Assembly (NCBI GenBank): GCA_963721805.1
Contig: CAVRJY010000001.1
Location: 1,024,001 to 1,088,000, forward strand
DNA length: 64,000 bases
Source: Nitrospirota bacterium
GTDB lineage: Bacteria; Nitrospirota; Thermodesulfovibrionia; Thermodesulfovibrionales; JdFR-86
Reading direction: 5' to 3'
In this document: positions 1-64,000 of the stretch, piece after piece
How positions within the stretch are numbered: position 1 is the stretch's first letter
How the letters are laid out: each line of letters opens with the position of its first letter
The notes under the pieces: generated by a model
Seen by the model: the letters and a program-made list of their open reading frames with translations, nothing else
The model's database searches: none
Told to the model about the DNA's origin: nothing
Made by a program: the position numbers and the translations under genes

Positions 1-382
1 AGCGCTCCTTGAATATCGCGCGCGCCTGCACAAGAGTGAGCCCGACCACGTCAGGGATGCGCTTGGGGTTGAGCCCCCGGCTAACGACTACGCGCACGAT
101 CCCGCCGCTTTCGCCCTTGATCGTGGTTCCGGGGGCGGTCTCCTGCCTGACGATATGGCCCTTGGCCACGGCCGAGTCGGACTCCTCGCTTCCGACCACA
201 AGCTCGAGCCCGAGACGCCGCAGGTCCTCGCGCGCGTCCTGAAGCGCGAGCCCCGTGACGTCCGGCACCGTGACGCTCACGCGCGAGCCCGTCATGCGCA
301 TCGTCACGAAGGCCGAGGCCGCGCATATGACCACCGCGAAGATGGCCCATAAGGCGTATCGTTTCAGGTTGCCTGTATCCAC
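1..382 (-). CDS. PASTA domain-containing membrane protein (3' end runs off window)
   Basis: Manual translation from GTG at 382: N-terminal TM segment, then VTVPDVTGL..DAREDL..LGL and RIPDVVGLTL PASTA repeats; abuts the rsmB stop. Confidence 0.8.
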   Translation of the reverse strand, partial: MDTGNLKRYALWAIFAVVICAASAFVTMRMTGSRVSVTVPDVTGLALQDAREDLRRLGLELVVGSEESDSAVAKGHIVRQETAPGTTIKGESGGIVRVVVSRGLNPKRIPDVVGLTLVQARAIFKER

Positions 383-1711
383 TTAATCTTTTCTCTTTCC
401 AATGGCGGCCGCGAAAAAACCGTCCATCCCGTGCGTGTGAGGATATGTGCGCATGACCCCGCCCCGGGCGATGCCGCCAGCGAGCGCCTCATCTATCATA
501 AAGAACTCGGCCGCGCTCTTCAAGGCCGCCTCGATCACGTCCTCGCCCTCCTCGGGCTCGGTCGAGCAGGTCGCGTATACGAGCCTGCCCCCGGGCCGCA
601 GCAGCCCCGATACCGTGCGCAGCATATCGAGCTGCCGCTTGCCGTATGCCGCGAGCGCGGCCTCCTCGTGGCGGTAGCGAACATCAGGGTTGCGGCGCAT
701 CACGCCAAGCGCGGTGCACGGGGCATCGAGCAGTATCGCATCGAAGGCCTCCGGCCCTTCGCTGGTGGCGTAGTCCATTATATCAGCCGTAACCGGGGTG
801 ATTGACCTGAGCCCGAGCGCGCTGGCGTTCTCGTGGAGCTTGCCCATGCGCGCCTCGTCGATATCGAGCGCGACGACCTCGCCTCGGTCCTTGATGAGTT
901 CGGCTATGTGCGTGGCCTTGCCTCCGGGCGCGGCGCAGGCATCGAGGATGCGCATCCCCTCTTCGGGCCTGAGCATGATAGAGACGAGCTGCGCGGCCTC
1001 GTCCTGCACCAAGGCTGAGCCCATGAGAGCCCGAAGGGCCTCTATGGATATTTCGCCGGTGAGCGTGACCCCGACCGGGCTGTATACAGTAGGCGCGGCC
1101 TCGATGCCCATGCCGGAGAGCTTTGCGATGAACTCCTCGCGCGTGGAGCGGAGCGTGTTGACCCGAAGCGTAAGCGGTGGGCGGGTGTTGTCCGCCTCGG
1201 CGAGCGCTAGGGCATCCGCTATGCCGAACCTCGCGACCCACCGCCGGGTGAGCCACTTGGGGTGCGAGGTCAGAAGCGCGATCGTGGCCGCGGCCTTAAG
1301 CGTGTCGCGCTCCGTGGCCAGCCCCTCGCGCATCGCGTCTAGCTCGGCGCGTATCGAGTCGAGCTCGCGCGCCGCGCCCCGGAGCACCGCGTTAACGAGC
1401 GGTTTTTGCCGCCGCTCGATAGAGACCGCCTCGTTCACCGCGGCAAATTGCGGCACGCGCATGTACAGCAGTTGATACAGCCCGATGCGGATGTTGTTTA
1501 TGGTCTCGGGGTTCAGGCCGCCGGGTTTTTTGAGGAACCGTCTACCAACCCAGTCGAGCGTGTCGAGGTGGCGGAGGCTGCCGTACAGAAGCTCCATCTC
1601 GAACGCCCGGTCGCGCGGGGCGAGGTCAGCGAGCGCGTCCCTGGGCTTCTCCCCGCCCGCGCCCACGGCCGCGAGCGCCTTTATGGCCAGCTCCCTTGGG
1701 TTCATCTCCAT
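383..1711 (-). CDS. rsmB: 16S rRNA m5C967 methyltransferase RsmB/Sun
   Basis: NusB-like N-terminus; ILDACAAPGGKA, DAPCT and YATCS motifs. Confidence 0.95.
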   Translation of the reverse strand: MEMNPRELAIKALAAVGAGGEKPRDALADLAPRDRAFEMELLYGSLRHLDTLDWVGRRFLKKPGGLNPETINNIRIGLYQLLYMRVPQFAAVNEAVSIERRQKPLVNAVLRGAARELDSIRAELDAMREGLATERDTLKAAATIALLTSHPKWLTRRWVARFGIADALALAEADNTRPPLTLRVNTLRSTREEFIAKLSGMGIEAAPTVYSPVGVTLTGEISIEALRALMGSALVQDEAAQLVSIMLRPEEGMRILDACAAPGGKATHIAELIKDRGEVVALDIDEARMGKLHENASALGLRSITPVTADIMDYATSEGPEAFDAILLDAPCTALGVMRRNPDVRYRHEEAALAAYGKRQLDMLRTVSGLLRPGGRLVYATCSTEPEEGEDVIEAALKSAAEFFMIDEALAGGIARGGVMRTYPHTHGMDGFFAAAIGKRKD

Positions 1712-1810
1712 CGTGATGAGATTTTAACAGATTCATGGTTGTAACCGGGGGAGCGGCGCCCCATAAATGGAAGGGGCCAGTCGGCCCCCTTGACAGTCGT
1801 GGGGCGATAT

Positions 1811-1828
1811 GGTTTACAAATGTATATA
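1811..1828 (+). promoter_or_regulatory. Candidate LexA (SOS) box upstream of lexA
   Basis: GGTTTACAAATGTATATA, imperfect palindrome (TTTAC-N4-GTATA) directly before the lexA ATG; resembles Geobacter-type GGTT-N2-C-N4-G-N3-ACC; TTGACA at 1790-1795. Confidence 0.55.
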
Positions 1829-1829
1829 T

Positions 1830-2420
1830 ATGCAGGAGATGACCGAGAGGCAGCGCGGGGTGATGGAGTTCCTGCGGGAATACGCAGCCGAGCGGGGCTA
1901 TCCGCCCACGGTGCGCGAGATCGGCGCGCGGTTTGCCATCACGTGGCCGGCGGCGCGCGGACACCTGAAGGCCCTCGCAAAAAAGGGGCTGATCCGGCTT
2001 GTGCCCGGCAGGTCGCGCGGGATCGAGCTTTTTCAGGCCGCGGCGGGCATCCCGATAGCCGGGGCTATACGCGCGGGCTCTCCGATCCCTGCGGTGCAGG
2101 AGCATGAGGCGCGCATAGTCGTGGACCCGGGGCTATTCCGCGACCCGCGCTCGTTCGCGCTGCGCGTCACGGGAGACAGCATGCGGGATGCCGGGATATT
2201 TGACGGCGATTTCGTGATCGTGAGCCCCGGCGCGGAGGTGGCTACGGGCGCGATAGGCGTGGGGCTGATCGGCGATGAGGCCACGGTCAAGCGCATACGG
2301 CCCAACGCCGACGGCACGGTCACGCTGATACCGGAGAACCCGGAGTTCTCGCCGGTGACGTATCCGCCCGGCGAGGTAAGCATCATCGGCCGCGTGAGCG
2401 GCGTTATTCGCAAGCTCTGA
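1830..2420 (+). CDS. lexA: SOS repressor LexA
   Basis: GYPPTVREI HTH, AG cleavage site, GDSM serine and TVKR lysine motifs; start taken at MQEMTERQ. Confidence 0.95.
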   Translation: MQEMTERQRGVMEFLREYAAERGYPPTVREIGARFAITWPAARGHLKALAKKGLIRLVPGRSRGIELFQAAAGIPIAGAIRAGSPIPAVQEHEARIVVDPGLFRDPRSFALRVTGDSMRDAGIFDGDFVIVSPGAEVATGAIGVGLIGDEATVKRIRPNADGTVTLIPENPEFSPVTYPPGEVSIIGRVSGVIRKL

Positions 2421-2466
2421 TGGATAAACGTAAACTCTAATGAATATCCGCAAGCTCTGAGGGAAT

Positions 2467-2706
2467 ATGGAAGAGGAACGCATAAGCGTGGTCGCATCGT
2501 TCGGCGCGCCGTACAAGATGCGGCCTGTGAGGTTCAACTGGGCCGGACGGCTGCATGACATACGCGAGGTCACGTACTCATGGACCACGCACGAGGGCAC
2601 GGACATGCTCTATCACTTCTCGGTCACGGACGGCGGGGCGCTCTACGAGCTCTGCTTTAACAGCAGCTCCTTGCGCTGGCACCTAAGGGGCGTCGAGGCC
2701 CAATAG
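2467..2706 (+). CDS. Small SOS-cassette protein, ImuB C-terminal/DUF6504-like
   Basis: 79 aa with PVRFNWAGR..I..V.YSW...F.V.....YEL.F....RWHL pattern, between lexA and dinB. Confidence 0.65.
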   Translation: MEEERISVVASFGAPYKMRPVRFNWAGRLHDIREVTYSWTTHEGTDMLYHFSVTDGGALYELCFNSSSLRWHLRGVEAQ

Positions 2707-2718
2707 TGAGGTTACTCG

Positions 2719-3942
2719 ATGGAACCGGTCATACTTTGTTCGGACATGGACGCATTCTTCGCCTCGGTCGAGCAGAAGGTGAACCCCGCGCTCAGGGGCA
2801 AGCCTATCGCTGTGATAGGCGCGATGGGCCGCACTGTGGTTACGACGGCATCGTACGAGGCCCGCGCGCTCGGGGTCAAGACCGGGATGAACGTCAGGGA
2901 AGCCCGCGCCGCATGCCCTCAGGTGATATTCGTCGCGGGCGACAACGCGCGCTATACCCACACCTGCCGCATCCTCGAGCAGATATACCTGCGCTACACC
3001 CCTGAGGCGGAGGTCTACTCCATCGACGAGGCCTTCCTCGATATCACGACGACGGCCCACCTCTTCGGCGGCGCGATCGAGCTCGGCCGCAGGATAAAGG
3101 CCGCGGTGCGCTCCCGCTTCGGGATAAACTGCACCGTCGGCATCGGGCCGAATATTCTGATAGCCAAGCTCGCAAGCGACCTCGCAAAGCCCGACGGCCT
3201 GCGCTGGATAAAGTCAGCCGATATCCCCGGCGCGCTGGAGGCCCTCCCGGTAGATAAGCTCTGGGGCATAGGAAAAAAGACTACCGAGCGGCTCGCCTCG
3301 CTTGGCATACGCACATGCGGGGAGCTCGGCCGCGCGCCGGCGAGCATGCTCCGAAGCCGCTTCGGGATCATGGGCGAGCACCTGCACGCGATGGGGCTTG
3401 GGCTATGCGAGAGGCCGCTCCGGCGCGAGGAGTCAGACCCCAAGAGCATCGGCCACAGCACGACGCTGCCAGAGGACATCCGCGAGCGCGAGCTGGCCGC
3501 GGCATGGCTTCTGAGGCTTGCCGAGAAGGTCGGCCGCCGCGCCCGGGCCAACGACCTCAAGGGACGGAAGGTCACGCTCACCTTGCGGTACTCGGACTTC
3601 AGGACCCTCACCCGGCAGGCCATGCTCCCTGCCGCGACGAACGACACGCACGTGATCCTATCGCAGGCGCTCGACCTCTATGATTCGATCAATCCGCGCG
3701 ACCCGGTGCGGCTGCTCGGCATCTCGATCTCGTCGCTCGTCCCCGGCGGGGGGCAGCTCTGCCTGATGCCCGAGGAGCGCCGCCGCGCCGAGCTCCTGCG
3801 TGCGATGGACAGCGTGAACGACCGCTACGGCCGCTCCACGGTCACATGGGCCGGGCAGGCAGGTAGCGGGATGCCGAGGAAGTCCGGCGAATGGGTGATA
3901 TCCCCGGCCTGGCGTCCCTCGGGCCTCCGCAATACCGAGTAG
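2719..3942 (+). CDS. dinB: DNA polymerase IV (Y family)
   Basis: DMDAFFASVEQ, SYEAR, SIDEAFLD, LAKPDG motifs. Confidence 0.95.
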   Translation: MEPVILCSDMDAFFASVEQKVNPALRGKPIAVIGAMGRTVVTTASYEARALGVKTGMNVREARAACPQVIFVAGDNARYTHTCRILEQIYLRYTPEAEVYSIDEAFLDITTTAHLFGGAIELGRRIKAAVRSRFGINCTVGIGPNILIAKLASDLAKPDGLRWIKSADIPGALEALPVDKLWGIGKKTTERLASLGIRTCGELGRAPASMLRSRFGIMGEHLHAMGLGLCERPLRREESDPKSIGHSTTLPEDIRERELAAAWLLRLAEKVGRRARANDLKGRKVTLTLRYSDFRTLTRQAMLPAATNDTHVILSQALDLYDSINPRDPVRLLGISISSLVPGGGQLCLMPEERRRAELLRAMDSVNDRYGRSTVTWAGQAGSGMPRKSGEWVISPAWRPSGLRNTE

Positions 3943-4006
3943 CGTTGCGAATCGGGCGGGATTCTGTTAATCTCCGATAAGCGCTATTTAATCCGGGAGG
4001 ACCGCT

Positions 4007-4435
4007 ATGAAGAACACCGCACCAGTCAAGCACGCTGCGACATGGCATGAACAGCATCTCGCCGCGCTGACGACGGGCCAGAAGGTGGCCGACGAGGTCG
4101 CAAGGGGCATGGGCTCATGGCCGTTTATCATCATTCAGACGATCTTCGTCTGCATCTGGATGGCCCTGAACCTGATCGGCTGGATGTTCCACTGGGACGT
4201 ATACCCGTTTATCCTGCTAAACCTGATCTTCTCTTTGCAGGCGGCATACGCCGCCCCGGTCATCATGATGGCCCAAAACCGCCAGAACGAGCGCGACCGC
4301 GTCCAGGCAGCCGCTGACTACCGCACCAACGTCGAAGCGAAAAAGGAGATCGAGGCCCTTCAAGTCGCGATAGCCCGCATCGAAACCGAAAAGCTCGGAG
4401 AGATATTAAAAAGGCTGGATGACCTGAAAAAGTAG
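4007..4435 (+). CDS. DUF1003 membrane protein
   Basis: GSWPFII...DVYPFILLNLIFSLQAAYAAPVIMMAQNRQ signature. Confidence 0.9.
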   Translation: MKNTAPVKHAATWHEQHLAALTTGQKVADEVARGMGSWPFIIIQTIFVCIWMALNLIGWMFHWDVYPFILLNLIFSLQAAYAAPVIMMAQNRQNERDRVQAAADYRTNVEAKKEIEALQVAIARIETEKLGEILKRLDDLKK

Positions 4436-4452
4436 GCGGCACGGGACGCGCC

Positions 4453-5745
4453 TCAGCCGCGAAGCTTAACCCCATTTTTGCGGCCCAGCAGATATACGCC
4501 GCAAGCCCCCAGCGCGCAAAAAATGCCGCCCGCCTGCAAGGCGCGGCCCGAACCCAGGCTTTGGCCGATGGCGCCCATCCAAAAGCTCCCGATAGGCATG
4601 CTCCCGCCGAAGACCAGGGCCCAGATGCCCATCAGCCTGCCCCGCAGGTGATCGGGGGACTGGGTCTGGATGATGCTGTTGCCGATGGAAAAAAACAGGA
4701 TGATGCCGAACCCGGCGAAAAATAGGATGAAGGCCGCGCCGACCGGGTGATGCATGAACCCGAATAGGATGATGAAGGCCCCATAGATGCCCGCTCCGGT
4801 ATAAAGCGTTTTAACGCGGACGATACGGGAGCCCTGCGAGGCGACGAAGAGGGCCGCGGTACAGGCGCCGAGGCCGTTGAGCGCCAGAAGCCAGCCATAC
4901 CCCTGTGCGTCCATGCTCAATTGCGTTACCGCGAAGGCGGACAGCTGGGACTGGTAGGCCCAGCCTCCCACCCCCATGACCAGAAGCAGGGTTACGGTCT
5001 GGGCCATGGTGGAATTTCTCCTTAGATACTTAAATCCCTCCAGGGTGTATCTCCAGTCGGCTGTCACCTTTTCAGGCGCATAGTGCGCTGCCGGGAGCCG
5101 GATCTTGTGGATCGCGTAAAGGACCGCAAGATAACTTATGGCATCCAGAAGGAAGCACCATGCGGCCCCGAAGTAGGCCAGCAACAGCCCCCCGATAGCG
5201 GGCCCGATGACACGGGTCGAGTTCACCATGGCGCTGTTAAGCGCGATGGCGTTCACCAAATCTCTCTTGCCAACCAGCTCCACCATGAGGGTCTGCCGCG
5301 ACGGCATCTCAAACGTGATCGACAGCCCCCAGAGAGCGGAAAAGGCCATCAGATACACGATGTGCACGGGACCGCGAAAGAGCATCACGGCCAGCGTCAG
5401 CGAAGACAGCAGCGAAAACCAGCTGGTCACGGTGAAGATCCTGATCTTGGGGATGCGGTCGGCCAGGGAGCCTGCATAAATCGCTAAGAGGAATATGGGG
5501 AGGGAACCGAGCATGAATACGATACCCAGCAGAAATTCCGAGTGCGTGAGTTGAAACGCTACCCACCCAAGGGCGGCGGTGCGGGTCCAGGTGCCGATCA
5601 GCGAGACGGTCTGTCCCCAATAGAAATAGCGGTAATTGGGGTTGCGCAACGCGGAGAAGGTATTGTGCCACCCGGTCGAGGGGGGCAGCCCGGCGTTATT
5701 CGCCTCGGACTGCTGCAACCTTTCCTGGGGGTTCTCTAAGCTCAA
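4453..5745 (-). CDS. MFS transporter
   Basis: About 12 hydrophobic segments; NYRYFYWGQTVSLIGTW, GSLADR, NAIALNSAMVN, LRGRLMG motifs. Confidence 0.9.
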   Translation of the reverse strand: MSLENPQERLQQSEANNAGLPPSTGWHNTFSALRNPNYRYFYWGQTVSLIGTWTRTAALGWVAFQLTHSEFLLGIVFMLGSLPIFLLAIYAGSLADRIPKIRIFTVTSWFSLLSSLTLAVMLFRGPVHIVYLMAFSALWGLSITFEMPSRQTLMVELVGKRDLVNAIALNSAMVNSTRVIGPAIGGLLLAYFGAAWCFLLDAISYLAVLYAIHKIRLPAAHYAPEKVTADWRYTLEGFKYLRRNSTMAQTVTLLLVMGVGGWAYQSQLSAFAVTQLSMDAQGYGWLLALNGLGACTAALFVASQGSRIVRVKTLYTGAGIYGAFIILFGFMHHPVGAAFILFFAGFGIILFFSIGNSIIQTQSPDHLRGRLMGIWALVFGGSMPIGSFWMGAIGQSLGSGRALQAGGIFCALGACGVYLLGRKNGVKLRG

Positions 5746-6329
5746 TCATCCCCCTGCTCTGCGATGAAGGCCTCCACCGTAAAGACCCCCGCCTGAGCCG
5801 GAAAGACCTTCTCCGTGAGTACGCGGTGGACCTCCTGGTCCGCGTCGAAACAGGCGTCGCCGAGGACAACGCACCGGAAGTCCAGGTCGAATGCCCGCCT
5901 TAGCGTGGAGAGCGTGATGCCGCTCGTCGAGATCCCGAACAACACGAGGCTCTCGATGCCTCGGGAGCGAAGGATCAGCTGGAGCTGGTTTTCGGAAAAC
6001 GCGCCCACCCGCTGCTTGTATACCACGAGCTCTCCGGTACGGGCTATAGAGCCGTGGAATTCGGCGGATGCGCTGCCCTTTATGAAGAGGTTGTTTTGCT
6101 TGACCCGCTTAAACGGGGATTCGATATCCGGGATCTCAGGATGGCCTTCTGAGAATCCGAGCCCCACGTGGATTATCAGATATCCCCTCTTTCTGGCGAA
6201 TTCCACGGCCTTCGACGCGTTTGGGATGATCGCCTCTGCGCCGGGGACGAATCCCAGAATCCCCTTTTGGAAATCGAGGGTCAGCAAGGCCGTTTTCTTG
6301 GGATCGAGTTTCATCTGCCTTCCTTTCAT
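5742..6329 (-). CDS. Isochorismatase-family cysteine hydrolase-like protein
   Basis: TALLTLDFQ, KQRVGAF, GISTSG..LSTLRRAFDLDF motifs. Confidence 0.85.
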   Translation of the reverse strand: MKGRQMKLDPKKTALLTLDFQKGILGFVPGAEAIIPNASKAVEFARKRGYLIIHVGLGFSEGHPEIPDIESPFKRVKQNNLFIKGSASAEFHGSIARTGELVVYKQRVGAFSENQLQLILRSRGIESLVLFGISTSGITLSTLRRAFDLDFRCVVLGDACFDADQEVHRVLTEKVFPAQAGVFTVEAFIAEQGDD

Positions 6330-6484
6330 CTATGGAAAGACTTAATCTGCCGCGCCCGTATTCCTTAATTATAGTCAAAAGAGGCGTACATGCAATGCGC
6401 GGCTAACGGGCGCCACGGGCAGCTCTCCCTTAAGGCCGCCGCGCCCGTATTGTCCTTAGCGTCCCGGTTGTTTTAAAATAACCT

Positions 6485-6838
6485 ATGAGAACAGACATAT
6501 ACAGGGAACGGGTGCTCACCTGTCCGTTTTGCATGAAGCCGGTCATGCCGCCTGTGGCCATATCGACTCCTTTTGGCGATACGGTGGACGGCGGCATATG
6601 CGGCAGTTGCGGTGCGGTCTACGTATACGACCGCTCCGGCAGGATGCTCGGCGAGGCGATGACGAACGCGCTCGCCTTCGCGTACAACTGGGACTACGAC
6701 GCGGCGTTTCACACCGAGGGCCCTGGTTACCGTGAGCTGGTCGTGCGCTTTGACGCCAAGCTGGGCAAATACATGCTCGACGACGACCGCCGCTCGACCA
6801 GGGACGCCAAATACTTCTTCGTCAAGAGGAACAAATAG
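6485..6838 (+). CDS. Hypothetical protein with two CxxC motifs (possible Zn ribbon)
   Basis: CPFC and CGSC; TAAAAT 5 nt before ATG; first gene of the def-fmt run. Confidence 0.7.
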   Translation: MRTDIYRERVLTCPFCMKPVMPPVAISTPFGDTVDGGICGSCGAVYVYDRSGRMLGEAMTNALAFAYNWDYDAAFHTEGPGYRELVVRFDAKLGKYMLDDDRRSTRDAKYFFVKRNK

Positions 6839-6846
6839 GGGAAGAT

Positions 6847-7359
6847 ATGGCGGCCCGCGAGATATGCACATGGCCAAACCCGGTCCTCACCAAAAAGTGC
6901 GCGCCCGTAAAGGGCGTTGACGACGAGGTGCGCGCCCTCATGGACGACATGGTCGAGACGATGTACGCCGAGAAAGGCGTGGGGCTCGCAGCGCCCCAGG
7001 TCGGGGTCTCGAAGCGCGTCATCGTGATCGACCCGGGCGCGCGCGAGGGCGAGGAGAGCAACCTCATCGTGCTCGCCAATCCCGTAATCATATCGGCCGA
7101 GGGCGAGGACGTGGCCGAGGAGGGCTGCCTGAGCCTGCCTGACTTCACCACCAACGTCCCGAGGGCCGAGATGGTCGTCGTCCGCGGGATGGACCGCGAG
7201 GGCGAGGAGTTCGAGTATGAGGCAAGCGGCCTGCTCGCGCGGATATTCCAGCACGAGATAGACCACCTCGACGGCGTGCTGCTTCTGCAGAAGGCCAGCC
7301 CGCTGAAGCGCGAGTTCTACAAAAAGCGCGTCAAAAAGAGCCTTGCCAGGACGGGCTGA
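6847..7359 (+). CDS. def: Peptide deformylase
   Basis: GVGLAAPQ, EGCLS, QHEIDHLDG motifs. Confidence 0.97.
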   Translation: MAAREICTWPNPVLTKKCAPVKGVDDEVRALMDDMVETMYAEKGVGLAAPQVGVSKRVIVIDPGAREGEESNLIVLANPVIISAEGEDVAEEGCLSLPDFTTNVPRAEMVVVRGMDREGEEFEYEASGLLARIFQHEIDHLDGVLLLQKASPLKREFYKKRVKKSLARTG

Positions 7360-7374
7360 GAGCGTGCGGCCCGC

Positions 7375-8295
7375 ATGCCGGTAGTATTCTTCGGAACCCC
7401 GCGCTTCGCGCTCCCGGCACTTGAGGCCCTTCTCAATTCAGGCGAGCGGGTGCTCGCGGTCGTCACCCAGCCGGACAGGAAACAGGGCAGGGGACATACT
7501 CTGTCGGCCCCTCCGGTCAAGCTCCGCGCTCTGGAGGCCGGCTTGACGGTGCTCCAGCCCCCGACGCTCCGCGATGAAGGCGTCATAGCCGATCTCCGCT
7601 CGCTCAAGCCCGATTTCTTCGTGGTCGTGGCATACGGCAATATACTGCCCAAGGCCGCTCTCGATATCCCTGCCATCGCGCCCGTGAACATCCATGCATC
7701 GCTCCTGCCCCGCTACAGGGGGGCCGCCCCGATAGCGCGCGCGGTGCTCGATTGCGAGACCGAGACCGGGGTGACCACGATGCTGATGAGCGAGGGGCTC
7801 GACGAGGGCGACATACTGATCGAGGCCCGCTGCCCTATAAACCCTGACGACACTGCCGGGAGCCTGAGCGAGCGCCTCTCGGAAATGGGCGGCCCGCTCT
7901 TGCTTAAAACGCTTGCCGGGCTCCGCGACGGCACGCTCAAGCCGGCCCCCCAGCAAGGCGAGTCCAACTATGCGCGGCAGCTCCGCAAGTCCGACGGGCT
8001 TATAGACTGGGCTCGCCCGGCTCGCGAGCTCGACTGCCACGTGCGCGGGATGATCCCGTGGCCCGTAGCGTTTTTCATGCACGGGGGCCGGGCGGTCAAG
8101 GTGCTCCGGGCCCGGGCGGCCGATGGCAGTGCAGAGCCCGGTTTGGTAGAATCTATCAAGGGCGATACGATGGTTGTCGGTACGGGGGAGGGCGCGCTTG
8201 AGCTGCTCGAGCTTCAGCCCGAGGGCAAGCGCCCGATGCCGGCAAGCGCATACGCACAGGGGCGGCACATAAAGGAAGGCATGAGGCTACTATGA
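7375..8295 (+). CDS. fmt: Methionyl-tRNA formyltransferase
   Basis: FFGTPRFA, VVTQPDR, NIHASLLPRYRGAAPI motifs. Confidence 0.97.
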   Translation: MPVVFFGTPRFALPALEALLNSGERVLAVVTQPDRKQGRGHTLSAPPVKLRALEAGLTVLQPPTLRDEGVIADLRSLKPDFFVVVAYGNILPKAALDIPAIAPVNIHASLLPRYRGAAPIARAVLDCETETGVTTMLMSEGLDEGDILIEARCPINPDDTAGSLSERLSEMGGPLLLKTLAGLRDGTLKPAPQQGESNYARQLRKSDGLIDWARPARELDCHVRGMIPWPVAFFMHGGRAVKVLRARAADGSAEPGLVESIKGDTMVVGTGEGALELLELQPEGKRPMPASAYAQGRHIKEGMRLL

Positions 8296-8816
8296 TCTAC
8301 CGCTTCAGCCGCGGCATCCTGCTAAAACTTATCTACCCAGTATTGATGGGGTTCGGCCTGTTCATGAAGGGCCAAAAGGAGGCCCTCCAGCGCTGGGTCG
8401 TCCGCGCCAATAACGCGCTCGTTCTCAGAGAGGGGATCAAGAGCCGCCGCCTCCTGATCCTGCTTCCGCACTGTCTCCAGATCGACCTGTGCGAGATACG
8501 CCTGACTCACAACGTCCATAACTGCAAGCAGTGCGGGCGATGCGGGATCAAGGACCTGATCGGCGTGGCGGACCGCTACGGGCTCGACCTGCACGTCGCG
8601 ACAGGAGGCAACCTGGCGCGCCGCATAGTGATGGACGCCAAGCCCCAGGCGATAGTGGCCGTGGCCTGCGAACGCGACCTCTCAAGCGGGATCGCGGATA
8701 CCTATCCCGTGCCGGTGCTCGGGGTGCCGAACGAACGGCCCTGCGGGCCGTGCCTCAATACCCGCGTGGACATCGCCCTGGTCGAACAGGCCATAGGCAA
8801 ACTCATCGGCGCCTGA
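8292..8816 (+). CDS. DUF116 domain protein
   Basis: LLPHCLQ, CKQCGRC, VATGG, AVACERDL motifs. Confidence 0.85.
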   Translation: MIYRFSRGILLKLIYPVLMGFGLFMKGQKEALQRWVVRANNALVLREGIKSRRLLILLPHCLQIDLCEIRLTHNVHNCKQCGRCGIKDLIGVADRYGLDLHVATGGNLARRIVMDAKPQAIVAVACERDLSSGIADTYPVPVLGVPNERPCGPCLNTRVDIALVEQAIGKLIGA

Positions 8817-8822
8817 TCTGCA

Positions 8823-8905
8823 TGAACAAATCGGCAAGAGGCTGAAGCATGATAAAATTCAAATGATGTTATTGATGGCAATGCAATTAGATGCCGATTT
8901 GTTCA
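8823..8905. repeat. Perfect 14-bp inverted repeat around an AT-rich core
   Basis: TGAACAAATCGGCA (8823-8836) / TGCCGATTTGTTCA (8892-8905). Confidence 0.75.
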
Positions 8906-8914
8906 CCCTTCGGG

Positions 8915-9013
8915 CGAGCCCGGATGCACCCAATCCGCTGTGTTGCGTTCGGCTCGCGGTATTAATATACAGCGTCGCCGCCCGCGCCTTGCGACTTGGG
9001 CACCCCGAACTCG
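8915..9013. repeat. Palindromic intergenic element (REP/ERIC-like architecture)
   Basis: Outer arms CGAGCCCGGATGCACCCAA / TTGGGCACCCCGAACTCG, internal TGTTG...GTA-TAC...CCTTG layout like element A. Confidence 0.5.
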
Positions 9014-9035
9014 TGCAATATCAGGCGAGGTAGCG

Positions 9036-9839
9036 ATGCCCCAGCCCCGCCGGGCCGATGAGCGAGGCGCGGAGCTTGCCGCCTCCGCACGCAACCCGGA
9101 CATCGCTCCGGACGCGGCGCTCGCCCTGCTCAAAAACAATTCGCTTCCGCCCGAGGCGGTATCGCTCATAGCCCTGAACCCGCGCCTGAGCGGGTCTTAC
9201 AAGATCAAGCGCGCCGTTGCGAACCACCCAGGCTGCCCCCTTAAGCTCGCGCTGTCTATGCTTAAACACCTCCGCATATTCGACCTCGCCGATATCACGA
9301 GAAACCGCTTCGTTAAGGCCGAGCTGCGCCATAAGGTCGAACTCATGATCGACGAGCGGCTCTCGGCGCTCCCGGCAGGGGTGAAGATCGCGCTGATCAA
9401 GCGCTGCAGCCCCGAGCTGATCGTCCGCATAATGGAAAAGAGTGAGTCACACGTGATCGCGGCCTGCCTCGACAGCCCGCTCATGACCGAGTCGCGGCTT
9501 TATGGGATTGTGGTTAAGCACTCCACGCATGCCCCGGTCATCCGGGCCGTGGCCGAGCACCCGAGGTGGAGCCTCCGCTATGACATCCGCATGGCGCTCG
9601 TGCGCAACTTCCATACCCCGATGGCTAGGGTCGTTGAGTTCATCGAGCACCTCCGCGCGACCGACCTCGAACTCCTCTATCAAGACCCCTCGCTCCCCTC
9701 GGCCACGCGGCCCTTCATCCATCAGGCCCTGGGCGAGCGCGCCACTAGGCCGGTATGGCCGGACGAGATCACGGAGGAGCGCCACGAGATCCCCGAGGAC
9801 GCGGACGAGGGGATCTTCGATCCGCCGGACGGGGAGTGA
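9036..9839 (+). CDS. Hypothetical helical-repeat protein (HEAT/LRV-like)
   Basis: Repeated ..NP.. / HP.W..Y.I..ALVRN.HTP units; GAGG before ATG 9036. Confidence 0.7.
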   Translation: MPQPRRADERGAELAASARNPDIAPDAALALLKNNSLPPEAVSLIALNPRLSGSYKIKRAVANHPGCPLKLALSMLKHLRIFDLADITRNRFVKAELRHKVELMIDERLSALPAGVKIALIKRCSPELIVRIMEKSESHVIAACLDSPLMTESRLYGIVVKHSTHAPVIRAVAEHPRWSLRYDIRMALVRNFHTPMARVVEFIEHLRATDLELLYQDPSLPSATRPFIHQALGERATRPVWPDEITEERHEIPEDADEGIFDPPDGE

Positions 9840-9914
9840 GAGACCGCGCCCCTTTATTGAAGTAAGATGCGATGATAGACTATTATGATATATCCGGGGG
9901 GCACAGGGAGACGT

Positions 9915-11216
9915 GTGATATTCGATTTCATCATCAAGAAGCTGTTCAGGCCGCAGGCCGAGACAGCGGTGCAATGGCCGATCAAGGCCCGGACGTGGGC
10001 CGTGGGCGGCGGCAAGGGCGGAGTAGGCAAGAGCTTCATCTCATCCGCGATGGCATGCGCCCTGGCGCAGGGCGGCAAGCGCGTGATCCTGGTCGACGCC
10101 GACCTCGGCGGGGCGAACCTGCATACGATGTTCGGCATCAAGCTCCCGGAGCGCACCTTAAACGACTTCCTGCTTAAAAAGTACAAGACCATGCCCGAGA
10201 TCATGCTCCCGACCCTGATCCCCACCCTGAGCCTGATCTGCGGCGCCTCTGACATGCTCGAACTCTCAAACCCCGGCTACGCGCAGCGCAAGCGGCTCAT
10301 AAGGGGGCTTGCGGAGCTACAGGCTGATTTCGTGATAATCGACGTGGGCGCGGGATCGAGCTACCAGAACCTCGACTTCTTCAACGCGGCCGAGGTCGGC
10401 ATCATCGTGGCCTGCCCCACGCCCACTGCCATACAAAACGCATACAGCTTCCTGAAGATGGCCCTGCACCGCAGGATCACCGGCGTCCTGCCGCCGGACC
10501 AGGCGGTAAGGGCCAGCGCCACCGCCCTGCTCGAAGGCGACGGCCGCGTGCGCGACATCGACAGCTTCATCGAGGCCATGCGCGGCGTCGACGCCAAGAC
10601 CGCCGCGCGCATAAGCGAGGCGATGTCGGCGAGCCATTACCGCCTTATCGTGAACATGGCGTCGGGCGAGGAGGGCGGGAAGATCGCAGGGGCTATGGCC
10701 GCTACGGCTTACAAGCACCTGAGCGTCAAGCTCCCGTGCCTCGGCATGATAGAGAAAAGCCCGGAGATCGACGCCTCGATCCGCAAGATGGAGCCGCTGA
10801 TGGTCGGCGTGCGCAAGGGCGGCGCGGTCGCGGACGCGATCAGGCGCGTGACCGAAAACGCCCTGAAGGGCAAGGCCACCCTGACCCTGGGCGGCGACGG
10901 CGAAAAGAAACACGTCACTATCAGGTCCTCGGGGGCATCCAATAACCAAAGCGGCCTCAACGAGGACGTGGTGCACGACGGCCTGACGCTCCATGTCCAG
11001 ACCGAGGACCTCGGGGCGCAGCTTTGCAGGATACAGACGCTCGTCTACTCCGGCGGACGGATAGTGTTTTCGAAGTCCACCGACTACGGCGAGATCCCGG
11101 AGGAGGGCGATCCCGGCAAGGCCGTGATGGAAAAGCTGCTCTGGCAGCATTCGGCCATCATAGCCGGGATCAGGGCCGGGAAGCTCAAGAGCCGCATGGA
11201 CCGGCTGGAGGCATAA
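9915..11216 (+). CDS. FlhG/MinD-family ATPase with extra C-terminal domain
   Basis: GGGKGGVGKS deviant Walker A, DADLGGANLH, IIDVGAG motifs; C-terminal HVQTED domain. Confidence 0.85.
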   Translation: MIFDFIIKKLFRPQAETAVQWPIKARTWAVGGGKGGVGKSFISSAMACALAQGGKRVILVDADLGGANLHTMFGIKLPERTLNDFLLKKYKTMPEIMLPTLIPTLSLICGASDMLELSNPGYAQRKRLIRGLAELQADFVIIDVGAGSSYQNLDFFNAAEVGIIVACPTPTAIQNAYSFLKMALHRRITGVLPPDQAVRASATALLEGDGRVRDIDSFIEAMRGVDAKTAARISEAMSASHYRLIVNMASGEEGGKIAGAMAATAYKHLSVKLPCLGMIEKSPEIDASIRKMEPLMVGVRKGGAVADAIRRVTENALKGKATLTLGGDGEKKHVTIRSSGASNNQSGLNEDVVHDGLTLHVQTEDLGAQLCRIQTLVYSGGRIVFSKSTDYGEIPEEGDPGKAVMEKLLWQHSAIIAGIRAGKLKSRMDRLEA

Positions 11217-11246
11217 AAGAAAAGGGCCGGGCTTCCGCCCGGCCCT
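11216..11246 (-). terminator. Intrinsic terminator between convergent genes
   Basis: AGGGCCGGGC / GCCCGGCCCT stem with U-tract on the minus strand. Confidence 0.75.
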
Positions 11247-11276
11247 CCGAATGGCCCATCCGCTGGTGCGCGTTTA

Positions 11277-12044
11277 TTACTTAGCCGCTGTGGCCTGGGA
11301 TATGATGTCCTGGGCGGTCATGCCGCTGCCGCGCTTGCCGTTCGGAAATATGAGCGTCGGGGTGCCCTGCACGCCGAGTTTTTCGCCGAGGGCGAGGTTG
11401 TCGTCAATGACCTTCGTATCGCACGACGGCTGCGGGATGCTCTTTTTGGCGAAGGCGTCCTCGAGCATCCTCAGGGCCTTGGCCTTGTCCCTCTCGCAGG
11501 CGATGGCCTTGGACTTCCTGTAAGAATCCGGGTGTATGCTCTTAAGCGGGAAGAGCTTTATGAAAAACGCGATGTCCTTGCGCTCCTTCACGACCTTGTC
11601 GAGCTCGGCCTGGAGCCTGACGCAGTAAGGGCAGTCGGGGTCGCTGAACACTATCACCTTGTACCTGGCCTTCGGGTCGCCCACGACTACCGCGTCGGCG
11701 AGGGGGATCTCGGAGGTGTTGACTTTGGTGATCTCCTCGAAGCGCTCCTTGGTGATGTTCTTCTTGGTGGCGACGTCCAGGAGCGAGCCCATGATGATGT
11801 ATTTGCCTTCCCTGTCGATATACAGGATGCCGGTCTGGCCGTTGCTCTTGATGTCCACCTCATAAAGACCGATAGGCGCGGGGTGAAACCCCAGGATAGT
11901 CGCGTCGGGCGCCAAGGTCCTTATCACCTTGAGCGCTTTTTCCCTGGTCATCTCGGCCGAGGCGCTCCCGCACGACATGAACGAGAAGGCGAGAAGCAGG
12001 GCCGAGGCCATAAGCGGAAGCATAAACCTTGACGATATGCGCAT
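11277..12044 (-). CDS. dsbC: DsbC-family thiol:disulfide isomerase
   Basis: Signal peptide, FSDPDCPYC active site, GVQGTPT cis-Pro loop. Confidence 0.9.
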   Translation of the reverse strand: MRISSRFMLPLMASALLLAFSFMSCGSASAEMTREKALKVIRTLAPDATILGFHPAPIGLYEVDIKSNGQTGILYIDREGKYIIMGSLLDVATKKNITKERFEEITKVNTSEIPLADAVVVGDPKARYKVIVFSDPDCPYCVRLQAELDKVVKERKDIAFFIKLFPLKSIHPDSYRKSKAIACERDKAKALRMLEDAFAKKSIPQPSCDTKVIDDNLALGEKLGVQGTPTLIFPNGKRGSGMTAQDIISQATAAK

Positions 12045-12207
12045 TTATTCTCCTTTTTTTAAGGCGTAGTAACCGTATAATAATCCTAATTCCCGGCCGA
12101 ACGCAACTGCCGCCCGCCAATTGCGGCAACGGCCGGCCCGACGCCCGTATGCGGCCTCAGCGAGCGCGATTTGGCATAAAATTCCGGAAAGTTATATAAT
12201 AATACTT

Positions 12208-12504
12208 ATGGAACGTGTGATTTGCCAGCGGTTTTGCGCCTTTTATAAGGCGGAAAAAGAGGGGATGAAGTGCGGCACTGTCGAATTCCTCGAGCGCAAC
12301 CTCACGAAGGCCGAGATCGAGTCCTCGGCCGGGCAGGCGCGGCCCCTGCGCGGCGCCTCAGCGCATGACGATGACATCAGGCGCATCGTCTGCGAGAGCG
12401 TTTGCGAGTTCCTCAAGACCGACGACTGTGACTTCAGGCTTGGCCTGGATTCGCCCCCCTGCGGCGGCTACTCGGTAGTGGCTTCGCTCCTCGAAGTGAA
12501 ATAG
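12208..12504 (+). CDS. Cys-rich hypothetical protein
   Basis: ICQRFCAFYK..CG..C...CEF...DCDF...PPCGGY; TATAAT shortly upstream. Confidence 0.65.
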   Translation: MERVICQRFCAFYKAEKEGMKCGTVEFLERNLTKAEIESSAGQARPLRGASAHDDDIRRIVCESVCEFLKTDDCDFRLGLDSPPCGGYSVVASLLEVK

Positions 12505-12536
12505 CTTTATTTTCGCCTTCCTCTTGTCTTAAAAAT

Positions 12537-13301
12537 ATGTTATCTTTTCCGATGGACATCGGGGCGCGCTTCTCCGGTATATTCCAAAACCTCATCGATG
12601 ACATCTATAGCGAACCGGTTATGAGGGCCATCGACGAGGGGTTAGTGCGCATCGCGTCGGGCACCGGCTATAGGGGGGTGGCGGATGCCCTCAGAGCGCT
12701 CGAGGCGGCTGAGGCGGGGGCGCGGGAGCTGGCGCTTTTGGAGCTGTATGTCCAGCTGCATTCCGCGGGCTCAGAGTATTCCCAGCCGGAGTATGACGGC
12801 CTCCGGGCCGCGGCCGGGATCGGAAACCTCCCCGGCGGGCTCGCCCCGCTCGTGATCGCCTCGGAGCTGATCGGCCCGGCGAGCACCGTCGCTGACCTCG
12901 GGGCCGGAAACGGCCTGCAAGGCCTGCTCATGCAGCATATCGCCCCGCATGCCCTGACGATACAGGTCGAGCTCTCCGGCCGCATGATCGAGGCCGGCAG
13001 GGCTATGCAGCGCGCGCTCGGCGTCAAGGACGGCCGGATAAGGTGGGTACACGGGGACCTGGCCGTCTCTTACGTTGAGGAAGATGCGGATTTGATTTAT
13101 CTATACCGCCCGGTGAAGCCCCACGGGTGCGGAAACGCGATCTATGCCGCGCTCGCCAAGCGCATATGCCGGTCCCGGAAGGTGCGTCATATCATCAGCC
13201 TCGCCGACTGCCTTGGCCGCCATCTCGCCGGAGGGCCCTTTGGCGTGGCCTTCAGCAACGAGTACCTGACGGTCTTTGAGAGGCGTCAGTCCCCGTGGTG
13301 A
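12537..13301 (+). CDS. Putative class I SAM-dependent methyltransferase
   Basis: VADLGAGNG motif I, DLIYLYRP. Confidence 0.75.
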   Translation: MLSFPMDIGARFSGIFQNLIDDIYSEPVMRAIDEGLVRIASGTGYRGVADALRALEAAEAGARELALLELYVQLHSAGSEYSQPEYDGLRAAAGIGNLPGGLAPLVIASELIGPASTVADLGAGNGLQGLLMQHIAPHALTIQVELSGRMIEAGRAMQRALGVKDGRIRWVHGDLAVSYVEEDADLIYLYRPVKPHGCGNAIYAALAKRICRSRKVRHIISLADCLGRHLAGGPFGVAFSNEYLTVFERRQSPW

Positions 13302-13525
13302 TGATGGTGCCCGGTGCCCTCGGCTGGCCCGGCTGCCTCGATCGCACGCTTAAACAGCTCGTCGAGCATCGAGGACTCAAGCGCGACCTCTTTTAGAATC
13401 TGCGCGAGGTCGTCCCTGCCCATGGTCTCTGCCCTGCCCGCCCATTCGGCGTAGCTCTTTACGTGGCCCTCGTTGTGCTCGAGCCAGTGCTCGAGCTGGT
13501 AGCGTAGTTTTTCGATATCGTCCAT
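13286..13525 (-). CDS. Small helical His-rich protein (possible metal binding)
   Basis: KL...LEHWLEHNEGH...Y.EWA motif and C-terminal HHHHH. Confidence 0.75.
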   Translation of the reverse strand: MDDIEKLRYQLEHWLEHNEGHVKSYAEWAGRAETMGRDDLAQILKEVALESSMLDELFKRAIEAAGPAEGTGHHHHHGD

Positions 13526-13585
13526 AATCTCAGGCTTTCTCCTTGTCGCCCGTGCGCCGGGTTTCCCTTTAGGTTAAAATTACGG

Positions 13586-14359
13586 ATGCGAAATATCAAG
13601 CTGATTCTCGCGTATGACGGCACGGGGTTCGAGGGCTGGCAGCGCCAGCTCAGCGGCCGCACGGTGCAGGGGGTGGTCGAAGACGCGGTCGTGAGGCTCA
13701 CCGGCGCGCATTCGGACGTCCACTCGGCCGGCCGCACCGACGCCGGTGTGCATGCGCTGGGGCAGGTCGCGGCCTTCAGAACCGCATCCGCGCTCCCGGC
13801 CGGCACCGTCATGCGCGCCCTCAACGCGATGCTCCCGCCCGACGTGCGGGTGCTCGGCGCGCAGGACGCACCCGATGGGTTCCATCCCCGCTACGCCGCG
13901 CACTCCAAGCGCTACCGCTATCTCATACACATAAGCGCATGCCCCTCGCCGTTCGCCGCGCGGTATGTCTGGTGGCTGCCACATGCGCTCGATCTCAGCG
14001 CTATGCGCGAGGCGGCCCTCGAGCTTGTGGGCACGCACGACTTCAGGGCCTTCATGGCCTCGGGCTCCTCGGTCAAGACCACGGTGCGCACTATCACGGC
14101 CCTGACGATAGAAGAGGGCGGCGCGGTGCCGTTTCTCGGCATGGCGCTCGACGGGCGGCTTATAAGCATAACCGCAGAGGCCGACGGCTTCCTCAGGCAC
14201 ATGGTGCGCAACATCGCAGGGACGCTGGTCGAGGCAGGGAGCGGCAAGTGCCCGGCCGCGCAGATGCGCCGCATACTGCAATCGTGCGACCGGGGGCTCG
14301 CCGGGCCGACCGCACCCGGCCGCGGCCTGTTTATGGAGCAAGTTTATTATCCTGATTAG
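13586..14359 (+). CDS. truA: tRNA pseudouridine(38-40) synthase
   Basis: YDGTGFEGWQRQ, GRTDAGVHA, GFLRHMVR motifs. Confidence 0.97.
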   Translation: MRNIKLILAYDGTGFEGWQRQLSGRTVQGVVEDAVVRLTGAHSDVHSAGRTDAGVHALGQVAAFRTASALPAGTVMRALNAMLPPDVRVLGAQDAPDGFHPRYAAHSKRYRYLIHISACPSPFAARYVWWLPHALDLSAMREAALELVGTHDFRAFMASGSSVKTTVRTITALTIEEGGAVPFLGMALDGRLISITAEADGFLRHMVRNIAGTLVEAGSGKCPAAQMRRILQSCDRGLAGPTAPGRGLFMEQVYYPD

Positions 14360-14604
14360 TTGCCGCCTAGGATTTTGTCCTATATAATCCGTTATGAGGC
14401 CAAGACCGGTTATTGCGCCGATTCCGCTTAAGCGGGCTTTGCTGGTACGCGCCATGCCGGCGATATGTGTTATCATACGCGTTAATACTCATTTACGGGA
14501 TCGGTTGTTAGTACGCGGCGCATCCTCGATGGATTATCAGTCTGCATGCTTGACCAAGCCAAAGCGCTACGATACGACCCCATCAAACAAGGAGGTTAGC
14601 AACA

Positions 14605-15183
14605 TTGGCCAGACGCGGCGCGTTTAAGAGTGAGAAGCGAAGGAAAGAGATCGACCGCCTCAAGAAGCAGGAAGAGAAGCGGCAGAAGCGCTTTACGGCG
14701 GCACAGGCTGCCGTAAACGGCCAGCCCCCGGCCGCGGGCGAGGCCGCGGCCCCCAGGAGGGCCCAGAAGGGCGACTCGGTGAAGGTCCACTATACCGGCA
14801 CCCTCGACGACGGCACGGTGTTCGACTCCTCGCGTCCGCGCGGCGAGACTCTGGATTTCACGGTCGGAAGCGCGCAGCTTATTAAAGGCTTCAGCGACGC
14901 CGTAACCGGTATGGCCGCAGGCGAGACCAAGACCGTAAAGATGCCCTGGGCCGACGCTTATGGAGAGCGGCGCGAGGACATGGTGATGCGCGTGCCGCGG
15001 AAGGACTTTCCGGGCGCTATCGAGCCCGTAATAGGCATGCCGCTTAACGTGCGCCACCCAAGCGGAGGCGTCCTGGAAGTCGTCGTAACCGAGATAAGCG
15101 ATACGGTCGTCGTGCTGGACGCAAACCACCCGCTTGCGGGTAAGGACCTCACGTTCGAGATAGAACTCGTCGCGATAGCCTAA
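14605..15183 (+). CDS. slyD: FKBP-type PPIase (SlyD-like) with basic N-terminal extension
   Basis: KGDSVKVHYTGTLDDGTVFDSS, DANHPLAGKDLTF motifs; AAGGAGG before TTG. Confidence 0.85.
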   Translation: MARRGAFKSEKRRKEIDRLKKQEEKRQKRFTAAQAAVNGQPPAAGEAAAPRRAQKGDSVKVHYTGTLDDGTVFDSSRPRGETLDFTVGSAQLIKGFSDAVTGMAAGETKTVKMPWADAYGERREDMVMRVPRKDFPGAIEPVIGMPLNVRHPSGGVLEVVVTEISDTVVVLDANHPLAGKDLTFEIELVAIA

Positions 15184-15208
15184 ATAACGGAAGTGCATAT
15201 GGAGGTCG

Positions 15209-16816
15209 ATGGATTTGACGTATAAGAGTTTTTACGATTTTGGCATCTCGGACAAGGTGCTTGTGGCCCTCTCCGAGATGGGCTTCGAAGAGCCCACCCC
15301 GATTCAGAAGATGACAATCCCCCCGGTGCTCAAGGGCCGCGACGTGATAGGCCAGGCCCAGACCGGCACCGGCAAGACCGCCGCGTTCGGCATCCCGATA
15401 GTCGAGATGCGCGAGGAGGCCTCCAACAGCCGGTCGCCCTATGCGCTCGTGCTGGCCCCTACGAGGGAACTCGCTGTGCAGGTTGCGGAGGAGATAAGCA
15501 AGATAGGCGCGAAGGTCGGCGTCGTGCCTGTGCCGATATACGGCGGGCAGTCGATCGAGCTTCAGATCAAGAGGCTCAAAAAAGGCACTGACGTAGTAGT
15601 CGGCACCCCCGGACGGATGCTCGACCACCTCGAGAGAAGGACGCTGGACCTGAGCCGCGTGCGCATGGTCGTCCTGGACGAGGCCGACGAGATGCTCAAT
15701 ATGGGGTTTATCGAGGACATCACGAAGATCCTCGACAAGGTGCCCGCGGAGCGGCAGACGATGCTGTTTTCGGCCACCATGCCGCCCGCTATCATGCGCA
15801 TCGGCAAGCGCTACATGAAGGACGCCGAGCATATCGCGGTGGCCGCAAGCGACATGGTCGTCTCGAAGATCAAGCAGATTTATTACGAGATGCGCGAAGA
15901 GGACAAGGTCAACGCCCTTACCAGGCTTCTCGACGTCGAGGGCCCCTCGCTGACTCTCGTGTTCTGCCACACCAAACGCGAGGTCGATGACGTCGCCGGC
16001 AAGCTCCAGCGGATGGGATACCCCGCCGGTGCGATACACGGCGACTTCACCCAGAGCCACCGCGACGAGATGATGCGCAAGTTCAAGGGCGGCGACCTCG
16101 ACGTGCTCGTGGCCACGGACGTGGCCGCGCGCGGCCTCGACATCCCGGATGTCTCGCACGTCATAAACTTCAGCATACCGCAGGACCCGGAGGGCTACGT
16201 CCACCGCGTCGGGCGCACCGGCCGCGCCGGAAAGACCGGCATAGCGATCACGTTCGTCACGCCGAGGCAGTACCGCCAGCTGCGCATCATCGAGCAGTCG
16301 GCCAAGACCCGCATCAAGAAGGAACAGCTCCCTACTCTCGCGCAGGTCAAGCGCGCGCGCGAGGAGGACCTGATGGGGAGCGTTGAGGAGATCATAGGAG
16401 AGGGCGTCAAGGAGAGTTTCGTCCTCCTGGCCCGCGACCTCATGGAGAGGTTCCCGCCCGAGGAGGTCTGCGCCGCGGCGCTCTCGATCCTCTGGGGCGA
16501 GGACGAGGTGCAGGAGATAGTCGAGCAGTCGGCCTCGAAGCCGTCATACTCCGGCGGCCGCAAGGGCGACATCGTGCGCCTGTTCATGACCGTCGGCAAG
16601 AAGGACAACATCAAGGTCGGAGACATAGTGAAGTCCATCTCGGCCGAGGCCGGCATACCCGGCCGCCTGATCGGCAACATCGCTATGCTCGACAGCTACA
16701 GCTTCGTCGAGGTCCCGGCCAACCTGGCCGACAAGGTCGTGCTAGCCGTTAACGACAGCATACTGAAGGGCAAGAAGGTCCGCATCCAGCCCGCGAACGA
16801 GAAACAGCGGAAGTAG
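15209..16816 (+). CDS. DEAD-box RNA helicase with DbpA RNA-binding domain (DeaD/CshA-like)
   Basis: Q motif, AQTGTGKT, DEAD, SAT, HRVGRTGRAG; C-terminal DbpA-like domain. Confidence 0.95.
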   Translation: MDLTYKSFYDFGISDKVLVALSEMGFEEPTPIQKMTIPPVLKGRDVIGQAQTGTGKTAAFGIPIVEMREEASNSRSPYALVLAPTRELAVQVAEEISKIGAKVGVVPVPIYGGQSIELQIKRLKKGTDVVVGTPGRMLDHLERRTLDLSRVRMVVLDEADEMLNMGFIEDITKILDKVPAERQTMLFSATMPPAIMRIGKRYMKDAEHIAVAASDMVVSKIKQIYYEMREEDKVNALTRLLDVEGPSLTLVFCHTKREVDDVAGKLQRMGYPAGAIHGDFTQSHRDEMMRKFKGGDLDVLVATDVAARGLDIPDVSHVINFSIPQDPEGYVHRVGRTGRAGKTGIAITFVTPRQYRQLRIIEQSAKTRIKKEQLPTLAQVKRAREEDLMGSVEEIIGEGVKESFVLLARDLMERFPPEEVCAAALSILWGEDEVQEIVEQSASKPSYSGGRKGDIVRLFMTVGKKDNIKVGDIVKSISAEAGIPGRLIGNIAMLDSYSFVEVPANLADKVVLAVNDSILKGKKVRIQPANEKQRK

Positions 16817-16835
16817 CTATACGCTGATAAGATAA

Positions 16836-16871
16836 AAAAAGCCCGTCGCCTCGGTTGGCGACGGGCTTTTT
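16836..16871. terminator. Bidirectional intrinsic terminator
   Basis: AAAAAGCCCGTCGCC / GGCGACGGGCTTTTT. Confidence 0.9.
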
Positions 16872-16886
16872 GCATCCGCCCGATGT

Positions 16887-17912
16887 TTAATCCACGTAGC
16901 CGGTAACGGTATCTCCGAGGTGCACCGGCATGAAGCTGTCGGTAATGATCGAGAGCGCGGTCGTGCCGCGCACGTTTATGATCTGGATAGTTGCGTTGCG
17001 TTTGTTGGTGGTGCCCGGCTCGAGCACCTCGTACACGTCGCCGACCTTCACGCCGTCGTTATCGCCTTTGTCGATGAAGGCTATCTCCTCCGTGCCGTTT
17101 GTGTTGCGCATGTCGTCGGTGGCGATTACGCGCGCCCCGCTTAGCGCGGGCTTGTGCGGCTCGCCGGTGATGAACGGCGGCTCGACCTCGTAATACGTGT
17201 CAAGCGTGTCGCCAGTCTTTATGTCCCCGAACGACTCGACCACGCGCGCCTTGAGGTTATCGGTGCCGGCGTCCTCGAGCTGCACGGTGCCCATGACGCG
17301 GACGTACTGCCCGATAACAGGTGCGAACCAGACGCCGGGCTCGCGTACGGCCGTCACGTTGCGGATCACGAAGAACTTGTCTCCGGCCTCGGCCTTAGCG
17401 CGGGTCTTGACGAAGACCTCGTCGCCCTGGGCGAAATATTTGCGGTCGACCACGCTGCCCATCGTAGAGCCCATGACCTCGCCCTTGTCAGGAACATCGC
17501 GCGTTATGTAACCGTATGACAGCAGCATCTCGCGCGAGGCCAGCGCCGGGATGCTGTGCGTCTCGACCGGCACGGCTGCGGGCTTCGCGGGCTGAGCCTT
17601 CTGTGCCTGCGCCGCCGCTTCCTTTTTGACCTCGTTCAGGGTCGTCGGCTCCTGCTTGAGCCAGCTCTTGGGGATCCTGACCTTCTGGCCCGGATAGATG
17701 AGGTCGGGGTTCTTGATCTGGTTGTTCAGCTCCCAGAGCTTCGGCCAGAGGAACGAGTCCTTGAGCTCGACGCCCGAGATGCCCCAGAGCGTGTCGCCCT
17801 TCTGGATCGTGTACTCGTTGTACTCATAATCCTCCGCAGATGCGATCCCGAATGCAGCCAGTAAGAGCGCCGCGGCTATCAGATAAGCTATAGGTTTAAT
17901 TTTCATTGCCAT
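16887..17912 (-). CDS. LysM peptidoglycan-binding protein
   Basis: Signal peptide; YTIQKGDTLWGIS...WPKLW..N.QIKNPDLIYPGQ. Confidence 0.9.
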   Translation of the reverse strand: MAMKIKPIAYLIAAALLLAAFGIASAEDYEYNEYTIQKGDTLWGISGVELKDSFLWPKLWELNNQIKNPDLIYPGQKVRIPKSWLKQEPTTLNEVKKEAAAQAQKAQPAKPAAVPVETHSIPALASREMLLSYGYITRDVPDKGEVMGSTMGSVVDRKYFAQGDEVFVKTRAKAEAGDKFFVIRNVTAVREPGVWFAPVIGQYVRVMGTVQLEDAGTDNLKARVVESFGDIKTGDTLDTYYEVEPPFITGEPHKPALSGARVIATDDMRNTNGTEEIAFIDKGDNDGVKVGDVYEVLEPGTTNKRNATIQIINVRGTTALSIITDSFMPVHLGDTVTGYVD

Positions 17913-18039
17913 CTCCTTGTTATATAAAGATATATTAGATTCAAAAAAGAGTCAAGCCTTTTGTGCGCGTGGCCGAAAAAACCTCCGGCCGGCGACGGTG
18001 CGCCGTTAACCCATTTGAAATGACAATCCCCCATTCATT

Positions 18040-18093
18040 ATGATAATCATGCTATTAATGATACTTACAATAATCATGATACTCATGATATAG
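18040..18093 (+). CDS. Putative leader peptide MIIMLLMILTIIMILMI upstream of hom
   Basis: 17 codons encoding only Met/Ile/Leu/Thr, ending 25 nt before the hom start. Confidence 0.5.
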   Translation: MIIMLLMILTIIMILMI

Positions 18094-18118
18094 AAAACGT
18101 TTTTCGAGGAGGCGTGCC

Positions 18119-19417
18119 TTGGGCAAGGATGTGATTAACGTAGGCGTGATCGGGTTTGGCACGGTAGGGTCCGGCACGGTCAAGCTGCTGATCAACAATA
18201 AAGACGTCATCAGGGACCGCCTGGGCTTCGAGGTCAACCTCAAGACCGTCGCGGACAAGGATACCAAGACGGACCGCGGCATCAGGCTCCCCGAGGGCAT
18301 GCTGGTCGACAGCGCCGACGCGGTGCTGGGTGACCCGGACATCGACATAGTGGTCGAGCTCGTCGGCGGCTATACGTTTGCCAAAGACGTGATGCTCCGC
18401 GCCATACGCGCTGGCAAGAGCGTGGTCACGGCGAATAAGGCGCTGCTTGCGGTGCACGGAGCCGAGATATTTAAAGAGGCCGCCGCCAAGGGCGTGGACG
18501 TGGGGTTTGAGGCATCGGTGGCCGGCGGCATCCCAATCATCAAGGTTATCCGCGAGGGGCTGATCGCCAACCGCTTCCTCTCGGTCTTCGGGATCGTAAA
18601 CGGCACGACCAACTACATACTTACGAAGATGACCAGCGAGGGCTCGGATTTCAAGGACGTGCTCGGCGAGGCCCAGAGGCTCGGGTACGCCGAAGCGGAC
18701 CCCACGTTTGACATCGAGGGCGTGGACGCCGCGCACAAGCTCACGATACTGGGCACGCTCGCCTTCGGCTTGCCGCTTTCGTTTGACCAGGTATACAAAG
18801 AGGGCATCACGAAGATCACCGCGCTGGACATCGCATACGCCAAGGAGTTCGGGTACAAGATCAAGCTCCTGGCGGTCGCGAAGGCCGTCGACGGCGAGGT
18901 CGAGCTTAGAGTCAACCCAACGATGGTGCCGCAGGATTACCTGATCTCGAAGGTCGACGGCGTGTTCAACGCGGTATACGTCAAGGGCGACTTCGTCGGC
19001 GACACGATGTACTACGGACGCGGCGCGGGCGACCTGCCCACAGCGAGCGCCGTGGTGGCCGACATCGCCGAGATCGCGGCCTCGATACGCGGGGGTTACA
19101 GGCGCAGGCCGCTGTACGTCAGCCCCAACCCGCCGCGCATAAAGAAGATCGAGGAGATCAGCACAAAATACTTCCTCAGGTTCTCGGCGCTCGACAAGCC
19201 GGGCGTCCTGTCCAGGATCGCGGGCACCCTCGGGGCTCACAGCATAAGCATCGCCTCTATGATCCAGAAGGGCCGCAGCGACGGCGAGGCCGTCCCTGTG
19301 GTGATACTCACCCATATGGCCAGGGAGAAGGACGTCCGCGACGCGCTGGCCGAGATCGACGCGATGCCGGTGATCGCGGAGAAGACCTTGCTGCTGCGCG
19401 TCGAGGGAGACGAGTAG
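18119..19417 (+). CDS. hom: Homoserine dehydrogenase with ACT domain
   Basis: GFGTVG, VTANKA, FEASVAGGIP, GYAEADPTFD motifs; C-terminal DKPGVL ACT. Confidence 0.97.
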   Translation: MGKDVINVGVIGFGTVGSGTVKLLINNKDVIRDRLGFEVNLKTVADKDTKTDRGIRLPEGMLVDSADAVLGDPDIDIVVELVGGYTFAKDVMLRAIRAGKSVVTANKALLAVHGAEIFKEAAAKGVDVGFEASVAGGIPIIKVIREGLIANRFLSVFGIVNGTTNYILTKMTSEGSDFKDVLGEAQRLGYAEADPTFDIEGVDAAHKLTILGTLAFGLPLSFDQVYKEGITKITALDIAYAKEFGYKIKLLAVAKAVDGEVELRVNPTMVPQDYLISKVDGVFNAVYVKGDFVGDTMYYGRGAGDLPTASAVVADIAEIAASIRGGYRRRPLYVSPNPPRIKKIEEISTKYFLRFSALDKPGVLSRIAGTLGAHSISIASMIQKGRSDGEAVPVVILTHMAREKDVRDALAEIDAMPVIAEKTLLLRVEGDE

Positions 19418-19424
19418 GGCGCGG

Positions 19425-20195
19425 GTGGAGCTCAGCCCTGCCCAGAGTGAACGCTACGGCCGGCACCTCGTGCTCGCCGGTGTGGGGATCGAGGGGCAGC
19501 GGAAGTTATCAGAGGCCCGCGTGCTCATCGTCGGCGCGGGCGGGCTCGGCTGTCCGATAGGATTCTATCTTGCGGCCGCTGGCGTAGGCAACATAACGCT
19601 TGTCGATAACGACCTCGTAGAGCTTGGCAACCTCCAGCGCCAGATAGCCCACCGGACGGATAAGATCGGAACGCCGAAGGTGCTATCGCTACGTGACGCG
19701 ATGCTCGGGCTGAATCCAGAGATACGGGTAACGCCGGTGCAGGAGCGCCTCGGTCCGGAGAACGCGGAACGGCTCATAAAGGGCCATGATGTCGTGGTCG
19801 ATGCCTCGGACAACTTCCCTACGCGTTTCCTGATTAACGACATCTGCGTGCTGATGGGCATCAGGCTCGTCACCGGCGCGGTATCCGGATATGAGGGCCA
19901 GGCGATGACCGTGCTGCCGCCCGAGACCGCATGCTACCGCTGCGTATTCGAGGCCCCGCCGCCCTATGGCGCCGTACCGTCGCCAGACGTCGTTGGGCTG
20001 CTAAGCACGATCCCAGGCGTGATAGGCACTATCCAGGCCACCGAGGTGCTGAAGCTGATCCTCGGCATAGGTGAGACGCTCGCCGGCCGGCTGTTGATCT
20101 TCGATGCGCTTGCGATGCGATTCCGCACGGTGCCGGTAGGCCGCAACCCCGCCTGCGCGGTATGTGGCGAGACGCCGCCGACCAAAACTATTTAA
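19425..20195 (+). CDS. moeB: MoeB/ThiF-family adenylyltransferase
   Basis: RYGRH, VGAGGLG, NLQRQ, CYRC and CAVC motifs. Confidence 0.85.
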   Translation: MELSPAQSERYGRHLVLAGVGIEGQRKLSEARVLIVGAGGLGCPIGFYLAAAGVGNITLVDNDLVELGNLQRQIAHRTDKIGTPKVLSLRDAMLGLNPEIRVTPVQERLGPENAERLIKGHDVVVDASDNFPTRFLINDICVLMGIRLVTGAVSGYEGQAMTVLPPETACYRCVFEAPPPYGAVPSPDVVGLLSTIPGVIGTIQATEVLKLILGIGETLAGRLLIFDALAMRFRTVPVGRNPACAVCGETPPTKTI

Positions 20196-20209
20196 AGGAG
20201 GCCCCTGCG

Positions 20210-20635
20210 GTGCTTGATGAGCTAAAGCCCGGCCTGACGTTCGAGTTTCAATACACGGTGCCCGATAACCGGACGGTCGCGGCCCTGCTGCCTGAGTCAG
20301 AGGAGTTTCAGGAGATGCCGGAAGTATTCGCGACCGGCTACATGGTCGGTATCTTCGAGTGGGCCTGCGTCAGGGCTATAAAGCCATTCCTGGACTGGCC
20401 GAAGGAGCAGACGGTTGGTGTGCATGTCTGTTTCAGCCACATAGCCGCGACCCCTCCGGGCATGACCGTGACAGTCAAGGGCAGGCTCGATAAGGTCGAG
20501 GGCCGCAAGCTTGGTTTTTCGCTCGAGGCTCATGACGGCGTGGACAAGATCTCCGAGGGCACACACGAGAGGTTCGTGATCTACCCCGAGAAGTTTAACG
20601 TCAAGGCAAGGGAAAAGCTCAAGGCGGGCGGATAA
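20210..20635 (+). CDS. Fluoroacetyl-CoA thioesterase-like (hotdog) protein
   Basis: VFATGYMVGIFEWAC, TVG...SHIAATPPG, GTHERF; AAGGAGG before GTG. Confidence 0.85.
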   Translation: MLDELKPGLTFEFQYTVPDNRTVAALLPESEEFQEMPEVFATGYMVGIFEWACVRAIKPFLDWPKEQTVGVHVCFSHIAATPPGMTVTVKGRLDKVEGRKLGFSLEAHDGVDKISEGTHERFVIYPEKFNVKAREKLKAGG

Positions 20636-20675
20636 ACCTAGCAAACCTCTGAGAACCAGCATTGAAGCTGATTGC

Positions 20676-21191
20676 TTATTTCGTTATCCAGATTTTATCG
20701 TTTTCATGCGCTCTGTTAACAAACGAACGCATTCTGTTGATATCATTCCATTCCATAAGTTTTGTGGACTCGTCCCACTCTTTCGCCGCCTCTTCGGTAA
20801 GTCCGATGTTTTCTGTTGCTTCTGCAAGACGACCAAGATTCATTGCATAATCGATTCTGTCGGCTTTTTCTTGATTGGGTATTTTAATTATTCGCTCCAT
20901 GACCAGAGGAGCAAATGGAAACGATAATGTCCACGCGGTCTTCATATCTTCAAATGTTTTTAGTTTGCCCATGTGTGATGAATCGGCAATATTAGTTCTA
21001 TATATGAACTCAGCGTATTTATCACCGTCTTTGTGAGCAATAGCTGCAAGCTTCTCTTGCTCTACATAATAACTTATCCTTATGCATTCAACTGAAACCT
21101 TATATGCCCGCGCCGAGAGATACCCCATGATGAGCACACCGACAAGGATGCCAGCAATAAACAGAGTTGCATAACGCAGATATTTCATCAA
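20676..21191 (-). CDS. AT-rich hypothetical membrane-anchored protein
   Basis: 171-aa ORF with N-terminal TM; visibly lower GC than neighbours. Confidence 0.65.
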   Translation of the reverse strand: MMKYLRYATLFIAGILVGVLIMGYLSARAYKVSVECIRISYYVEQEKLAAIAHKDGDKYAEFIYRTNIADSSHMGKLKTFEDMKTAWTLSFPFAPLVMERIIKIPNQEKADRIDYAMNLGRLAEATENIGLTEEAAKEWDESTKLMEWNDINRMRSFVNRAHENDKIWITK

Positions 21192-21286
21192 CGTATGGTA
21201 ATCGGTGAATAATTATATGTCAATGCTGTTGTCGCTCAGTGGTGGCATTCAATGGAATCAAAAAGATAGCGGAAGACCCTTAGCTA

Positions 21287-21316
21287 TTGACAGTTAAGAG
21301 CAGTCTGTGATAAATT
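21287..21316 (+). promoter_or_regulatory. Sigma70-type promoter
   Basis: TTGACA (21287-21292), 18 nt, extended TG-n-TAAATT (21308-21316). Confidence 0.7.
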
Positions 21317-21321
21317 TTCGC

Positions 21322-21477
21322 ATGCTGCATGACAACAAGATAGCCGCCTCAAGCGATATCCATTCTGCTCGAGCTACGCGCGCAAGCTCCGTAGCCTTGG
21401 GGTGTCTGCTTAGCTAGTATTTATACTTAGATAACATAACCCATTAAGGCCACGGAATATAAACCGTGGCCTTTTTT
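21322..21477 (+). promoter_or_regulatory. Leader-peptide transcription attenuator upstream of phzF-like gene
   Basis: 31-aa uORF 21322-21417; alternative pairings GCTACG / CCGTAGCCTT / AAGGCCACGG / CCGTGGCCTT+U-tract. Confidence 0.7.
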
Positions 21478-21499
21478 ATTTTGTAAAGGAGGGCTGGAC

Positions 21500-22291
21500 A
21501 TGAGGATTTATCAGGTAGACGTATTTACGGACAGGGTGTTTTCGGGAAACCCGGCAGGGGTGTGCGTATTAAACGAGCCTGCCTCAGAGATTTGGATGCA
21601 AAACGTCGCCGCTGAGATGAACCTCTCCGAGACGGCGTATCTCGTGAGGGAGGCAGATGCGTTCCGGCTGCGGTGGTTCACTCCGAAAAAGGAGGTCGAT
21701 CTTTGCGGGCATGCCACATTGGCCAGCGCGCACGTGTTGTGGGAATCCGGAGCGCTTTCGCCGGGCGATGAGGCGCGGTTCATCTCCAAAAGCGGTCCGT
21801 TGAGCGCATCGAGAAATGGGGAGCATATAGTGCTCGATTTCCCCTCCGAGGAGGACTCCGAGAGCGCCGCCCCCGTTGAGCTGACAGCAGGGCTCGGCGT
21901 TGAGCTGAAATATGTGGGGAGAAACCGCATGGACTATGTCGTGGAGGTCGCGTCAGAGGCAATGGTGCGTTCGCTCAAGCCCGACCTTCAGAGGCTAAAG
22001 AGGCTCGACGTACGGGGCGTCATTGTAACTAGCATCGCGGATAGCGGGGGTGTAGACTTTGTCTCGCGGTTCTTTGCTCCAGCATACGGAATTGACGAGG
22101 ACCCGGTGACCGGTTCCGCGCATTGCTGTCTTGGCCCGTACTGGAAGCGCAGGCTCCACAAGGATGAGTTCTCGGCTTATCAGGCATCGGCAAGGGGAGG
22201 ATACCTGAGCGTCAAGGTGGGCCAAGGCAGGATATACATTGGTGGCAAGGCGATCACTGTCTTTGCCGCCGACATGCGGGCAGGCAGCTGA
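21500..22291 (+). CDS. PhzF-family isomerase
   Basis: QVDVFT..FSGNPA, EMNLSETA, EVDLCGHATLA, EDPVTGSAH motifs. Confidence 0.93.
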   Translation: MRIYQVDVFTDRVFSGNPAGVCVLNEPASEIWMQNVAAEMNLSETAYLVREADAFRLRWFTPKKEVDLCGHATLASAHVLWESGALSPGDEARFISKSGPLSASRNGEHIVLDFPSEEDSESAAPVELTAGLGVELKYVGRNRMDYVVEVASEAMVRSLKPDLQRLKRLDVRGVIVTSIADSGGVDFVSRFFAPAYGIDEDPVTGSAHCCLGPYWKRRLHKDEFSAYQASARGGYLSVKVGQGRIYIGGKAITVFAADMRAGS

Positions 22292-22303
22292 TAAGAGCCG
22301 GCC

Positions 22304-22870
22304 TCAGCCCCTTGGCTTGGCGAGGATCTCGAGCACCTTAAGCTCCAGAAACCGCTTCGAGACCGCGCTTCTGACGACCATGACCGTATCGGCGCCGTAG
22401 GCCGTGCCCGCCACGCAGATGACCTCTTCCTTCTCCGGGATCAGCCCCGAATCGGCTGCCATCATCACGCACTCCAGCCCGACCTTCGCGCCATCTCCGA
22501 ACCGCCTGAGCGAGTTGGCGACGACGGTCGTGAGATATGAGCCGCTGAACTTGCCCGAAAACGCGGTGTCCAGCGAATGCGTGACCATCGTGCCGGTCTG
22601 CACTCGCGCCCCGTGCGACTCGATCCGCTTTCGGATCTCCTCGGGCATCTCGCTGGAGTTAGGCTCCCTGAACCCGTAGGAGTGGGTTATGACCACGAGG
22701 TTCACCGACGCGCCTAGTGCCTCGGCCATAGCGAGCCCGGTCGTGCCGGTGGTAGATGCGACTACGACGTGCTTGTATCCGTCCGAGGCGCACGCTGCCT
22801 TGACCAGCGCCACGCAGTCCTCGGTATTGTCCTTGCCCGGCTTCTCGAAGTAGACGATTTTCTTTTCCAT
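22304..22870 (-). CDS. Pyruvate kinase C-terminal-like domain protein
   Basis: YFEKPGKDNT, VVASTTG.T, LRRFG.GAKV..EC..MAADSG, GADT motifs. Confidence 0.85.
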   Translation of the reverse strand: MEKKIVYFEKPGKDNTEDCVALVKAACASDGYKHVVVASTTGTTGLAMAEALGASVNLVVITHSYGFREPNSSEMPEEIRKRIESHGARVQTGTMVTHSLDTAFSGKFSGSYLTTVVANSLRRFGDGAKVGLECVMMAADSGLIPEKEEVICVAGTAYGADTVMVVRSAVSKRFLELKVLEILAKPRG

Positions 22871-22887
22871 GCCCCATTATACCCATA

Positions 22888-22924
22888 AAACAAAGGCCCC
22901 GCAACTTCTAAAGGCTGCGGGGCC
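22888..22924 (-). terminator. Intrinsic terminator after acyl-CoA dehydrogenase
   Basis: GGCCCCGCA / TGCGGGGCC stem with U-rich tail on the minus strand. Confidence 0.65.
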
Positions 22925-22945
22925 GGATGGTTTGTTAAACGCGGG

Positions 22946-24109
22946 CTACTTGCTCTTGGACGCCGCCTCTTTTATCAGGGCCTGGCCGATGACGTTGCGC
23001 TGGATCTGGTTCGTACCCTCGTAGATCTGGAGTATCTTGGCGTCGCGCATCATCTTCTCCACCGGGTACTCGCGCATATAGCCCGAGCCGCCCATGACCT
23101 GCACCGCGTTGGTCGTGACCTTCATGCAGACGTCCGTGGCGAAGACCTTGGCCATCGCCGAGAGCTTGGAGTAGTCCTTGCCCCCGCCGTCGATGAAGCG
23201 GGCGACTGAGTATACGAGGGCCCTTGCGGCCTCGGTCTCGGTGGCCATGTCCGCGAGCATGTGCTGCACGGCCTGAAAGCTGATGATCGGCTGGCCGAAC
23301 TGCACGCGCTGGCGGGCGAACTTGATCGCCTCGTCGATCGCGCCCTGCGCCACCCCGACGCCCTGCGCGCCAACGCCCACGCGGGCCTGGTCGAGCGTCT
23401 TCATCGCGACGATGAAGCCCATGCCCTCCTTGGCGATGAGGTTGGCCTTGGGGATGCGGCAGTTCTGAAACACGAGCTCGCGGGTCGAGGAGCAGCGGAT
23501 GCCCATCTTCTTTTCCTTCTTGCCGAAGGTGAAGCCCGGCGTGTCCTTCTCGACGATGAACGCCGAGGCGCCGCGCGCGCCCTTTGAGCGGTCGGTGATA
23601 GCGATGATCGTGTAGATCTCGGCCTCGCCGCCGTTGGTGATCCACTGCTTGGTGCCGTTCAGGACGTACTCGTCGCCGTCGAGCTTGGCGGTCGTCTGGA
23701 TGCCGGCCGCGTCCGATCCGGCGTTGGCCTCGGTGAGGCCGAACGCGACGAGCCGCTTGCCGGTGGCTATGTCGGGCAGGTATTTCTTTTTCTGGCCGTC
23801 CGTGCCGAAAAGCAGTATCGGGTAGGTCCCTAACGCGTTTGCGGCATACGTGGTAGCGACGCCGAGGCAGGCCTTCGAGAGTTCCTCGACCGCGAGGCAG
23901 AGCTCGACGCTCCCCATGCCGAGGCCGCCGTACTCCGACGGCACGAATATGCCGAGCAGGTCGGACTGCGATATGACCTTTATGACCTCCCAGGGGAACT
24001 CCTCATGCTCGTCGAGGTGCTCGCGGACGGGTACGATCTTCTCGACCGCTATCTGGCGGGCCGTGTCCCTAATCATCAGCTGCTCTTCGGTCATAAACAG
24101 TTCCTGCAT
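22946..24109 (-). CDS. Acyl-CoA dehydrogenase
   Basis: FGLTEANAGSD, NGTKQWITNG, KMGIR.S.T, QIYEGTNQIQR motifs. Confidence 0.95.
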   Translation of the reverse strand: MQELFMTEEQLMIRDTARQIAVEKIVPVREHLDEHEEFPWEVIKVISQSDLLGIFVPSEYGGLGMGSVELCLAVEELSKACLGVATTYAANALGTYPILLFGTDGQKKKYLPDIATGKRLVAFGLTEANAGSDAAGIQTTAKLDGDEYVLNGTKQWITNGGEAEIYTIIAITDRSKGARGASAFIVEKDTPGFTFGKKEKKMGIRCSSTRELVFQNCRIPKANLIAKEGMGFIVAMKTLDQARVGVGAQGVGVAQGAIDEAIKFARQRVQFGQPIISFQAVQHMLADMATETEAARALVYSVARFIDGGGKDYSKLSAMAKVFATDVCMKVTTNAVQVMGGSGYMREYPVEKMMRDAKILQIYEGTNQIQRNVIGQALIKEAASKSK

Positions 24110-24145
24110 TACTCGCCTCCGAACCTGCAATCTTTATTTTTCTTC

Positions 24146-24883
24146 CTAGTCGATGTTGATGAGGTACTTGGCAGCGACGGACTCAAGCGTCACCTCGGAC
24201 GCCTTGCCTGCGGCTATCTGGCGCAGGGCCGCGAGGTCCGAGGCCCATGCGAGGTTGCCGGGCGCCAGGATGCAGCGCGATCCGGCCGTGTACTTGGTCG
24301 ATAGCCTGCCCTCGGCTGTGTAGTAGTACGTGACGTCCTCCCTGAGCTCGTCGACCGGGTAGCGCCGCATTGATGGCGGGAAGTCCGACGGCGTAAACCA
24401 GAGCTTCGTCTCGCGCTCGGCGTCCGCTAGGTTCGCCGAGGCGTGGATGAGGTTGTCCATGCGATCCCCGATGATCTTCCCCGAGGCGTCCTTGATGTTG
24501 ACTATCGTGCCCAGGGAACGGATCGAGCCGGGCTTTTCCTCGCGCGCGACGTGCGGGTTCGTCGGGCCGCAGATGTCGCGTATCTGCTTGACCGCATTCG
24601 GGCCCTGATACACGAGCGCTATCGTCCTGCGCCTCTCGGGCGCGTCGGGGTAGTGCAGCTCACCGGCGATGTACTCAAGCAGCGAGGGGTAGAAGACTTT
24701 GCCCTTGTGCTCGGCGTAGTGCTCGGCCGCGAGCATCCCGTTAACCTTCACGACCTTGGCCGCGCTGAAGCGCAGGCCGGTATGGAACTCAGAGAGCTGC
24801 GAGAGTATATAGCCGGTGAGTGAGTTTTTCATCGCGTCGGGCTTGATGAGTACCAGCGTCTGTTCCTTGTTGAGCTCTGTCAT
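24146..24883 (-). CDS. ndk: Nucleoside-diphosphate kinase (long form)
   Basis: EQTLVLIKPD, HYAEH.GK.FY, GPTNP..A...PGSIR, NLIHAS motifs. Confidence 0.9.
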   Translation of the reverse strand: MTELNKEQTLVLIKPDAMKNSLTGYILSQLSEFHTGLRFSAAKVVKVNGMLAAEHYAEHKGKVFYPSLLEYIAGELHYPDAPERRRTIALVYQGPNAVKQIRDICGPTNPHVAREEKPGSIRSLGTIVNIKDASGKIIGDRMDNLIHASANLADAERETKLWFTPSDFPPSMRRYPVDELREDVTYYYTAEGRLSTKYTAGSRCILAPGNLAWASDLAALRQIAAGKASEVTLESVAAKYLINID

Positions 24884-24908
24884 CCTGTGATCCCTTTCGT
24901 CCGGCAGC

Positions 24909-25838
24909 CTAATTGCCTTCGAGGCTGCTTATAAGTTTTCTGGTCGCCTCGGCCGAGGCCTCAAGCAGCCTGACCTCGTCTTGCGTGAGGCTGATTTCGA
25001 CTATGCGCTCGACGCCGTCTTTGCCTAGCACAGTCGGCGCGCCGAAGAATATGTCGCTTATGCCGTACTGGCCGGTGAGGTACACCGAGCAGGGCAGCAT
25101 GCGCTTTTCGTCGAGGATTATCGAGCGGACCATCTCGAACGTAGCTGCCGCCGGGGCGTAAAACGCGCTCCCGTGCTTGAGCAGGGCCACGATCTCGGCC
25201 CCGCCGTTTTGGGTGCGCCTGATCAGCTCCGCAATGCGCTCGGGGCTGAACAGTTCGGTGACCGGTATGCCCTTGACCGTCGTGTACTTCGGCATCGGCA
25301 CCATCTGGTCGCCGTGGCCGCCCATCACGAGCGCCTCGACGTCGCGCACCGAGACCCCGGCCTCCCACGCCACAAAGGTGCGGAACCGCGTGGCGTCCAG
25401 TACGCCGCCCATCCCGATGACGCGATGCTGCGAGAGCTGCGCGCTCTTAAACGCGAGCTGCGCCATCACGTCCATCGGGTTCGTCACGATGATGAAGATT
25501 GCGTCTGGCGAGAATTTCGCGGTGCTCAAGGCCACGTCCTTGACGATCTTTGCGTTGGCGTGCAGGAGGTCGTCGCGGGACATGCCGGGTTTGCGGGCGA
25601 GCCCGGCCGTGATTACGACGATGTCGGAGTCGCGCGTCTCGTCGTAGTGCGTCGTGCCGCGTACCGATGCGGATGAGCCCCAGAGCGGGCAGGCCTCGGC
25701 CATGTCCAGGGCCTTGCCTTCGGCAAGGCCGTCCACCACGTCGAACATCATTACGTCCGCAAGCCCCGAGGCCGTGATGAGCTGTACGAGCGAGGCCCCG
25801 ACGTTTCCAGCGCCTACCACTGTGATTTTTCTTTTCAT
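24909..25838 (-). CDS. mdh: Malate dehydrogenase (LDH-like)
   Basis: VGAGNVG, ITAGLARKPGMSRDDL, TNPMD, GGHGD motifs. Confidence 0.97.
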   Translation of the reverse strand: MKRKITVVGAGNVGASLVQLITASGLADVMMFDVVDGLAEGKALDMAEACPLWGSSASVRGTTHYDETRDSDIVVITAGLARKPGMSRDDLLHANAKIVKDVALSTAKFSPDAIFIIVTNPMDVMAQLAFKSAQLSQHRVIGMGGVLDATRFRTFVAWEAGVSVRDVEALVMGGHGDQMVPMPKYTTVKGIPVTELFSPERIAELIRRTQNGGAEIVALLKHGSAFYAPAAATFEMVRSIILDEKRMLPCSVYLTGQYGISDIFFGAPTVLGKDGVERIVEISLTQDEVRLLEASAEATRKLISSLEGN

Positions 25839-25901
25839 AGAAGCCCCTATTATATATGCATTACAGTTGGAATCTCAAGGAGTTATAGACTAAAATAGCA
25901 T

Positions 25902-26501
25902 ATGAAACGATATATATTGGGCTTTAGCGGCGCAAGCGGCCAGATATTCGGCTTGGCGGTCCTGGGCGGACTGCTCAGCTCGGGGGCCGAGGTCCACGTC
26001 GTGGCCTCTCCAAACGCGCTTGGGATGCTCCGCGACGAGTGCGGCAGGGACTGGGCCGGAGGCACCCCCGCCGGTATCGCGGAGAAGATCTCGGCGGAGT
26101 TTTCATCCCCGAACGTGCGCTACTGGGACTCCGGCGACCTCGCGGCCCCGATCTCGAGCGGCTCGTTTAAGACCGACGGGATGCTCGTCGTGCCGTGTTC
26201 GGTCAAGACGCTCGCGGGGATCGCCAACGGGTATGCCGGCACGCTGATCGAACGCGCCGCGGACGTGACGATAAAGGAGGGAAGGCGGCTCCTGATCTCG
26301 CCGCGCGAGATGCCGTTTAGCGCGATACACCTCGAAAACATGCTGAAGCTCGCTCGCCTCGGGGTCGTCATAGCCCCGCCGGTCCCGGCGTTCTACCACG
26401 GGGCGCGAGACCTCGACGGGGTGGTGGACTTCGTGGCCGGTAAGATACTGGACGCCTTCGGGGTGCCGCATGAGTTATTTAAACCGTGGGGCGGCGCGTA
26501 A
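25902..26501 (+). CDS. ubiX: Flavin prenyltransferase UbiX
   Basis: GFSGASG, APISSGS, PCSVKTL, ERAADV.IKE.R, PREMP, PAFYH motifs. Confidence 0.95.
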   Translation: MKRYILGFSGASGQIFGLAVLGGLLSSGAEVHVVASPNALGMLRDECGRDWAGGTPAGIAEKISAEFSSPNVRYWDSGDLAAPISSGSFKTDGMLVVPCSVKTLAGIANGYAGTLIERAADVTIKEGRRLLISPREMPFSAIHLENMLKLARLGVVIAPPVPAFYHGARDLDGVVDFVAGKILDAFGVPHELFKPWGGA

Positions 26502-26551
26502 TTATGACGCGCGTCATGGCGGGCCGTTTGGCGTGGTGGTAGGATAAAGGC

Positions 26552-26800
26552 ATGCTGAAAGACGGATGTCCAGGAAGCGCCGAGATCAGGGCCCCGTACC
26601 CCGAGGAGCTGATGTGCCCCCACTGCCACACGCGCAATGAGATCTGGAGCGACGAGCCCGATATGATATGCAAGGGCTGCGGCCGGAGCATCGACCGCGA
26701 GATGCGCTCATCGTGCATTCAGTGGTGCCCGCAGGCCAAGGACTGCGTTGGCGCTGCGAAATACGAACGCCTGATGGCGGCCTTCAAGTCCCAGAAGTAG
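26552..26800 (+). CDS. Small Cys-rich (Zn-ribbon-like) protein
   Basis: CPG, CPHC..EIWSDE..CKGCG, SCIQWC..A..CVG. Confidence 0.75.
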   Translation: MLKDGCPGSAEIRAPYPEELMCPHCHTRNEIWSDEPDMICKGCGRSIDREMRSSCIQWCPQAKDCVGAAKYERLMAAFKSQK

Positions 26801-26824
26801 CGCCCCCAGCCCGGCGAAGGAGAG

Positions 26825-27376
26825 CTACTTCGAGGCCGCGGGCGGGCCGGTGAGCTTCTTGATCTCATCCTTTACTGACGCGGCGTTTGGCGCATTGGGG
26901 GCGAGTTCCAGATATTTCTCCAGCTCAGCCTTCGCGCCCTCTTTGTCCCCGGCATAAAAGGCCAGCGACAGGCCGAGGTTCAGGTGCGCATTGGTGTTGT
27001 TCGGGTCGAGCTCGATGGCCCTCCTGTATTCCTGCATCGACCGCACATCGTATCCGAGCCAGTGCAGGCAGGTGCCAAAATCCACGCGCACGTCGGCGTC
27101 ATCGGGTTTGATTTCCAGGGCCTTGTTATAGTTCTCGGCCGCCAGATTGTAGTCCTGCTCGTCCATGCTGAGGTTTCCGAGCCTTATCAGGGCATCGACG
27201 TTCTTCGGGTCTTTGCGGATCATTTCCTTGAGGCTGGCGATTTCCGCTTTCGTCTGCGCCTCCGTCATTGCCTTGGGCGCCGTTTCCGGATTGGCGGTTG
27301 AGACATCGGCGGGCTTGTGCTGGCACCCGATCAGGGCCGCAAGCGCAACGGCCGCAAGGATCAATCTCATTTTCAT
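26825..27376 (-). CDS. TPR-repeat lipoprotein
   Basis: Lipobox LIGC, three TPR units. Confidence 0.85.
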   Translation of the reverse strand: MKMRLILAAVALAALIGCQHKPADVSTANPETAPKAMTEAQTKAEIASLKEMIRKDPKNVDALIRLGNLSMDEQDYNLAAENYNKALEIKPDDADVRVDFGTCLHWLGYDVRSMQEYRRAIELDPNNTNAHLNLGLSLAFYAGDKEGAKAELEKYLELAPNAPNAASVKDEIKKLTGPPAASK

Positions 27377-27469
27377 ACTTTCCCTCTTATCGTACGGTCA
27401 GTCATGCTGATTAGCCCGCCCGGCTCAGGATGGGGGCCCCGGCGCGGTTTGCGGCCGGGCGCGGCCCCG

Positions 27470-28009
27470 CTATTTCGCCGGCGAGCCCTTGAGCTTCTCG
27501 ATCTCTTCTTTTACGGCAGCTGCGTTTGGCGCGTCGGGCGAGATCTCAAGGTATTTCGAGAACTCCGCGAGCGCCCCCTTGTTGTCCTTCAGGTCATACT
27601 CCATGACCACGCCCATGTTGAGGTGCGCGTTTAGGTGGCGCGGGTCGATCTCGATAGCCTTGCGGTATTCCTTGATCGCGTCCAGGGGGCGTCCGAGCCT
27701 GCGGTAGCAGGTGCCCATGTCCACGCGGACGTCGAGGTCCTTGGGGTCGATCGCGAGGGCCTGCTGGTAGCTGTCGACGGCCTCGGCGAAGCGGTTGCTG
27801 TCCATATAGAGGTTGCCGAGCTTGATCAGGGCGCCGGCGTTCCTGGGGTCCTTGCGCAGGATTTCGCGGTAAGCCTTGATGTCGTTGTCCGCGTCTCCCA
27901 TGGCCGGGGCGGCCTGGCCGCCGCCCTGCGTGACCGGGACGTCGGCCGACTTGTTCTGGCAGCCGAGCGCGACCGCCAACAGTAGAGCAGCAAGCAAAAA
28001 CTTTTTCAT
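27470..28009 (-). CDS. TPR-repeat lipoprotein (paralog of 26825-27376)
   Basis: Lipobox ALGC, TPR units aligning with the neighbouring gene. Confidence 0.85.
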   Translation of the reverse strand: MKKFLLAALLLAVALGCQNKSADVPVTQGGGQAAPAMGDADNDIKAYREILRKDPRNAGALIKLGNLYMDSNRFAEAVDSYQQALAIDPKDLDVRVDMGTCYRRLGRPLDAIKEYRKAIEIDPRHLNAHLNMGVVMEYDLKDNKGALAEFSKYLEISPDAPNAAAVKEEIEKLKGSPAK

Positions 28010-28027
28010 CGTTTACCTCCCTCAGGG

Positions 28028-28825
28028 CTATGCAGCGGGTATTATAACACCGAGCGCGACGAGCGCGATATACAGGACAGGACCGGCAAACAGCGCCCCG
28101 TCTATCTTGTCGAGCATCCCGCCGTGGCCGGGGATGAGAGCCCCGGAGTCCTTCACCCCGGCGTCGCGCTTGAACATCGACTCCACGAGGTCTCCGACTA
28201 TCGTGACCCCGCCTACGACGAACCCCGATACGGCCGCGTCGCGTGCCGCGAGCGTGGGGATCAGCAGGGCCTTGATCACGAGCGCCCCTGCGACGCCCCC
28301 GGCGAACGAGCCGACCGCGCCTGCGACGGTCTTGTTCGGGCTTATCGACGGGTACAGCTTGCGCCTGCCGATGCTCTTGCCGACGAAATACGCCATCGCG
28401 TCCGCGCCCCAGATAGAGGCCATGAGGTAGATGATCCACTCAGGCCCCTGGGCCCTAAGCGGGATGAACGCGGACATCATTAGCGGGATATAGACGATCC
28501 CGGTGATCACCGGGGCCACGTCGGAGAGCGACGATGCGGGGTTTCGCACCCCGAAGAGCCGCGTGCTCATCACGGCCATCGCCCCCAGCACCAGCACCGC
28601 CGCCATGTTGCCGTGAAGCTGTACCGCGGCTATCGCGAGCGCGCCCACCGCCACCCCGATCCGCCCGAGCGCGGGCCTTACGCGGTACATCTTGTAGAAC
28701 TCCAGCTGCGCCCACGCGGCGACGACGCCAACCAGCAGCGCGAGGTATCCGGCCGGGAGGCGCATGATATAAAAGTACATCGACGGCAGGACGATGGCCG
28801 CGGTTATGAGCCGGATGGCGAGCAT
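28028..28825 (-). CDS. cdsA: Phosphatidate cytidylyltransferase
   Basis: ISPNKT, GDLVESMFKRDAGVKDSG.LIPGHGGMLDKID motifs. Confidence 0.97.
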   Translation of the reverse strand: MLAIRLITAAIVLPSMYFYIMRLPAGYLALLVGVVAAWAQLEFYKMYRVRPALGRIGVAVGALAIAAVQLHGNMAAVLVLGAMAVMSTRLFGVRNPASSLSDVAPVITGIVYIPLMMSAFIPLRAQGPEWIIYLMASIWGADAMAYFVGKSIGRRKLYPSISPNKTVAGAVGSFAGGVAGALVIKALLIPTLAARDAAVSGFVVGGVTIVGDLVESMFKRDAGVKDSGALIPGHGGMLDKIDGALFAGPVLYIALVALGVIIPAA

Positions 28826-29547
28826 CAGGACTTCTTGGCCTGCACCGCTCCGAACCGGCGGTCTCGTGCCATGTAGCTTTGGAGGGCGCGTTTGAATTCC
28901 TCGGCCGTGAAGTCCGGCCAGTGCACCGGGGTGAAGTAGAGTTCGGAGTATGCGGTCTGCCAGGTGAGGAAGTTGCTCAGGCGCATCTCGCCCGAGGTGC
29001 GGATGACGAGGTCGGGGTCGGGTATGCCCGCGGTATCGAGCAGGTCGGCGAAGCTCTCTTCGGTGAGGTCTTCGGGCTTCATGCCCGCGGCGACCGCTTT
29101 GCGGGCGGCGCGGACGATCTCGTTTCTGCCGCCGTAGCTAAGCGATGCCACGAGCGTCAGGCCGGTGTTGGCGACCGTGTCGCGCTCGGCGCGCATCAGG
29201 AGCGACTGGATGTTGTCCGGCAGCCGCCAGAGTTCGCCCACGGCCCTGAACCTGATGCCGTCGCGCAGGAGTTCCTGGAGTTCGTTGCCGAGGTAGCGTT
29301 CGAGGAGCCGCATCAGCATCGTGACTTCCCCTGGGGGGCGCTGCCAGTTTTCGAGCGAGAAGATATAGAGCGTGAGGAACTCGATGCCGAGCGCGTTTGA
29401 GGCCTTGATGATCTCGCGTGCGCGCTCGGCCCCTCTGCGGTGGCCCTCGAAGCGCGGCAGGCCGCGCATCTCGGCCCAGCGGCCGTTGCCGTCCATGATC
29501 ACGCCTACGTGGCGCGGGAGCTTTTCATCTCTGAGCGGGCCGGGCAT
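28825..29547 (-). CDS. uppS: Undecaprenyl diphosphate synthase
   Basis: IMDGNGRWA, FSLENWQRP, IRTSGEMRLSNFL motifs. Confidence 0.97.
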   Translation of the reverse strand: MPGPLRDEKLPRHVGVIMDGNGRWAEMRGLPRFEGHRRGAERAREIIKASNALGIEFLTLYIFSLENWQRPPGEVTMLMRLLERYLGNELQELLRDGIRFRAVGELWRLPDNIQSLLMRAERDTVANTGLTLVASLSYGGRNEIVRAARKAVAAGMKPEDLTEESFADLLDTAGIPDPDLVIRTSGEMRLSNFLTWQTAYSELYFTPVHWPDFTAEEFKRALQSYMARDRRFGAVQAKKS

Positions 29548-29559
29548 CGTCTCGGGTTT

Positions 29560-31374
29560 CTATCCCTTCAGCTTGTACACGAGCAGCTTCATATCGAATA
29601 TGTTGCGCAGCCGGATCAGGTTGCGAGGGTTGATCATCCAGGTGTTTGAGAGCAGCACGAGTTTGTCGCCCACCAAGACCTGGTCGATCACGGTGCCCGG
29701 GACGTCGTCTATCAGCCTGACCTCGGTCGCGTCCGGCCCGTTGGGGAAGACGCGCATCATCTGCGAGTAATAGTTGACGTTCCGGATCTGAGTGATGAGC
29801 GGCTTGCGCTTGGCCGCGAGCACGGAGTCCATAAACGGGGTCATGCGCACCATCAAGACGGGCTCGAACTGGTTGGTCGTCAGAGGTTTGGGCTCGCTCT
29901 CGATGGGGTGCCCGACGACGTTGTAGTAATCGGCGCTCTGCCACATCTGCAGGCCGTTGGTGTCCTCGAACGAGAGCTTGCCGGCGGTAGTGAAGGTGAA
30001 ATAGACCTTCGTGCCCGCGAGCGAGACCGGATAGACGCTGTAGAGCGTCGCGCCCGCCGGTACGTCGAGCTGGGTCGCGCCCTTGAAGTCCGCGCCCTTC
30101 GTCCAGAGGACCGGGAATATCCCGCCCTTATACCCACCGTTTACCTCGAAGTCCTGCCCGTAGAGGGCGCCGTCCATGACCCTCAGGAAGCACGGGCCGC
30201 TCCAGAGCTGGTTGAACTGTTTGCCGTCATACTTGTAGATATAAGACATGGCCGTATTCTCGCCCATCGCCGAGACGATGAGCTCGTCCCGGCCGTCATG
30301 GTCGAGGTCGGCCGCGTAGAGCCTGAGGTTTATGCCCTTGCCAGGCACCTTGATGGAGGCGCCGTCAAGCGCCGGGGCGAATGCGACGCCGAGGGTGAAG
30401 AAGTCTATCCGCCGCTCCAGGGTCAGGGCGAGCACCTGCTTGCCGTCGCCGCCGAAGTCCCCGGCCGTGACCGAACGGTAGCCGTCAGGGAGCGAGAAGC
30501 TGTATACCGGCAGCTCCTGTTTGGGCATGAACAGCGACTCGCCCACGGCTATCGAGCTTGCGAGCGAGGGGGGCACGGTCTCGCGCGCGGACAGCAGCTG
30601 AGCGCCGTCGTCGGTCCAGAGGATGTGCTCGGTCAGGCCGCTCTGCTCGCCCTTGTTTTCGTAAGAGAGCGCGATAGTGGCCACCGCGCCCAGTTCCTTG
30701 GCCCTCGCGAGCATCTCGGCCTGGTTGCTGATGGACGAGACCGGCACCTCGGCGATATCGAAGCGGTCGGACTCGCGGAGCCTGAAATAGTATTCCTCCG
30801 CGATGCTCCAAGGCACCGAGGGGTCGGGATAGAACAGCACCGGCACCTTGGCCGCAGAGATCCTGATCAGGTCCCCGGCCATAGGCTGGCCCTTCGTGGT
30901 GACGAGGTCAGTCTCGCCGGCGCTGACCGCAGTGACGTCCGCGCTGCCAACCAGCTGCTCGGCAAACCCCATGACCTGCTTCGTGACCGGGTGCAGGAAG
31001 GGCTGGCTCTTGCGGAATATGTCGAGCCTCATGCCGGGCTTGATGCCCGAGGCGGCCGGTATGTTCGCTATGATGTCCTTGCCGCTTATCGAGGTGATCG
31101 TGCCGCCCAGGGGCTTGAACATCGCCACGGCCTCGTTGCGGAGCTTTATGAACGGGTTGTTGGCGTCGCTGACCGCAGGGGCCTTAGGTATGGTAGAGGC
31201 CGGCGGCGCGGTCGAAAACGGCGATGAGATGTCGGGGACCGGCGCGGGCTCGGCGGTCGGCTGGTCGGTAACCGGCGGTAACGGCGAGTATGTCTGCCAG
31301 TCCTTTGCGGCCGAGACGCCGCATATCAGGAACACAAATGTAGCGCATAGAGCAAATATCTTAAGGGTTTTCAT
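29560..31374 (-). CDS. Secreted FG-GAP/VCBS-repeat protein
   Basis: Signal peptide; GDFGGDG and ADLDHDGRDEL repeats; HPVTKQVMG motif. Confidence 0.75.
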   Translation of the reverse strand: MKTLKIFALCATFVFLICGVSAAKDWQTYSPLPPVTDQPTAEPAPVPDISSPFSTAPPASTIPKAPAVSDANNPFIKLRNEAVAMFKPLGGTITSISGKDIIANIPAASGIKPGMRLDIFRKSQPFLHPVTKQVMGFAEQLVGSADVTAVSAGETDLVTTKGQPMAGDLIRISAAKVPVLFYPDPSVPWSIAEEYYFRLRESDRFDIAEVPVSSISNQAEMLARAKELGAVATIALSYENKGEQSGLTEHILWTDDGAQLLSARETVPPSLASSIAVGESLFMPKQELPVYSFSLPDGYRSVTAGDFGGDGKQVLALTLERRIDFFTLGVAFAPALDGASIKVPGKGINLRLYAADLDHDGRDELIVSAMGENTAMSYIYKYDGKQFNQLWSGPCFLRVMDGALYGQDFEVNGGYKGGIFPVLWTKGADFKGATQLDVPAGATLYSVYPVSLAGTKVYFTFTTAGKLSFEDTNGLQMWQSADYYNVVGHPIESEPKPLTTNQFEPVLMVRMTPFMDSVLAAKRKPLITQIRNVNYYSQMMRVFPNGPDATEVRLIDDVPGTVIDQVLVGDKLVLLSNTWMINPRNLIRLRNIFDMKLLVYKLKG

Positions 31375-31442
31375 GTGACGCTCATTATAACATAGGGGCA
31401 ACATTGCTCACCTTCACGATATCTTCAATATTCGAAAGGGTG

Positions 31443-31589
31443 GAAAGCGCGCCAAATCGCGTGATACGTTGTCACGGCTCGCATCCTCGTCCTCAATGTA
31501 CGTCACAGTACACCTCCGGGTGCCACGGGCACCTCTTAAAAAAGGAAAGGGCCAGCCAGCCCTAGTCTGACGCTGATTTCGCGCGCTTT
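31443..31589 (+). repeat. Hairpin element A, copy 1
   Basis: GAAAGCGCGCCAAATCGCGTGATACGTTGTCACGGCT...GTACGTCACAGTACAC...CCTAGTCTGACGC-GATTT-CGCGCTTT; homologous to 35697-35821 (inverted) and 56359-56482. Confidence 0.85.
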
Positions 31590-31600
31590 AAGTTACTCTT

Positions 31601-31654
31601 GCATAATCGTGCGAGCGGTCAACGGCATTGATTTGGAGCGCGCTTTCGGGGGTG
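31601..31654 (+). repeat. Repeat B copy 1
   Basis: ATCGTGCGAGCGGTCAACGGCATTGATTTGGAGCGCGCTTTCGGGGGTG, identical core at 32536-32584. Confidence 0.9.
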
Positions 31655-31691
31655 AAGAGGTCGCGCGCTGCCCCCAATTAGGCAAGGTCTG

Positions 31692-31883
31692 CTATGCAAT
31701 CCCCAATTTCTTTTTCATGTCATCATTTGTCGTCCATTTTTTAGTCTTAGCCTTGACCTCAACAGCGGAGGCGTAATCCTTGCTGTCCTCTTGGGCCTCA
31801 CGGTTGAGTGGTATCTCAAACACCATATCGGGACGATAGAGTTTACCCTGTTCAGCCTTCGAAAAGTCGTATTCCTTCTTCAT
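31692..31883 (-). pseudogene. Chimeric antitoxin remnant (BrnA-like N-terminus + copy of the 33385 antitoxin C-terminus)
   Basis: MKKEYDFSKAEQGKLYRP fused to KDYASAVEVKAKTKKWTTNDDMKKKLGIA, which is identical to the end of 33385-33573. Confidence 0.65.
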
Positions 31884-31905
31884 CTTCCGCCCATAAGGAT
31901 AGGCA

Positions 31906-32238
31906 TCATCCCTTGATGATATCAACTATTGACGATATGACAACACCTAACTTTTCGTCCTTCAAACGCCCGATGCCATAAAGGATGATATGGTTGTCAG
32001 CGGTGAACAGGCGGTTAGGCCGGATATTGCTTGACTGCTTCAATCCGCCCGTGGAGAAATCCTCATCACCAAGGCCGATGGAGTATGAGTCGTTAACTGT
32101 TTTGCTTGTGATCTGGCAGAGTATAAGGTCATCTCCGCCCGGCGTTGCTATGACAAGGGCAGGGCGGCGTTTTGATTGCGTGAGGTCAGAAAATGGAAAT
32201 GGCACGACTACGACATCGCCCTTTACAAACTTACCCAT
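31906..32238 (-). CDS. PemK/MazF-family toxin
   Basis: KGDVVVVPFPFSDLTQSKRRPALV, ILCQITS, GGLKQSSNIRPNRLFT. Confidence 0.9.
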   Translation of the reverse strand: MGKFVKGDVVVVPFPFSDLTQSKRRPALVIATPGGDDLILCQITSKTVNDSYSIGLGDEDFSTGGLKQSSNIRPNRLFTADNHIILYGIGRLKDEKLGVVISSIVDIIKG

Positions 32239-32420
32239 GCCTCGTCCTCTTCGGGCCTAAGCCAATCCTTCTTAAGCGACGACTCGCTGGCCCCTGCGAT
32301 AGCCACGCCTTCCCTGACGACCTTGGCTTTAATGAAATGTACGAAATCCAAGACCTCGTCAAGGTATGGTTCAGGAACCTGCTCGATCTCGTGCATAAGG
32401 GCTTCTTTCTTTCCCATCAC
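32223..32420 (-). CDS. DUF2281-like antitoxin
   Basis: EIEQVPEPYLDEVLDFVHFIK...SESSLKKDWLRPEEDEAW; overlaps toxin start. Confidence 0.85.
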   Translation of the reverse strand: MMGKKEALMHEIEQVPEPYLDEVLDFVHFIKAKVVREGVAIAGASESSLKKDWLRPEEDEAWVSL

Positions 32421-32465
32421 CGCACCTCCTTTGTTCTAATATTATAGCTCATCCTTTCCCTTCCA

Positions 32466-32584
32466 CTATGGCAATCCCGCGCAGACGAGGGAGCCTCCAT
32501 ATTATATCCGAGCAATGGCGGTTTAGGATAATTATATCGTGCGAGCGGTCAACGGCATTGATTTGGAGCGCGCTTTCGGGGGTG
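32466..32584 (+). repeat. Repeat C copy 1 + repeat B copy 2
   Basis: CTATGGCAATC..GCGCAGACGAGGGAGCCTCCATATTATATCCGAGCAATGGCGGTTTAGGATAATTATATCGTGCGAGCGGT, repeated at 33848-33937. Confidence 0.9.
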
Positions 32585-32629
32585 CTATCCTCGACGGCTT
32601 CTGTTATAATTTCGCATGAGGCTACGTAT

Positions 32630-32914
32630 ATGACGTTAGTGGATACTATCAAGCGGGATGCTGAGGCACTCAAAGCCAGGTTTCACCTAAAGCGCATCGG
32701 GATATTCGGCTCGTATGTGCGCGGAGAAGAAACGCCCGAAAGCGATCTCGACATCCTTGTTGAATTCGAGACTGATTATGAGACTTTCAATAATTATACT
32801 GACCTGAAGTTTTACCTCGAAGACCGTTTTGGCAAGAATGTCGATGTCGTTACCGTTGATGCCCTTAAACCACAGCTGCGGGATATTATTTTAAACGAAG
32901 TATCCTATGCCTAG
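32630..32914 (+). CDS. MNT (minimal nucleotidyltransferase) antitoxin
   Basis: [24 protein letters not shown] motif; TG-n-TATAAT at 32602-32610. Confidence 0.9.
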
Positions 32915-33248
32915 ACATTACAAGCTCTACCTTGAGGATATGCTTGTTTCGGCTGAGAGCATACTTGAGTATGTGAGCGGATTATCCAAGGACGCATTGC
33001 TTGCGGATAAAATGAGAGTCGATGCCGTAGTGAGGAACTATGAAATTATTGGCGAAGCAGCAGGCCGTATCCCTCAGGAGATTAGGGAGAAATACCCAAA
33101 GGTTGAGTGGAGGCGGATTACAGACCTTAGGAATATCCTGATACATGAATACTTCGGCATTAATCGCAATATCCTGTGGGATATCACTGCCAATCACCTG
33201 CCCCAGCTTGCAGCAGAGTTGAAGGCCATTGTTCCCAACGAGGGTTAG
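32907..33248 (+). CDS. HEPN/DUF86 toxin
   Basis: [24 protein letters not shown] (Rx4H) motifs. Confidence 0.9.
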
Positions 33249-33347
33249 CGGTCAACGGCATTGATATGGTTCTCGCGCTTTAACGTGGCCTGTGCATAAT
33301 CGTGCGAGCGGTCAACGGCATTGATATGGAGCGCGCTTTCGGGGGGG
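33247..33347 (+). repeat. Repeat B copies 3 and 4 (tandem)
   Basis: AGCGGTCAACGGCATTGATATGG at 33247 and again within GCATAATCGTGCGAGCGGTCAACGGCATTGATATGGAGCGCGCTTTCGGGGGGG (33294-33347). Confidence 0.9.
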
Positions 33348-33384
33348 ACGCGGTCGTGCGCTGCCACCAATTAGGCCGTGGCTG

Positions 33385-33573
33385 TTATGCAATCCCCAAT
33401 TTCTTTTTCATGTCATCATTTGTCGTCCATTTTTTCGTCTTTGCCTTAACCTCGACAGCGGAGGCGTAATCCTTGTTGTCTTCCTCGGCCTCCTTGAGGC
33501 GCTTATACTCCTCGTAATCGAGGATAACCGCGATGGGCTTATTGTTTTCCTTGATGATCTGTGTCTTAATCAC
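33385..33573 (-). CDS. Phd/YefM-like antitoxin
   Basis: IIKENNKPIAVILDYEEYKRL motif; GTG start overlaps the RelE-like stop region. Confidence 0.8.
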   Translation of the reverse strand: MIKTQIIKENNKPIAVILDYEEYKRLKEAEEDNKDYASAVEVKAKTKKWTTNDDMKKKLGIA

Positions 33574-33829
33574 GATACGCCTCCTGTCTGTGCTTGACCT
33601 CATAAACGCTCAATGTGTTCTCCTCGATTCCGAAGATCACCCGATAGTCACCGATACGGAGCCTGAGAAACCCTCCATGTTTGCCTCGAAGGGTTTTAAT
33701 GTCGAAGCCCCCCGAAGGGTTGTCCGCGAATGACTCGATGGTTTTCACGATCCTGGCCGCATCGCTTCGATTGCCCTTCGCCAAGCGTTGCAATTGCTTG
33801 TCCGCATGTTCGGAGTACCGTATTTCCAT
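33566..33829 (-). CDS. RelE/ParE-family toxin
   Basis: YSEHADKQL, DIKTLRG, RLRIGDYRVIF, VKHRQEAY motifs. Confidence 0.9.
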   Translation of the reverse strand: MEIRYSEHADKQLQRLAKGNRSDAARIVKTIESFADNPSGGFDIKTLRGKHGGFLRLRIGDYRVIFGIEENTLSVYEVKHRQEAYRD

Positions 33830-33847
33830 TTTACCCTTTCTACCCCG

Positions 33848-33969
33848 CTATGGCAATCTCGCCTTTGCGCAGACGAGGGAGCCTCCATATTATATCCGAG
33901 CAATGGCGGTTTAGGATAATTATATCGTGCGAGCGGTAAAGGGTATTGACTGGAGTTCTCGCGCTTTCG
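33848..33969 (+). repeat. Repeat C copy 2 + degenerate repeat B copy 5
   Basis: Near-identical to 32466-32550, then diverged GGTAAAGGGTATTGACTGGAGTTCTCGCGCTTTCG. Confidence 0.85.
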
Positions 33970-34422
33970 TTGGTGCCACTGGCATCCCAAAGGAAAAGGC
34001 TGCAATTTCGGTAATGCGTCAATTTAAAGTTTAAGGGTAATCGTACAAGTTTAATAAAGGATTAATAAGAAGAAGCCTACGAGAGAAGCTGACGTGAATA
34101 TGCTTGACGCTGCCATTGCAATGATGCATTGCACAATAACGGTTGATTATGTCCAAAACGTGGACGTTAATAGCAACACCATATTCAATGCAAATGTGAA
34201 ATAGCCCACAGCTATTTATTAATATAATCATATTTTAATAGCGGTAAGGATCGATTTGAGAACCTATCATCCGAGGAAGCAAAAGGTTTCTCATGCAAGT
34301 GCGACGATGTAAATTGGGGGAAATAGCCCTAACGACGCAAGTCTTGTTCAATCAATATAGCCTTGACATGCAAGCCTTCGAAATGTTAAATTTAGGAAGA
34401 AAAATTTTAGGGGGTAATTAGC

Positions 34423-34866
34423 ATGAGCGATAAGGCCGATAAGCTGCTTGACCTGATTAAGCATTACCAGGAAATAATCGACTTATACGAACCCTTGGTA
34501 CTTGAGGCACGCGAGAATTTGAGCACTATTCGTAAGGCTATTGATCTTGTGTTGAGGGATGCTCACCCGACAGACCAAGAGTCACTGTTTGATGATAACG
34601 CCCAAAGAAGTCCCGGTATTGGAAGATACGCCGATAAGACGCTCGCCGAAGCTATCAAAGACATTTTAACTAATAATCCGAGGCCGCTAACGGCCGCTGA
34701 AATTACGCGTCGTGCTATCGATGGAGGCTTTACGAGCAATTCAGCTGATAAACGCCGCGACGTTTCAGTATGTTTAAGTCGGCTTAAAAAACGCAGCGAG
34801 ATCGGATCAGATATGACTGATGAGGGTATGGTTTATAGATTGGCGAAGGGAGGTGAGCAAACTTGA
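34423..34866 (+). CDS. AT-rich hypothetical protein, coiled coil + winged-helix-like C-terminus
   Basis: TLAEAIKDIL....PLTAAEI......GG.......VSVCLSRL pattern; AGGGGG RBS; TTGACA upstream. Confidence 0.65.
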   Translation: MSDKADKLLDLIKHYQEIIDLYEPLVLEARENLSTIRKAIDLVLRDAHPTDQESLFDDNAQRSPGIGRYADKTLAEAIKDILTNNPRPLTAAEITRRAIDGGFTSNSADKRRDVSVCLSRLKKRSEIGSDMTDEGMVYRLAKGGEQT

Positions 34867-35351
34867 GAAGAATTGAAGGGCTGCTAATCGATGGATCGCC
34901 GTTAGCAGTTCCGCTAAAAATGAAGACTCGCTATCTGGTGTAGTTGGCACTGGGCCGGATAGCGAGTCGTTAGGCGATCCCCGCCTTTGGCGGAGGGTAA
35001 AACATTTTCGTGAGGATTAACACTTAAAAGGCTTGATCTTACAAGCTAATTATAGTGCCTTCCTTTGCGCATTGTCAAGCCCAAACTTAAAAACAGGAAA
35101 GGTCCTCCATGACTAAGAAACCTGGCTATAAGCTTGTATTCACAGCCTATATCACCACGCGAAACGGTACGCGGATTTACGCGTATCAACGGGGCCTCAA
35201 GGCTTTCCCAATATGGGTTAAAGACAAGAAGTAAAGGGTGAGTTGATGGTGGGGGGAGAAACATATCCCTCACCATCAACCTCTTTCCACTAACTATAGT
35301 TAGTCGTAAGTTAATAGAAAACGCACGGTTTTGAATTTTTCCTATAACCTT

Positions 35352-35821
35352 CGGTTTATATATAAACCGTAGTATATCGCTTTTTTCATTTAGTTGTGAT
35401 TCAATACAGGATGACTATGATAGGCTCATTTTTGAGGGTGCTGAAAGCAGGGTCGGAGGCCGATGGACAGCGCGAAAAACGTATCCGAACATCCGAACAC
35501 GGGAGAGGTCAAATTATCGATGTTTTTCGTTACCTTGGACTGTTTTTTGTCTGTTCATTCGAACGCAATAAAAAACGCGCGCACGTGCGCGCGCGATATT
35601 CCTAACTATGCCTAAGCGCGAGCATCAGAACATGCTTTTTCCGATCAAGTCTTTGACCGTGAGGCGCGGAGGCAGCGGCTGGGCCGCGCACTTCGCAAAG
35701 CGCGATAAATCGCGTCAGACTAGGAACGGCGAGGAAAACGTCCGCAAGTGTACTGAGACGTACTCTGGAGGACGGATTTCCGAAGCCGTGACAACGTATC
35801 ACGCGACTTTAGCGCGCTTTC
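35352..35821 (-). repeat. Long non-coding element D+B+A, copy 1 (includes hairpin A copy 2 at 35697-35821)
   Basis: Reverse complement aligns block-for-block with 56359-56790. Confidence 0.8.
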
Positions 35822-35855
35822 ACAGAAGCCCCCGTATGCCGTATAATGGTGCCCT

Positions 35856-36944
35856 ATGAAAATCGCGATAACTGGCCTAGCTAATTCAGGTAAGACTACT
35901 ATCTTTAACGCTTTGACGGGCCTCCGGGTCGAGACGACGATCTACCCGACGACCGGCGGCGAGCCGAACCTCGGCATCGTCAAGGTGCCGGACGAGCGCA
36001 TCGACAGGCTCTCGGCGATCTTCAAGCCCAAGAAGACCACGCACTCGACGGTGCAGTACGTGGACTATCTGGGGCTCACGAAGGGCGACATGAAGCAGAA
36101 CCGGAGCGTGTTTGAGTTCGTCAAGGACTCGGATGCGCTAGTGCACGTCGTGCGCGCCTTCGAGGACCCCTCTGTGATGCATCCGCTCGACAGCGTGGAC
36201 GCGGTCAGGGACGTGGCCACGGTCGAGACCGAGCTGCTATTTGGGGACATCGAGCTTATCGACCGCAGGCTTGAGGGCATGGAACTCGGGCTAAAGCGGG
36301 GCAAGAAGCCGAACGAGGACGAGAAGCGCGTGCTCCTGAAGTGCAAGGAGGCCCTCGATGCCGAGCGGCCGCTTCGGGACGTGGAGTTCACGGAGGACGA
36401 GGACAAGGCGGTCAGCCACCTGCAGTTCATGTCCATCCTGCCCGAGACCGTGGTGCTGAACATCGGCGAGGCCGACCTGAACACCGAACGCGCCGCGAAG
36501 CTCCAGGCCGAGGTCGAGGCGTACTACGCCGGGAGGCGCGGGGTGACGGTCGTGACGCTATCGGGGAAGGTCGAGATGGACATCGCGGAGCTCGCGCCTG
36601 ATGAGGCCCGCGCGTTCCTGGACGACCTTGGGATCAAGGAGCCCGCTCTGCACCGGCTCATAAAGCTCTCATACGCCAACGTGGGGCTTATCTCGTTCAT
36701 CACCGCGGGCGAGGACGAGGTGCGCGCATGGGCCTTAAGGAAGGGCACCGACGCCCTGCACGCGGCCGGAAAAATACACTCAGACATACAGCGCGGGTTC
36801 ATACGCGCGGAGGTCGTCTCGTGCGAGGACTTCTTCAGGCTCGGCGGCTTCAGCGAGGCCCGCGACAAGGGGCTGCTCAGGCTTGAGGGCAAGACCTACG
36901 AGGTGAGGGACGGCGACATCATCAACTTCAGGTTCAACGTCTAG
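35856..36944 (+). CDS. ychF: Ribosome-binding ATPase YchF
   Basis: GLANSGKTT, VKVPDERID, AGKIHSDIQRGFIRAEV, LEGKTYEVRDGDIINFRFNV. Confidence 0.95.
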   Translation: MKIAITGLANSGKTTIFNALTGLRVETTIYPTTGGEPNLGIVKVPDERIDRLSAIFKPKKTTHSTVQYVDYLGLTKGDMKQNRSVFEFVKDSDALVHVVRAFEDPSVMHPLDSVDAVRDVATVETELLFGDIELIDRRLEGMELGLKRGKKPNEDEKRVLLKCKEALDAERPLRDVEFTEDEDKAVSHLQFMSILPETVVLNIGEADLNTERAAKLQAEVEAYYAGRRGVTVVTLSGKVEMDIAELAPDEARAFLDDLGIKEPALHRLIKLSYANVGLISFITAGEDEVRAWALRKGTDALHAAGKIHSDIQRGFIRAEVVSCEDFFRLGGFSEARDKGLLRLEGKTYEVRDGDIINFRFNV

Positions 36945-38128
36945 GAATTCATCGTCTGGCGCCAGATAGTGGCGGGATCGTGCATCAGCGGCAGCGAGAC
37001 GACGACCTTGTTGCCCGTGCCGCCCTTGCTTTCGAGCCATATCTCGCCGCCGTGGCGCTCGGCGATCCGGCGGCAGAGCGTGAGGATCAGCGTGGTGCGC
37101 TTGATGCGGTCCGACGCGGTGCCCTCGGTGTGCTTCGCGCGGCCGAAGACCGCGTCCTGCATGTAGCCCGGGATCGCCCAGCCGGTGTCGTCGACCTCGA
37201 AGAGTAGCTTGCCGGCCTCTTTTCTGAGGCCGTACCTGATGCCGCCCGCATCGGTGAGCGCGACGGCGTTGTTGAAGAGGTTGTTCACGAGAGTCTGGAG
37301 CCTCGCATGGTCGCCCCGGACTTGGAATCCCGAGCCCTGCACCTCTTCTTTGAGGGAGAGCCCGCGCTCTTTCATTACCGGCAGGTACTGCGAGGCGGCG
37401 CTGCGCATGGTATCGACGAAGTCCACCTCCTCGTCGTTCCACTCAGAGACGCCGGTGTCGATGTCCGCGAGTTCGACGACCACGTTGAGGATGCTCGCCA
37501 GCCGGCTGCCGGTCATGAGCATCATGTCGACGGTATCCCTGGCGTTCTCGATGATCTCGGCGCGCTTGCCCCTGGCGATCCGGGCGATCTGGTCCGTGCG
37601 CGATTCGGTCGAGGATGCGGCCCTGCCGCCGCGGTCGTCGGCCTTGAGCGTGTCATCGGCCAGCAGGGCCTTGAGCTTGTTGGTGCTCAGGATGATGGCC
37701 GAGAGCGGCGAGCTGAGCTCTCCGCTCAGGGTGCCGAAGAAGTCGGCGCGCAGGCGCTCGAGTTCCTGCACCTTCTCCTCGGCGTCGTGGAGTTTTTTTG
37801 CGGCCAGCTGAGAGGCGTCCTTGGCCTTGGCCATCGTGAGCTCGGCCTGGGCGGTCAGGTAGCGGACCTTCTCGCGCTCCTCGTTGAAGAGGTAGACCAC
37901 GAACGGGGCGATGATGACCGGCACGACCATCGCGTCCAGCGCGCCGATGACGAGGTAGTCGTAGCTGATGCCGCCGAGCGTCACGTAGCTTATGACCGCG
38001 TTTAGGATCACGATGAGGACGTCGGAGAGCAGGGCGACCGCGATGACCAGCTCCCACTTCTTCATCCGGGTGGCCTTATCCTTTAGCGCCGCGTCAGCCA
38101 TGCGTTTCTCACTTTCATATGCGGACAT
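36941..38128 (-). CDS. Histidine-kinase-like membrane protein with degenerate catalytic motifs
   Basis: Two TMs, HisKA-like LSGELSSPL (no His), NNLFNNA N-box, DDTGWAIP, HGGEIWLES. Confidence 0.8.
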   Translation of the reverse strand: MSAYESEKRMADAALKDKATRMKKWELVIAVALLSDVLIVILNAVISYVTLGGISYDYLVIGALDAMVVPVIIAPFVVYLFNEEREKVRYLTAQAELTMAKAKDASQLAAKKLHDAEEKVQELERLRADFFGTLSGELSSPLSAIILSTNKLKALLADDTLKADDRGGRAASSTESRTDQIARIARGKRAEIIENARDTVDMMLMTGSRLASILNVVVELADIDTGVSEWNDEEVDFVDTMRSAASQYLPVMKERGLSLKEEVQGSGFQVRGDHARLQTLVNNLFNNAVALTDAGGIRYGLRKEAGKLLFEVDDTGWAIPGYMQDAVFGRAKHTEGTASDRIKRTTLILTLCRRIAERHGGEIWLESKGGTGNKVVVSLPLMHDPATIWRQTMNS

Positions 38129-38216
38129 TATACCAGTTCGCCTGAGCGAATTGGCCGCGGCCGGTATGTGGTATATTTAGATTGCAAATTTATTTTGAAA
38201 GCCGGGAGGTGGCCAG

Positions 38217-38969
38217 ATGCCAGAGCTCATGCTTGAAGGACTTCGCCCGGAGGTGCTCGGGCGGATCGGGCCTTTTCTTGAAGACGCGTTGAGGGACCGG
38301 GGCCGCGAGATCCACTCGGCCTATGTCGTGGGCAGCGCGCTCACCGCCGACTACGTCGACGGCCGCTCGGACGTCAATACAGTGATATTGCTCCGGGACA
38401 TGGACCTTGGATACCTCGAATACCTCGCCCCGCTCGGCAAGAAGTACGGCAAGCGCCATGTCGCCGCCCCGCACGTCCTGACGAGGGACTATGTCATGCA
38501 GTCGGCCGACGTATTCCCGATTGAGTACCTTGAGATCAAGCTCGTGCACCGCACGGTGTACGGCGAGGATGTCTTCGCGCCTATTGAGATCCCTCGCGCC
38601 GCCCTGCGCCTGCAGTGCGAACGCGAGGCGCGGGTCAGGCTGATCGGGCTCGGGCAGGCCTACGTGCGCCTGATGGGGCACCCGGCAGACCTCGAACGCT
38701 ACCTCGTCGAGGCCGTATCGGATGCGATGCACCTGATGCGCGCTCTCGTGCGGCTCGTGCGCGATACCGATCCCCCGGTCTTGAAGCGCGAAGCGCTCGG
38801 TGCGTTTTGCGAGATCACGGGTGCTGACTGCGAGGCGCTGCACGAGCTCCTGCTGCACCGGCCGTCGCGCTGGTCTTCGATGTCCAGAGACGAGGTCAAC
38901 GCGCGTTTTATGAAATTATACGCAGCGATGGACAGTGCCGGAAAGATCGCGAATGACATCCAGATATAG
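38217..38969 (+). CDS. Nucleotidyltransferase-like protein of LemA/TPM operons
   Basis: VVGSALTADY..GRSDVN, SADVFPIEYLEI, LRLQCERE motifs. Confidence 0.75.
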   Translation: MPELMLEGLRPEVLGRIGPFLEDALRDRGREIHSAYVVGSALTADYVDGRSDVNTVILLRDMDLGYLEYLAPLGKKYGKRHVAAPHVLTRDYVMQSADVFPIEYLEIKLVHRTVYGEDVFAPIEIPRAALRLQCEREARVRLIGLGQAYVRLMGHPADLERYLVEAVSDAMHLMRALVRLVRDTDPPVLKREALGAFCEITGADCEALHELLLHRPSRWSSMSRDEVNARFMKLYAAMDSAGKIANDIQI

Positions 38970-39726
38970 GATCGTCGCCCTCGCTGTCCTCGTTTTCATG
39001 CTGGCGGCGGCCTCCGCGTTCGCGGCTGCGATACCGGAGACGCCTCCGGACTATGTCGTTGACCTCGCGGGCGTCATCAACGCCAATACGAAAGCCAGCC
39101 TCGATGGCTACCTAGCCGAGCTTGAGCGCAAGACGAGTGCGCAGGTCATCGTGCTTACGGTCGATACGATAGAGGGACAGGATATCGACGGGTACAGCCT
39201 GCAGGTGGCGGAGCGCTGGAAGCTTGGGCAGAAGGGCAAGGACAACGGCCTCCTGATACTCTTTGCGATGAAGGAGCGCAAGTACCGCTTCGAGGTCGGC
39301 TATGGATTGGAGGGCATCCTGCCTGACAGCGCGGTCGGGAGCATAGGCCGCGAGTACATCGTCCCGGCGTTTCGGCGCGGCGATTACTCGGCCGGGGTAG
39401 CGCAGGCAACGCTGGCCGTAGCGACGATCATAGCCAAGTCCGCCGGGGTCGAGATCACAGGGATGCCCGTGCGCGAGATATCGCGGCAGCAGCAGGTCTC
39501 GGGCAGGCGCGCAGGGCCCGGACAGCTGATCTTCATGGTCTTGATGGGTATCGTCATGCTATATTTGTTCATCCGCCACCCGAGGCTGTTCATACTCATG
39601 CTGCTGATGTCCGGCGGGGGCCGGCGCGGCGGCTGGGGTGACGGCGGGGGCGGCGGCGGGTTTGGAGGCTTCGGCGGCGGAGGCGGTGGAGGCTTCGGCG
39701 GCGGCGGGGCCTCGGGCGGCTGGTAG
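38953..39726 (+). CDS. TPM-domain protein (YgcG-like)
   Basis: VVDLAGVI, WKLGQKGKDNGLLIL, EVGYGLEGILPD, Gly-rich GGASGGW tail. Confidence 0.92.
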   Translation: MTSRYRIVALAVLVFMLAAASAFAAAIPETPPDYVVDLAGVINANTKASLDGYLAELERKTSAQVIVLTVDTIEGQDIDGYSLQVAERWKLGQKGKDNGLLILFAMKERKYRFEVGYGLEGILPDSAVGSIGREYIVPAFRRGDYSAGVAQATLAVATIIAKSAGVEITGMPVREISRQQQVSGRRAGPGQLIFMVLMGIVMLYLFIRHPRLFILMLLMSGGGRRGGWGDGGGGGGFGGFGGGGGGGFGGGGASGGW

Positions 39727-39754
39727 CACAGAACTCTAACGGAGGTCATATATC

Positions 39755-40336
39755 GTGTCCAAGGGATTAAAGATTACGCTCATAGTGGTAGCGGTCATCG
39801 CGGTTTTAGTGCTTATGACCGCAAGCTGGCTCATGAAGGGCTATAACACGGTCGTCACGATGGACGAGGAGGTCAAGAACCGCTGGGCTCAGGTCGACAA
39901 CCAGCTCAAGCGGCGGTATGACCTGATCCCGAACCTCGTCGAGACCGTAAAGGGCTATGCCACCCACGAGCGCGAGACCTTCGAGCAGATCGCGCAGTAC
40001 CGTACGCAGTATTTTCAGCAGAAGGACATCGGAGGGAAGATCAAGGCCTCAAACCAGCTCGAGGGCGTGCTTTCGCGCCTCCTGATGCTGCAGGAGTCCT
40101 ACCCGCAGCTCAAGGCGAATGAGTCGTTCCTCAAGCTCCAGGACAGCCTGGAGGGAACGGAGAACCGCATTGCCGTGGAGCGCATGCGGTATAACGAGTC
40201 GGTCAAGGCGCTAAATGCCTATATCCGAACCGTATTCGGCAGGATATTCGCTACCGTCGCCGGAGTGCATGAGGCGGCTTATTACGAGGTGCCCGAGGCA
40301 CAGAAGGAAGCGCCCAAGGTCAATTTCGGCAAATAG
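39755..40336 (+). CDS. lemA: LemA family protein
   Basis: RRYDLIPNLVETVKGYATHE, YPQLKANESF, EGTENRIAVERMRYN motifs. Confidence 0.95.
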   Translation: MSKGLKITLIVVAVIAVLVLMTASWLMKGYNTVVTMDEEVKNRWAQVDNQLKRRYDLIPNLVETVKGYATHERETFEQIAQYRTQYFQQKDIGGKIKASNQLEGVLSRLLMLQESYPQLKANESFLKLQDSLEGTENRIAVERMRYNESVKALNAYIRTVFGRIFATVAGVHEAAYYEVPEAQKEAPKVNFGK

Positions 40337-40362
40337 GGGCGCAGCCCCTGTCGCGGATGACT

Positions 40363-40406
40363 AAGAAGGGTTTTCGGGCCTGTTGGCCTGGAGACCCTTC
40401 TTCTTT
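40363..40406 (+). terminator. Intrinsic terminator after lemA
   Basis: AAGAAGGGTTTTCGGGCC / GGCCTGGAGACCCTTCTT then CTTT. Confidence 0.7.
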
Positions 40407-40498
40407 GTATGTTCGTTCTCCCTCCCGTGGCGCGCTGGTTTGACAGGGCGCGGCTCTCGTGATACAAGGAGATATAACCATATGGGGCCGGAGGGCGC

Positions 40499-41563
40499 TT
40501 GATGAACGATCATATCAGCCGGAGGGATTTCTTCAGGACCGCTGCCGCGGGGGCTATCGGACTGGGCCTCGGCGGCCCGCTCGCAGGCGGGGTCAAAAAT
40601 TATGCAGATGCCGCTTTGGAGGACGACAAGCACTCGCTCCTTATGAAGGGATCGGTGAACTTCATGGGGTTCGTGGCCAAGGAGATCACGCCCAATGACG
40701 AGTTTTACATCACGACCTACTCTGACGACGTCCCTTCGATCGACCCCAGGAGGTTCACGCTCAGCGTCGATGGGCTCGTCGACCGGCCATATGTCCTGAG
40801 CCTCGCGGAGCTCGAGGCCATGAAGGACCGCTCGGAGTTCGTGACGCTTCAGTGCATAGGCAACCCCATCGGGGGCGACGCGATAAGCAACGCGCTGTGG
40901 GACGGCGTGTCGCTCAAAAAGATCATCGAGCGAGCCGGGCCGCGCGCGGGGCTCGTGAAGACCGCGTTTCACGCCGGGGACGGGTATACCGACAGCATTC
41001 CCTACGACCTCTCGATGAGCGAAGAGGTGTTTTTGGCCTTCGCGATGAACGGCAAGCCCCTGCCGCCCGTGCACGGCTATCCTCTAAGGGTGATAGTGCC
41101 GGGCATCTACGGAATGAAGAACGTGAAATGGCTCTCGAGGATCGAGCTGGTCAACTACGACTTCCAGGGCTACTGGGAGAAGCGCGGCTGGTCGGACAAC
41201 GCCGAGATACCGCTCAGGTCCCAGATCCTGATGCCTATGGAGGGCAAGGCCGTCCCGATGGGCGAGTATACGGTCGGAGGGGTCGCGTTCGGCGGCAGGC
41301 ACGGCGTCAGCCGGGTGCAGGTCTCGACCGACGGCATGAAGACGTGGGGGGAGGCCTCGGTAAAGCCTCCGCTTTCCAAGTGGGCATGGTCGCTCTGGAG
41401 CTATAAATGGAGGCCATCGCGCACCGGCAAACATAAGCTCACGGTGCGCGCCTTCGACCGCTCCGGCAACGTCCAGGAATCGAAACCCCTGCTGGAAGAG
41501 TTTTTGAGGACTTTCCCTGCCGGGGCCAAGGGCCTGCACTCGGTCGAGGTCAGGGTCGCCTGA
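40499..41563 (+). CDS. Tat-exported molybdopterin oxidoreductase (sulfite-oxidase family)
   Basis: SRRDFF Tat motif; TLQCIGN, HGYPLRVIVPGIYGMKNVKWL, GYWEKRGW. Confidence 0.9.
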   Translation: MMNDHISRRDFFRTAAAGAIGLGLGGPLAGGVKNYADAALEDDKHSLLMKGSVNFMGFVAKEITPNDEFYITTYSDDVPSIDPRRFTLSVDGLVDRPYVLSLAELEAMKDRSEFVTLQCIGNPIGGDAISNALWDGVSLKKIIERAGPRAGLVKTAFHAGDGYTDSIPYDLSMSEEVFLAFAMNGKPLPPVHGYPLRVIVPGIYGMKNVKWLSRIELVNYDFQGYWEKRGWSDNAEIPLRSQILMPMEGKAVPMGEYTVGGVAFGGRHGVSRVQVSTDGMKTWGEASVKPPLSKWAWSLWSYKWRPSRTGKHKLTVRAFDRSGNVQESKPLLEEFLRTFPAGAKGLHSVEVRVA

Positions 41564-41601
41564 ATTGGTGAGCCCATCCGGTGCAGAGCCCAGCCCTTGA
41601 T

Positions 41602-42309
41602 ATGACGCCCACGGATGGCCGCCTGGCAAGGAAGGCCGCGGTCGCGGCCGCCATGGCGCTGCTCGTTATCGCATTTCTGGCGTTCGGGCTTGGCCGGTAT
41701 TTCTCGCTGGATTACCTGAAGGCATCCCTGGCCGGATTTAACGAACTGTATGCGGGGCACAGGATTGCGGTCATTGCCGCGTACATGGCGGTGTATATCG
41801 TGATGGCCGCGCTCTCGCTTCCGGGGGCCGCGATAATGACCATCGCGGCAGGGGCGATGTTCGGGCTCGCAGCCGGTACGATAGCGGTCTCTTTCGCGAG
41901 CTCGATAGGGGCCACTCTTGCGTGTGCGGCATCGAGGTTCGTGCTCCGCGACTGGGTGCAGCGGAGGTTCTCCGGCAGGCTTATGGAGGTCAACGCCGGG
42001 ATCGCCAGGGAGGGCAATTTCTACCTCTTCAGCCTGAGGCTCATACCGGTATTCCCGTTTTGGCTCATCAACCTCGTGATGGGGCTGACGCCTATGCCGC
42101 TTGGGAGCTTCTATTGGGTCTCGCAGGCCGGGATGCTCGCCGGGACTATCGTATACGTTAACGCGGGCCGCCAGCTGGCCTCGCTTAATTCGTTATCCGG
42201 AATCCTTTCGCCGGGGCTGATAGCCTCATTCGTCCTGATAGGGGTATTCCCGATAGCCGCAAAGAGGCTTCTTGGCTGGTACAGGTCGCATTGGAGGACA
42301 GATGGCTGA
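41602..42309 (+). CDS. TVP38/DedA (VTT) family membrane protein
   Basis: ALSLPGA, ASSIGATLA, LRLIPVFPFWLINL motifs. Confidence 0.9.
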   Translation: MTPTDGRLARKAAVAAAMALLVIAFLAFGLGRYFSLDYLKASLAGFNELYAGHRIAVIAAYMAVYIVMAALSLPGAAIMTIAAGAMFGLAAGTIAVSFASSIGATLACAASRFVLRDWVQRRFSGRLMEVNAGIAREGNFYLFSLRLIPVFPFWLINLVMGLTPMPLGSFYWVSQAGMLAGTIVYVNAGRQLASLNSLSGILSPGLIASFVLIGVFPIAAKRLLGWYRSHWRTDG

Positions 42310-43753
42310 TTATGATTTCGATATAGGGATCATCGGCGGGGGCGCGGCCGGGCTGACCGTGGCCTCGGGCGCGGCCAGATTCGGCGCGAAGGCCCTGCTT
42401 ATAGAGAAAGAGCCCGCCTTGGGCGGCGACTGCCTGCACTACGGATGCGTGCCGAGCAAGACTCTGATCAAGACAGCACACGTCCGCCACCTGATGGCAG
42501 AGGCAGCGAGGTTCGGGCTTCCCGCACCTGAGCTGCGGCCCGTTGAGTTTAAATCCGTCGCCGAGAGGATACGCTCTGTCATCGGAAGGATTCAGGAATA
42601 CGACAGCGTCGAGCGGTTCTGCGCGCTCGGGGCGAGGGTCGAGTTCGGCGACGCCTCTTTCGTGGACGAGCACTCGGTATCGCTTGGCGGAGATCGTTAC
42701 TCGGCCCGAAACTGGGTGATCGCCACGGGTTCATCGCCCGCGGTGCCGCCTATCGAGGGCATCGACCGGACTCCATATATAACTAACCGCGAGCTGTTCT
42801 CGCTGGAATCTCTGCCTACCTCTATGATCGCAATCGGGGGAGGGCCGGTCTCGATAGAGATGGCACAGGCGTTCAGCAGGCTCGGCACGAAGGTCACGGT
42901 CGTCGAGCTCGGCAGCCAGATCCTCGGCGCGGAGGACAGGGACATGGCCGACGAGGTCATGGCCACGCTCGAGGCCGAGGGCGTTACGTTTCACCTCGGA
43001 GCGGCCGCGCTTAAGATGGAAGACCTCGGGTACGAGCGCGAGCTACAGATCAAGGCCGCCTCGGGCGAGACCGTCAGCCTGAGGGCCGAGACTATACTGG
43101 TGGCGGCCGGCAGGCGGCACAACCTCGCGGGCCTGGGGCTTGAGGGGATATCGCTGGAAATGGATAAGCGAGGTCTCAAGCTCGACAGCCGCCTGAGGAC
43201 CAGCCACAGGCACATTTATGGCGCGGGGGACGCGACCGGCGCGTACATGTTCACGCACGCGGCCGGGTACGAGGGCGGCATAGTGCTTGCAAACGCGGTC
43301 CTGCACCTGCCGCGCAGGGCCGACTATACCTACCTTCCGTGGTGCACGTATACCGACCCGGAACTCGCGAGCATCGGGATGAACGAGAAGCGCGCGAAGG
43401 CCGCTGGCATCGGCTACACGGTATGGACCGAGCGGTTCAGGGACAACGACCGCGCGCTTGCAGAGGGCGAGGATTCAGGGAAGATCAAGCTGCTCGTGGG
43501 TGATATGGACCGGCCGATAGGCATACAGATCCTGGGCCCGAGGGCCGGAGAGCTCATCGGCCAGTGGGTAACGGTGATGAACGCCAGGACGAGGCTCTCG
43601 AGCGTGGCTTCGAGCGTGAGCCCGTATCCGACGCTCGGGGAGATCAACAAGAGGGTGGCAGGGACGTTTTTGAGCGAGAAGGTATTTTCCGACAAGGTCA
43701 GGGGGGCGCTCAAGTTTTTCTTCGGCCTGAAGGGCAGGGCCTGCGGGCGATAA
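42302..43753 (+). CDS. FAD-dependent pyridine nucleotide-disulfide oxidoreductase (MerA/LpdA-like)
   Basis: GGGAAG, GGDCLHYGCVPSK redox centre, FTHAA, TYTDPE; no C-terminal CC. Confidence 0.9.
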   Translation: MADYDFDIGIIGGGAAGLTVASGAARFGAKALLIEKEPALGGDCLHYGCVPSKTLIKTAHVRHLMAEAARFGLPAPELRPVEFKSVAERIRSVIGRIQEYDSVERFCALGARVEFGDASFVDEHSVSLGGDRYSARNWVIATGSSPAVPPIEGIDRTPYITNRELFSLESLPTSMIAIGGGPVSIEMAQAFSRLGTKVTVVELGSQILGAEDRDMADEVMATLEAEGVTFHLGAAALKMEDLGYERELQIKAASGETVSLRAETILVAAGRRHNLAGLGLEGISLEMDKRGLKLDSRLRTSHRHIYGAGDATGAYMFTHAAGYEGGIVLANAVLHLPRRADYTYLPWCTYTDPELASIGMNEKRAKAAGIGYTVWTERFRDNDRALAEGEDSGKIKLLVGDMDRPIGIQILGPRAGELIGQWVTVMNARTRLSSVASSVSPYPTLGEINKRVAGTFLSEKVFSDKVRGALKFFFGLKGRACGR

Positions 43754-43754
43754 C

Positions 43755-44735
43755 ATGGAGTTTCAGCGAAGGATAGAGGACGAGCTCGGAGGGCCGCTTC
43801 GGGCAGGCGCGGTCGAGGTCATGCAAGTCAACCTCGGCTACCGCTGTAACATGTCATGCAGCCACTGCCATCTCAATGCAGGCCCGGCAAGCCAGAATGC
43901 GATGGACAGCGCGACGGCCGACGCGGTGCTCGATGCCCTCATCGCATCCAGCGCTGCATGCCTTGACGTCACGGGAGGCGCGCCGGAGCTGAACCCGGTA
44001 TTCAGGCGGATGGTCGCGAGCGCCAGGGCCGCCGGAAGGCACGTGATCGCCCGGAGCAACCTGACCGTGTTTTTCGAGGACGGGCAGCAAGACCTGCCGG
44101 AGTTCTATGCAAGCCATTCGGTGGAGGTCATCGCCTCGCTGCCGGCCTATACCGCGGGCGAACTCGACCGCGTGAGGGGCAGGGGGACGTTTGAAAAGAG
44201 CATCCTTGCGCTTAAGAGATTAAACGCGCTGGGCTACGGGGATGAAGGATCAGGCTTGGCCCTCAACCTCGTGCATAACCCGCCTGGCAATATGCTGGCC
44301 GCAAGGCAGGAGGCGCTCGAGGCCGATTACAGGGCCGAGCTCGGGCGCAGGCATGGGATCAGGTTTAACAGCCTCTACGCGTTTTCGAACTCGCCGATAG
44401 GCAGGTTCAAAGAGCAGCTCGTCCGCTCGGGGCAGCTCGAAGATTACATGGGAATGATCGAGGGCGCATTCAACCCCTCGAACGTCGACGGCCTGATGTG
44501 CAAGCGGATGATAAGCGTCGCGCCGGACGGCGGGCTATATGACTGCGACTTCAACCAGGCGCTCGGGCTCGGGCTCGACGGGGCCGCATCGGTCCGGGAC
44601 GTCAAGGCGGACGGGCTCTCAGGCAGGCGGATAAACGTTGGCGAGCACTGCTATGCCTGCACGGCGGGGCAGGGCTCTACCTGAATTGGCGCGATGTCAC
44701 CCCGGCCGGTCGGCCTGGGAACGGGAAGGAGATAG
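43755..44735 (+). CDS. arsS: ArsS-type radical SAM/Cys-rich protein, predicted selenoprotein (UGA at 44682-44684)
   Basis: CNMSCSHC, VTGGAPELNP, LMC, YDCDFN, HCYACTAGQGST-UGA-IGAM; downstream SECIS-like hairpin; next in-frame stop TAG 44733-44735. Confidence 0.8.
44700..44719 (+). promoter_or_regulatory. Bacterial SECIS-like hairpin
   Basis: CCC-C-GGCC-GGTC-GGCC-T-GGG stem-loop starting about 15 nt after UGA. Confidence 0.65.
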
Positions 44736-44738
44736 GGA

Positions 44739-45758
44739 ATGGATCAGAAATCATCCGAGGAGGCGCGGCTGGAGATCGCGACGTTCGCGGGCGGCTGCTT
44801 TTGGTGCATCGTCTCGCCGTTTGAGGTCTTGGACGGCGTCAAGGATGTCCTGGCCGGGTATACCGGCGGGCAGACGGACAACTCGGGCTACGAGGAGGTC
44901 TCATCCGGCACGACCGGACACTTCGAGGCCGTGCAGGTCAGTTTTGATCCCTCGGTGGTATCTTATGGCAAGCTGCTCGATACCTTCTGGCGCCAGATTG
45001 ACCCGACCGACCCTGACGGCCAGTTCGCCGACCGCGGGACGCAGTACCGCACCGCGATCTTTTATCACTCGCCCGAACAAAAGGCCCTGGCCGAGAAATC
45101 CAGGGCCGAGCTTGAGGCCTCGGGCAGGTTCAAAAATCCTGTGGTCACCGAGATACTGCCAGCCGCGAAGTTCTATCCTGCCGAGGACCGCCATCAGGAC
45201 TACCACAAGCGCCACTCGCTCAGGTACAAATACTACCGGATGCATTCAGGGCGCGACGGGTATCTCAGGCAGGTCTGGGGCGGCGAGCCGCAGAGGACGC
45301 GGCCGCTGAGGAAGTGGATGCTCGAGGACAGGCCCTCAAAAGAGGAACTCAGAGGGCGGCTCACGGAGCTGCAATACAAGGTCACGCAGGGGCACGACAC
45401 CGAGCCGGCGTTTGATAACGAATACGCGGATAACAAGCGCGAGGGCATATACGTCGACATCGTCTCGGGGGAGCCACTGTTCAGCTCGCTGGACAAGTAC
45501 GACTCCGGCACCGGCTGGCCGAGCTTCACAGAGCCCCTGGAGCCTGAGAACATCGTCCTGCGCGATGATTCGGCATTCTTTACTGACCGTACGGAGGTGA
45601 GCAGCAAATATGCGGGCTCGCACCTGGGCCACGTATTCGACGACGGCCCCCCTCCCATCAGATACAGGTTCTGCATGAACTCGGCCGCGATGAGGTTCAT
45701 CCCCAAGGAGGACCTCGAAAAGGAAGGCTACGGGGAGTATCTGGCGCTCTTCCGGTAA
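44739..45758 (+). CDS. msrAB: Bifunctional methionine sulfoxide reductase MsrA/MsrB
   Basis: [44 protein letters not shown]. Confidence 0.95.
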
Positions 45759-45764
45759 GGGCGC

Positions 45765-46364
45765 TCAGGCCTTGCGGATGAGCCTGAGGTAATCCTCGTA
45801 AGTATCGAGGTCAGAGAGCGTATCGACCGTGGCGTGGCTCAGGCCTGCCCGCACGATCAATCCGATCGTCTCGCTGCATACAGTGGGCGCGCCCCACTCG
45901 ATGCCCTGAAATATCTCAGGGTGCGGCGCGGTCATGCCTATGAGGTAATACCCCCCGTCGGACGCCGGGCCCAGGACTACATCCGAATTCCCAAGCGCGA
46001 CGAACGCGCGCATGATCACCTCGCGGCCGAGCCCCGGGATGTCCGCGCCGGTAATTATCGCCTTGGCGGCCCCCGAACTTAACAGCGCCGCAAGCGCGTT
46101 AGACATGATCTCTCCGAGCCCGCAGCCTGTTTGAGGCAATAGTTCCTCACCCGGAAGCCACCCGCTGAACTCACCCAGCTTCCCGGCTGGCGAGTAAAAC
46201 ACGCGCCTTTCGTAGCCCGCGTTTTGAGGGCTGGTATTAAGCATCACCCTTTCGGCCACTTCGCGGTATGCGTCCGCGGCCTCGGCCTCGCCAATTGCGT
46301 TAGCGAGGCGCGTCTTGACCGCTCCGGGCTCGGGGAACTTCATCATTATCCCGTAGAGGTTCAA
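45765..46364 (-). CDS. rSAM/selenodomain-associated transferase 1 (TIGR04282/DUF2064-like)
   Basis: K.PEPGAVKTRLA, Q.G.GLGE.M, GADIP, VLGPASDGGYYLIG, DLDT..D; TTG overlaps upstream stop. Confidence 0.88.
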   Translation of the reverse strand: MNLYGIMMKFPEPGAVKTRLANAIGEAEAADAYREVAERVMLNTSPQNAGYERRVFYSPAGKLGEFSGWLPGEELLPQTGCGLGEIMSNALAALLSSGAAKAIITGADIPGLGREVIMRAFVALGNSDVVLGPASDGGYYLIGMTAPHPEIFQGIEWGAPTVCSETIGLIVRAGLSHATVDTLSDLDTYEDYLRLIRKA

Positions 46365-47035
46365 CTGTAATATTTCCCTGCCAGCCATGCGGGGCTCACC
46401 CCCAGGCGGTATAGCAGCATCGTCATCTGGTTTTGGAGCACCGTGCCGAGGAATCCCCTCTTGGCCCACCTGCGTTCGGACGTGCAGGCCTCGGTCCTCA
46501 GAATGACGAGCCTTCCGGCCTTCTTCATGCGCCCTGCCAGCTCCACGTCTTCCATCAGGGGAATGTCGCTGTAGCCGCCGATTTCTTCAAACGTATTCCG
46601 CCTGATGAAGATACCCTGATCCCCGTAAGGCAGCCTGAATGCGGAGCACCTGAACCTGACCCAGCCCTCGACGAGCCTGTATCTGAACGCGGGATCGCCG
46701 ACCCTCAGGCTGAAGGCCCCGCCCGCCACCGAGCGGTCAGCGAGCGCCGAGGTAATGGCCCCTGCCCATCCGTCCGCGAGCACGGTATCGGCGTGCAGGA
46801 ACAGCAGGGCGCCGCCCATACCGCGCGAAGCGCCTGCGTTCATCTGGTGGCCCCGCCCGCGTCCGGCGTTTATCACTGTCACCTTGGGCAACCCGGCCGC
46901 GATGCGGACCGTTGCGTCCGTGCTCCCGCCGTCAGCGACGATTATATCGGCGACTTCCGGCACCCCGGCCAGCGGCCTGATGCACCGCTCTATATGGCCT
47001 TGCTCGTTCAATGCCGGGATTATCACGGATATCAT
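46361..47035 (-). CDS. rSAM/selenodomain-associated GT2 glycosyltransferase (TIGR04283-like)
   Basis: ISVIIPALNE, DGGSTD, GRGHQMNAGA, FLHADT, LPYGDQGIF, PLMEDV, TSERRW. Confidence 0.9.
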   Translation of the reverse strand: MISVIIPALNEQGHIERCIRPLAGVPEVADIIVADGGSTDATVRIAAGLPKVTVINAGRGRGHQMNAGASRGMGGALLFLHADTVLADGWAGAITSALADRSVAGGAFSLRVGDPAFRYRLVEGWVRFRCSAFRLPYGDQGIFIRRNTFEEIGGYSDIPLMEDVELAGRMKKAGRLVILRTEACTSERRWAKRGFLGTVLQNQMTMLLYRLGVSPAWLAGKYYS

Positions 47036-47218
47036 GCACATATTTTACACCTCAACCCCCGTTCCCGGCCCCCGGAATGCACAGATCTTTTTTCTTGACA
47101 GAGTCCGGATGCCTCAGATACTCTTACTCTAATGCTATTTCTATTTCCGGCGCGGGCGGGGACGACCTTATCGTATTTAGGGGATGCAGTAAATAAACAT
47201 TCGCGAGGAAGGGATCCG

Positions 47219-47590
47219 ATGAAATATATACTTGTGGTCTTGCTGGGCTTTATCCTGTGCCTGGCCGGGTGCGCCTCGGAGCATAAGGCAAGCGGCTCGG
47301 GGAGTAGCTCCGCCTCATATGGGCTGCTCTATGAGGCTGCCAAGCAGTCCGCGCCCGAGAACAACTTTAAAATCACTTCTGCCGACCTGGCCACCGGGCA
47401 TATCAGCGCCGAGCACGGCTCGGGAAAGGGCTGGGAGCTTCTGGACATCACAGTCTTAAAGGGCAGCCCTAACACGGTCAAGTTATACGTCGAGGCCGCG
47501 CCCGGCACAAAGGGCAAGGCCAGGGCCGCCCTGCAGGATATCATCAAGTCGATAAAATCCCGAGTGTTGGACTTTAAGCTGGCAAAATAG
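47219..47590 (+). CDS. Hypothetical lipoprotein
   Basis: MKYILVVLLGFILCLAGC lipobox. Confidence 0.7.
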   Translation: MKYILVVLLGFILCLAGCASEHKASGSGSSSASYGLLYEAAKQSAPENNFKITSADLATGHISAEHGSGKGWELLDITVLKGSPNTVKLYVEAAPGTKGKARAALQDIIKSIKSRVLDFKLAK

Positions 47591-47602
47591 TATATCTGCC
47601 GG

Positions 47603-50600
47603 TCAGTCGTACTCTGGCGGGGCAGGCGGGACCGAGCCGCCGCCGTTAGCGTTATTGCGGCTGTACATGACGTAATACAGCACCGGCACCGCGACGAGCG
47701 TAAGGCCGGTCGCGGCCACCGCCCCGAACATCATCGAGATCGCGAGGCCCTGGAATATCGGGTCGAAGATCATCACGAACGAGCCCACGACCACCGCGGC
47801 GGCCGTAAGCACTATCGGCCTGAGCCTCACCGAGCCCGCGGTTATTACGGCCTCGGCCACCGGGGTGCCGCGCTCCAGCTCCATCTCGATGAAGTCCACC
47901 AGCAGGATCGAGTTTCGCACTATGATGCCCGCAAGGGCGATGAACCCGATCATCGAGGTCGCGGTGAAGAACGCCCCGAATATCCAGTGGCCGGGCAGTA
48001 TGCCCACGAGCGTAAGCGGTATCGGCGACATGATCACCAGCGGCGTCAGGAAGTTCCTGAACCACGCCAGCACCAGTATGTAGATCAGCACCAGCACCGC
48101 AGCAAACGCGATGCCCAGGTCGCGGAAGACCTCGTACGTTATCTGCCACTCGCCGTCCCATTTCATCGAATAGCGGTCGGCGAGCCACGGCTGCTCCGAC
48201 GAGTACTGCTTAAGCGGATAGCCCTCGGGCAGCTTCATCTCCTTGATGCGGTCGCTCATCTTCATGATCGCGTACAGCGGGCTTTCCTCGGTGCCGGCGA
48301 CGTCGCCGGTGACGTAGGTCACGCGGCGGAGGTTCTTGTGGTATATGGCCTTGTCCACGATGTCCTGCCGAGTGGTTATAAGGGATGCCAGCGGCACGAG
48401 CGCCCCCGAGGCCGACCGCACCTTCATGGCCGTAAGCGCGGCGGCGGACGTGCGCTCGGCCTGCGGCATGCGGAGGAATATGTCCACCGGCTCCTCGTCG
48501 CGCGCGACGTGCATCAGCCCGGCGTCAGCGCCCGAGAGCGCGACTTGCAGCGCGCTTGCGGCGTCTTGGACGCTCACGCCGCTTAAGGCGGCCTTCTCGG
48601 CGTCCACGTGCATATCGAGCCTCGGCCTGTCCGCCTCATGCATCCAGTCCGTATCGACCACGCCGTCCGTCGTCTCGAAGATCTTTTTTATGTCGCGCGC
48701 GATCTCGACCTGCCGCGAGGTCTCGGGGCCGTAGACCTCGGCCACGAGAGTCGATTGCACGGGGGGGCCGGGGGGGATCTCAGCGACCTTCACGACGCGC
48801 GCCGTAGCGGTCCGCGAGCGCCTTCAGCGCAGGGCGCACGCGCTTCGCTATCTCGTGGCTCTGGGCCTTGCGCTCGTCCTTCGGTGCGAGGTTCACCTGT
48901 ATGTCAGCGGACTCCGGCCCGCGCCTGAGGAAGTAGTGGCGCACCAGGCCGTTGAAGTTATATGGGGCGGAAGTCCCGACGTATAGCTGGGTGTTTCGGA
49001 CCTCCGGCACCGAGCGCAGGTAGGCCGACATCTCCTTGCCGAGCGCGGCGCTCTGCTGGAGCGTGCTGCCCTCAGGCATGTCGATTATGACCTGAAACTC
49101 GCTCTTGTTGTCGAAGGGCAGCATCTTGACCGTGACCGCCTTAAGCGGCAGCAGCATGACCGCGAGCCCCAGCAGCACCGTGATTATCCCGAGCGCGACG
49201 TACCGCCTGCGGGGGCTCTGTATCAGCGTCCGCATGATGCGCTCGTACCTCGGGTGGTGCTCGAGGTTGTCATGGGACTGTCCGCCCTCGCCGGGGCCCT
49301 TAGTGCGCTTAAGCACGATGTACCCAAGCCAGGGGCTTACGATGAACGCCACGGCGAGCGAAAACAGCATCGCGGCCGACGCGCCCACCGGGATCGGCTT
49401 CATGTACGGCCCCATCAGGCCGCGCACGAACGCCATCGGCAGCAGCGCGGCGATGACCGTGAAGGTCGCGAGTATCGTGGGGTTGCCGACCTCGTCCACG
49501 GCGAGTATGGCCGTGAGCGTGTTGGCCCCCTTCATCTTGAAGTGGCGGTGGATGTTTTCGACCACCACGATGGCGTCGTCCACCAGGATGCCTATCGAGA
49601 ATATCAGCGCGAATAGCGTCACGCGGTTCAGGGTATAGCCGACGAGGTAATTGATCAGCAGCGTCAGGGCGAGCGTCACCGGCACCGCGACCGCCACGAC
49701 GATTGATTCCTTCCAGCCGAGCGTTATCGCGATCAGGATGATTACAGATATCGTTGCAAGGAGCATGTGCTTTAAAAGTTCGTTGGACTTGTCCTTGGCC
49801 GTCTCGCCGTAGTTGCGCGTGACCGTGACCTGCACGTCCCGGGGGATGATCGAGCCCCGCATCGCGTCGACTTTCTTTATCGCGTCCTCGGTCACGAGAG
49901 TGGCGTTCTCGCCCTTTTTCTTCGATACCGCCACCGTCACGGCCTCGTCGACCGCGCTGCTGTTTGAGATATTCATAAATACGTAGCTTGAGGGCTCCTC
50001 GGGGCCGTCCGTGATGTGAGAGACGTCGCCGAGGTACACGGCCCTGCCGGACTGCACGCCCACGACCACGCGGCCCACGTCGTCGGCGTCCTTCAGGAAC
50101 CCTCCCACGTCGACCGTGAAAGTGCGGTTGCCTGACTGCAGGTCTCCGGCCGTGAGCGCGAAATTAGTTTTTTTCAGCGCGCCCATGACCTCCAGCGCCG
50201 TAGTGCCGTAAGCCGCGAGCCTTGCGGGGTCGAGCTCGACTCGCAGCTGGCGGCGCTGGCCTCCCGTAACCGTGATCTCAGAGACCGCGGGGTTTTTCTT
50301 GAGGTGGTCGGCCATCTGCGTGGCCACGCGCCGAAGCTCGTAGCCGTTATAGCCCTTGCCCCAGAGCGTGAGCGCGAGCACCGGGACGTCGTCTATCGAG
50401 CGGGCCTTCACGAGGGGCTGCGAGACGCCGGGCGGGATGATGTCGTAGTTAGCCATGAGCTTGGTGTAGAGCTTCACCATGCTCTGCTCCATGTCCTCGC
50501 CCACGTAAAACCGCACGATAGTCAGGTTCTCGCCCGGACGTGCGATGGAATAGACGTACTCTACGCCCTTGAGCTCCCAAAGCAGGCGCTCCAACGGCTT

Positions 50601-50810
50601 GGTCACGCGGCTTTCGACCTCGGCCGCGCTCGCTCCGGGGTAGCTGACCATCACGTCAACCATCGGCACGACGATCTGCGGCTCCTCCTCGCGCGGGGTG
50701 ACATAAGTGGCGAATATGCCCAGCAGCAGCGAGGCCCCGACGATGACCGGCGTGAGCTTGTTGCGGATGAACGCCTTGGCTATCGTGCCCGATATGCCTG
50801 TGACCGTCAT
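47603..50810 (-). pseudogene. AcrB/CusA-family RND permease split by a +1 frameshift near 48795
   Basis: ORFs 48780-50810 and 47603-48793 are the two halves ([22 protein letters not shown] / [21 protein letters not shown]). Confidence 0.85.
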
Positions 50811-51907
50811 CGCCGGGCTTCCATGCGCCCGCCCTCGACCGCGCGCTCCGCGCCTTCGACTATCACGCGGTCGCCGGGATTGATTCCGCTTACGGCCTCG
50901 GTCCCTTCCGGGTACTCGCGTCCGGTTTTGATAAGCCTGTATGAGATGACGCCATCTGCTCCGGCGATGTATACGCCGGTGAGCTGCCCCTTGGTGATGA
51001 TTGCCGAGGCGGGTACGAGGATCGCCTTGCGGGTCCCGGCCTTAAACGAGACCCTCCCGAACATCCCGCCGCGCACGCCGGGGTCAGTGAGCGCGACCTT
51101 CACCCTGAAGGTGCGCGTTGCCGGATCGACGTGCCCGACCGCCTCGGTCACGCGGCCCTCGAGCTCGCGGCCTATGGAATCTATTCGCACGCGGGCCTCG
51201 GTGCCGACGCCAACGGTATTGATGAGCGACTCGTCGAGGTCGGCCTCGATATGATAGCCCCCGCCGCCCTCGACCGTCATAAGAGGCATGCCGGGCGCCG
51301 CCATCGTGCCGGGGTCCACAGAGCGAGAGGTCACGATCCCGTCCATGGGCGATGCGATGCGGCTGAACCCTGCATATACGCTGGCCTCGCTGCGCCCGGC
51401 CTCTGCGCGCGCCACGGCCGCGCGGGCGCGGCTGAGCTCGTTTTCGGCCACGGCGCGAGAGGTTTCGACCGTATCCATCTCCTGCCTGGAGAGGGCCTTG
51501 CCCTCATAGAGCGCCTTATACCGCGTGTATGTCGCATCGGCCAGCTCTTTCTGCTTTGTCGCCGAGGCCAGCGCGGCCTGCGCCTCCGCCGCGCCCTCGG
51601 TGGCCGCTGTGACGCGGTCGCTCAGGTCGCGGCTGTCTATGCTGATGAGCGGCTGGCCGCGCCTGACGCGGTCGCCTTCCATGACGTAAACCACCGTGAC
51701 CGCACCCATCACCCGGCTGGATAGGACGCTAATGTCTTTGGCCCTCACGGAGCCCGCGGCCTCGCGCAGATCATCGACCTCGACCGGAGCGGCCGCCTGT
51801 GCCGTGAGGCCGGTTATCGTAACTGGCGCGGCGCGTTCGGGCTCGTGCTGCCTCTGGCAGGCGGCGAGGGCGGCGATGACCACTATTGCGGCGATAATCT
51901 TGTTCAT
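50807..51907 (-). CDS. RND efflux periplasmic adaptor (MFP)
   Basis: Lipobox, [39 protein letters not shown]. Confidence 0.92.
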
Positions 51908-51939
51908 TTATCCTCCGGGTATCTGCTTAACGTATCCAT

Positions 51940-53325
51940 TTATCTACCTAGCGTATCCATGCTGGTAGAGCTTTCGAGCATGAGCCGCGCTATCGCCACG
52001 AGGCGTTCGGCTTGCTTTGAGGCCACGGATGCGCGCGCGCCATCGAGCGCGGCCTGCGCATCGAGGAGTTCCGAGAGCGTCGAGAGCCCGTTTTCGTACC
52101 GGGTCATCACGAGCCTGCGCGCCTCGGCCGAGAGGGCCTCCCGGCTCTGCTCGAGCTCGACCGCGCTCGCCGATACATTGACGTTCGAGTATGCCTCTCT
52201 CACGCGGAACTCCGCCTCGTGCTGCGCCGAGTCGAGCCTCGATGCCGCCTCGGCGGCCCGCTCGCGCGCGGCCTTCAGCTCGCCAAGACGGGAGCCACCG
52301 TTTAAGAGGTCCCACCTCAGCGCGACCCCGACCATGAAACTCTTGCCCTCGTCCCCGAATGCGGTCTCGTGGTCATTCATCTGGTACGTGCCGCTTAAGC
52401 CCAGGGTCGGCAGGAACCTGGAGCGCGCGAGACCCGTTGAGAGCTCGGCGCCCTTAACCCTGATTGCTTCGGCCTTGAGGTCCGGCCTCTGCGCTACCTG
52501 CGCGACATATGCGTCGAGCTTGTCGACAGGGTGGGGCGCAACCGGGCCAGCTATGTCCACCGGGCCGTCCAGCCCCAGGGCGAGCCCCAGCGCCAACTTC
52601 GCGTTTGAGTTCATCGCGCTTGCCCGGACCATGCGCTCCTCGGCGTCCTTTATCGCGGCATCGGTGCGAAGCACGTCGGCCTGCAGCCCCATGCCGGTAT
52701 CGAGCCTGAGCCCGGCGACCCTGCGCGCCTCCCTTGCGTCGTCGAGTGCCTGCCCCGCGGCGTTGATGAACGCGGCCGAGGCCTGCACCCCGACATACGC
52801 CTCCACCGCGCGGTATGCCGCCTCGTCCCGGCTGCGGGCGAGGTCCGAGCCGCGGGCCTCGGTCTCGTTATTGGCTATCCGGAGCCCTATGACGGCCTGC
52901 GGGGCGAACAGGACCTGTTCCACGCCGAGCGAGGTCTGGTAATCGTTTATGGGGCTTGGATGGTTGAGCGAGCCTATCGCGAAGTCCGCTGCCGTGAAAC
53001 GGCCCTCGGAGAGCTTCGACGCAAACACGTAAGAGGGGTTGTCGGTGCGCATGAACCGCTCTTCCATATACACGCGGGGCAGGAGCGCTCCGCGCGCCGC
53101 GGCAGCCTCCCCGACCCCGGCCTCGCGCGCATGCTCCATCGCACGCACGAGCGGGCCCTGAGTCCGCGCCAGCCCCACCGCCTCTTCGACCGTCACCCGG
53201 CGCATGGCGGTCTCGGCTGAGGCCGAATGAGGGTCCATGCCGAAAAACGCCAGCGCCAACGCTATCGTGGCCGAAAGCGCACACCAGTGCGACCAGCTCG
53301 CTTGCTTAAATCCCGTGCCCTTCAT
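51940..53325 (-). CDS. TolC-family outer membrane efflux protein
   Basis: Signal peptide; RPDL, SRFLPTL, RYENGLST..ELLDAQ motifs. Confidence 0.9.
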   Translation of the reverse strand: MKGTGFKQASWSHWCALSATIALALAFFGMDPHSASAETAMRRVTVEEAVGLARTQGPLVRAMEHAREAGVGEAAAARGALLPRVYMEERFMRTDNPSYVFASKLSEGRFTAADFAIGSLNHPSPINDYQTSLGVEQVLFAPQAVIGLRIANNETEARGSDLARSRDEAAYRAVEAYVGVQASAAFINAAGQALDDAREARRVAGLRLDTGMGLQADVLRTDAAIKDAEERMVRASAMNSNAKLALGLALGLDGPVDIAGPVAPHPVDKLDAYVAQVAQRPDLKAEAIRVKGAELSTGLARSRFLPTLGLSGTYQMNDHETAFGDEGKSFMVGVALRWDLLNGGSRLGELKAARERAAEAASRLDSAQHEAEFRVREAYSNVNVSASAVELEQSREALSAEARRLVMTRYENGLSTLSELLDAQAALDGARASVASKQAERLVAIARLMLESSTSMDTLGR

Positions 53326-53529
53326 TTCGCCTCCGCGGAAATCATATAAACAAATTGTAATATGATTATCCTAAAAAGTCAAGTGCCCCTCCCGCAAAGC
53401 CGCCGGGGCCGGTCATTGTATTGAGCTGCATCGGCGGGGGGAAGGCATCTCCGGGGGCGGCGGGCGCAGGTGTGGCGGCCTCATAAGACGAGGCTCGCAA
53501 CCGGCTGGATGCAAGCAGCAATGAAGGGC

Positions 53530-53988
53530 CTAGCGTCTCCTCCATCCGGCCCATGCCGGAAATCCGTTTTCGTCCCTGAGCCTCAGCGTCTCAGCGCCCT
53601 TCTTGATCTCGGAGGCGATTATTGCAGGTTTCCCCTCAAAGCTCACCCTCGAGCCCTTGACCTCGATCTTGTCACCGTGCTCGATCTTGACGTCCTGGTT
53701 TCCGAGGTACCACTCCGGGCCGAGGTGCACGGATATCGTCTCGTTCGCGGTCCTGAGCGTGAGGTGCACGCCGTAATGCATGCCCTTCATCGGCCTGACC
53801 TTGTCTATGCTTACGACCTCCCCGCTGACCGTCTCGACGGTCTTCGGATCGTACATGCGGTTAAACTGTCCGTTAGCGCCCCAGCCTCCGCTGCCCCTCC
53901 ACATCATCCCGTTCTGGGCATAGGAATCGGCAGCTATGCAAAGTCCCAAGATAAGCGCAAACGCCAATAAAGTTGAAATCCTTCTCAT
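53530..53988 (-). CDS. Secreted OB-fold-like hypothetical protein
   Basis: Signal peptide; YDPKTVETVSGEV, VHLGPEWYL, GDKIEVKGS, LRDENGFPAW. Confidence 0.75.
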   Translation of the reverse strand: MRRISTLLAFALILGLCIAADSYAQNGMMWRGSGGWGANGQFNRMYDPKTVETVSGEVVSIDKVRPMKGMHYGVHLTLRTANETISVHLGPEWYLGNQDVKIEHGDKIEVKGSRVSFEGKPAIIASEIKKGAETLRLRDENGFPAWAGWRRR

Positions 53989-54159
53989 GATGTCTCCTTT
54001 CGGTCTGTTGCTGTTATAGCGAATTCCTCATGCTAAAGAGGTTCGGAGGTTCTAAAGTTATAATTATCACACTTCAGAGGTGGTGTCAATGGAAGGGCAT
54101 GTTCTCAGAGAATACGGCGGGAGTCCCTGGGCATATGTGTTCTGCGTATTCCGGGACAA

Positions 54160-54194
54160 TAAAAAAAGGGGCCGCGATATCCTCGCAACCCCTT
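54160..54194 (-). terminator. Terminator downstream of the tRNA pair
   Basis: AAGGGG..GCGA / TCGC..CCCCTT stem with poly-U on the minus strand. Confidence 0.7.
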
Positions 54195-54203
54195 CAATTT
54201 AAG

Positions 54204-54276
<73 letters not shown>

Positions 54277-54358
54277 TGCGTGAACATTGTAAACCACCGC
54301 GGTGCATCTATTCAACCAGCATGGCGCGGTCACCCGGTGCTCATGCCCAGCGTGCATA

Positions 54359-54434
54359 TGGCGCGCCTGAGAGGGTTCGAACCTCCGACCCTTGGCTTCG
54401 GAGGCCAATGCTCTATCCACTGAGCTACAGGCGC
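54359..54434 (-). tRNA. tRNA-Arg(CCG)
   Basis: GCGCCTG acceptor, TTGGC-CT-CCG-AA-GCCAA anticodon arm, GGTTCGAACCC, encoded CCA. Confidence 0.97.
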
Positions 54435-54487
54435 ATCAGACCCCTATATTCCCATATCAAGGGCCTAAAAATCAAACCGCGCGCGAC

Positions 54488-56296
54488 CTACGATTCCCGC
54501 ACCTTCGGGCGCTTGCCGGCCTCGAGGATTTTCTTCCTGAGCCGGATGGAATTCGGCGTGACCTCGACGAGTTCGTCTTCCTTTATGAACTCCATCGCGT
54601 TCTCCAGGCTCATGGCGCGCGGCGGCACGAGCTGCAGTGCCTCGTCGGTGCCGGAGGCGCGCATGTTGGTGAGCTTCTTTTCCTTCGTCACGTTGACGTC
54701 GAGGTCGTTCTCGCGCGAGTTCTCGCCTACGACCATGCCCTCGTAGACCGGGACGGTCTCGGCGACGAAGAGCGTGCCGCGCGGCTGCAGATGAAACAGC
54801 GCGTACATCGTGGTCTTGCCCGAGCGGTCGGATACGAGCGCGCCGTTTTTGCGCTTGCTCATCGCGCCGTGCCAGGGTTCGTAGCCGTCGAACATGTGGT
54901 TTAATAGTCCCGTCCCGCGCGTGTCGGTCAGGAACTGCGACCTGAATCCTATAAGCCCGCGCGAGGGGATGCGGAATTCGAGCCTCACCCTGCCGTGGCC
55001 GTGGTTCATCATCTTCATCATCTTGCCCTTGCGCATACCGACCTGCTGAGTCACGACGCCCACGTAGTCCTCGGGCACGTCGATCACGAGCAGCTCCATC
55101 GGCTCGTTCACCACTCCGTTTATCGTCTTGGTGATCGTCTCGGGCATGGCTATGGACATCTCATAGCCCTCGCGCCTCATCATGTCGATCAGGATCGCAA
55201 GCTGTAGCTCGCCGCGCCCCATGACCTTAAACGAGTCCATGCTCTCGAAGTCCACTCGGATCGAGACGTTATAGAGCAGCTCCTTCTCGAGCCTGTCGCG
55301 CAAATTGCGTGAGGTCACGAACTTTCCGTCGCGGCCTGAAAAAGGCGAGGAGTTCACGGAAAACACTATCGAGATCGTGGGCTCGTCCACCGTGATGCGC
55401 GGCAGCGGCTTCGGGGTCTCGGCGCTCGTGATCGTATCGCCTATCGTGACGTCCTCCATCCCGGAGAGCGCGACAATCTCGCCCATCGAGGCCTCTTTGA
55501 CCGACTCGCGCTCGAGGCCCTTGAATATATAGAGCGACGAGATCTTGGTCTTTACGAGCTCGCCCTCGGCGTGTATGTACGCGGCCTGGTCCCCTACGCG
55601 CACCGTGCCCGAAAAAATGCGCCCGATCGCGAGGCGTCCTACGTATTCGCTGTAGTCGATGTTCGTCACCAATATCTGGAGCGTGTCGTCCGGGTCGCCC
55701 TCGGGCGGCGCGACCTTCGCGATGATCACGTCAAAAAGCGGGGTGAGATTAGTCATCGGCTCATCAGGCGTAAGCCCTGCGATGCCGGCCTTGGCGTTCG
55801 TGTATACGATCGGGAAATCGAGCTGCGACTCGTTCGCGTCGAGGTCGATGAACAGGTCATAGACCTCGTTTAAGACCTCCTGTATGCGCGCGTCCGGACG
55901 GTCGATCTTGTTGATGACGAGTATCGGCGGAAGCCCGAGCTCCAGCGCCTTTTTAAGCACGAAGCGGGTCTGGGGCAGGGGGCCCTCCGAGGCGTCCACC
56001 ATCAGGAGCACGCCGTCGACCATCTTGAGCGTGCGCTCGACCTCGCCACCGAAGTCGGCGTGGCCCGGCGTGTCGACGATGTTGATCTTGACGCCGCCGT
56101 ATACGACCGCGGCGTTCTTGGCCATGATCGTAATGCCGCGCTCGCGCTCGAGGTCGATGTTGTCCATTACGCGCTCTTGAACGCGCTCGTTGGCGCGGAA
56201 CGTGCCGGCCTGTCGCAAGAGCCCGTCTACGAGGGTTGTCTTGCCGTGGTCTACGTGGGCTATAATCGCTATGTTACGAATATCGGTTCTTTTCAC
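54488..56296 (-). CDS. typA: Translational GTPase TypA/BipA
   Basis: [58 protein letters not shown]. Confidence 0.97.
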
Positions 56297-56358
56297 AACC
56301 GGTAGAATAACCTTTCCGGGGTATATATTACAAATGGCACGATTTCCATGCATATTTC

Positions 56359-56790
56359 AAAGCGCGCCAAATCGCTTGATACGTCGTTGGGCATCGAAGA
56401 CTCGCCCTCTATGTACGTCACAGTACACCATCGGGCGGTCTTCTTGCCCTGCCTTGTCTGAAGCCGATTTGGACGCGCTTTCGGGGGGCACGGACGACGG
56501 ACGCCCCCCGCGCCCCACAAGGTCAACGGCATGATTGGAGGGCCGGTCATAGGTATAGTTATGCATAACGCGCGCGTGTGCGCGCATTTTTTTAGAGCGT
56601 TCGAATGAACAGAGAAAAAACAGTTTAACCTCGCGGATTTCATCGTTTTTTAACGGCTTTCCGTGTTCGGGTGTTCGGATCTGCTATTCGTGCTCTCAAC
56701 TGGCCTCCAGCCTCGTTTCCGCGTCCTCAAATACGACCATATTGGCCTCATGCCGTATTGAAGCACAAATCAAATGAAAAATCGATAGTA
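56359..56790 (+). repeat. Long non-coding element A+B+D, copy 2 (hairpin A copy 3 at 56359-56482)
   Basis: AAAGCGCGCCAAATCGC...ATGTACGTCACAGTACAC...GATTTGGACGCGCTTTC, then blocks matching the reverse complement of 35375-35660. Confidence 0.8.
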
Positions 56791-56919
56791 ATTAAAAACA
56801 ATGATTTATAAAAAGTTGAGGCCACGAAAATATTTTTAAACAGTAGTTAATTGATAAGCTATCCGAAGTAAATAAATTAATAAATGTGCAAAGAAAGGGT
56901 GCAAAACTGTTAATGAAGC

Positions 56920-57012
56920 CTACGTCTTCTTGACTTCCGCTCCGGTTTTTGCCGATAGATCGGCGATCAACCCTACGTGCACCGACTCGACCTCGTAATC
57001 CATAGGCACGCG
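56920..57012 (-). pseudogene. Displaced pheT 3' end, copy P2
   Basis: Translates EVESVHVGLIADLSAKTGAEVKKT* versus PheT EVETVHAGLIADLSAKTGAEVRKA*. Confidence 0.9.
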
Positions 57013-57048
57013 TATCATCTTTTTGGCGGCCGCATGATATAATTATTA

Positions 57049-57535
<487 letters not shown>

Positions 57536-57551
57536 CGGCGAGAGAAAAACC

Positions 57552-57709
57552 CTACGCTTTTCTTACTTCCGCTCCAGTTTTGGCCGACAGATCAGCAATC
57601 AACCCCGCGTGCACCGACTCGACCTCGTCGTCCGTGAGCGTGCGTTCTGCAAAGCGGTAGCCGATATTAAACCAAGGCTCTTCCTGACCTGCGGGATGAT
57701 TTATGCCCT
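57552..57709 (-). pseudogene. Displaced pheT 3' end, copy P1
   Basis: Translates ..FNIGYRFAERTLTDDEVESVHAGLIADLSAKTGAEVRKA*; homology decays with indels near 57670-57709. Confidence 0.92.
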
Positions 57710-57832
57710 CTCCTTATTGTGTGATAAGATTAGCCATAAGTGATAAATATGCGATGTTAAACGGAAACTTCAAGATAGAACGTGTTGCCGAGCCTGTGTC
57801 CTTGGCTGCTGCGCGCGCAGAAACGGATGCGA

Positions 57833-59074
57833 ATGATGCCGGATAACGAACAGCCTGAATTCCCTCCAAGGCATGAGCGGCACCGGGTGATTCGCTTCGA
57901 GCCGTCCGTCGGCACCATAATCATCTTGGTCCTCCTGGCCCCCGCGCTATGGGTGCTGAACCGGCTGTTGCCGGTGGTTATGGTGCTCGTGGCGGCCCTC
58001 ATCATCGTCGGCACCGTAAGCCCCGCTGTCCGGTGGCTCGAAAGGCGGCGCATGCGCCGGGGATATGGCATCGCGATCGTCTTCACCGGAATCCTTTTGC
58101 TCACCGTCCTGTTCGTCACGATGACGATCCCCTCGCTTATGGCGCAGGTGACGAACCTTCTGGCCCAGGAACCCGCCTTGCGGGAACGCCTGGCTAACTG
58201 GCTGTCGGGCTACCCCATGACCACCCAACTGGCCGACTTGCTTCGCGACCTGCAGCCCGGCTATCTGATGACGGCGGCCATCTCGAACGCCCTCGAGTTC
58301 TCCCGACGCGTCATCATGGTCTTCGCGTATATAATGAGTTCCGTATTCCTCGCCCTGTATATGATGATCGACCGCGATAGGCTGCGCGGAGGACTCTTTC
58401 TGGTGGTCCCCAGAAGCCACCACATCCGGCTTTCCAGGATCATGATGAACCTTGAAACCATCGTCGGCGGTTATATCCGGGGGCAGGTTATCACCTCCGC
58501 CTTAATGGTCATTTTCGTGTTTTTTCTCCTGAAGGCCTGCGGCATTTCAAACGCCTTGGCCATTGCGGCGTTCGCGGGTGTCGCTGACGTCCTGCCCTAT
58601 GTCGGAGCCCTGCTGTCGGTCGGGGCCACGATGATAGCGGCTATATCCAGCGACCCCGGAGTCATTTTCATAGTGCTGGTGCTGATGCTCGCATATGAGG
58701 AACTGGAGAGCCGCCTGATCATTCCCCGCATCTATGGACGCGAGCTGCGGCTCCCGTCATCCGTGATCCTGTTGTCGCTATTGACCGGGACAGTATTATT
58801 CGGCATCCCCGGGGCGCTTCTCGCGCTTCCGGTGGCGGCCGCGCTGCGGATGCTTATCGAGGAGCTGCGCGTCGAGCTGCCGGGCCAGCAGAAGCAGGCA
58901 GAGGATCTGGAGGTCATGCAACGTGACGTCCTCGGTGAACGGGAATATGAGCGCCGGGCCGAGGGCATGCCAGCCGAGCAGGCCGCCGCCATCGCCATAG
59001 AGATCGCGGTCGGCCGCGATAAGGAAGAGCATAGGCCGCCGCCAACGAAGACGGATGAGCCGCCAATCGAATAG
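57833..59074 (+). CDS. AI-2E family transporter
   Basis: PAVRWLERR, GGYIRGQ, LPYVGA, IPRIYGR, GIPGALLALPVAA motifs. Confidence 0.9.
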   Translation: MMPDNEQPEFPPRHERHRVIRFEPSVGTIIILVLLAPALWVLNRLLPVVMVLVAALIIVGTVSPAVRWLERRRMRRGYGIAIVFTGILLLTVLFVTMTIPSLMAQVTNLLAQEPALRERLANWLSGYPMTTQLADLLRDLQPGYLMTAAISNALEFSRRVIMVFAYIMSSVFLALYMMIDRDRLRGGLFLVVPRSHHIRLSRIMMNLETIVGGYIRGQVITSALMVIFVFFLLKACGISNALAIAAFAGVADVLPYVGALLSVGATMIAAISSDPGVIFIVLVLMLAYEELESRLIIPRIYGRELRLPSSVILLSLLTGTVLFGIPGALLALPVAAALRMLIEELRVELPGQQKQAEDLEVMQRDVLGEREYERRAEGMPAEQAAAIAIEIAVGRDKEEHRPPPTKTDEPPIE

Positions 59075-59115
59075 TTGGTAGCGTCTTCCATGCGCGGTGC
59101 TGTAAAAAGCCCCGA

Positions 59116-61167
59116 CTACGCTTTCCTGACTTCAGCCCCTGTCTTCGCTGAGAGGTCAGCTATCAACCCCGCGTGCACCGTCTCGACCTCGTCGTCCGTA
59201 AGCGTGCGCTCCGCCGAGCGATACCGGATATTAAACGCGAGGCTCTTCTTGCCCTGCGGGATGTTCTTGCCCTTGTATGAGTCAAAGACGTGCGCTCCAG
59301 CAATAAACTCCGACGGATAGGCGCGTATCATGCGCTCGATATCACCTGCGCGCGCGGTCTCGTCGATCAGAAGCGCGATGTCACGCTCTATCGCCGGATA
59401 GCGCGGGATTGGCGTGTATTTCCTGATGCCCCCAAGCGCGAAGCGCAGCGCGTCGATCTCCAGCTCGAACACGAAGACATCCGAGCGCGCCTTCACGTCA
59501 AACGCAGCGACCACGTCGGGGCGGAGCGCGCCTATAAACCCGGCCCTGCGGGGGTCGATCATCACGTCAGCGGCCTTGCCGGGCTGCAAGAAGGGCTCGA
59601 GCGTCGGCGTGAAATCGACCCCGCCGATCTTCATACCAGCGAGCATACCCTCCAGAGCGCCCTTCATCAGGTAGAACTCTTCGGTCGTATCTTTGTACAG
59701 CGAAGGGACCTTCTCGCGGTACAACAGTCCGCCGATGAGCGGGACCTCGTCCGCCTGTATGCCGCCGTTTTTGTAAAACGCCTTCGCGGTCTCAAAGAGA
59801 CGGATATCGCGCATGCCGCGCGAGAAGTTATGGCTGAACGCGCCTATCAGCGCCGGGACGAGTGTGGTGCGTAAGAGTCCGTCTTCCTGCCTTAGCGGGT
59901 TTTGGATAGGCACGCACTCGCGCCGGCGGTCATTGGCCGCGAGCCTCAGCAGATCGAGGTGCGCCGGGTTTAAAAAGCTCAGCGTGATCTGCTCGCTGAA
60001 GCCCTCCTTGCGAAGCAGGGTCTTAACGTCCGAGATAAACGCGCGCTCCGTGAGGTCGGCCTCGGACGCAATGCTCGTCATCGGCATCGCGGAGGGGATG
60101 TTGTTATACCCGTAGAGCCGCGCGACCTCCTCGATCACGTCCGCGTCCATCGTGATATCCGGCCTCGACGAGGGCGGGACGACCTCGAAGCTCTCGCCCA
60201 TTGCCTTAACGCTGTCAGCGACCTTATTAACTATCGCGACGATCTCGTCGTCAGTGAGTTTTATCCCGAGCATCCGGTTGACCTTCTCGAACTTGACGTT
60301 GATCTTAAGCGGCTCGTACTTGGCTGGGTATGCATCGACGAGCGCCCCGGCCATGCCCCCTGCGGTCCCGATGATCAGGCGCGTCACGCGGTCGAGCGCC
60401 GTGGCGACTATCTGTATGTCCGTGCCGCGCTCAAATCTGTATGACGACTCGGTCTTTAGCCCGAGGGCCTTGGAGGTCTTTCTTACGGATTCCGGCCTGA
60501 ACCATGCGCTTTCGATGAACAGGTCGGTCGTCTCTTGGCGGACCTCGCTGTTTAGGCCGCCCATCACGCCCGCGACCGCCACCGGCCGCTCCGCGTCCCA
60601 TATCAGGAGGCTGTCTTCGGGGATCGCGCGCTCGACCTTATCGAGCGTGGCCATCTTGAGTCCGGCCCCCGCGCGGGCAACGCGGATCTTCTGGCCCTTG
60701 AGGTACGCGAGGTCAAACGCGTGCAGCGGGTGGCCGAACTCTAAAAGCACATAGTTGGTGCAGTCCACGACGTTGTTGATCGGCCTGATGCCGCAGATCT
60801 CAAGCCTCTGGCGCATCCACTCGGGGGATTCGCCGATAGTGACGCCGTGTATCACGCGCCCGGTGTATCTGGCGCAGAGGTCGGGGTCGGCTATCTCGAT
60901 TGGGAAGCTTTCATCGCTCTGCTCGGCGACCGCGTGCTCCGGCATCGTGATTGCCGCGCCAGTCAGCGCGTGCACCTCGCGGGCGATTCCCAGTATGCTC
61001 AGGCAGTCAGGGCGGTTCGGGGTGACGTTGACTTCTATCGCCAGATCATCGCCAACCCGCTCCATGCCCTCGACCTCCAGCCCGGCCATCGTGAGGCGCG
61101 CGTCGAGCTCCTCGGGCGTGAGCCCTGCGTCGATGAGTTCCCTCAGCCAGTTATACGATATGCGCAT
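59116..61167 (-). CDS. pheT: Phenylalanine-tRNA ligase beta subunit (short form, no B2 tRNA-binding domain)
   Basis: ISYNWL, VTPNRPDCLS, RPINNVVD.TNYV, SYRFERG, RDIA, KKSLA, RTLTD motifs. Confidence 0.96.
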   Translation of the reverse strand: MRISYNWLRELIDAGLTPEELDARLTMAGLEVEGMERVGDDLAIEVNVTPNRPDCLSILGIAREVHALTGAAITMPEHAVAEQSDESFPIEIADPDLCARYTGRVIHGVTIGESPEWMRQRLEICGIRPINNVVDCTNYVLLEFGHPLHAFDLAYLKGQKIRVARAGAGLKMATLDKVERAIPEDSLLIWDAERPVAVAGVMGGLNSEVRQETTDLFIESAWFRPESVRKTSKALGLKTESSYRFERGTDIQIVATALDRVTRLIIGTAGGMAGALVDAYPAKYEPLKINVKFEKVNRMLGIKLTDDEIVAIVNKVADSVKAMGESFEVVPPSSRPDITMDADVIEEVARLYGYNNIPSAMPMTSIASEADLTERAFISDVKTLLRKEGFSEQITLSFLNPAHLDLLRLAANDRRRECVPIQNPLRQEDGLLRTTLVPALIGAFSHNFSRGMRDIRLFETAKAFYKNGGIQADEVPLIGGLLYREKVPSLYKDTTEEFYLMKGALEGMLAGMKIGGVDFTPTLEPFLQPGKAADVMIDPRRAGFIGALRPDVVAAFDVKARSDVFVFELEIDALRFALGGIRKYTPIPRYPAIERDIALLIDETARAGDIERMIRAYPSEFIAGAHVFDSYKGKNIPQGKKSLAFNIRYRSAERTLTDDEVETVHAGLIADLSAKTGAEVRKA

Positions 61168-61254
61168 AGCCGCTATTATATCCGTCCTTGGTGGATTCTC
61201 TCAAGGTGGAGGGGCTGACACAGGCCGGATTTGTGTCATAATAATACGACAGAT

Positions 61255-61461
61255 ATGAGACAGCACCGAGACAGAAGGCTGTATTCCGAGCGGACCGGCA
61301 AGTTCCACGTCCTGTGCCCGCACGCCGAAAAATCCGGCGTCACGACGCACGTCGTGGTCAAGGACGAGATCTGCTACCGCTGCACGGAATGCATGGTCTT
61401 TACATGCCGTTTCCACGCCAAAAACGGTGACGTCGAGACGATACTCTCCGTGGCGTGGTAG
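61255..61461 (+). CDS. Small Cys/His-rich hypothetical protein
   Basis: CPH...CYRC.EC...CRFH; GC-rich codon pattern. Confidence 0.55.
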   Translation: MRQHRDRRLYSERTGKFHVLCPHAEKSGVTTHVVVKDEICYRCTECMVFTCRFHAKNGDVETILSVAW

Positions 61462-61486
61462 TCAATTTTATTATGCTGGAGGCGCG

Positions 61487-61924
61487 ATGAATTACAGGAC
61501 AGGCAGACCGGGCAGGGTTATAGTGGCGAGGTTCGAAGACCGTGACGACGTGCTCGGCGGGCTGGTAGATATCGCCCGCAGGGAGAACGTCCGCTGCGGC
61601 GTGGCATACCTGGTGGGCGGGATGAGGGCGGGCAGGTTCGTCGTCGGCCCGCTGGACGAGACGATGCCTCCGAAGCCGGACTGGCGCGAGCTTACAGAGT
61701 CTCACGAGATCATCGGCATAGGCACGATATTCTGGGACGGCGAGACGCCGAAGGTCCACCTGCACGCCGGGTTCGGCAAGCGCGACGAGGTGCGGCTCGG
61801 CTGCATCAGGGAGGGCTCAGAGACGTTCCTCGTGCTCGAGGCCGTGATAATCGAGATCGAGGGGATGGACGGGGCCGTACGCGCAATCGACCCCGCGACC
61901 GGGCTCTCGCTGCTTAAGCTCTAG
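61487..61924 (+). CDS. PPC/DUF296 domain protein
   Basis: RVIVARFE...D, EIIGIGTIF, PKVHLHA..G, EAVIIE. Confidence 0.88.
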   Translation: MNYRTGRPGRVIVARFEDRDDVLGGLVDIARRENVRCGVAYLVGGMRAGRFVVGPLDETMPPKPDWRELTESHEIIGIGTIFWDGETPKVHLHAGFGKRDEVRLGCIREGSETFLVLEAVIIEIEGMDGAVRAIDPATGLSLLKL

Positions 61925-61946
61925 AGGACTGCGTTCGATAAAAAGC

Positions 61947-61978
61947 TACGGGATGAGGTGATTAAGCCTCATCCCGTA
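61947..61978. terminator. Hairpin between convergent genes
   Basis: TACGGGATGAGG / CCTCATCCCGTA. Confidence 0.75.
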
Positions 61979-61994
61979 TATTATCGAAGATTGA

Positions 61995-62366
61995 TTATTT
62001 CGATGCCGGTGCTGCAGGAGCTGCCTTCGGTGCTGCTGCCGGTGCTGCCTTGGGGGCAGCCGCCGGAGCCGCTGCCGCTGCCTTCTTCACCACGATCTTC
62101 TTTGCGACCTTCACGCCGCTAGACTCGGTGAACTTCATCGTGACGGTCGAGCCGACCTTCACCTCGCCGGTGATCTTGGTCTTCTTGACGGCGTCAGCGG
62201 TGACCTCTGCGTCCTTGCTCTTGACGGTGATGCTCTTGCCCGCCTCGAACGCGGTCACGTCGCCGGTGATCTGGCCCTTGGGGGCCTTGGTGCTGGTGGC
62301 AAACGATACGGATGCGAACGCGACGAGCATGACTACCGCCGCGAACAACGCTATTGCCTTCTTCAT
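61995..62366 (-). CDS. Secreted small beta-barrel protein with Ala/Pro/Lys tail
   Basis: Signal peptide, AGGAGG RBS, APKAAPAA repeats. Confidence 0.75.
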   Translation of the reverse strand: MKKAIALFAAVVMLVAFASVSFATSTKAPKGQITGDVTAFEAGKSITVKSKDAEVTADAVKKTKITGEVKVGSTVTMKFTESSGVKVAKKIVVKKAAAAAPAAAPKAAPAAAPKAAPAAPASK

Positions 62367-62451
62367 TGTGTTTCACCTCCTTTCATCAGGAATTATAGGA
62401 TTGGATGTCTTTCGGGTTAGTATTATAGTACAAAGCCTTGAATTTAGGGTG

Positions 62452-63564
62452 CTACTGAAAAATTATCCCGGCGACGGTCTCCCGCCTTCGATCCGAGGCC
62501 GGGGGCGCGATCCCCAGCGAGCCCATCATCATGCGGGTGCGGTCCCCAAGCAGGGCGTCGGATACGATTCTCGCAGGGTTCACCGGGCCGTCCATGATCC
62601 CGCCGGATTTCATCAGCCGGATGAGCGCCTCTCCCGAGCTCTTGTACGGGTACGGGTCGAAACCGGCGCGGCCCGCCTCAAGCGCCTCGCGCACCTGATC
62701 GACCGGGAGCTTTGCCGGGTCGTTTAGCAGCGCGGCAAACGCGTCGTCGCGCTGCGCTCCGGCCTCGCGCAGCCTCGCGCCGGCCTGCAGCGTGGCCGAA
62801 TAGAAGGCCTCGGCCTTCGAGGCGTTAACGAGCATCGTCTCCCTGCGCACGGCGATATAGCAGCACGGATGGCCGTGCCAGAGCTGCGCGCTTGCCGATA
62901 TAACCCGCCCCGCGCCCGAATCAATCGCGGACGTCGCATAGGGCTCAAGCGCCATGCATGCGTCGGCCTCCCCGCGCATAAGCGCCGCAGGGAGATCGGC
63001 CATATCCATCTCGGCCAGCTCGAGGTCCTTCTCGGGATCGAGCCCGGCGCGCATAAGCGCCTCCCTAAGCAGCAGCGTCTGGACGAGATGGGTCCCTCCG
63101 GTCGCGACCTTCCTGCCCTTGAGCCTGCCGGCAGACTGGATCTCGGTGCGCGCCGAGGCCAGCAGGGCGCCGCCTTCGATGCCCGCGACCTGCATCGAGA
63201 CCAGCGGGGTGCGGTTATCCTTATACGGCCCGGTGCCCTGATGGAGCGCGAAAAACAGCGGGCCCGCAAGCTGCGCGGCATGCACGTCTCCCTGCTGAAG
63301 CGAATCGGCCGCATCCGTGTGGGAAGCCATCGGCACCAGTTCGACGTCGATCCCCTGCCGCTCGTAAATCCCCGCCGCCCGCGCGAGCACCAGCGGCAAT
63401 GCGCAGTGCGAGGGCAGGACGACCGCCACCTTAAACGCGCCGGGTCTCGAAGGGGTGGGCCTCCTGGGTGCCTGCCGGGCCGATGGGGTGTTCGATATCG
63501 CCCCGATGGAGGCGGCCGATGCCACGGCCGCGGCCATCACGGCCAGGAATTCACGCCTTGTCAT
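62452..63564 (-). CDS. Tat-exported NMT1/NrtA-like ABC substrate-binding protein
   Basis: TRREFL Tat motif; GIYERQGIDVEL, LKGRKVA, EPY, WHGHPCC. Confidence 0.8.
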   Translation of the reverse strand: MTRREFLAVMAAAVASAASIGAISNTPSARQAPRRPTPSRPGAFKVAVVLPSHCALPLVLARAAGIYERQGIDVELVPMASHTDAADSLQQGDVHAAQLAGPLFFALHQGTGPYKDNRTPLVSMQVAGIEGGALLASARTEIQSAGRLKGRKVATGGTHLVQTLLLREALMRAGLDPEKDLELAEMDMADLPAALMRGEADACMALEPYATSAIDSGAGRVISASAQLWHGHPCCYIAVRRETMLVNASKAEAFYSATLQAGARLREAGAQRDDAFAALLNDPAKLPVDQVREALEAGRAGFDPYPYKSSGEALIRLMKSGGIMDGPVNPARIVSDALLGDRTRMMMGSLGIAPPASDRRRETVAGIIFQ

Positions 63565-63680
63565 TGTATCGCAGAGATATGATTGAGGGTCTGTTCACCA
63601 TGGTATGTGTTCTACTATAAAATATAAGTGCACAATGCAGTCAAGGCGCGGGCCCTGGGGGCGTCGGGCGGACTCCGAAC

Positions 63681-63709
63681 TTGACAATTCCGTATCTACT
63701 GAATATAAT
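63681..63709 (+). promoter_or_regulatory. Consensus sigma70 promoter
   Basis: TTGACA-17 nt-TATAAT. Confidence 0.9.
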
Positions 63710-63742
63710 TAAGAAAATCGGGGGGCCGAAGGGGATTCGACT

Positions 63743-64000
63743 ATGACAAAGGCAGATCTCGTTGAGATAGTGTTTGAGAAAGTCGGGCTTTCCAAGAAGG
63801 AGGCCCACGACATTATCGAGATCATTTTCGATAGCGTCAAGGACTCTTTCAAGGCCGGAGAGTCTGTGAAGATACCCGGATTCGGCACCTTCAACGTCCG
63901 CAGCAAGCAGGCGCGGCGGGGCCGTAACCCTCAGACCGGTGAGGAGCTGGAGATAACGCCGAGGAGGGTGCTGACCTTCAAGGCCAGCAACCAGCTCAAG
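63743..64000 (+). CDS. ihfA: Integration host factor alpha/HU-family protein (3' truncated by window)
   Basis: Manual translation MTKADLVEIVFEKVGLSKKEA...VKIPGFGTFNVRSKQARRGRNPQTGEELEITPRRVLTFKAS. Confidence 0.88.
   Translation, partial: MTKADLVEIVFEKVGLSKKEAHDIIEIIFDSVKDSFKAGESVKIPGFGTFNVRSKQARRGRNPQTGEELEITPRRVLTFKASNQLK

Follow-up and report, generated by a model that had tools for sequence, protein, structure and literature searches.

How did three toxin–antitoxin (TA) pairs come to lie between core genes of a bacterial chromosome, framed by hairpin repeats that point at each other? The window analysed here is a 64,000-nucleotide stretch of the 2.78-Mb genome of an uncultured Nitrospirota bacterium, whose assembly is 94% complete; within it, an AT-rich islet of 4.4 kb carries the three pairs between the genes for an FG-GAP repeat protein and YchF (Table 1). 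A preliminary description had read the islet as an integron-like cassette array. Its account of the island, of the A and B repeat positions, of the TA pairs and of a window with no visible integrase or transposase stands, but not its proposal that B folds. On balance, we lean towards a small, horizontally acquired accessory islet, one of about 60 in this genome, which lies between inward-facing A copies; the boundary modules would be recognised by a protein, and the head modules would be where recombination exchanges the cargo.

Anatomy of the islet

The islet is delimited by its composition as well as by A1 and A2: GC content is 0.44-0.54 between 31440 and 35840, as against 0.63-0.65 on either side. 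The gene order FG-GAP/UppS/CdsA is preserved at the loci of seven relatives, and a search for a sister strain of the source genome found none. A1 turns its tail (31443) to the FG-GAP gene, which starts 39 nt away, and its head (31589) to the islet; A2, likewise, has its head (35697) towards the islet and its tail (35821) towards ychF. That A2 is an inverted homolog of A1 can be affirmed, both being copies of one imperfect hairpin of 123 nt whose asymmetric internal loops are conserved, with the arms at 31454-31479 and 35784-35809 being 96% complementary. A1 reaches 147 nt because its loop holds an extra terminator-like hairpin (31548-31563, minus strand). As single strands, both fold better than shuffled sequences, and the hairpin is kept by compensatory changes: in an alignment with A2 as its first row, 85.4% of the cells at 44 pairs can pair (76.4% in shuffles; 29-47% in shifted-register controls), changes on both sides occur at 28 of the 44 pairs, and 147 cells carry double changes as against 53 in shuffles, a value reached by none of 500 shuffles.

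The right end is a 560-bp composite of X, a degenerate head module and A2, an arrangement with about 30 further copies in the genome. X contains repeats of the ATCCGAACA type and, at 35595-35576 and 35501-35480 of the minus strand, two hairpins that resemble terminators, while in the head module of A2 ...TTTGACCG... replaces the ATGCCGTTGACC motif and is followed by GGCAGCGGCTGGGCCGCGCACTTCGC.

Pfam, with NCBIfam run alongside, agrees with the TA identities first assigned, namely DUF2281/MazF-PemK, MNT/HepT and ParE-RelE/Phd. The DUF2281-type candidate gene has a 68% DNA match to a DUF2281 gene of a Nostoc plasmid, and the 77-aa ORF shares its final 29 residues with the Phd-like antitoxin of cassette 3. 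Apart from the three pairs, there are two or three orphan ORFs in the islet. On the strand opposite to the 41-aa ORF, positions 35078-35049 form a perfect promoter-like site.

Table 1. Features of the islet and its flanks, in window coordinates
Feature	Position	Strand	Basis
FG-GAP repeat protein, core flanking gene, 614 aa	29560..31404	-	ORF, Pfam FG-GAP
A1, structured repeat	31443..31589	-	nhmmer E 1.7e-24, model positions 1-123; DNA fold z -3.31
D1 copy 1, 200-nt duplication	31600..31799	+	91% identity to 33293-33492
B1, canonical head module of A1	31601..31655	+	nhmmer, sequence alignment
ORF, 77 aa, no family	31692..31925	-	Pfam, NCBIfam
MazF/PemK-type toxin	31906..32238	-	PF02452, E 4.7e-8
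DUF2281-type antitoxin candidate	32223..32420	-	PF10047, E 3.9e-4, below curated cut-off
D6/D3 copy 1 + B2	32453..32585	+	sequence alignment
MNT (MntA-like nucleotidyltransferase) antitoxin	32630..32914	+	PF01909, E 6e-16; NF047752, 49.6 bits, below cut-off of 60
HepT (HEPN RNase) toxin	32907..33248	+	PF01934, E 4.8e-29
B3, partial B core	33247..33283	+	nhmmer, model positions 14-36
B4, full B core + extension, start of D1 copy 2 (33293-33492)	33294..33348	+	nhmmer, alignment
Phd/YefM-like antitoxin	33385..33603	-	PF02604, E 8.7e-7, just under cut-off; TIGR01552, 23.3 bits, above cut-off of 20.8
ParE/RelE-type toxin	33566..33829	-	PF05016, E 1.8e-10; TIGR02385, 28.6 bits, above cut-off of 27.9
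D6/D3 copy 2 + B5	33835..33976	+	nhmmer, alignment
ORF, 147 aa, weak HARE-HTH match	34423..34866	+	PF05066, E 1.2e-3, below cut-off; no other Pfam family, nothing in NCBIfam
ORF, 41 aa, no family	35109..35234	+	Pfam, NCBIfam
X, 356-nt AT-rich non-coding module, head side of A	35285..35639	+	nhmmer E 9.2e-102
Degenerate head module of A2	35640..35696	+	coverage by about 50-113 other copies; comparison with dimer centres
A2, structured repeat	35697..35821	+	nhmmer E 5.7e-31; DNA fold z -5.48
Promoter-like site TTCACA-17-TATAAT, just upstream of ychF	35819..35847	+	11/12 consensus matches, consensus only
ychF (GTPase), core flanking gene	35856..36944	+	PF06071, E 7.4e-34

A polarised repeat family and its islets

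Are these repeats peculiar to the locus? With nhmmer, the genome yields 232 copies of A, 57 of B and 57 of X, and a 22-mer of B occurs 58 times, its reversed control not at all; thus the purely local duplication that the preliminary description had named as the outcome fatal to its proposal does not apply. Within 40 nt of an A head, and in one fixed orientation, lie 48 of the 57 B copies. The signature on the head side of A is the 12-mer GGTCAACGGCAT, found 202 times with at most one mismatch (16 times for the reversed control) and in 146 cases situated at 0-120 nt from an A, on its head side, all but three of these in the same orientation; 145 of 206 A heads possess it, at a distance of 20-49 nt. 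The most frequent version of this head module, 34 nt long, is B. Its core is better conserved than A itself (column identity 0.92 vs 0.84) and stops sharply on the outer side after ...CGGCAT(TGAT), just as A ends sharply at its tail (...GCGCTTT) and the head module at its own limit. Taken together, A, the head-side signature and X form one non-coding structured repeat of three parts, which has expanded in this lineage. Of 150 other genomes of the order, 24 contain A-like hairpins and none contains the B 22-mer.

The genome-wide arrangement of A is strongly polar. Among 192 full-length copies, GC content averages 0.508 on the head side and 0.617 on the tail side, the head side being lower in 168; with all repeats plus 60 nt masked, the values are 0.521 and 0.619, and the head side is lower in 163 of 192 (p 2e-26). 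Head-to-head intervals (n=67) have a median of 1515 bp and a GC content of 0.504, tail-to-tail intervals (n=64) a median of 9375 bp and a GC content of 0.623. The 61 head-to-head intervals of 60-10,500 bp make up 5.13% of the genome and contain 62 of its 220 low-GC segments, in length 82.0 of 265.8 kb (31% of low-GC DNA), a 6-fold enrichment; 130 of the 220 segments have no A nearby. The link is much weaker for unpaired copies, with a head-side GC content of 0.573 (79 copies) as against 0.497 for 126 paired ones. The bracketing of variable accessory cargo first suspected here is a rule throughout the genome. The islets carry TA, restriction, defence and IS genes; a Pfam family is assigned to 60 of their 169 ORFs, among them TA, methylase plus Mrr, KAP, Abi, HEPN, PLD, HNH, IS481 and IS200. 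At 11 loci with A-like hairpins from other genomes, head-side GC is lower in only six, and the polarity of A may be special to this lineage.

Could the islets then be non-autonomous transposons, that is, mobile insertion cassettes whose long terminal inverted repeats are A (with B), with X as the subterminal binding region of one end and a transposase acting in trans? Inverted A copies at both ends and variable cargo would suit such elements, as would the inequality of the ends: X is missing from 26 of the 61 intervals and occurs once in 35, where it adjoins the left A in 13 cases, the right one in 21 and never both, although the margins lead one to expect X at both ends in about 4.5 intervals. 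However, the idea already looks weak, and we hold it to be very improbable. Direct repeats flanking the 58 A pairs never exceed 4 nt, just as in shuffled pairs; no islet is present twice, IS elements and short head flanks being all that islets have in common; and the three IS families of the genome, IS200, IS481 and IS30, have ends unlike A or B and offer no matching transposase. Partner A copies of an islet are also no more alike than random pairs (0.783 vs 0.773, p 0.18), a comparison that is uninformative on how pairs arise.

B copies and the duplicated toxin–antitoxin shell

The five B copies, at 31601, 32536, 33247, 33294 and 33924, are recovered by nhmmer at identical coordinates and all on the plus strand; they lie 0-116 nt from operon ends, and thus at TA-module boundaries as described, and a likeness to an arm of A, the tail arm, is indeed seen in the 3' extension of B (GATTTGGAGCGCGCTTTC). 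The folding ascribed to B, by contrast, is not borne out: the folds of four stretches that contain B are no better than those of dinucleotide shuffles (z +0.28, +0.87, +1.35 and +0.54).

The core of B1 (31601-31637) begins 12 nt from the head of A1 and is followed by the tail-arm-like extension GATTTGGAGCGCGCTTTCGGGGG; D1 copy 1 spans both and also the 3' end of the final gene in TA operon 1. On the other side of this minus-strand operon, D6/D3 copy 1 represents a conserved upstream, promoter-side module that closes with the core of B2 (32536-32567) and its extension, and the same D3-plus-B module also stands upstream of a third, DUF2283-containing TA pair at C1:39.6 kb. B3 begins at, and overlaps, the HepT stop codon and passes through an A-arm-like stretch and a spacer into B4. 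D6/D3 copy 2 matches copy 1 exactly in its left part, as far as ...TCGTGCGAGCGGT; divergence sets in there and covers the remainder of the B5 core as well as its extension. D3 as a whole (32479-32561 and 33867-33949) is 96% identical over 83 nt. Both D1 and D3 surround unrelated TA genes. A TA shell has been duplicated, and the inner B copies are part of it: one flank of the shell consists of B and a conserved 3' tail, the other of a conserved promoter module and B, and the TA genes enclosed differ. As they are embedded in local duplications of 83-225 nt, local duplication and recombination explain them at least as well as does cassette capture.

For the accessory islet that we favour, A, B and X would serve as boundary modules recognised by a protein, and recombination in or beside the conserved head modules would bring in or replace cargo, the simplest route being homologous recombination among the numerous near-identical copies of B and of the arms. 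Counting against this, besides the weak low-GC link of unpaired A copies, the low-GC segments with no A nearby and the weak polarity at loci of other genomes, is the position of two homology breakpoints inside the B core, as a site-specific crossover would predict: the similarity of B3 to B begins, and the identity of B5 to B2 ends, within ...GCGAGCGGT.... In a true site-specific system, circular TA cassettes bearing one B would integrate at a resident B, with the 12-mer of the B core as crossover site and direct B copies as the result, working in an integron-like manner without being an integron; the reaction might be catalysed by XerC/XerD or some other tyrosine recombinase, or else by an HUH enzyme for which the A hairpin is the guide. 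Three TA cassettes delimited by five direct B copies are in keeping with this, as are the hicBA pair on contig C5, which lies between two direct arm-spacer-B units, and the strong conservation and sharp outer end of B. Circularised, cassettes 1 and 3 would, judging from the alignments, share one contiguous conserved block D3-B-D1. Moreover, a hairpin with a conserved motif at a fixed distance is the substrate layout of HUH nucleases and integron integrases, which A and its 12-mer may be seen to resemble. Nevertheless, we consider a site-specific system unlikely. B has neither fold nor dyad symmetry (the best Xer-type dyad reaches 5/9); B with a tail-arm-like extension occurs seven times in the genome, five of them in this island, which also holds four of the nine non-canonical B copies; the shared flanks extend 83-225 nt past B, much as ordinary duplication would leave them; and a tandem arm-B duplication at C4:176.7 kb contains no cargo at all. 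As the B 22-mer is missing from the 150 other genomes of the order, a dedicated enzyme would have to be very young. In addition, 53 islets of 400-10,500 bp, including the one in this window, were screened for recombinase genes within or next to them, and none was found.

Integron features, recombinases and selfish repeats

In line with the lack of a visible integrase or transposase stated before, none of the PF00589, PF01797, IS481 and IS30 genes found in the genome falls in the window. Are B or A nevertheless the divergent attC sites of a classical chromosomal integron remnant (CALIN)? Direct repeats on one strand that surround small TA cassettes, some with promoters, at spacings below 4 kb would agree with this, and TA cassettes are described as typical of chromosomal integrons (PMC13108822). 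But the island is neither an integron nor an attC array: B folds no better than shuffled sequence, the outer A copies are inverted rather than direct, and an integron integrase is wanting, as no tyrosine recombinase of the 94%-complete assembly reaches the TIGR02249 cut-off of 265 (best 126.5 bits). A, though a hairpin, is dispersed over the whole genome, and we give a CALIN almost no credence. What survives of the integron-like cassette capture first proposed is a genome-wide, cargo-bracketing repeat family that is not attC-like, no attC-type boxes being seen by eye and no GTT-type partner box beside B on reading the sequence.

Alternatively, REPIN- or MITE-like selfish repeats could have no part in cargo, with A units, with or without B and X, spreading by themselves, settling independently at both edges of AT-rich accessory DNA and persisting there because they do no harm on insertion or are of use as terminators; ordinary local duplication would then account for the TA array. 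High copy number, sharp tail and head-module ends, the compensatory changes in the hairpin, its occurrence elsewhere in the order and the unrelated subfamilies of partner A copies all fit. Yet independent insertion by itself leaves unexplained the strict head-inward polarity, the confinement of X to one end and the concentration of low-GC DNA within head-to-head pairs, and target duplications are missing. Nor has a mobilising enzyme come to light: the suggested co-occurrence with a Y1/TnpA-REP gene fails, there being no RAYT link, since the sole Y1 transposase is of the IS200 type with different end hairpins, and four A-rich relatives (G002, G003, G006 and G035) have no PF01797 match. We regard selfish repeats as a rather doubtful explanation. 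Two further observations speak for them: in at least four copies of A, an IS30-family element has inserted at the same position of the head arm, which recalls REPs, known targets of IS elements, and consensus scans find terminator-like features in and beside A and X. The scans for terminators and promoters suggest that A may also be a transcriptional insulator. At the right end of the islet, the first hexamer of the promoter-like site at ychF consists of the final bases of A2.

The toxin-antitoxin island and its repeats

What can be discerned from the repeats about the assembly of the toxin-antitoxin (TA) island? It occupies 4.4 kb between two divergent core genes and has a GC content of 0.44-0.54, as against 0.60-0.65 for the genome, whose assembly comprises 2.78 Mb in nine contigs and is 94% complete. 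As proposed in the preliminary description, the two edges are formed by inverted copies of A, a 123-nt hairpin repeat with a head and a tail end: the arms at 31454-31479 and 35784-35809 are complementary at 96%, and both copies, A1 and A2, fold. Likewise, nhmmer places the five direct copies (B1-B5) of B, the commonest form (34 nt) of the head-side module of A, at exactly the positions reported there. Pfam and NCBIfam agree on the three TA pairs, and B lies at their boundaries, 0-116 nt from the operon ends, the stop codon of HepT being the start point of B3. The cargo thus consists of adjacent small genes of predicted toxin and antitoxin families, the arrangement by which type II and type VII TA modules are recognized. 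In plasmid and phage collections, the mazF/DUF2281 genes gave a single match of 68%, on a Nostoc plasmid, and nothing further. At its right end, the island carries the usual composite of X (an AT-rich non-coding module of 356 nt), head module and A, of which about 30 similar 560-bp copies exist.

Features of the island and of its flanking core genes (window positions)
Feature	Position	Strand or orientation	Remarks
FG-GAP protein gene	29560-31404	minus	core flanking gene
A1	31443-31589	inverted relative to A2	DNA single-strand fold z -3.31 versus shuffles
DUF2281/MazF (PemK-MazF) TA pair		minus	Pfam/NCBIfam; DUF2281 below cut-off
MNT/HepT (NTP_transf_2 + HepT) TA pair		plus	Pfam/NCBIfam
ParE-RelE/Phd TA pair		minus	Pfam/NCBIfam
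X	35285-35639		part of the island's right end
A2	35697-35821	inverted relative to A1	DNA single-strand fold z -5.48 versus shuffles
ychF	35856-36944	plus	core flanking gene

The inner copies of B are embedded in longer duplications. B1 and B4 open a common segment of about 225 nt, which extends into the downstream gene as far as its last 29 codons, while B2 and B5 close a common promoter-side segment with 100% identity over 67 nt; therefore, both minus-strand TA operons occupy one 'shell', with differing genes inside. The conserved blocks around B contain a promoter together with a piece of coding region. Nine copies of B in the genome do not adjoin an A head, four of them in the island, and B together with a stretch resembling the A tail arm (GATTTGGAGCGCGCTTTC...) occurs seven times, with five occurrences in the island. 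The promoter-plus-B module is also found upstream of a third TA pair at 39.6 kb of contig C1, the downstream gene of which matches DUF2283. On contig C5, a full A-B stands on one side of hicBA and a truncated A-arm-B on the other, and at C4:176.7 kb there is a tandem arm-B duplication without cargo. The DUF2283-containing pair (C1:38.9-42.3 kb, L074), whose upstream gene has no Pfam match, adjoins an IS200 copy and genes that appear Vsr-like, restriction-enzyme-like and cytosine-methylase-like when their translations are judged by eye; this stretch would constitute a small defence island.

A conserved hairpin facing small low-GC islets

Neither A nor B is confined to this locus; BLAST and iterated nhmmer searches of the whole genome yielded 232 copies of A, 57 of B and 57 of X, with A and B spread throughout. 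In an alignment of 38 diverse copies of A, the 44-pair hairpin is formed in 85.4% of cells, versus 76.4% after shuffling, and both sides have changed in 28 of the 44 pairs. Cells with a double change number 147, a value reached by 0 of 500 shuffles, versus 53 in shuffles, and shifted-register controls pair in just 29-47%. The unpaired internal loops, TCAGACAAGG in the head arm and ACGCAGTATCA in the tail arm, rank among the best-conserved positions, which suggests that one folded strand of A may be recognized by a protein. The consensus ends read AAAGCGCG and CGCGCTTT, and Rfam has no family matching A or the island region.

In the scan of relatives with a covariance model, advised in the preliminary description, full-length A-like hairpins (50-88 bits) turned up in 24 genomes, from five families, out of 150 others in the order. 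When all species representatives were scanned with a strict pattern, 34 A-like loci were obtained, nearly all of them in MAGs titled 'Nitrospirae bacterium'. A is an order-wide hairpin repeat, massively expanded in the source genome, and its head module, B with its 12-mer, is lineage-specific; the 22-mer core of B has 58 copies in the source genome and 0 in the 150 others. In other genera, A-like copies (L129-L139) are extended by a further outer stem, about 28 bp long (GAACCTGTCTCAAAATTGATTCTGAAGCG / CAGCCAGAAGCGATTTTGAGACAGGTTC), resulting in a unit of about 180 nt, and three copies of this older form are present in the source genome (C1:633974, C1:175992, C2:542754). As 48 of the 57 B copies adjoin one end of A, the head, at no more than 40 nt and in constant relative orientation, B is normally an appendage of A. 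The 12-mer GGTCAACGGCAT, its most conserved part, occurs 202 times in the genome with at most one mismatch, versus 16 times for the reversed control. Of these copies, 146 lie 0-120 nt from an A on its head side, 143 of them sharing one orientation, and the 12-mer is present on 145 of 206 A heads at a distance of 20-49 nt; where heads lack a canonical B, the motif is present in a different context. Truncated A copies also occur in tandem threes, at C1:456398-456634 (model positions 55-122, every 83 nt) and C1:962560-963040 (positions 10-111, every 191-194 nt).

The orientation of A is tied to the composition of the adjacent DNA. Over 500 nt, mean GC is 0.508 on the head side and 0.617 on the tail side, the head being lower for 168 of 192 full-length copies; with all repeats and 60 nt around them masked, the values are 0.521 and 0.619, and the head is lower in 163 of 192 (p 2e-26). 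Between neighbouring copies there are 67 head-to-head intervals of median 1515 bp and GC 0.504, versus 64 tail-to-tail intervals of median 9375 bp and GC 0.623. Head-to-head intervals between 60 and 10,500 bp long number 61, the window's island among them (4107 bp, GC 0.472). They make up 5.13% of the genome and hold 62 of its 220 low-GC segments (82.0 kb out of 265.8 kb), a sixfold concentration of low-GC DNA between A pairs. X is absent from 26 of these intervals and present exactly once in 35, beside the left A in 13, beside the right A in 21 and at neither end in one; intervals with X at both ends number 0, whereas about 4.5 would be expected from the margins. Small low-GC islets are thus strictly fenced by inward-facing heads, with a one-sided X module. 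Three results speak against a simple rule: unpaired A copies (n=79) show only a weak GC effect (0.573 versus 0.62), 130 low-GC segments, large integrase-bearing islands included, are without A, and of 11 A-like loci from other genomes, just 6 are GC-poorer on the head side.

A Pfam family could be assigned to 60 of 169 ORFs in the 52 other islets, and the cargo families include TA, methylase and Mrr, KAP NTPase, Abi_C, HEPN, PLD and HNH proteins, as well as IS481- and IS200-type insertion sequences (IS). Six near-identical IS481-family copies (98.6-100%) reside in six islets, for example at L024:504-1535, and encode a transposase of 344 aa that scores 270 bits on NF033577; all six lie inside head-to-head A intervals, in a screen that covered the islets.

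Relation to integrons, Xer modules and mobile elements

The preliminary description had likened the island to an integron-like cassette array. A complete integron needs an integrase, a tyrosine recombinase with an IntI-specific extra domain, and the boxes of its attC sites read RYYYAAC and GTTRRRY. An attC site takes the form of an imperfect hairpin in which R and L boxes pair, and a CALIN comprises two or more attC sites on one strand less than 4 kb apart (PMC4889954). The island does resemble such arrays in having small cassettes, many of them with TA or defence genes, that are separated by same-strand direct copies of a conserved site, with five plus-strand copies of B within 2.4 kb and, as in a CALIN, no integrase nearby. 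However, stretches containing B showed no more folding than shuffled sequence (z +0.28 to +1.35), contrary to what had been supposed, no GTT-type partner box was seen by eye downstream of any B, nor was an R-box-like GTT core, and the blocks around B include a promoter and a partial coding region. A does fold, yet it was discarded as an attC site, given its ends AAAGCGCG...CGCGCTTT and the inverted placement of A1 and A2, because of which the same-strand spacing does not apply to it. Moreover, the highest score on the integron integrase model TIGR02249 among the seven PF00589 tyrosine recombinase genes of the 94%-complete assembly is 126.5 bits, versus a cut-off of 265; this gene instead passes the XerD model (335.1 versus 329.6), and a second falls just under the XerC cut-off (332.6 versus 335.15). 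With B unfolded, the flanking A copies inverted and no recombinase at the integrase cut-off, the integron reading was given up.

Xer/dif sites span 28 bp, with two inverted arms of about 11 bp around a 6-8-bp spacer (11-6-11 in pdif), and the pdif modules of Acinetobacter plasmids are small, often TA modules between two inversely oriented recombination sites. Our island shares with them the small accessory or TA modules and the inverted bounding sites, and the genome provides the XerD match and the near-cut-off XerC, but the bounding element is a 123-nt hairpin with a 12-mer instead of a 28-bp 11-6-11 site, and it is located on the chromosome instead of a plasmid. In the A-B junction consensus, the best Xer-type dyad reaches 5/9, and the missing dyad speaks against a reading of this junction as an Xer site. 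An interpretation of B as a sigma-70 or sigma-54 promoter was also rejected, with hexamer spacing judged unfit by eye and a scan giving just 9/12 sites through B2 and B3.

REPIN systems are associated with a cognate RAYT, a Y1 transposase that is usually single-copy. The REPIN itself is a doublet, present in high copy number, whose inverted arms form a hairpin (PMC3337134), and A corresponds to this with its 232 copies and a 44-pair hairpin in which 28 pairs have changed on both sides. A is further like REPs and REPINs (PMC3337134, PMC3116915, PMC3390384) in being non-coding, intergenic and present in hundreds of copies, in forming an imperfect hairpin from two inverted arms that is maintained by compensatory change, in being an IS target, and in having neither terminal repeats save the hairpin nor a target duplication. 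The A hairpin serves as a specific target for IS: at least four different A copies (C2:396.9-398.3 kb, L189; C1:387.2-388.3 kb; C1:759.6-760.8 kb; C2:367.1-368.2 kb) bear an IS30-family element, about 1.1 kb long, in the same head-arm position. The transposase of this element, 326 aa in length, reaches 279 bits on NF033563; three of the element's copies share 99.7-99.9% identity and seem to have a broken transposase frame.

A search for co-occurring Y1/TnpA-REP genes, as the preliminary description had recommended, yielded no cognate RAYT in the genome. Its sole Y1 genes, six PF01797 members, belong to identical 602-bp IS200-type copies with end hairpins CCCCGTGGCTTGCCACGGGG unrelated to A, and mobilization by a RAYT was rejected; four A-carrying relatives (G002, G003, G006 and G035) gave 0 PF01797 matches, despite 7-23 scored A-like matches each. 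The IS200-type element encodes a 144-aa Y1 transposase, has CCCCGTGGCTTGCCACGGGG hairpins at both ends and is located at C1:42301, 366622, 1252034 and 1452182 and at C4:138543 and 146508 (L001-L006), two copies sitting within X modules. REP palindromes carry a GTAG or CGTC tag at one end (PMC3733652), and this tag is absent from both consensus ends of A. While the REPs of Pseudomonas are markers of old core DNA and are kept out of atypical regions (PMC3390384), A here fences atypical DNA with fixed polarity. In the literature covered, which excludes subscription journals, we found no pairing of Nitrospirae with the terms REP, REPIN or RAYT and no description of hairpin repeats bracketing islets.

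Among MITE-like repeats, ERIC and Correia/NEMIS are intergenic imperfect palindromes of about 120-180 nt with possible promoter or terminator effects, and mobile insertion cassettes hold passenger genes between IS-like inverted ends. A is like the former in being an intergenic imperfect palindrome with possible promoter or terminator effects, and, like the latter, it provides inverted ends around passenger genes. Unlike either, it is oriented head-inward towards low-GC DNA, is accompanied by a one-sided X, and has neither target duplications nor a parent IS with the same ends. The longest flanking repeat in 58 A-to-A units is 4 nt, equal to shuffles, and shared-word lengths around 191 single A units are distributed as in the control, with one 16-nt case. 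Partner A copies within an islet are no more similar than random copies (0.783 versus 0.773), and no islet was found twice in the genome. These three results speak against a DDE-type transposon or mobile insertion cassette and weaken the composite-transposon idea. The preliminary description had also raised a match to known IS ends; the termini of both A and B differ from those of the three IS families found, IS200-type, IS481 and IS30.

A proposed exchange of cargo at the repeats

What is described for REPs, MITEs, integrons or Xer modules does not account for the head-inward polarity, for low-GC DNA being concentrated sixfold between A pairs, or for the presence of at most one X per islet. 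We propose that A, B and X may act as protein-recognized boundary modules, with cargo being exchanged where recombination takes place at the conserved head modules; the most economical route would be homologous, since near-identical copies are numerous. An added insulating role would fit the terminator-like hairpins inside X and the A1 loop and the promoter-like site for ychF that uses the final bases of A2, all of which are consensus matches only. The main rival to the homologous route is cargo exchange by a dedicated site-specific enzyme. A site-specific crossover would be compatible with two homology breakpoints that fall within the B core, one where B3 begins and the other where the identical stretch of B5 ends.

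We consider it rather improbable, on present evidence, that the A hairpin, the head 12-mer and the one-sided X are the cis sites of an undescribed recombination system by which small modules for defence or TA functions dock, stack and are swapped at some 60 sites on the chromosome in this Nitrospirota lineage. Such a system would resemble integron cassettes or pdif modules in its working, with a hairpin-plus-motif as its site and an enzyme that is neither an integron integrase nor a RAYT, and the island would then display a stack of three modules with hybrid B sites between them. If the repeats merely mark tolerated foreign DNA, they would represent one more bacterial intergenic repeat family, in a poorly studied phylum. 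Together, polarity, low-GC concentration and the single X make it testable how small defence and TA islets enter and exit without an adjoining integrase or transposase, and the B-delimited TA array of the window would be the genome's best spot for hybrid junctions or excision products.

The order FG-GAP/UppS/CdsA is conserved in relatives, and six of their loci have no ychF within about 8 kb upstream and, by nhmmer, no A, B or X. BLAST of 30 relatives with the 561-bp X-B-A unit returned nothing, no exact copy of a 24-mer from the A tail arm turned up in genome contigs or in metagenome contigs (0 matches each), and a protein scan of metagenomes with the FG-GAP protein found no relative. A single sequencing run matched, from a freshwater sediment metagenome, with just 0.06 of the sampled words present; its contigs over the window measure 200-700 nt, the inverted A copies being the sole 'joints'.

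In the window, only tRNAs pass the Rfam gathering score, and the island at E up to 1 yields one spurious microRNA match; a 96-nt tRNA-Gly(gcc) at 60619-60714 is reported by ARAGORN and not by the Rfam tRNA model at gathering score. A second A with adjoining X (56359-56812, both minus) edges a low-GC stretch at 56-58 kb (GC 0.51-0.54), with no closing A within the window and two tRNA genes 2 kb away (54203-54434). Cumulative GC skew climbs across the window to a peak at about 45 kb and then drops; this peak, at about 44000-46000, might mark a terminus of replication or a place of rearrangement.

What the first reader, a model, noticed from the sequence alone, without database searches (positions are those of the whole stretch)
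35352..35821. ~430-470 bp non-coding element present twice, each time upstream of a translation-factor NTPase gene (ychF, typA)
Seen: the reverse complement of this region aligns with 56359-56790. It contains hairpin A, a B-like GGTCAA..TGAT block, AGGYATAGTTA, GCGTTCGAATGAACAGAnAAAAAACAGT (27/28 identical; 35539-35566 vs 56597-56624), CCGTGTTCGGnTGTTCGGAT (19/20; 35483-35502 vs 56661-56680) and GTATTGAAnCACAA..AAATGAAAAA..CGATA. Block spacing is kept (64/64 and 95/94 nt) while the linkers diverge, and no reading frame is conserved. In both copies the hairpin end faces the 5' end of a housekeeping gene and the AT-rich end faces variable TA-containing DNA. Inference: an undescribed large ncRNA/leader, or a multi-protein DNA site such as a recombination hub or non-autonomous element end.
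Basis: partly seen in the sequence, partly recalled or inferred. Interest (0 to 1): 0.8.

Follow-up and report, generated by a model that had tools for sequence, protein, structure and literature searches.

The report
Repeat arm flanking accessory gene islets
This stretch is one of about thirty long copies of an abundant folded repeat that, in inverted pairs, brackets some sixty small islands of acquired toxin-antitoxin and defence genes in a Nitrospirota-like bacterium, so it is not a private control region of the two neighbouring translation-factor genes.

Summary
"Present twice" is wrong. The genome holds 241 matches (~44 kb), 30 of them full length (534 nt).

The element has three modules:
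- A: a 120-nt rod hairpin with compensatory changes. A covariance model finds it in other Nitrospirota families.
- H: a GC hairpin ending in GGTCAACGGCATTGAT.
- X: ~350 nt with phased ATCCGAACA iterons, a 26-bp palindrome and a one-way terminator. It was found only in this genome.

Genome-wide, 66 inverted pairs with A ends outward enclose 0-6 kb of low-GC DNA (mean GC 0.46 against 0.62). This DNA carries toxin-antitoxin, restriction and defence genes. X sits on at most one arm.

Genes next to full-length copies are diverse, so the ychF/typA link is coincidence.

There is no Rfam match, no target-site duplication and no cognate recombinase. The three literature searches listed no paper describing it.

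Best reading: the X-bearing arm of a repeat-bracketed cargo islet, that is, a non-autonomous element end or recombination site. The enzyme, and which strand folds, are unresolved. Earlier notes of this scan describe the same system in other windows of this genome.

The parts
35288..35822 (+). Copy A, full-length element (modules X-H-A read left to right; the A or 'constant' end is at 35822, facing ychF)
   Evidence: nhmmer model positions 1-534 (where it is C1:1059288-1059822); alignment to copy B
35695..35822 (-). Module A of copy A: ~125-nt rod hairpin
   Evidence: Covariance model R1, 124.2 bits on the - strand against 38.7 on +; fold -49.2 kcal/mol, z -3.7
35643..35700 (-). Module H of copy A: GC hairpin plus tail motif (GGTCAAAGACTTGATC on the - strand)
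   Evidence: Read; tail-motif census
35288..35642 (+). Module X of copy A. Distal end CACTAACTATAGTTAG; palindrome CTTCGGTTTATATATAAACCGTAG at 35349-35372; tandem iteron ATCCGAACATCCGAACA at 35483-35499; further iteron-like sites
   Evidence: Consensus of 30 copies; palindrome lies inside X in 31 of 31 genome occurrences; iteron offsets; boundary
35576..35595 (-). Terminator-like GC hairpin followed by TTTTTTATT. It reads from the A arm towards the cargo.
   Evidence: The same feature is at 56570-56585 (+) in copy B and in L119 and L110: 4 of 4 loci scanned.
56357..56915 (-). Copy B (modules X-H-A on the - strand). A is 56357-56483, H plus tail to ~56545, X beyond. The nhmmer match covers model 45-534 (56359-56837), and the distal ~80 nt have diverged.
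   Evidence: R1 149.7 bits on +
31442..31632 (+). Left arm of the islet that ends in copy A. It consists of module A with an internal insertion, the 'L' unit (..TGCATAATCGTGCGAGC) and the tail GGTCAACGGCATTGAT. It is inverted relative to copy A, and its A end faces the start of the FG-GAP gene (29560-31373, -).
   Evidence: D6, I4; 67.3 bits
31633..35287 (.). Cargo islet between the two arms, GC 0.40-0.52. It holds an antitoxin-like gene and MazF (31906-32420, -), MNT/HepT (32620-33248, +), Phd/ParE (33385-33829, -), a HARE-HTH-like ORF (34423-34866) and small ORFs. Internal junctions GGTCAACGGCATTGAT|WTGG..CGCGCTTT follow the tails at 31617, 32547, 33250 and 33310.
35819..35847 (+). ychF's own promoter-like site TTCACA-17-TATAAT (11 of 12). 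It overlaps the element's last bases, and its TATAAT lies 8 nt before the ATG.
   Evidence: sequence
56920..57040 (-). Diverged duplicate of the 3' end of pheT. Its stop codon lies 4 nt from the distal end of copy B's X. A second duplicate is at 57552-57672; the real pheT end is at 59116-59236.
   Evidence: family D1: 68%, reference, 83%

Best explanation
The region is the X-bearing arm of a repeat-bracketed accessory-gene islet. It belongs to a modular, non-coding, dispersed repeat family.

The modules:
- Module A is a ~120-nt rod hairpin kept by compensatory changes.
- Module H is a GC hairpin with a variable loop and the conserved tail GGTCAACGGCATTGAT.
- Module X (~350 nt) adds phased ATCCGAACA sites, a 26-bp palindrome with an AT centre, a second palindrome at its tip, and a terminator that stops transcription running from the arm into the cargo.

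How the arms sit: two arms lie inverted with their A ends outward, against core genes. Their tails face inward, towards 0.2-6 kb of low-GC cargo carrying toxin-antitoxin, restriction and defence genes.

Shown here: the anatomy, the copy numbers, the bracketing, the fold conservation, and the absence of target duplications.

Inferred:
- The arms are ends or docking sites at which cargo is inserted or exchanged by a TSD-less mechanism (site-specific or single-strand/HUH-type recombination) supplied in trans.
- X is a multi-site protein-binding scaffold.
- Its position before ychF and typA is incidental.
For: - Copy number and nested forms sharing one end.
- Sharp ends with a pyrimidine-rich outer flank.
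- A fold: z -8.35 and -3.7.
- Compensatory changes within this genome: 11 of 25 predicted pairs show double changes in 48 copies.
- Compensatory changes in other genomes: 17 of 25 pairs show double changes, 91% of cells are paired against 44-54% when slid, and 0 of 500 shuffles reach this. This was measured on 15 matches. That alignment is fitted to the model.
- Bracketing by pairs: 73 adjacent '><' pairs, 66 with a gap of 6 kb or less. For the 57 with a gap of 200 nt or more, enclosed GC is 0.46-0.50. Other pair types give 0.56-0.63 (one '<>' gap under 1 kb: 0.45)..
- Partner arms: 22 of 30 full-length copies have an inverted short arm 0.25-5.6 kb away on the X side.
- GC on the two sides: the first 500 nt on the X side has GC 0.50 or less in 15 of 30 copies; the A side in 0 of 30.
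- Cargo families: 13 of 30 loci carry a TA, R-M or defence-type family within 3.2 kb.
- X is on at most one arm: SS 26, SF/FS 26, SM/MS 14, FF 0.
- Iterons lie at fixed offsets of 33, 8, 66 and 68 nt. The palindrome occurs only in X.
- No TSD.
- ISs use the repeats as targets.
Against: - No movement was seen. There is no empty or filled polymorphism and no junction read (one search was uninformative).
- The closest A copies are 99.2% identical at best, with a median nearest neighbour of 96%, whereas true ISs here are 100% identical.
- No cognate enzyme was found. There is no IntI, IS110, reverse transcriptase or TnpB. The Y2/IS91 search had a silent control.
- The only Y1 transposase belongs to a 602-bp IS whose end hairpins differ from A and H.
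- The ~185-nt form sits 0-20 nt after stop codons in 74 of 116 cases. An RNA role would explain this as well.
- In the few loci of other genomes that I looked at, the DNA between or beside A copies was not clearly low in GC.
- The assembly is 94% complete, so an enzyme gene could be missing.
Confidence: 0.6

Rival explanations
1. Module A (with H) works as RNA in the 3' untranslated region of the gene it follows, as a REP-like stabiliser, terminator or translation brake. Islets merely accumulate at such sites, and the long X form is a passenger.
For: - The constant end lies next to a gene's stop in 89 of 116 of the ~185-nt copies, 74 of them within 0-20 nt. Some genes use the element's TGA.
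- Strong covariation.
- G-U pairs outnumber A-C on that strand in the predicted pairs, 41 to 9, although 24 of the 41 come from one column.
- The family is conserved across Nitrospirota families.
Against: - Minimum free energy favours the opposite strand in 166 of 184 copies (mean -56.1 against -51.1 kcal/mol).
- Full-length arms mostly face gene starts, so no gene reads into them (26 of 35).
- This reading does not explain the inverted pairing around low-GC DNA or X.
- No RNA data exist.
Confidence: 0.2
2. The X arm is a portable outward-reading unit. A weak or leaderless promoter in X drives a translated, sequence-unconstrained open frame through H and A up to the start of the adjacent core gene. 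This keeps the gene expressed after an islet has cut it off from upstream DNA.
For: - The constant end faces a gene start in 26 of 35 long copies.
- An ATG-started frame of 100 or more codons is present in 26 of 30 copies.
- The stop-free run exceeds the 95th percentile of each copy's own dinucleotide shuffles in 25 of 30 copies on this strand, against 8 of 30 on the other.
- The frame ends 2-93 nt beyond the element in most copies. It overlaps ychF's ATG as ATGA in copy A and runs into the next gene in L110 and L119.
- TATAGT lies 6 nt before the ATG, as TATAAT lies 8-9 nt before the ATG of ychF and of the FG-GAP gene.
- The X terminator blocks only the opposite direction.
Against: - The consensus scan finds no sigma-70-type site at that place in L119 or L110.
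- ychF has its own promoter downstream of the element.
- The copies are related, so open frames are not independent.
- No expression data exist.
Confidence: 0.12
3. The element encodes a small arginine-rich protein of 125-160 residues.
For: Long open frame with a shared start (MS.I.SYLMG) in most copies.
Against: - Variability is flat over codon positions: 0.32/0.33/0.36, 0.36/0.34/0.36 and 0.36/0.37/0.36.
- The share of synonymous differences is hardly above that of the shifted frames.
- The frame is broken in copies A and B.
- Its distal half is the translation of the A hairpin, which occurs about 200 times without any start.
Confidence: 0.05
4. A dedicated leader or large ncRNA regulating translation-factor NTPase genes.
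For: ychF, typA and one ABC-F gene follow long copies. The region is structured.
Against: - Only 3 of 22 downstream genes are of that kind. The others include isocitrate/isopropylmalate dehydrogenase, GroES, MscL, transaldolase and transglycosylases.
- There are hundreds of copies elsewhere.
- No Rfam family matches.
Confidence: 0.03

Closest known systems
dif (pdif) modules of Acinetobacter plasmids
   Same: Accessory modules, often toxin-antitoxin pairs, are bounded by inversely oriented recombination sites and carry no recombinase of their own. ISs target the sites. (Abstracts of PMC6449649, PMC13141974 and PMC10132070, seen in the listing.)
   Different: Those sites are 28-bp XerC/XerD sites on plasmids. 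Here the arms are 120-535-nt structured repeats spread over a chromosome. No dif-like site was shown, and the X palindrome has no copy outside X. XerC and XerD genes exist, but no link to them was tested.
REP/BIME and REPIN elements with RAYT transposases (recalled; no paper read here)
   Same: Abundant intergenic hairpin-forming repeats near gene 3' ends, inverted doublets, hot spots for IS insertion, no target duplication.
   Different: REP units are far shorter. No RAYT was found: the 6 PF01797 matches are one 602-bp IS200-type IS with different hairpins. REPINs do not bracket cargo, and there is no equivalent of X.
Composite units bounded by two non-autonomous repeats (TIME-COMPs, mobile insertion cassettes)
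   Same: Two inverted miniature elements enclose passenger genes without a transposase. (Abstract of PMC13367494 and listing.)
   Different: Those have short terminal inverted repeats of a known parent transposon and make target duplications. Here there is no duplication around 120 single elements or 55 units, no parent element, and arms kept as hairpins with compensatory changes.
Integron cassette arrays (attC sites, IntI)
   Same: A gene is followed directly by a long imperfect hairpin site. TA cassettes are present. The islet in the window has a repeated cassette-like junction.
   Different: No integron integrase: the best TIGR02249 score is 126.5 against a cut-off of 265. No R/L-box core was recognised. 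The sites are dispersed rather than in one array, and only 10 of 176 tail motifs are followed by the junction motif.
IS200/IS605-derived palindrome-associated elements (recalled)
   Same: Hairpin ends, no target duplication, a conserved short flank on one side, and the tail ends in TTGAT.
   Different: The resident TnpA's own ends carry a different hairpin. No TnpB is present. Strand specificity is unresolved.

Membership tests
Any Rfam family | Match to a curated covariance model | tested here: not met
   Gathering threshold on the whole window: 2 tRNAs only. E up to 1 on 4 full-length loci (21.3 kb): one chance miRNA match, E 0.16.
MITE / composite of MITEs | Target-site duplication flanking the element | tested here: not met
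   120 short elements, k=2-5 at 48 offset pairs: none above control. Longest common flank substring equals the control. 55 of 66 bracketed units: same result.
MITE / composite of MITEs | Terminal inverted repeats shared with an autonomous element that encodes the transposase | tested here: not met
   Multi-copy genes are IS481 (10 copies), IS30 (6) and IS200 (6). Their ends are not the repeat. The IS200 ends are shown.
REP/REPIN-RAYT | A single-copy RAYT (Y1 HUH) gene flanked by the repeats | tested here: not met
   PF01797: 6 matches, all the same 602-bp IS at 100% identity. The genome is 94% complete.
REP/REPIN-RAYT | Hairpin-forming repeats occurring as inverted doublets in intergenic DNA | tested here: met
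   8 '><' pairs have a gap under 50 nt.
Integron | IntI integrase next to attI and a cassette array | tested here: not met
   7 tyrosine recombinases, none reaching the integron-integrase cut-offs, and none within 2.8 kb of a repeat.
dif/Xer modules | 28-bp XerC-spacer-XerD sites in inverse orientation around modules | tested here: inconclusive
   Inverse bracketing is met and XerC/XerD genes are present. No dif site of this genome was identified, and binding was not tested.
IS200/IS605-type non-autonomous element | Subterminal hairpins matching those bound by a resident TnpA; insertion 3' of a fixed short target | tested here: inconclusive
   The flank before the A end is T-rich (56-70% T at -6 to -2). 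The resident IS hairpin CCCCGTGGCTTGCCACGGGG differs from A and H.
Protein-coding gene | Excess of third-position and synonymous change | tested here: not met
   (18 copies with the shared start).

The most novel reading that the evidence does not exclude
The arms and module X define an undescribed way of docking and exchanging accessory genes on a chromosome. Structured A hairpins, conserved across Nitrospirota families, mark the sites. The tail and X assemble host or still-unknown proteins that insert or swap cargo without target duplication and without an element-encoded enzyme. X also acts as a one-way transcriptional valve, whose open frame lets ribosomes read out towards the core gene.
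Probability: 0.25. Interest if true: 0.85.

Novelty: new variant of a known kind. Interest (0 to 1): 0.6.

Why it matters
About 4% of this 2.8-Mb genome (106 kb in 66 units) consists of small defence and toxin-antitoxin islets. Each is framed by the same folded repeat, and no enzyme is in sight. If the arms are recombination sites, this is a chromosomal, integrase-less counterpart of integron cassettes or plasmid dif modules in a poorly studied phylum. It would give a sequence handle (models of A, the tail and X) for finding acquired genes and their exchange points in metagenome-assembled genomes. If instead A acts as RNA, it is a large uncatalogued structured family. For the finding itself, the practical result is that it should not be read as a ychF/typA regulator.

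Tried and rejected
- Rfam, at gathering threshold and at E up to 1: nothing.
- BLAST of the 187-nt A+H part in 40 relatives: 0 of 40. The covariance model later found A in 3 of 10 genomes of the same family and in 16 of 150 others of the phylum sample.
- X in other genomes. The tandem-iteron pattern occurs 33 times in this genome. Among 400 other genomes of the phylum it gave 4 single one-mismatch hits, and the backward control gave 2. The iteron-spacing pattern in metagenome contigs gave 0. Records near this genome may be left out there.
- Enzyme hunt. No TnpB, IS110, reverse transcriptase or IntI. Y2/IS91 gave no match, but its control was silent too. One serine recombinase at C2:319522 was not followed up.
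- Target duplications: none.
- Synteny of the ychF neighbourhood in 7 distant relatives: only ychF is shared, so no empty site could be read.
- Bracketing in other genomes: 13 loci were inspected and no clear low-GC pattern was seen. There were too few loci to decide.
- Sequencing runs: no RNA holder is listed. Contigs of the one DNA holder are short and bridge nothing. The only joints are between the inverted arms.
- Promoter scan inside X of L119 and L110: no sigma-70-type site.
- RNAalifold on a global alignment of all 184 A copies gave a poor structure, so a cleaner set of 48 was used.
- A permissive search for head-to-head tails returned mostly noise. Only a few true dimers, such as C5:25190 and C5:48818, could be read from it.
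- Literature: three searches listed no paper on such repeats in Nitrospirota. I saw listings and abstract starts only; no paper was read in full.

Full report
THE OBSERVATION

I read both regions and aligned them. Copy A (+ strand) and the reverse complement of copy B share 78% of columns over about 500 nt. ychF and typA are correctly identified. A third, partial copy of the 'hairpin A' end lies at 31442-31632, inverted relative to copy A and directly upstream of an FG-GAP gene. Rfam gives nothing but two tRNAs in the window and nothing on four full-length loci at E up to 1.

NOT TWO COPIES BUT A FAMILY

The window is C1:1024001-1088000 of a 2.78-Mb, 9-contig, ~60% GC genome that is 94% complete.

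- blastn of the two copies against it gives 361 HSPs in 226 loci, 44 kb.
- An iterated nhmmer profile gives 241 hits.
- 216 of these end at the same model position, the 'constant end', which is the hairpin-A end.
- Their starts fall into classes: 33 at model 1-10 (534 nt), 111 at 340-359 (~185 nt), and 16 at 400-419 (~125 nt).
- Thirty copies are full length. Copy A is 35288-35822.
- Copy B matches model 45-534, and its tip has diverged.

The organism's YchF is closest (72%) to MAGs labelled Nitrospirae/Thermodesulfovibrionales.

ANATOMY

I read the element from the constant end, that is, on the strand opposite to copy A's + strand.

Module A
- It begins T(G/C)AAAGCGC and ends ..GTCTGAAGACGATTTGGGCGCGCTTT.
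- It folds into one long rod: -63.8 kcal/mol, z -8.35 for copy B, and -49.2, z -3.7 for copy A.
- Two sequence subfamilies keep the same helices through double changes, for example AAGACTCGCCC/GGGCGGTCTT against GGAAATCCGTCC/GGACGTTTTCC.
- I found 56 distinct A modules in 41 stored sources. I aligned 48 of them, dropping 7 with an insertion in the 3' arm and the window's own left arm.
- RNAalifold predicts 25 pairs on this alignment, 11 with compensatory double changes.

Module H
- It is a GC hairpin (CGGGGGG-variable loop-CCCCCCG) followed by the tail GGTCAACGGCATTGAT.
- Of 176 tail motifs found at up to 3 mismatches, 84 follow the hairpin, 48 follow an alternative 'L' unit ending GTGCGAGC, and 44 follow neither.

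Module X (~350 nt)
- It continues from the tail with a terminator-like GC hairpin plus T run, which reads from the arm towards the cargo. This was seen in 4 of 4 loci scanned.
- It has ATCCGAACA sites at fixed offsets from the palindrome: one inverted at 109, then direct at 142, 150, 216 and 284 in most copies.
- It has a palindrome AACTTCGGTT-TATATA-AACCGAAGTT. All 31 genome occurrences at up to 5 mismatches lie in X.
- Its tip is sharply defined: CAYTAACYATAGTTAATCG.AAGTTAATAGAAAACGCACG.

CONTEXT

These counts use my own crude gene calls.

- The ~185-nt form has its constant end against a gene's stop in 89 of 116 cases (20 against a start, 7 far). In 74 cases it is within 0-20 nt, and some genes end in the element's TGA.
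- Full-length copies instead face a gene start: 23 of 28, or 26 of 35 when copies with model start up to 120 are included.
- The genes behind them are diverse. Of 20 scanned, 16 have Pfam hits. These include two lytic transglycosylases, isocitrate/isopropylmalate dehydrogenase, a response regulator, GDP-mannose dehydratase, alanine dehydrogenase, GroES, MscL, an EPSP-synthase-family enzyme and transaldolase. Only one is an ABC-F protein.
- So the ychF/typA pairing is chance.
- ychF has its own promoter-like site overlapping the element's end.

ISLETS

Beyond the tip of X the DNA is foreign-looking.
- GC in the first 500 nt is 0.50 or less in 15 of 30 copies. On the constant side this holds for 0 of 30.
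- Of 142 ORFs within 3.2 kb, Pfam names MNT/HepT (three loci), ParE/Phd, HicA (two), Gp49/HTH, DUF2283/DUF4258, DUF2442, KAP NTPase, SIR2-like, MmeI, NgoMIV plus Vsr, HNH and DUF559. Such families are present in 13 of 30 loci.
- The only transposase-type family among them is the IS200-type Y1 transposase, in 3 loci.
- For 22 of 30 full-length copies, the nearest repeat on that side is an oppositely oriented short copy 0.25-5.6 kb away.

Genome-wide, I compared adjacent repeat pairs.
- There are 73 adjacent pairs with constant ends outward ('><'). 66 of them have gaps of 6 kb or less: 8 under 50 nt, 2 of 50-300, 15 of 300-1000, 31 of 1-3 kb and 10 of 3-6 kb.
- The 72 '<>' pairs mostly enclose more than 3 kb.
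- DNA enclosed by '><' pairs has mean GC of 0.46, 0.46 and 0.50 in the three size classes (n = 16, 31, 10).
- Other arrangements give 0.56-0.63, apart from one '<>' gap under 1 kb at 0.45.
- Together the 66 units enclose 105,654 bases.
- Arm types are short/short 26, short/full 26 and short/intermediate 14. No unit has two full arms.

In the window, the left arm (31442-31632), the cargo (31633-35287) and copy A form such a unit. Its cargo is subdivided by four further tail motifs, each followed by WTGG..CGCGCTTT. That junction is rare elsewhere: 10 of 176 tails.

Copy B has no partner arm. Instead, the tip of its X abuts a diverged duplicate of the 3' end of pheT. A second duplicate lies 630 nt further on, before the real pheT end.

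MECHANISM: WHAT IS AND IS NOT SHOWN

- There is no target duplication. This holds for 120 single short elements and for 55 of 66 units tested.
- The outer flank of the constant end is T-rich: 56-70% T at -6 to -2. The flank before the tip of X is pyrimidine-rich.
- Recombinase inventory: XerD, XerC and five other tyrosine recombinases are present. None is an integron integrase and none lies within 2.8 kb of a repeat. There is also one serine recombinase.
- ISs present: IS481-type ×10, IS30-type ×6 and an IS200-type 602-bp IS ×6 at 100% identity.
- No TnpB, IS110 or reverse transcriptase was found. The IS91 search is uninformative.
- The IS200-type ends carry a hairpin unlike A or H.
- The repeats are IS targets. 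Two of 6 IS200-type copies sit at the same place near the tip of X. IS30-type copies are embedded in A in 2 of 2 loci checked.
- A copies are old. Median nearest-neighbour identity is 96%, the maximum is 99.2%, and the all-pair median is 81%.
- I therefore infer, but have not shown, a TSD-less recombination or transposition process supplied in trans, with X as a multi-site protein scaffold.

WHICH STRAND FOLDS IS UNRESOLVED

- In the predicted pairs, G-U outnumbers A-C on the strand read from the constant end, 41 to 9, with 24 of the 41 from one column.
- The model scores far higher on that strand, though it was built on it.
- Yet the complementary strand has the lower minimum free energy in 166 of 184 copies.

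OPEN FRAME

- On copy A's + orientation, 26 of 30 full-length copies carry an ATG-started frame of 100 or more codons. It begins in X and runs through H and A into the flank.
- Stop-free runs exceed each copy's own shuffles in 25 of 30 copies, against 8 of 30 on the other strand.
- Variability is flat across codon positions, so I do not read it as a conserved protein.
- It may reflect translation through the arm (see the rival explanations) or shared ancestry.

DISTRIBUTION

- BLAST finds the A+H part in 0 of 40 relatives.
- Covariance model R1 finds A in 3 of 10 other genomes of the family.
- It also finds A in 16 of 150 other genomes sampled from the phylum, including 10 of 11 in one family.
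- On 15 such matches, 17 of 25 pairs show double changes. 91% of cells pair, against 44-54% for slid controls. That alignment is fitted to the model.
- X was not found outside this genome.

COMPARISON WITH KNOWN SYSTEMS AND EARLIER NOTES

- The system works most like dif modules, MITE-bounded composites, REP/REPIN doublets and integron cassettes. It fails a defining feature of each one tested (see the membership tests).
- Three literature searches listed no description of it. I saw listings and abstract starts only.
- Earlier notes of this scan on other windows of the same genome describe the same arms, islets, head-to-head dimers and module X.
- My census was made independently and agrees with them, with two exceptions. 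I found no general flanking duplication, and the strand evidence is mixed.

VERDICT

The sequence similarity is real. The 'two-copy leader of NTPase genes' reading is wrong. The 'non-autonomous element end or recombination hub' reading is the best supported, within a larger and so far undescribed repeat-and-islet system.

Noticed in passing
window 56920-57040, 57552-57672, 59116-59236: The last ~120 nt of pheT occur three times (68%, reference, 83% identity). The two extra copies lie inside the islet next to copy B. The outermost one ends 4 nt from the tip of X. This looks like repeated Campbell-type or site-specific insertion at the pheT end.
   Followed up: partly
G000 C1:42213-42814 and five other places (L001-L006): A 602-bp IS200-type IS (144-aa Y1 transposase) is present 6 times at 100% identity. 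Both ends carry the hairpin CCCCGTGGCTTGCCACGGGG. Two of the six copies are inserted at the same position near the tip of module X.
   Followed up: partly
L008, L009 (G000 C1:386360-389340, 648323-651303): IS30-family IS (326-aa transposase, 6 copies). In both loci checked it lies between a near-complete A module and a 70-nt A fragment, so it appears to target a fixed place in A near the conserved CCTWGTCTGA loop.
   Followed up: partly
window 35843-35858 and 31373-31392: TATAAT lies 8-9 nt before the ATG of ychF and of the FG-GAP gene, with no visible ribosome-binding site. This suggests leaderless mRNAs in this organism.
   Followed up: no
full-length copies, e.g. L110:4600-5331, L119:4599-5147: A stop-free frame of ~100-160 codons runs from X through H and A into the flank in most copies. 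It has no codon-position signature. In L110 it fuses in frame with the alanine dehydrogenase gene.
   Followed up: partly
several loci of G000 seen (flanks after the tail motif): A second short repeat follows some tails: tandem units of GAATAG plus a GC hairpin (for example GGGGCCAGTCGGCCCC or GGTGCCCGTGGCACC). The same hairpins also occur as variable loops of module H.
   Followed up: no
window 31573-31632 and 33267-33326: Two 'empty' 55-60-nt units, (GCGC)TTTAA..TGCATAATCGTGCGAGCGGTCAACGGCATTGAT, lie between TA cassettes, as if cargo had been lost or never inserted.
   Followed up: no
184 A modules of G000: The strand complementary to the one read from the constant end folds more stably in 166 of 184 copies. 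G-U against A-C counts in the predicted pairs point the other way.
   Followed up: partly
window 39614-39708: Overlapping GC-rich 12/24-nt periodic repeat (GGCGGCGG.. units) inside an ORF, probably a glycine-rich coding repeat.
   Followed up: no
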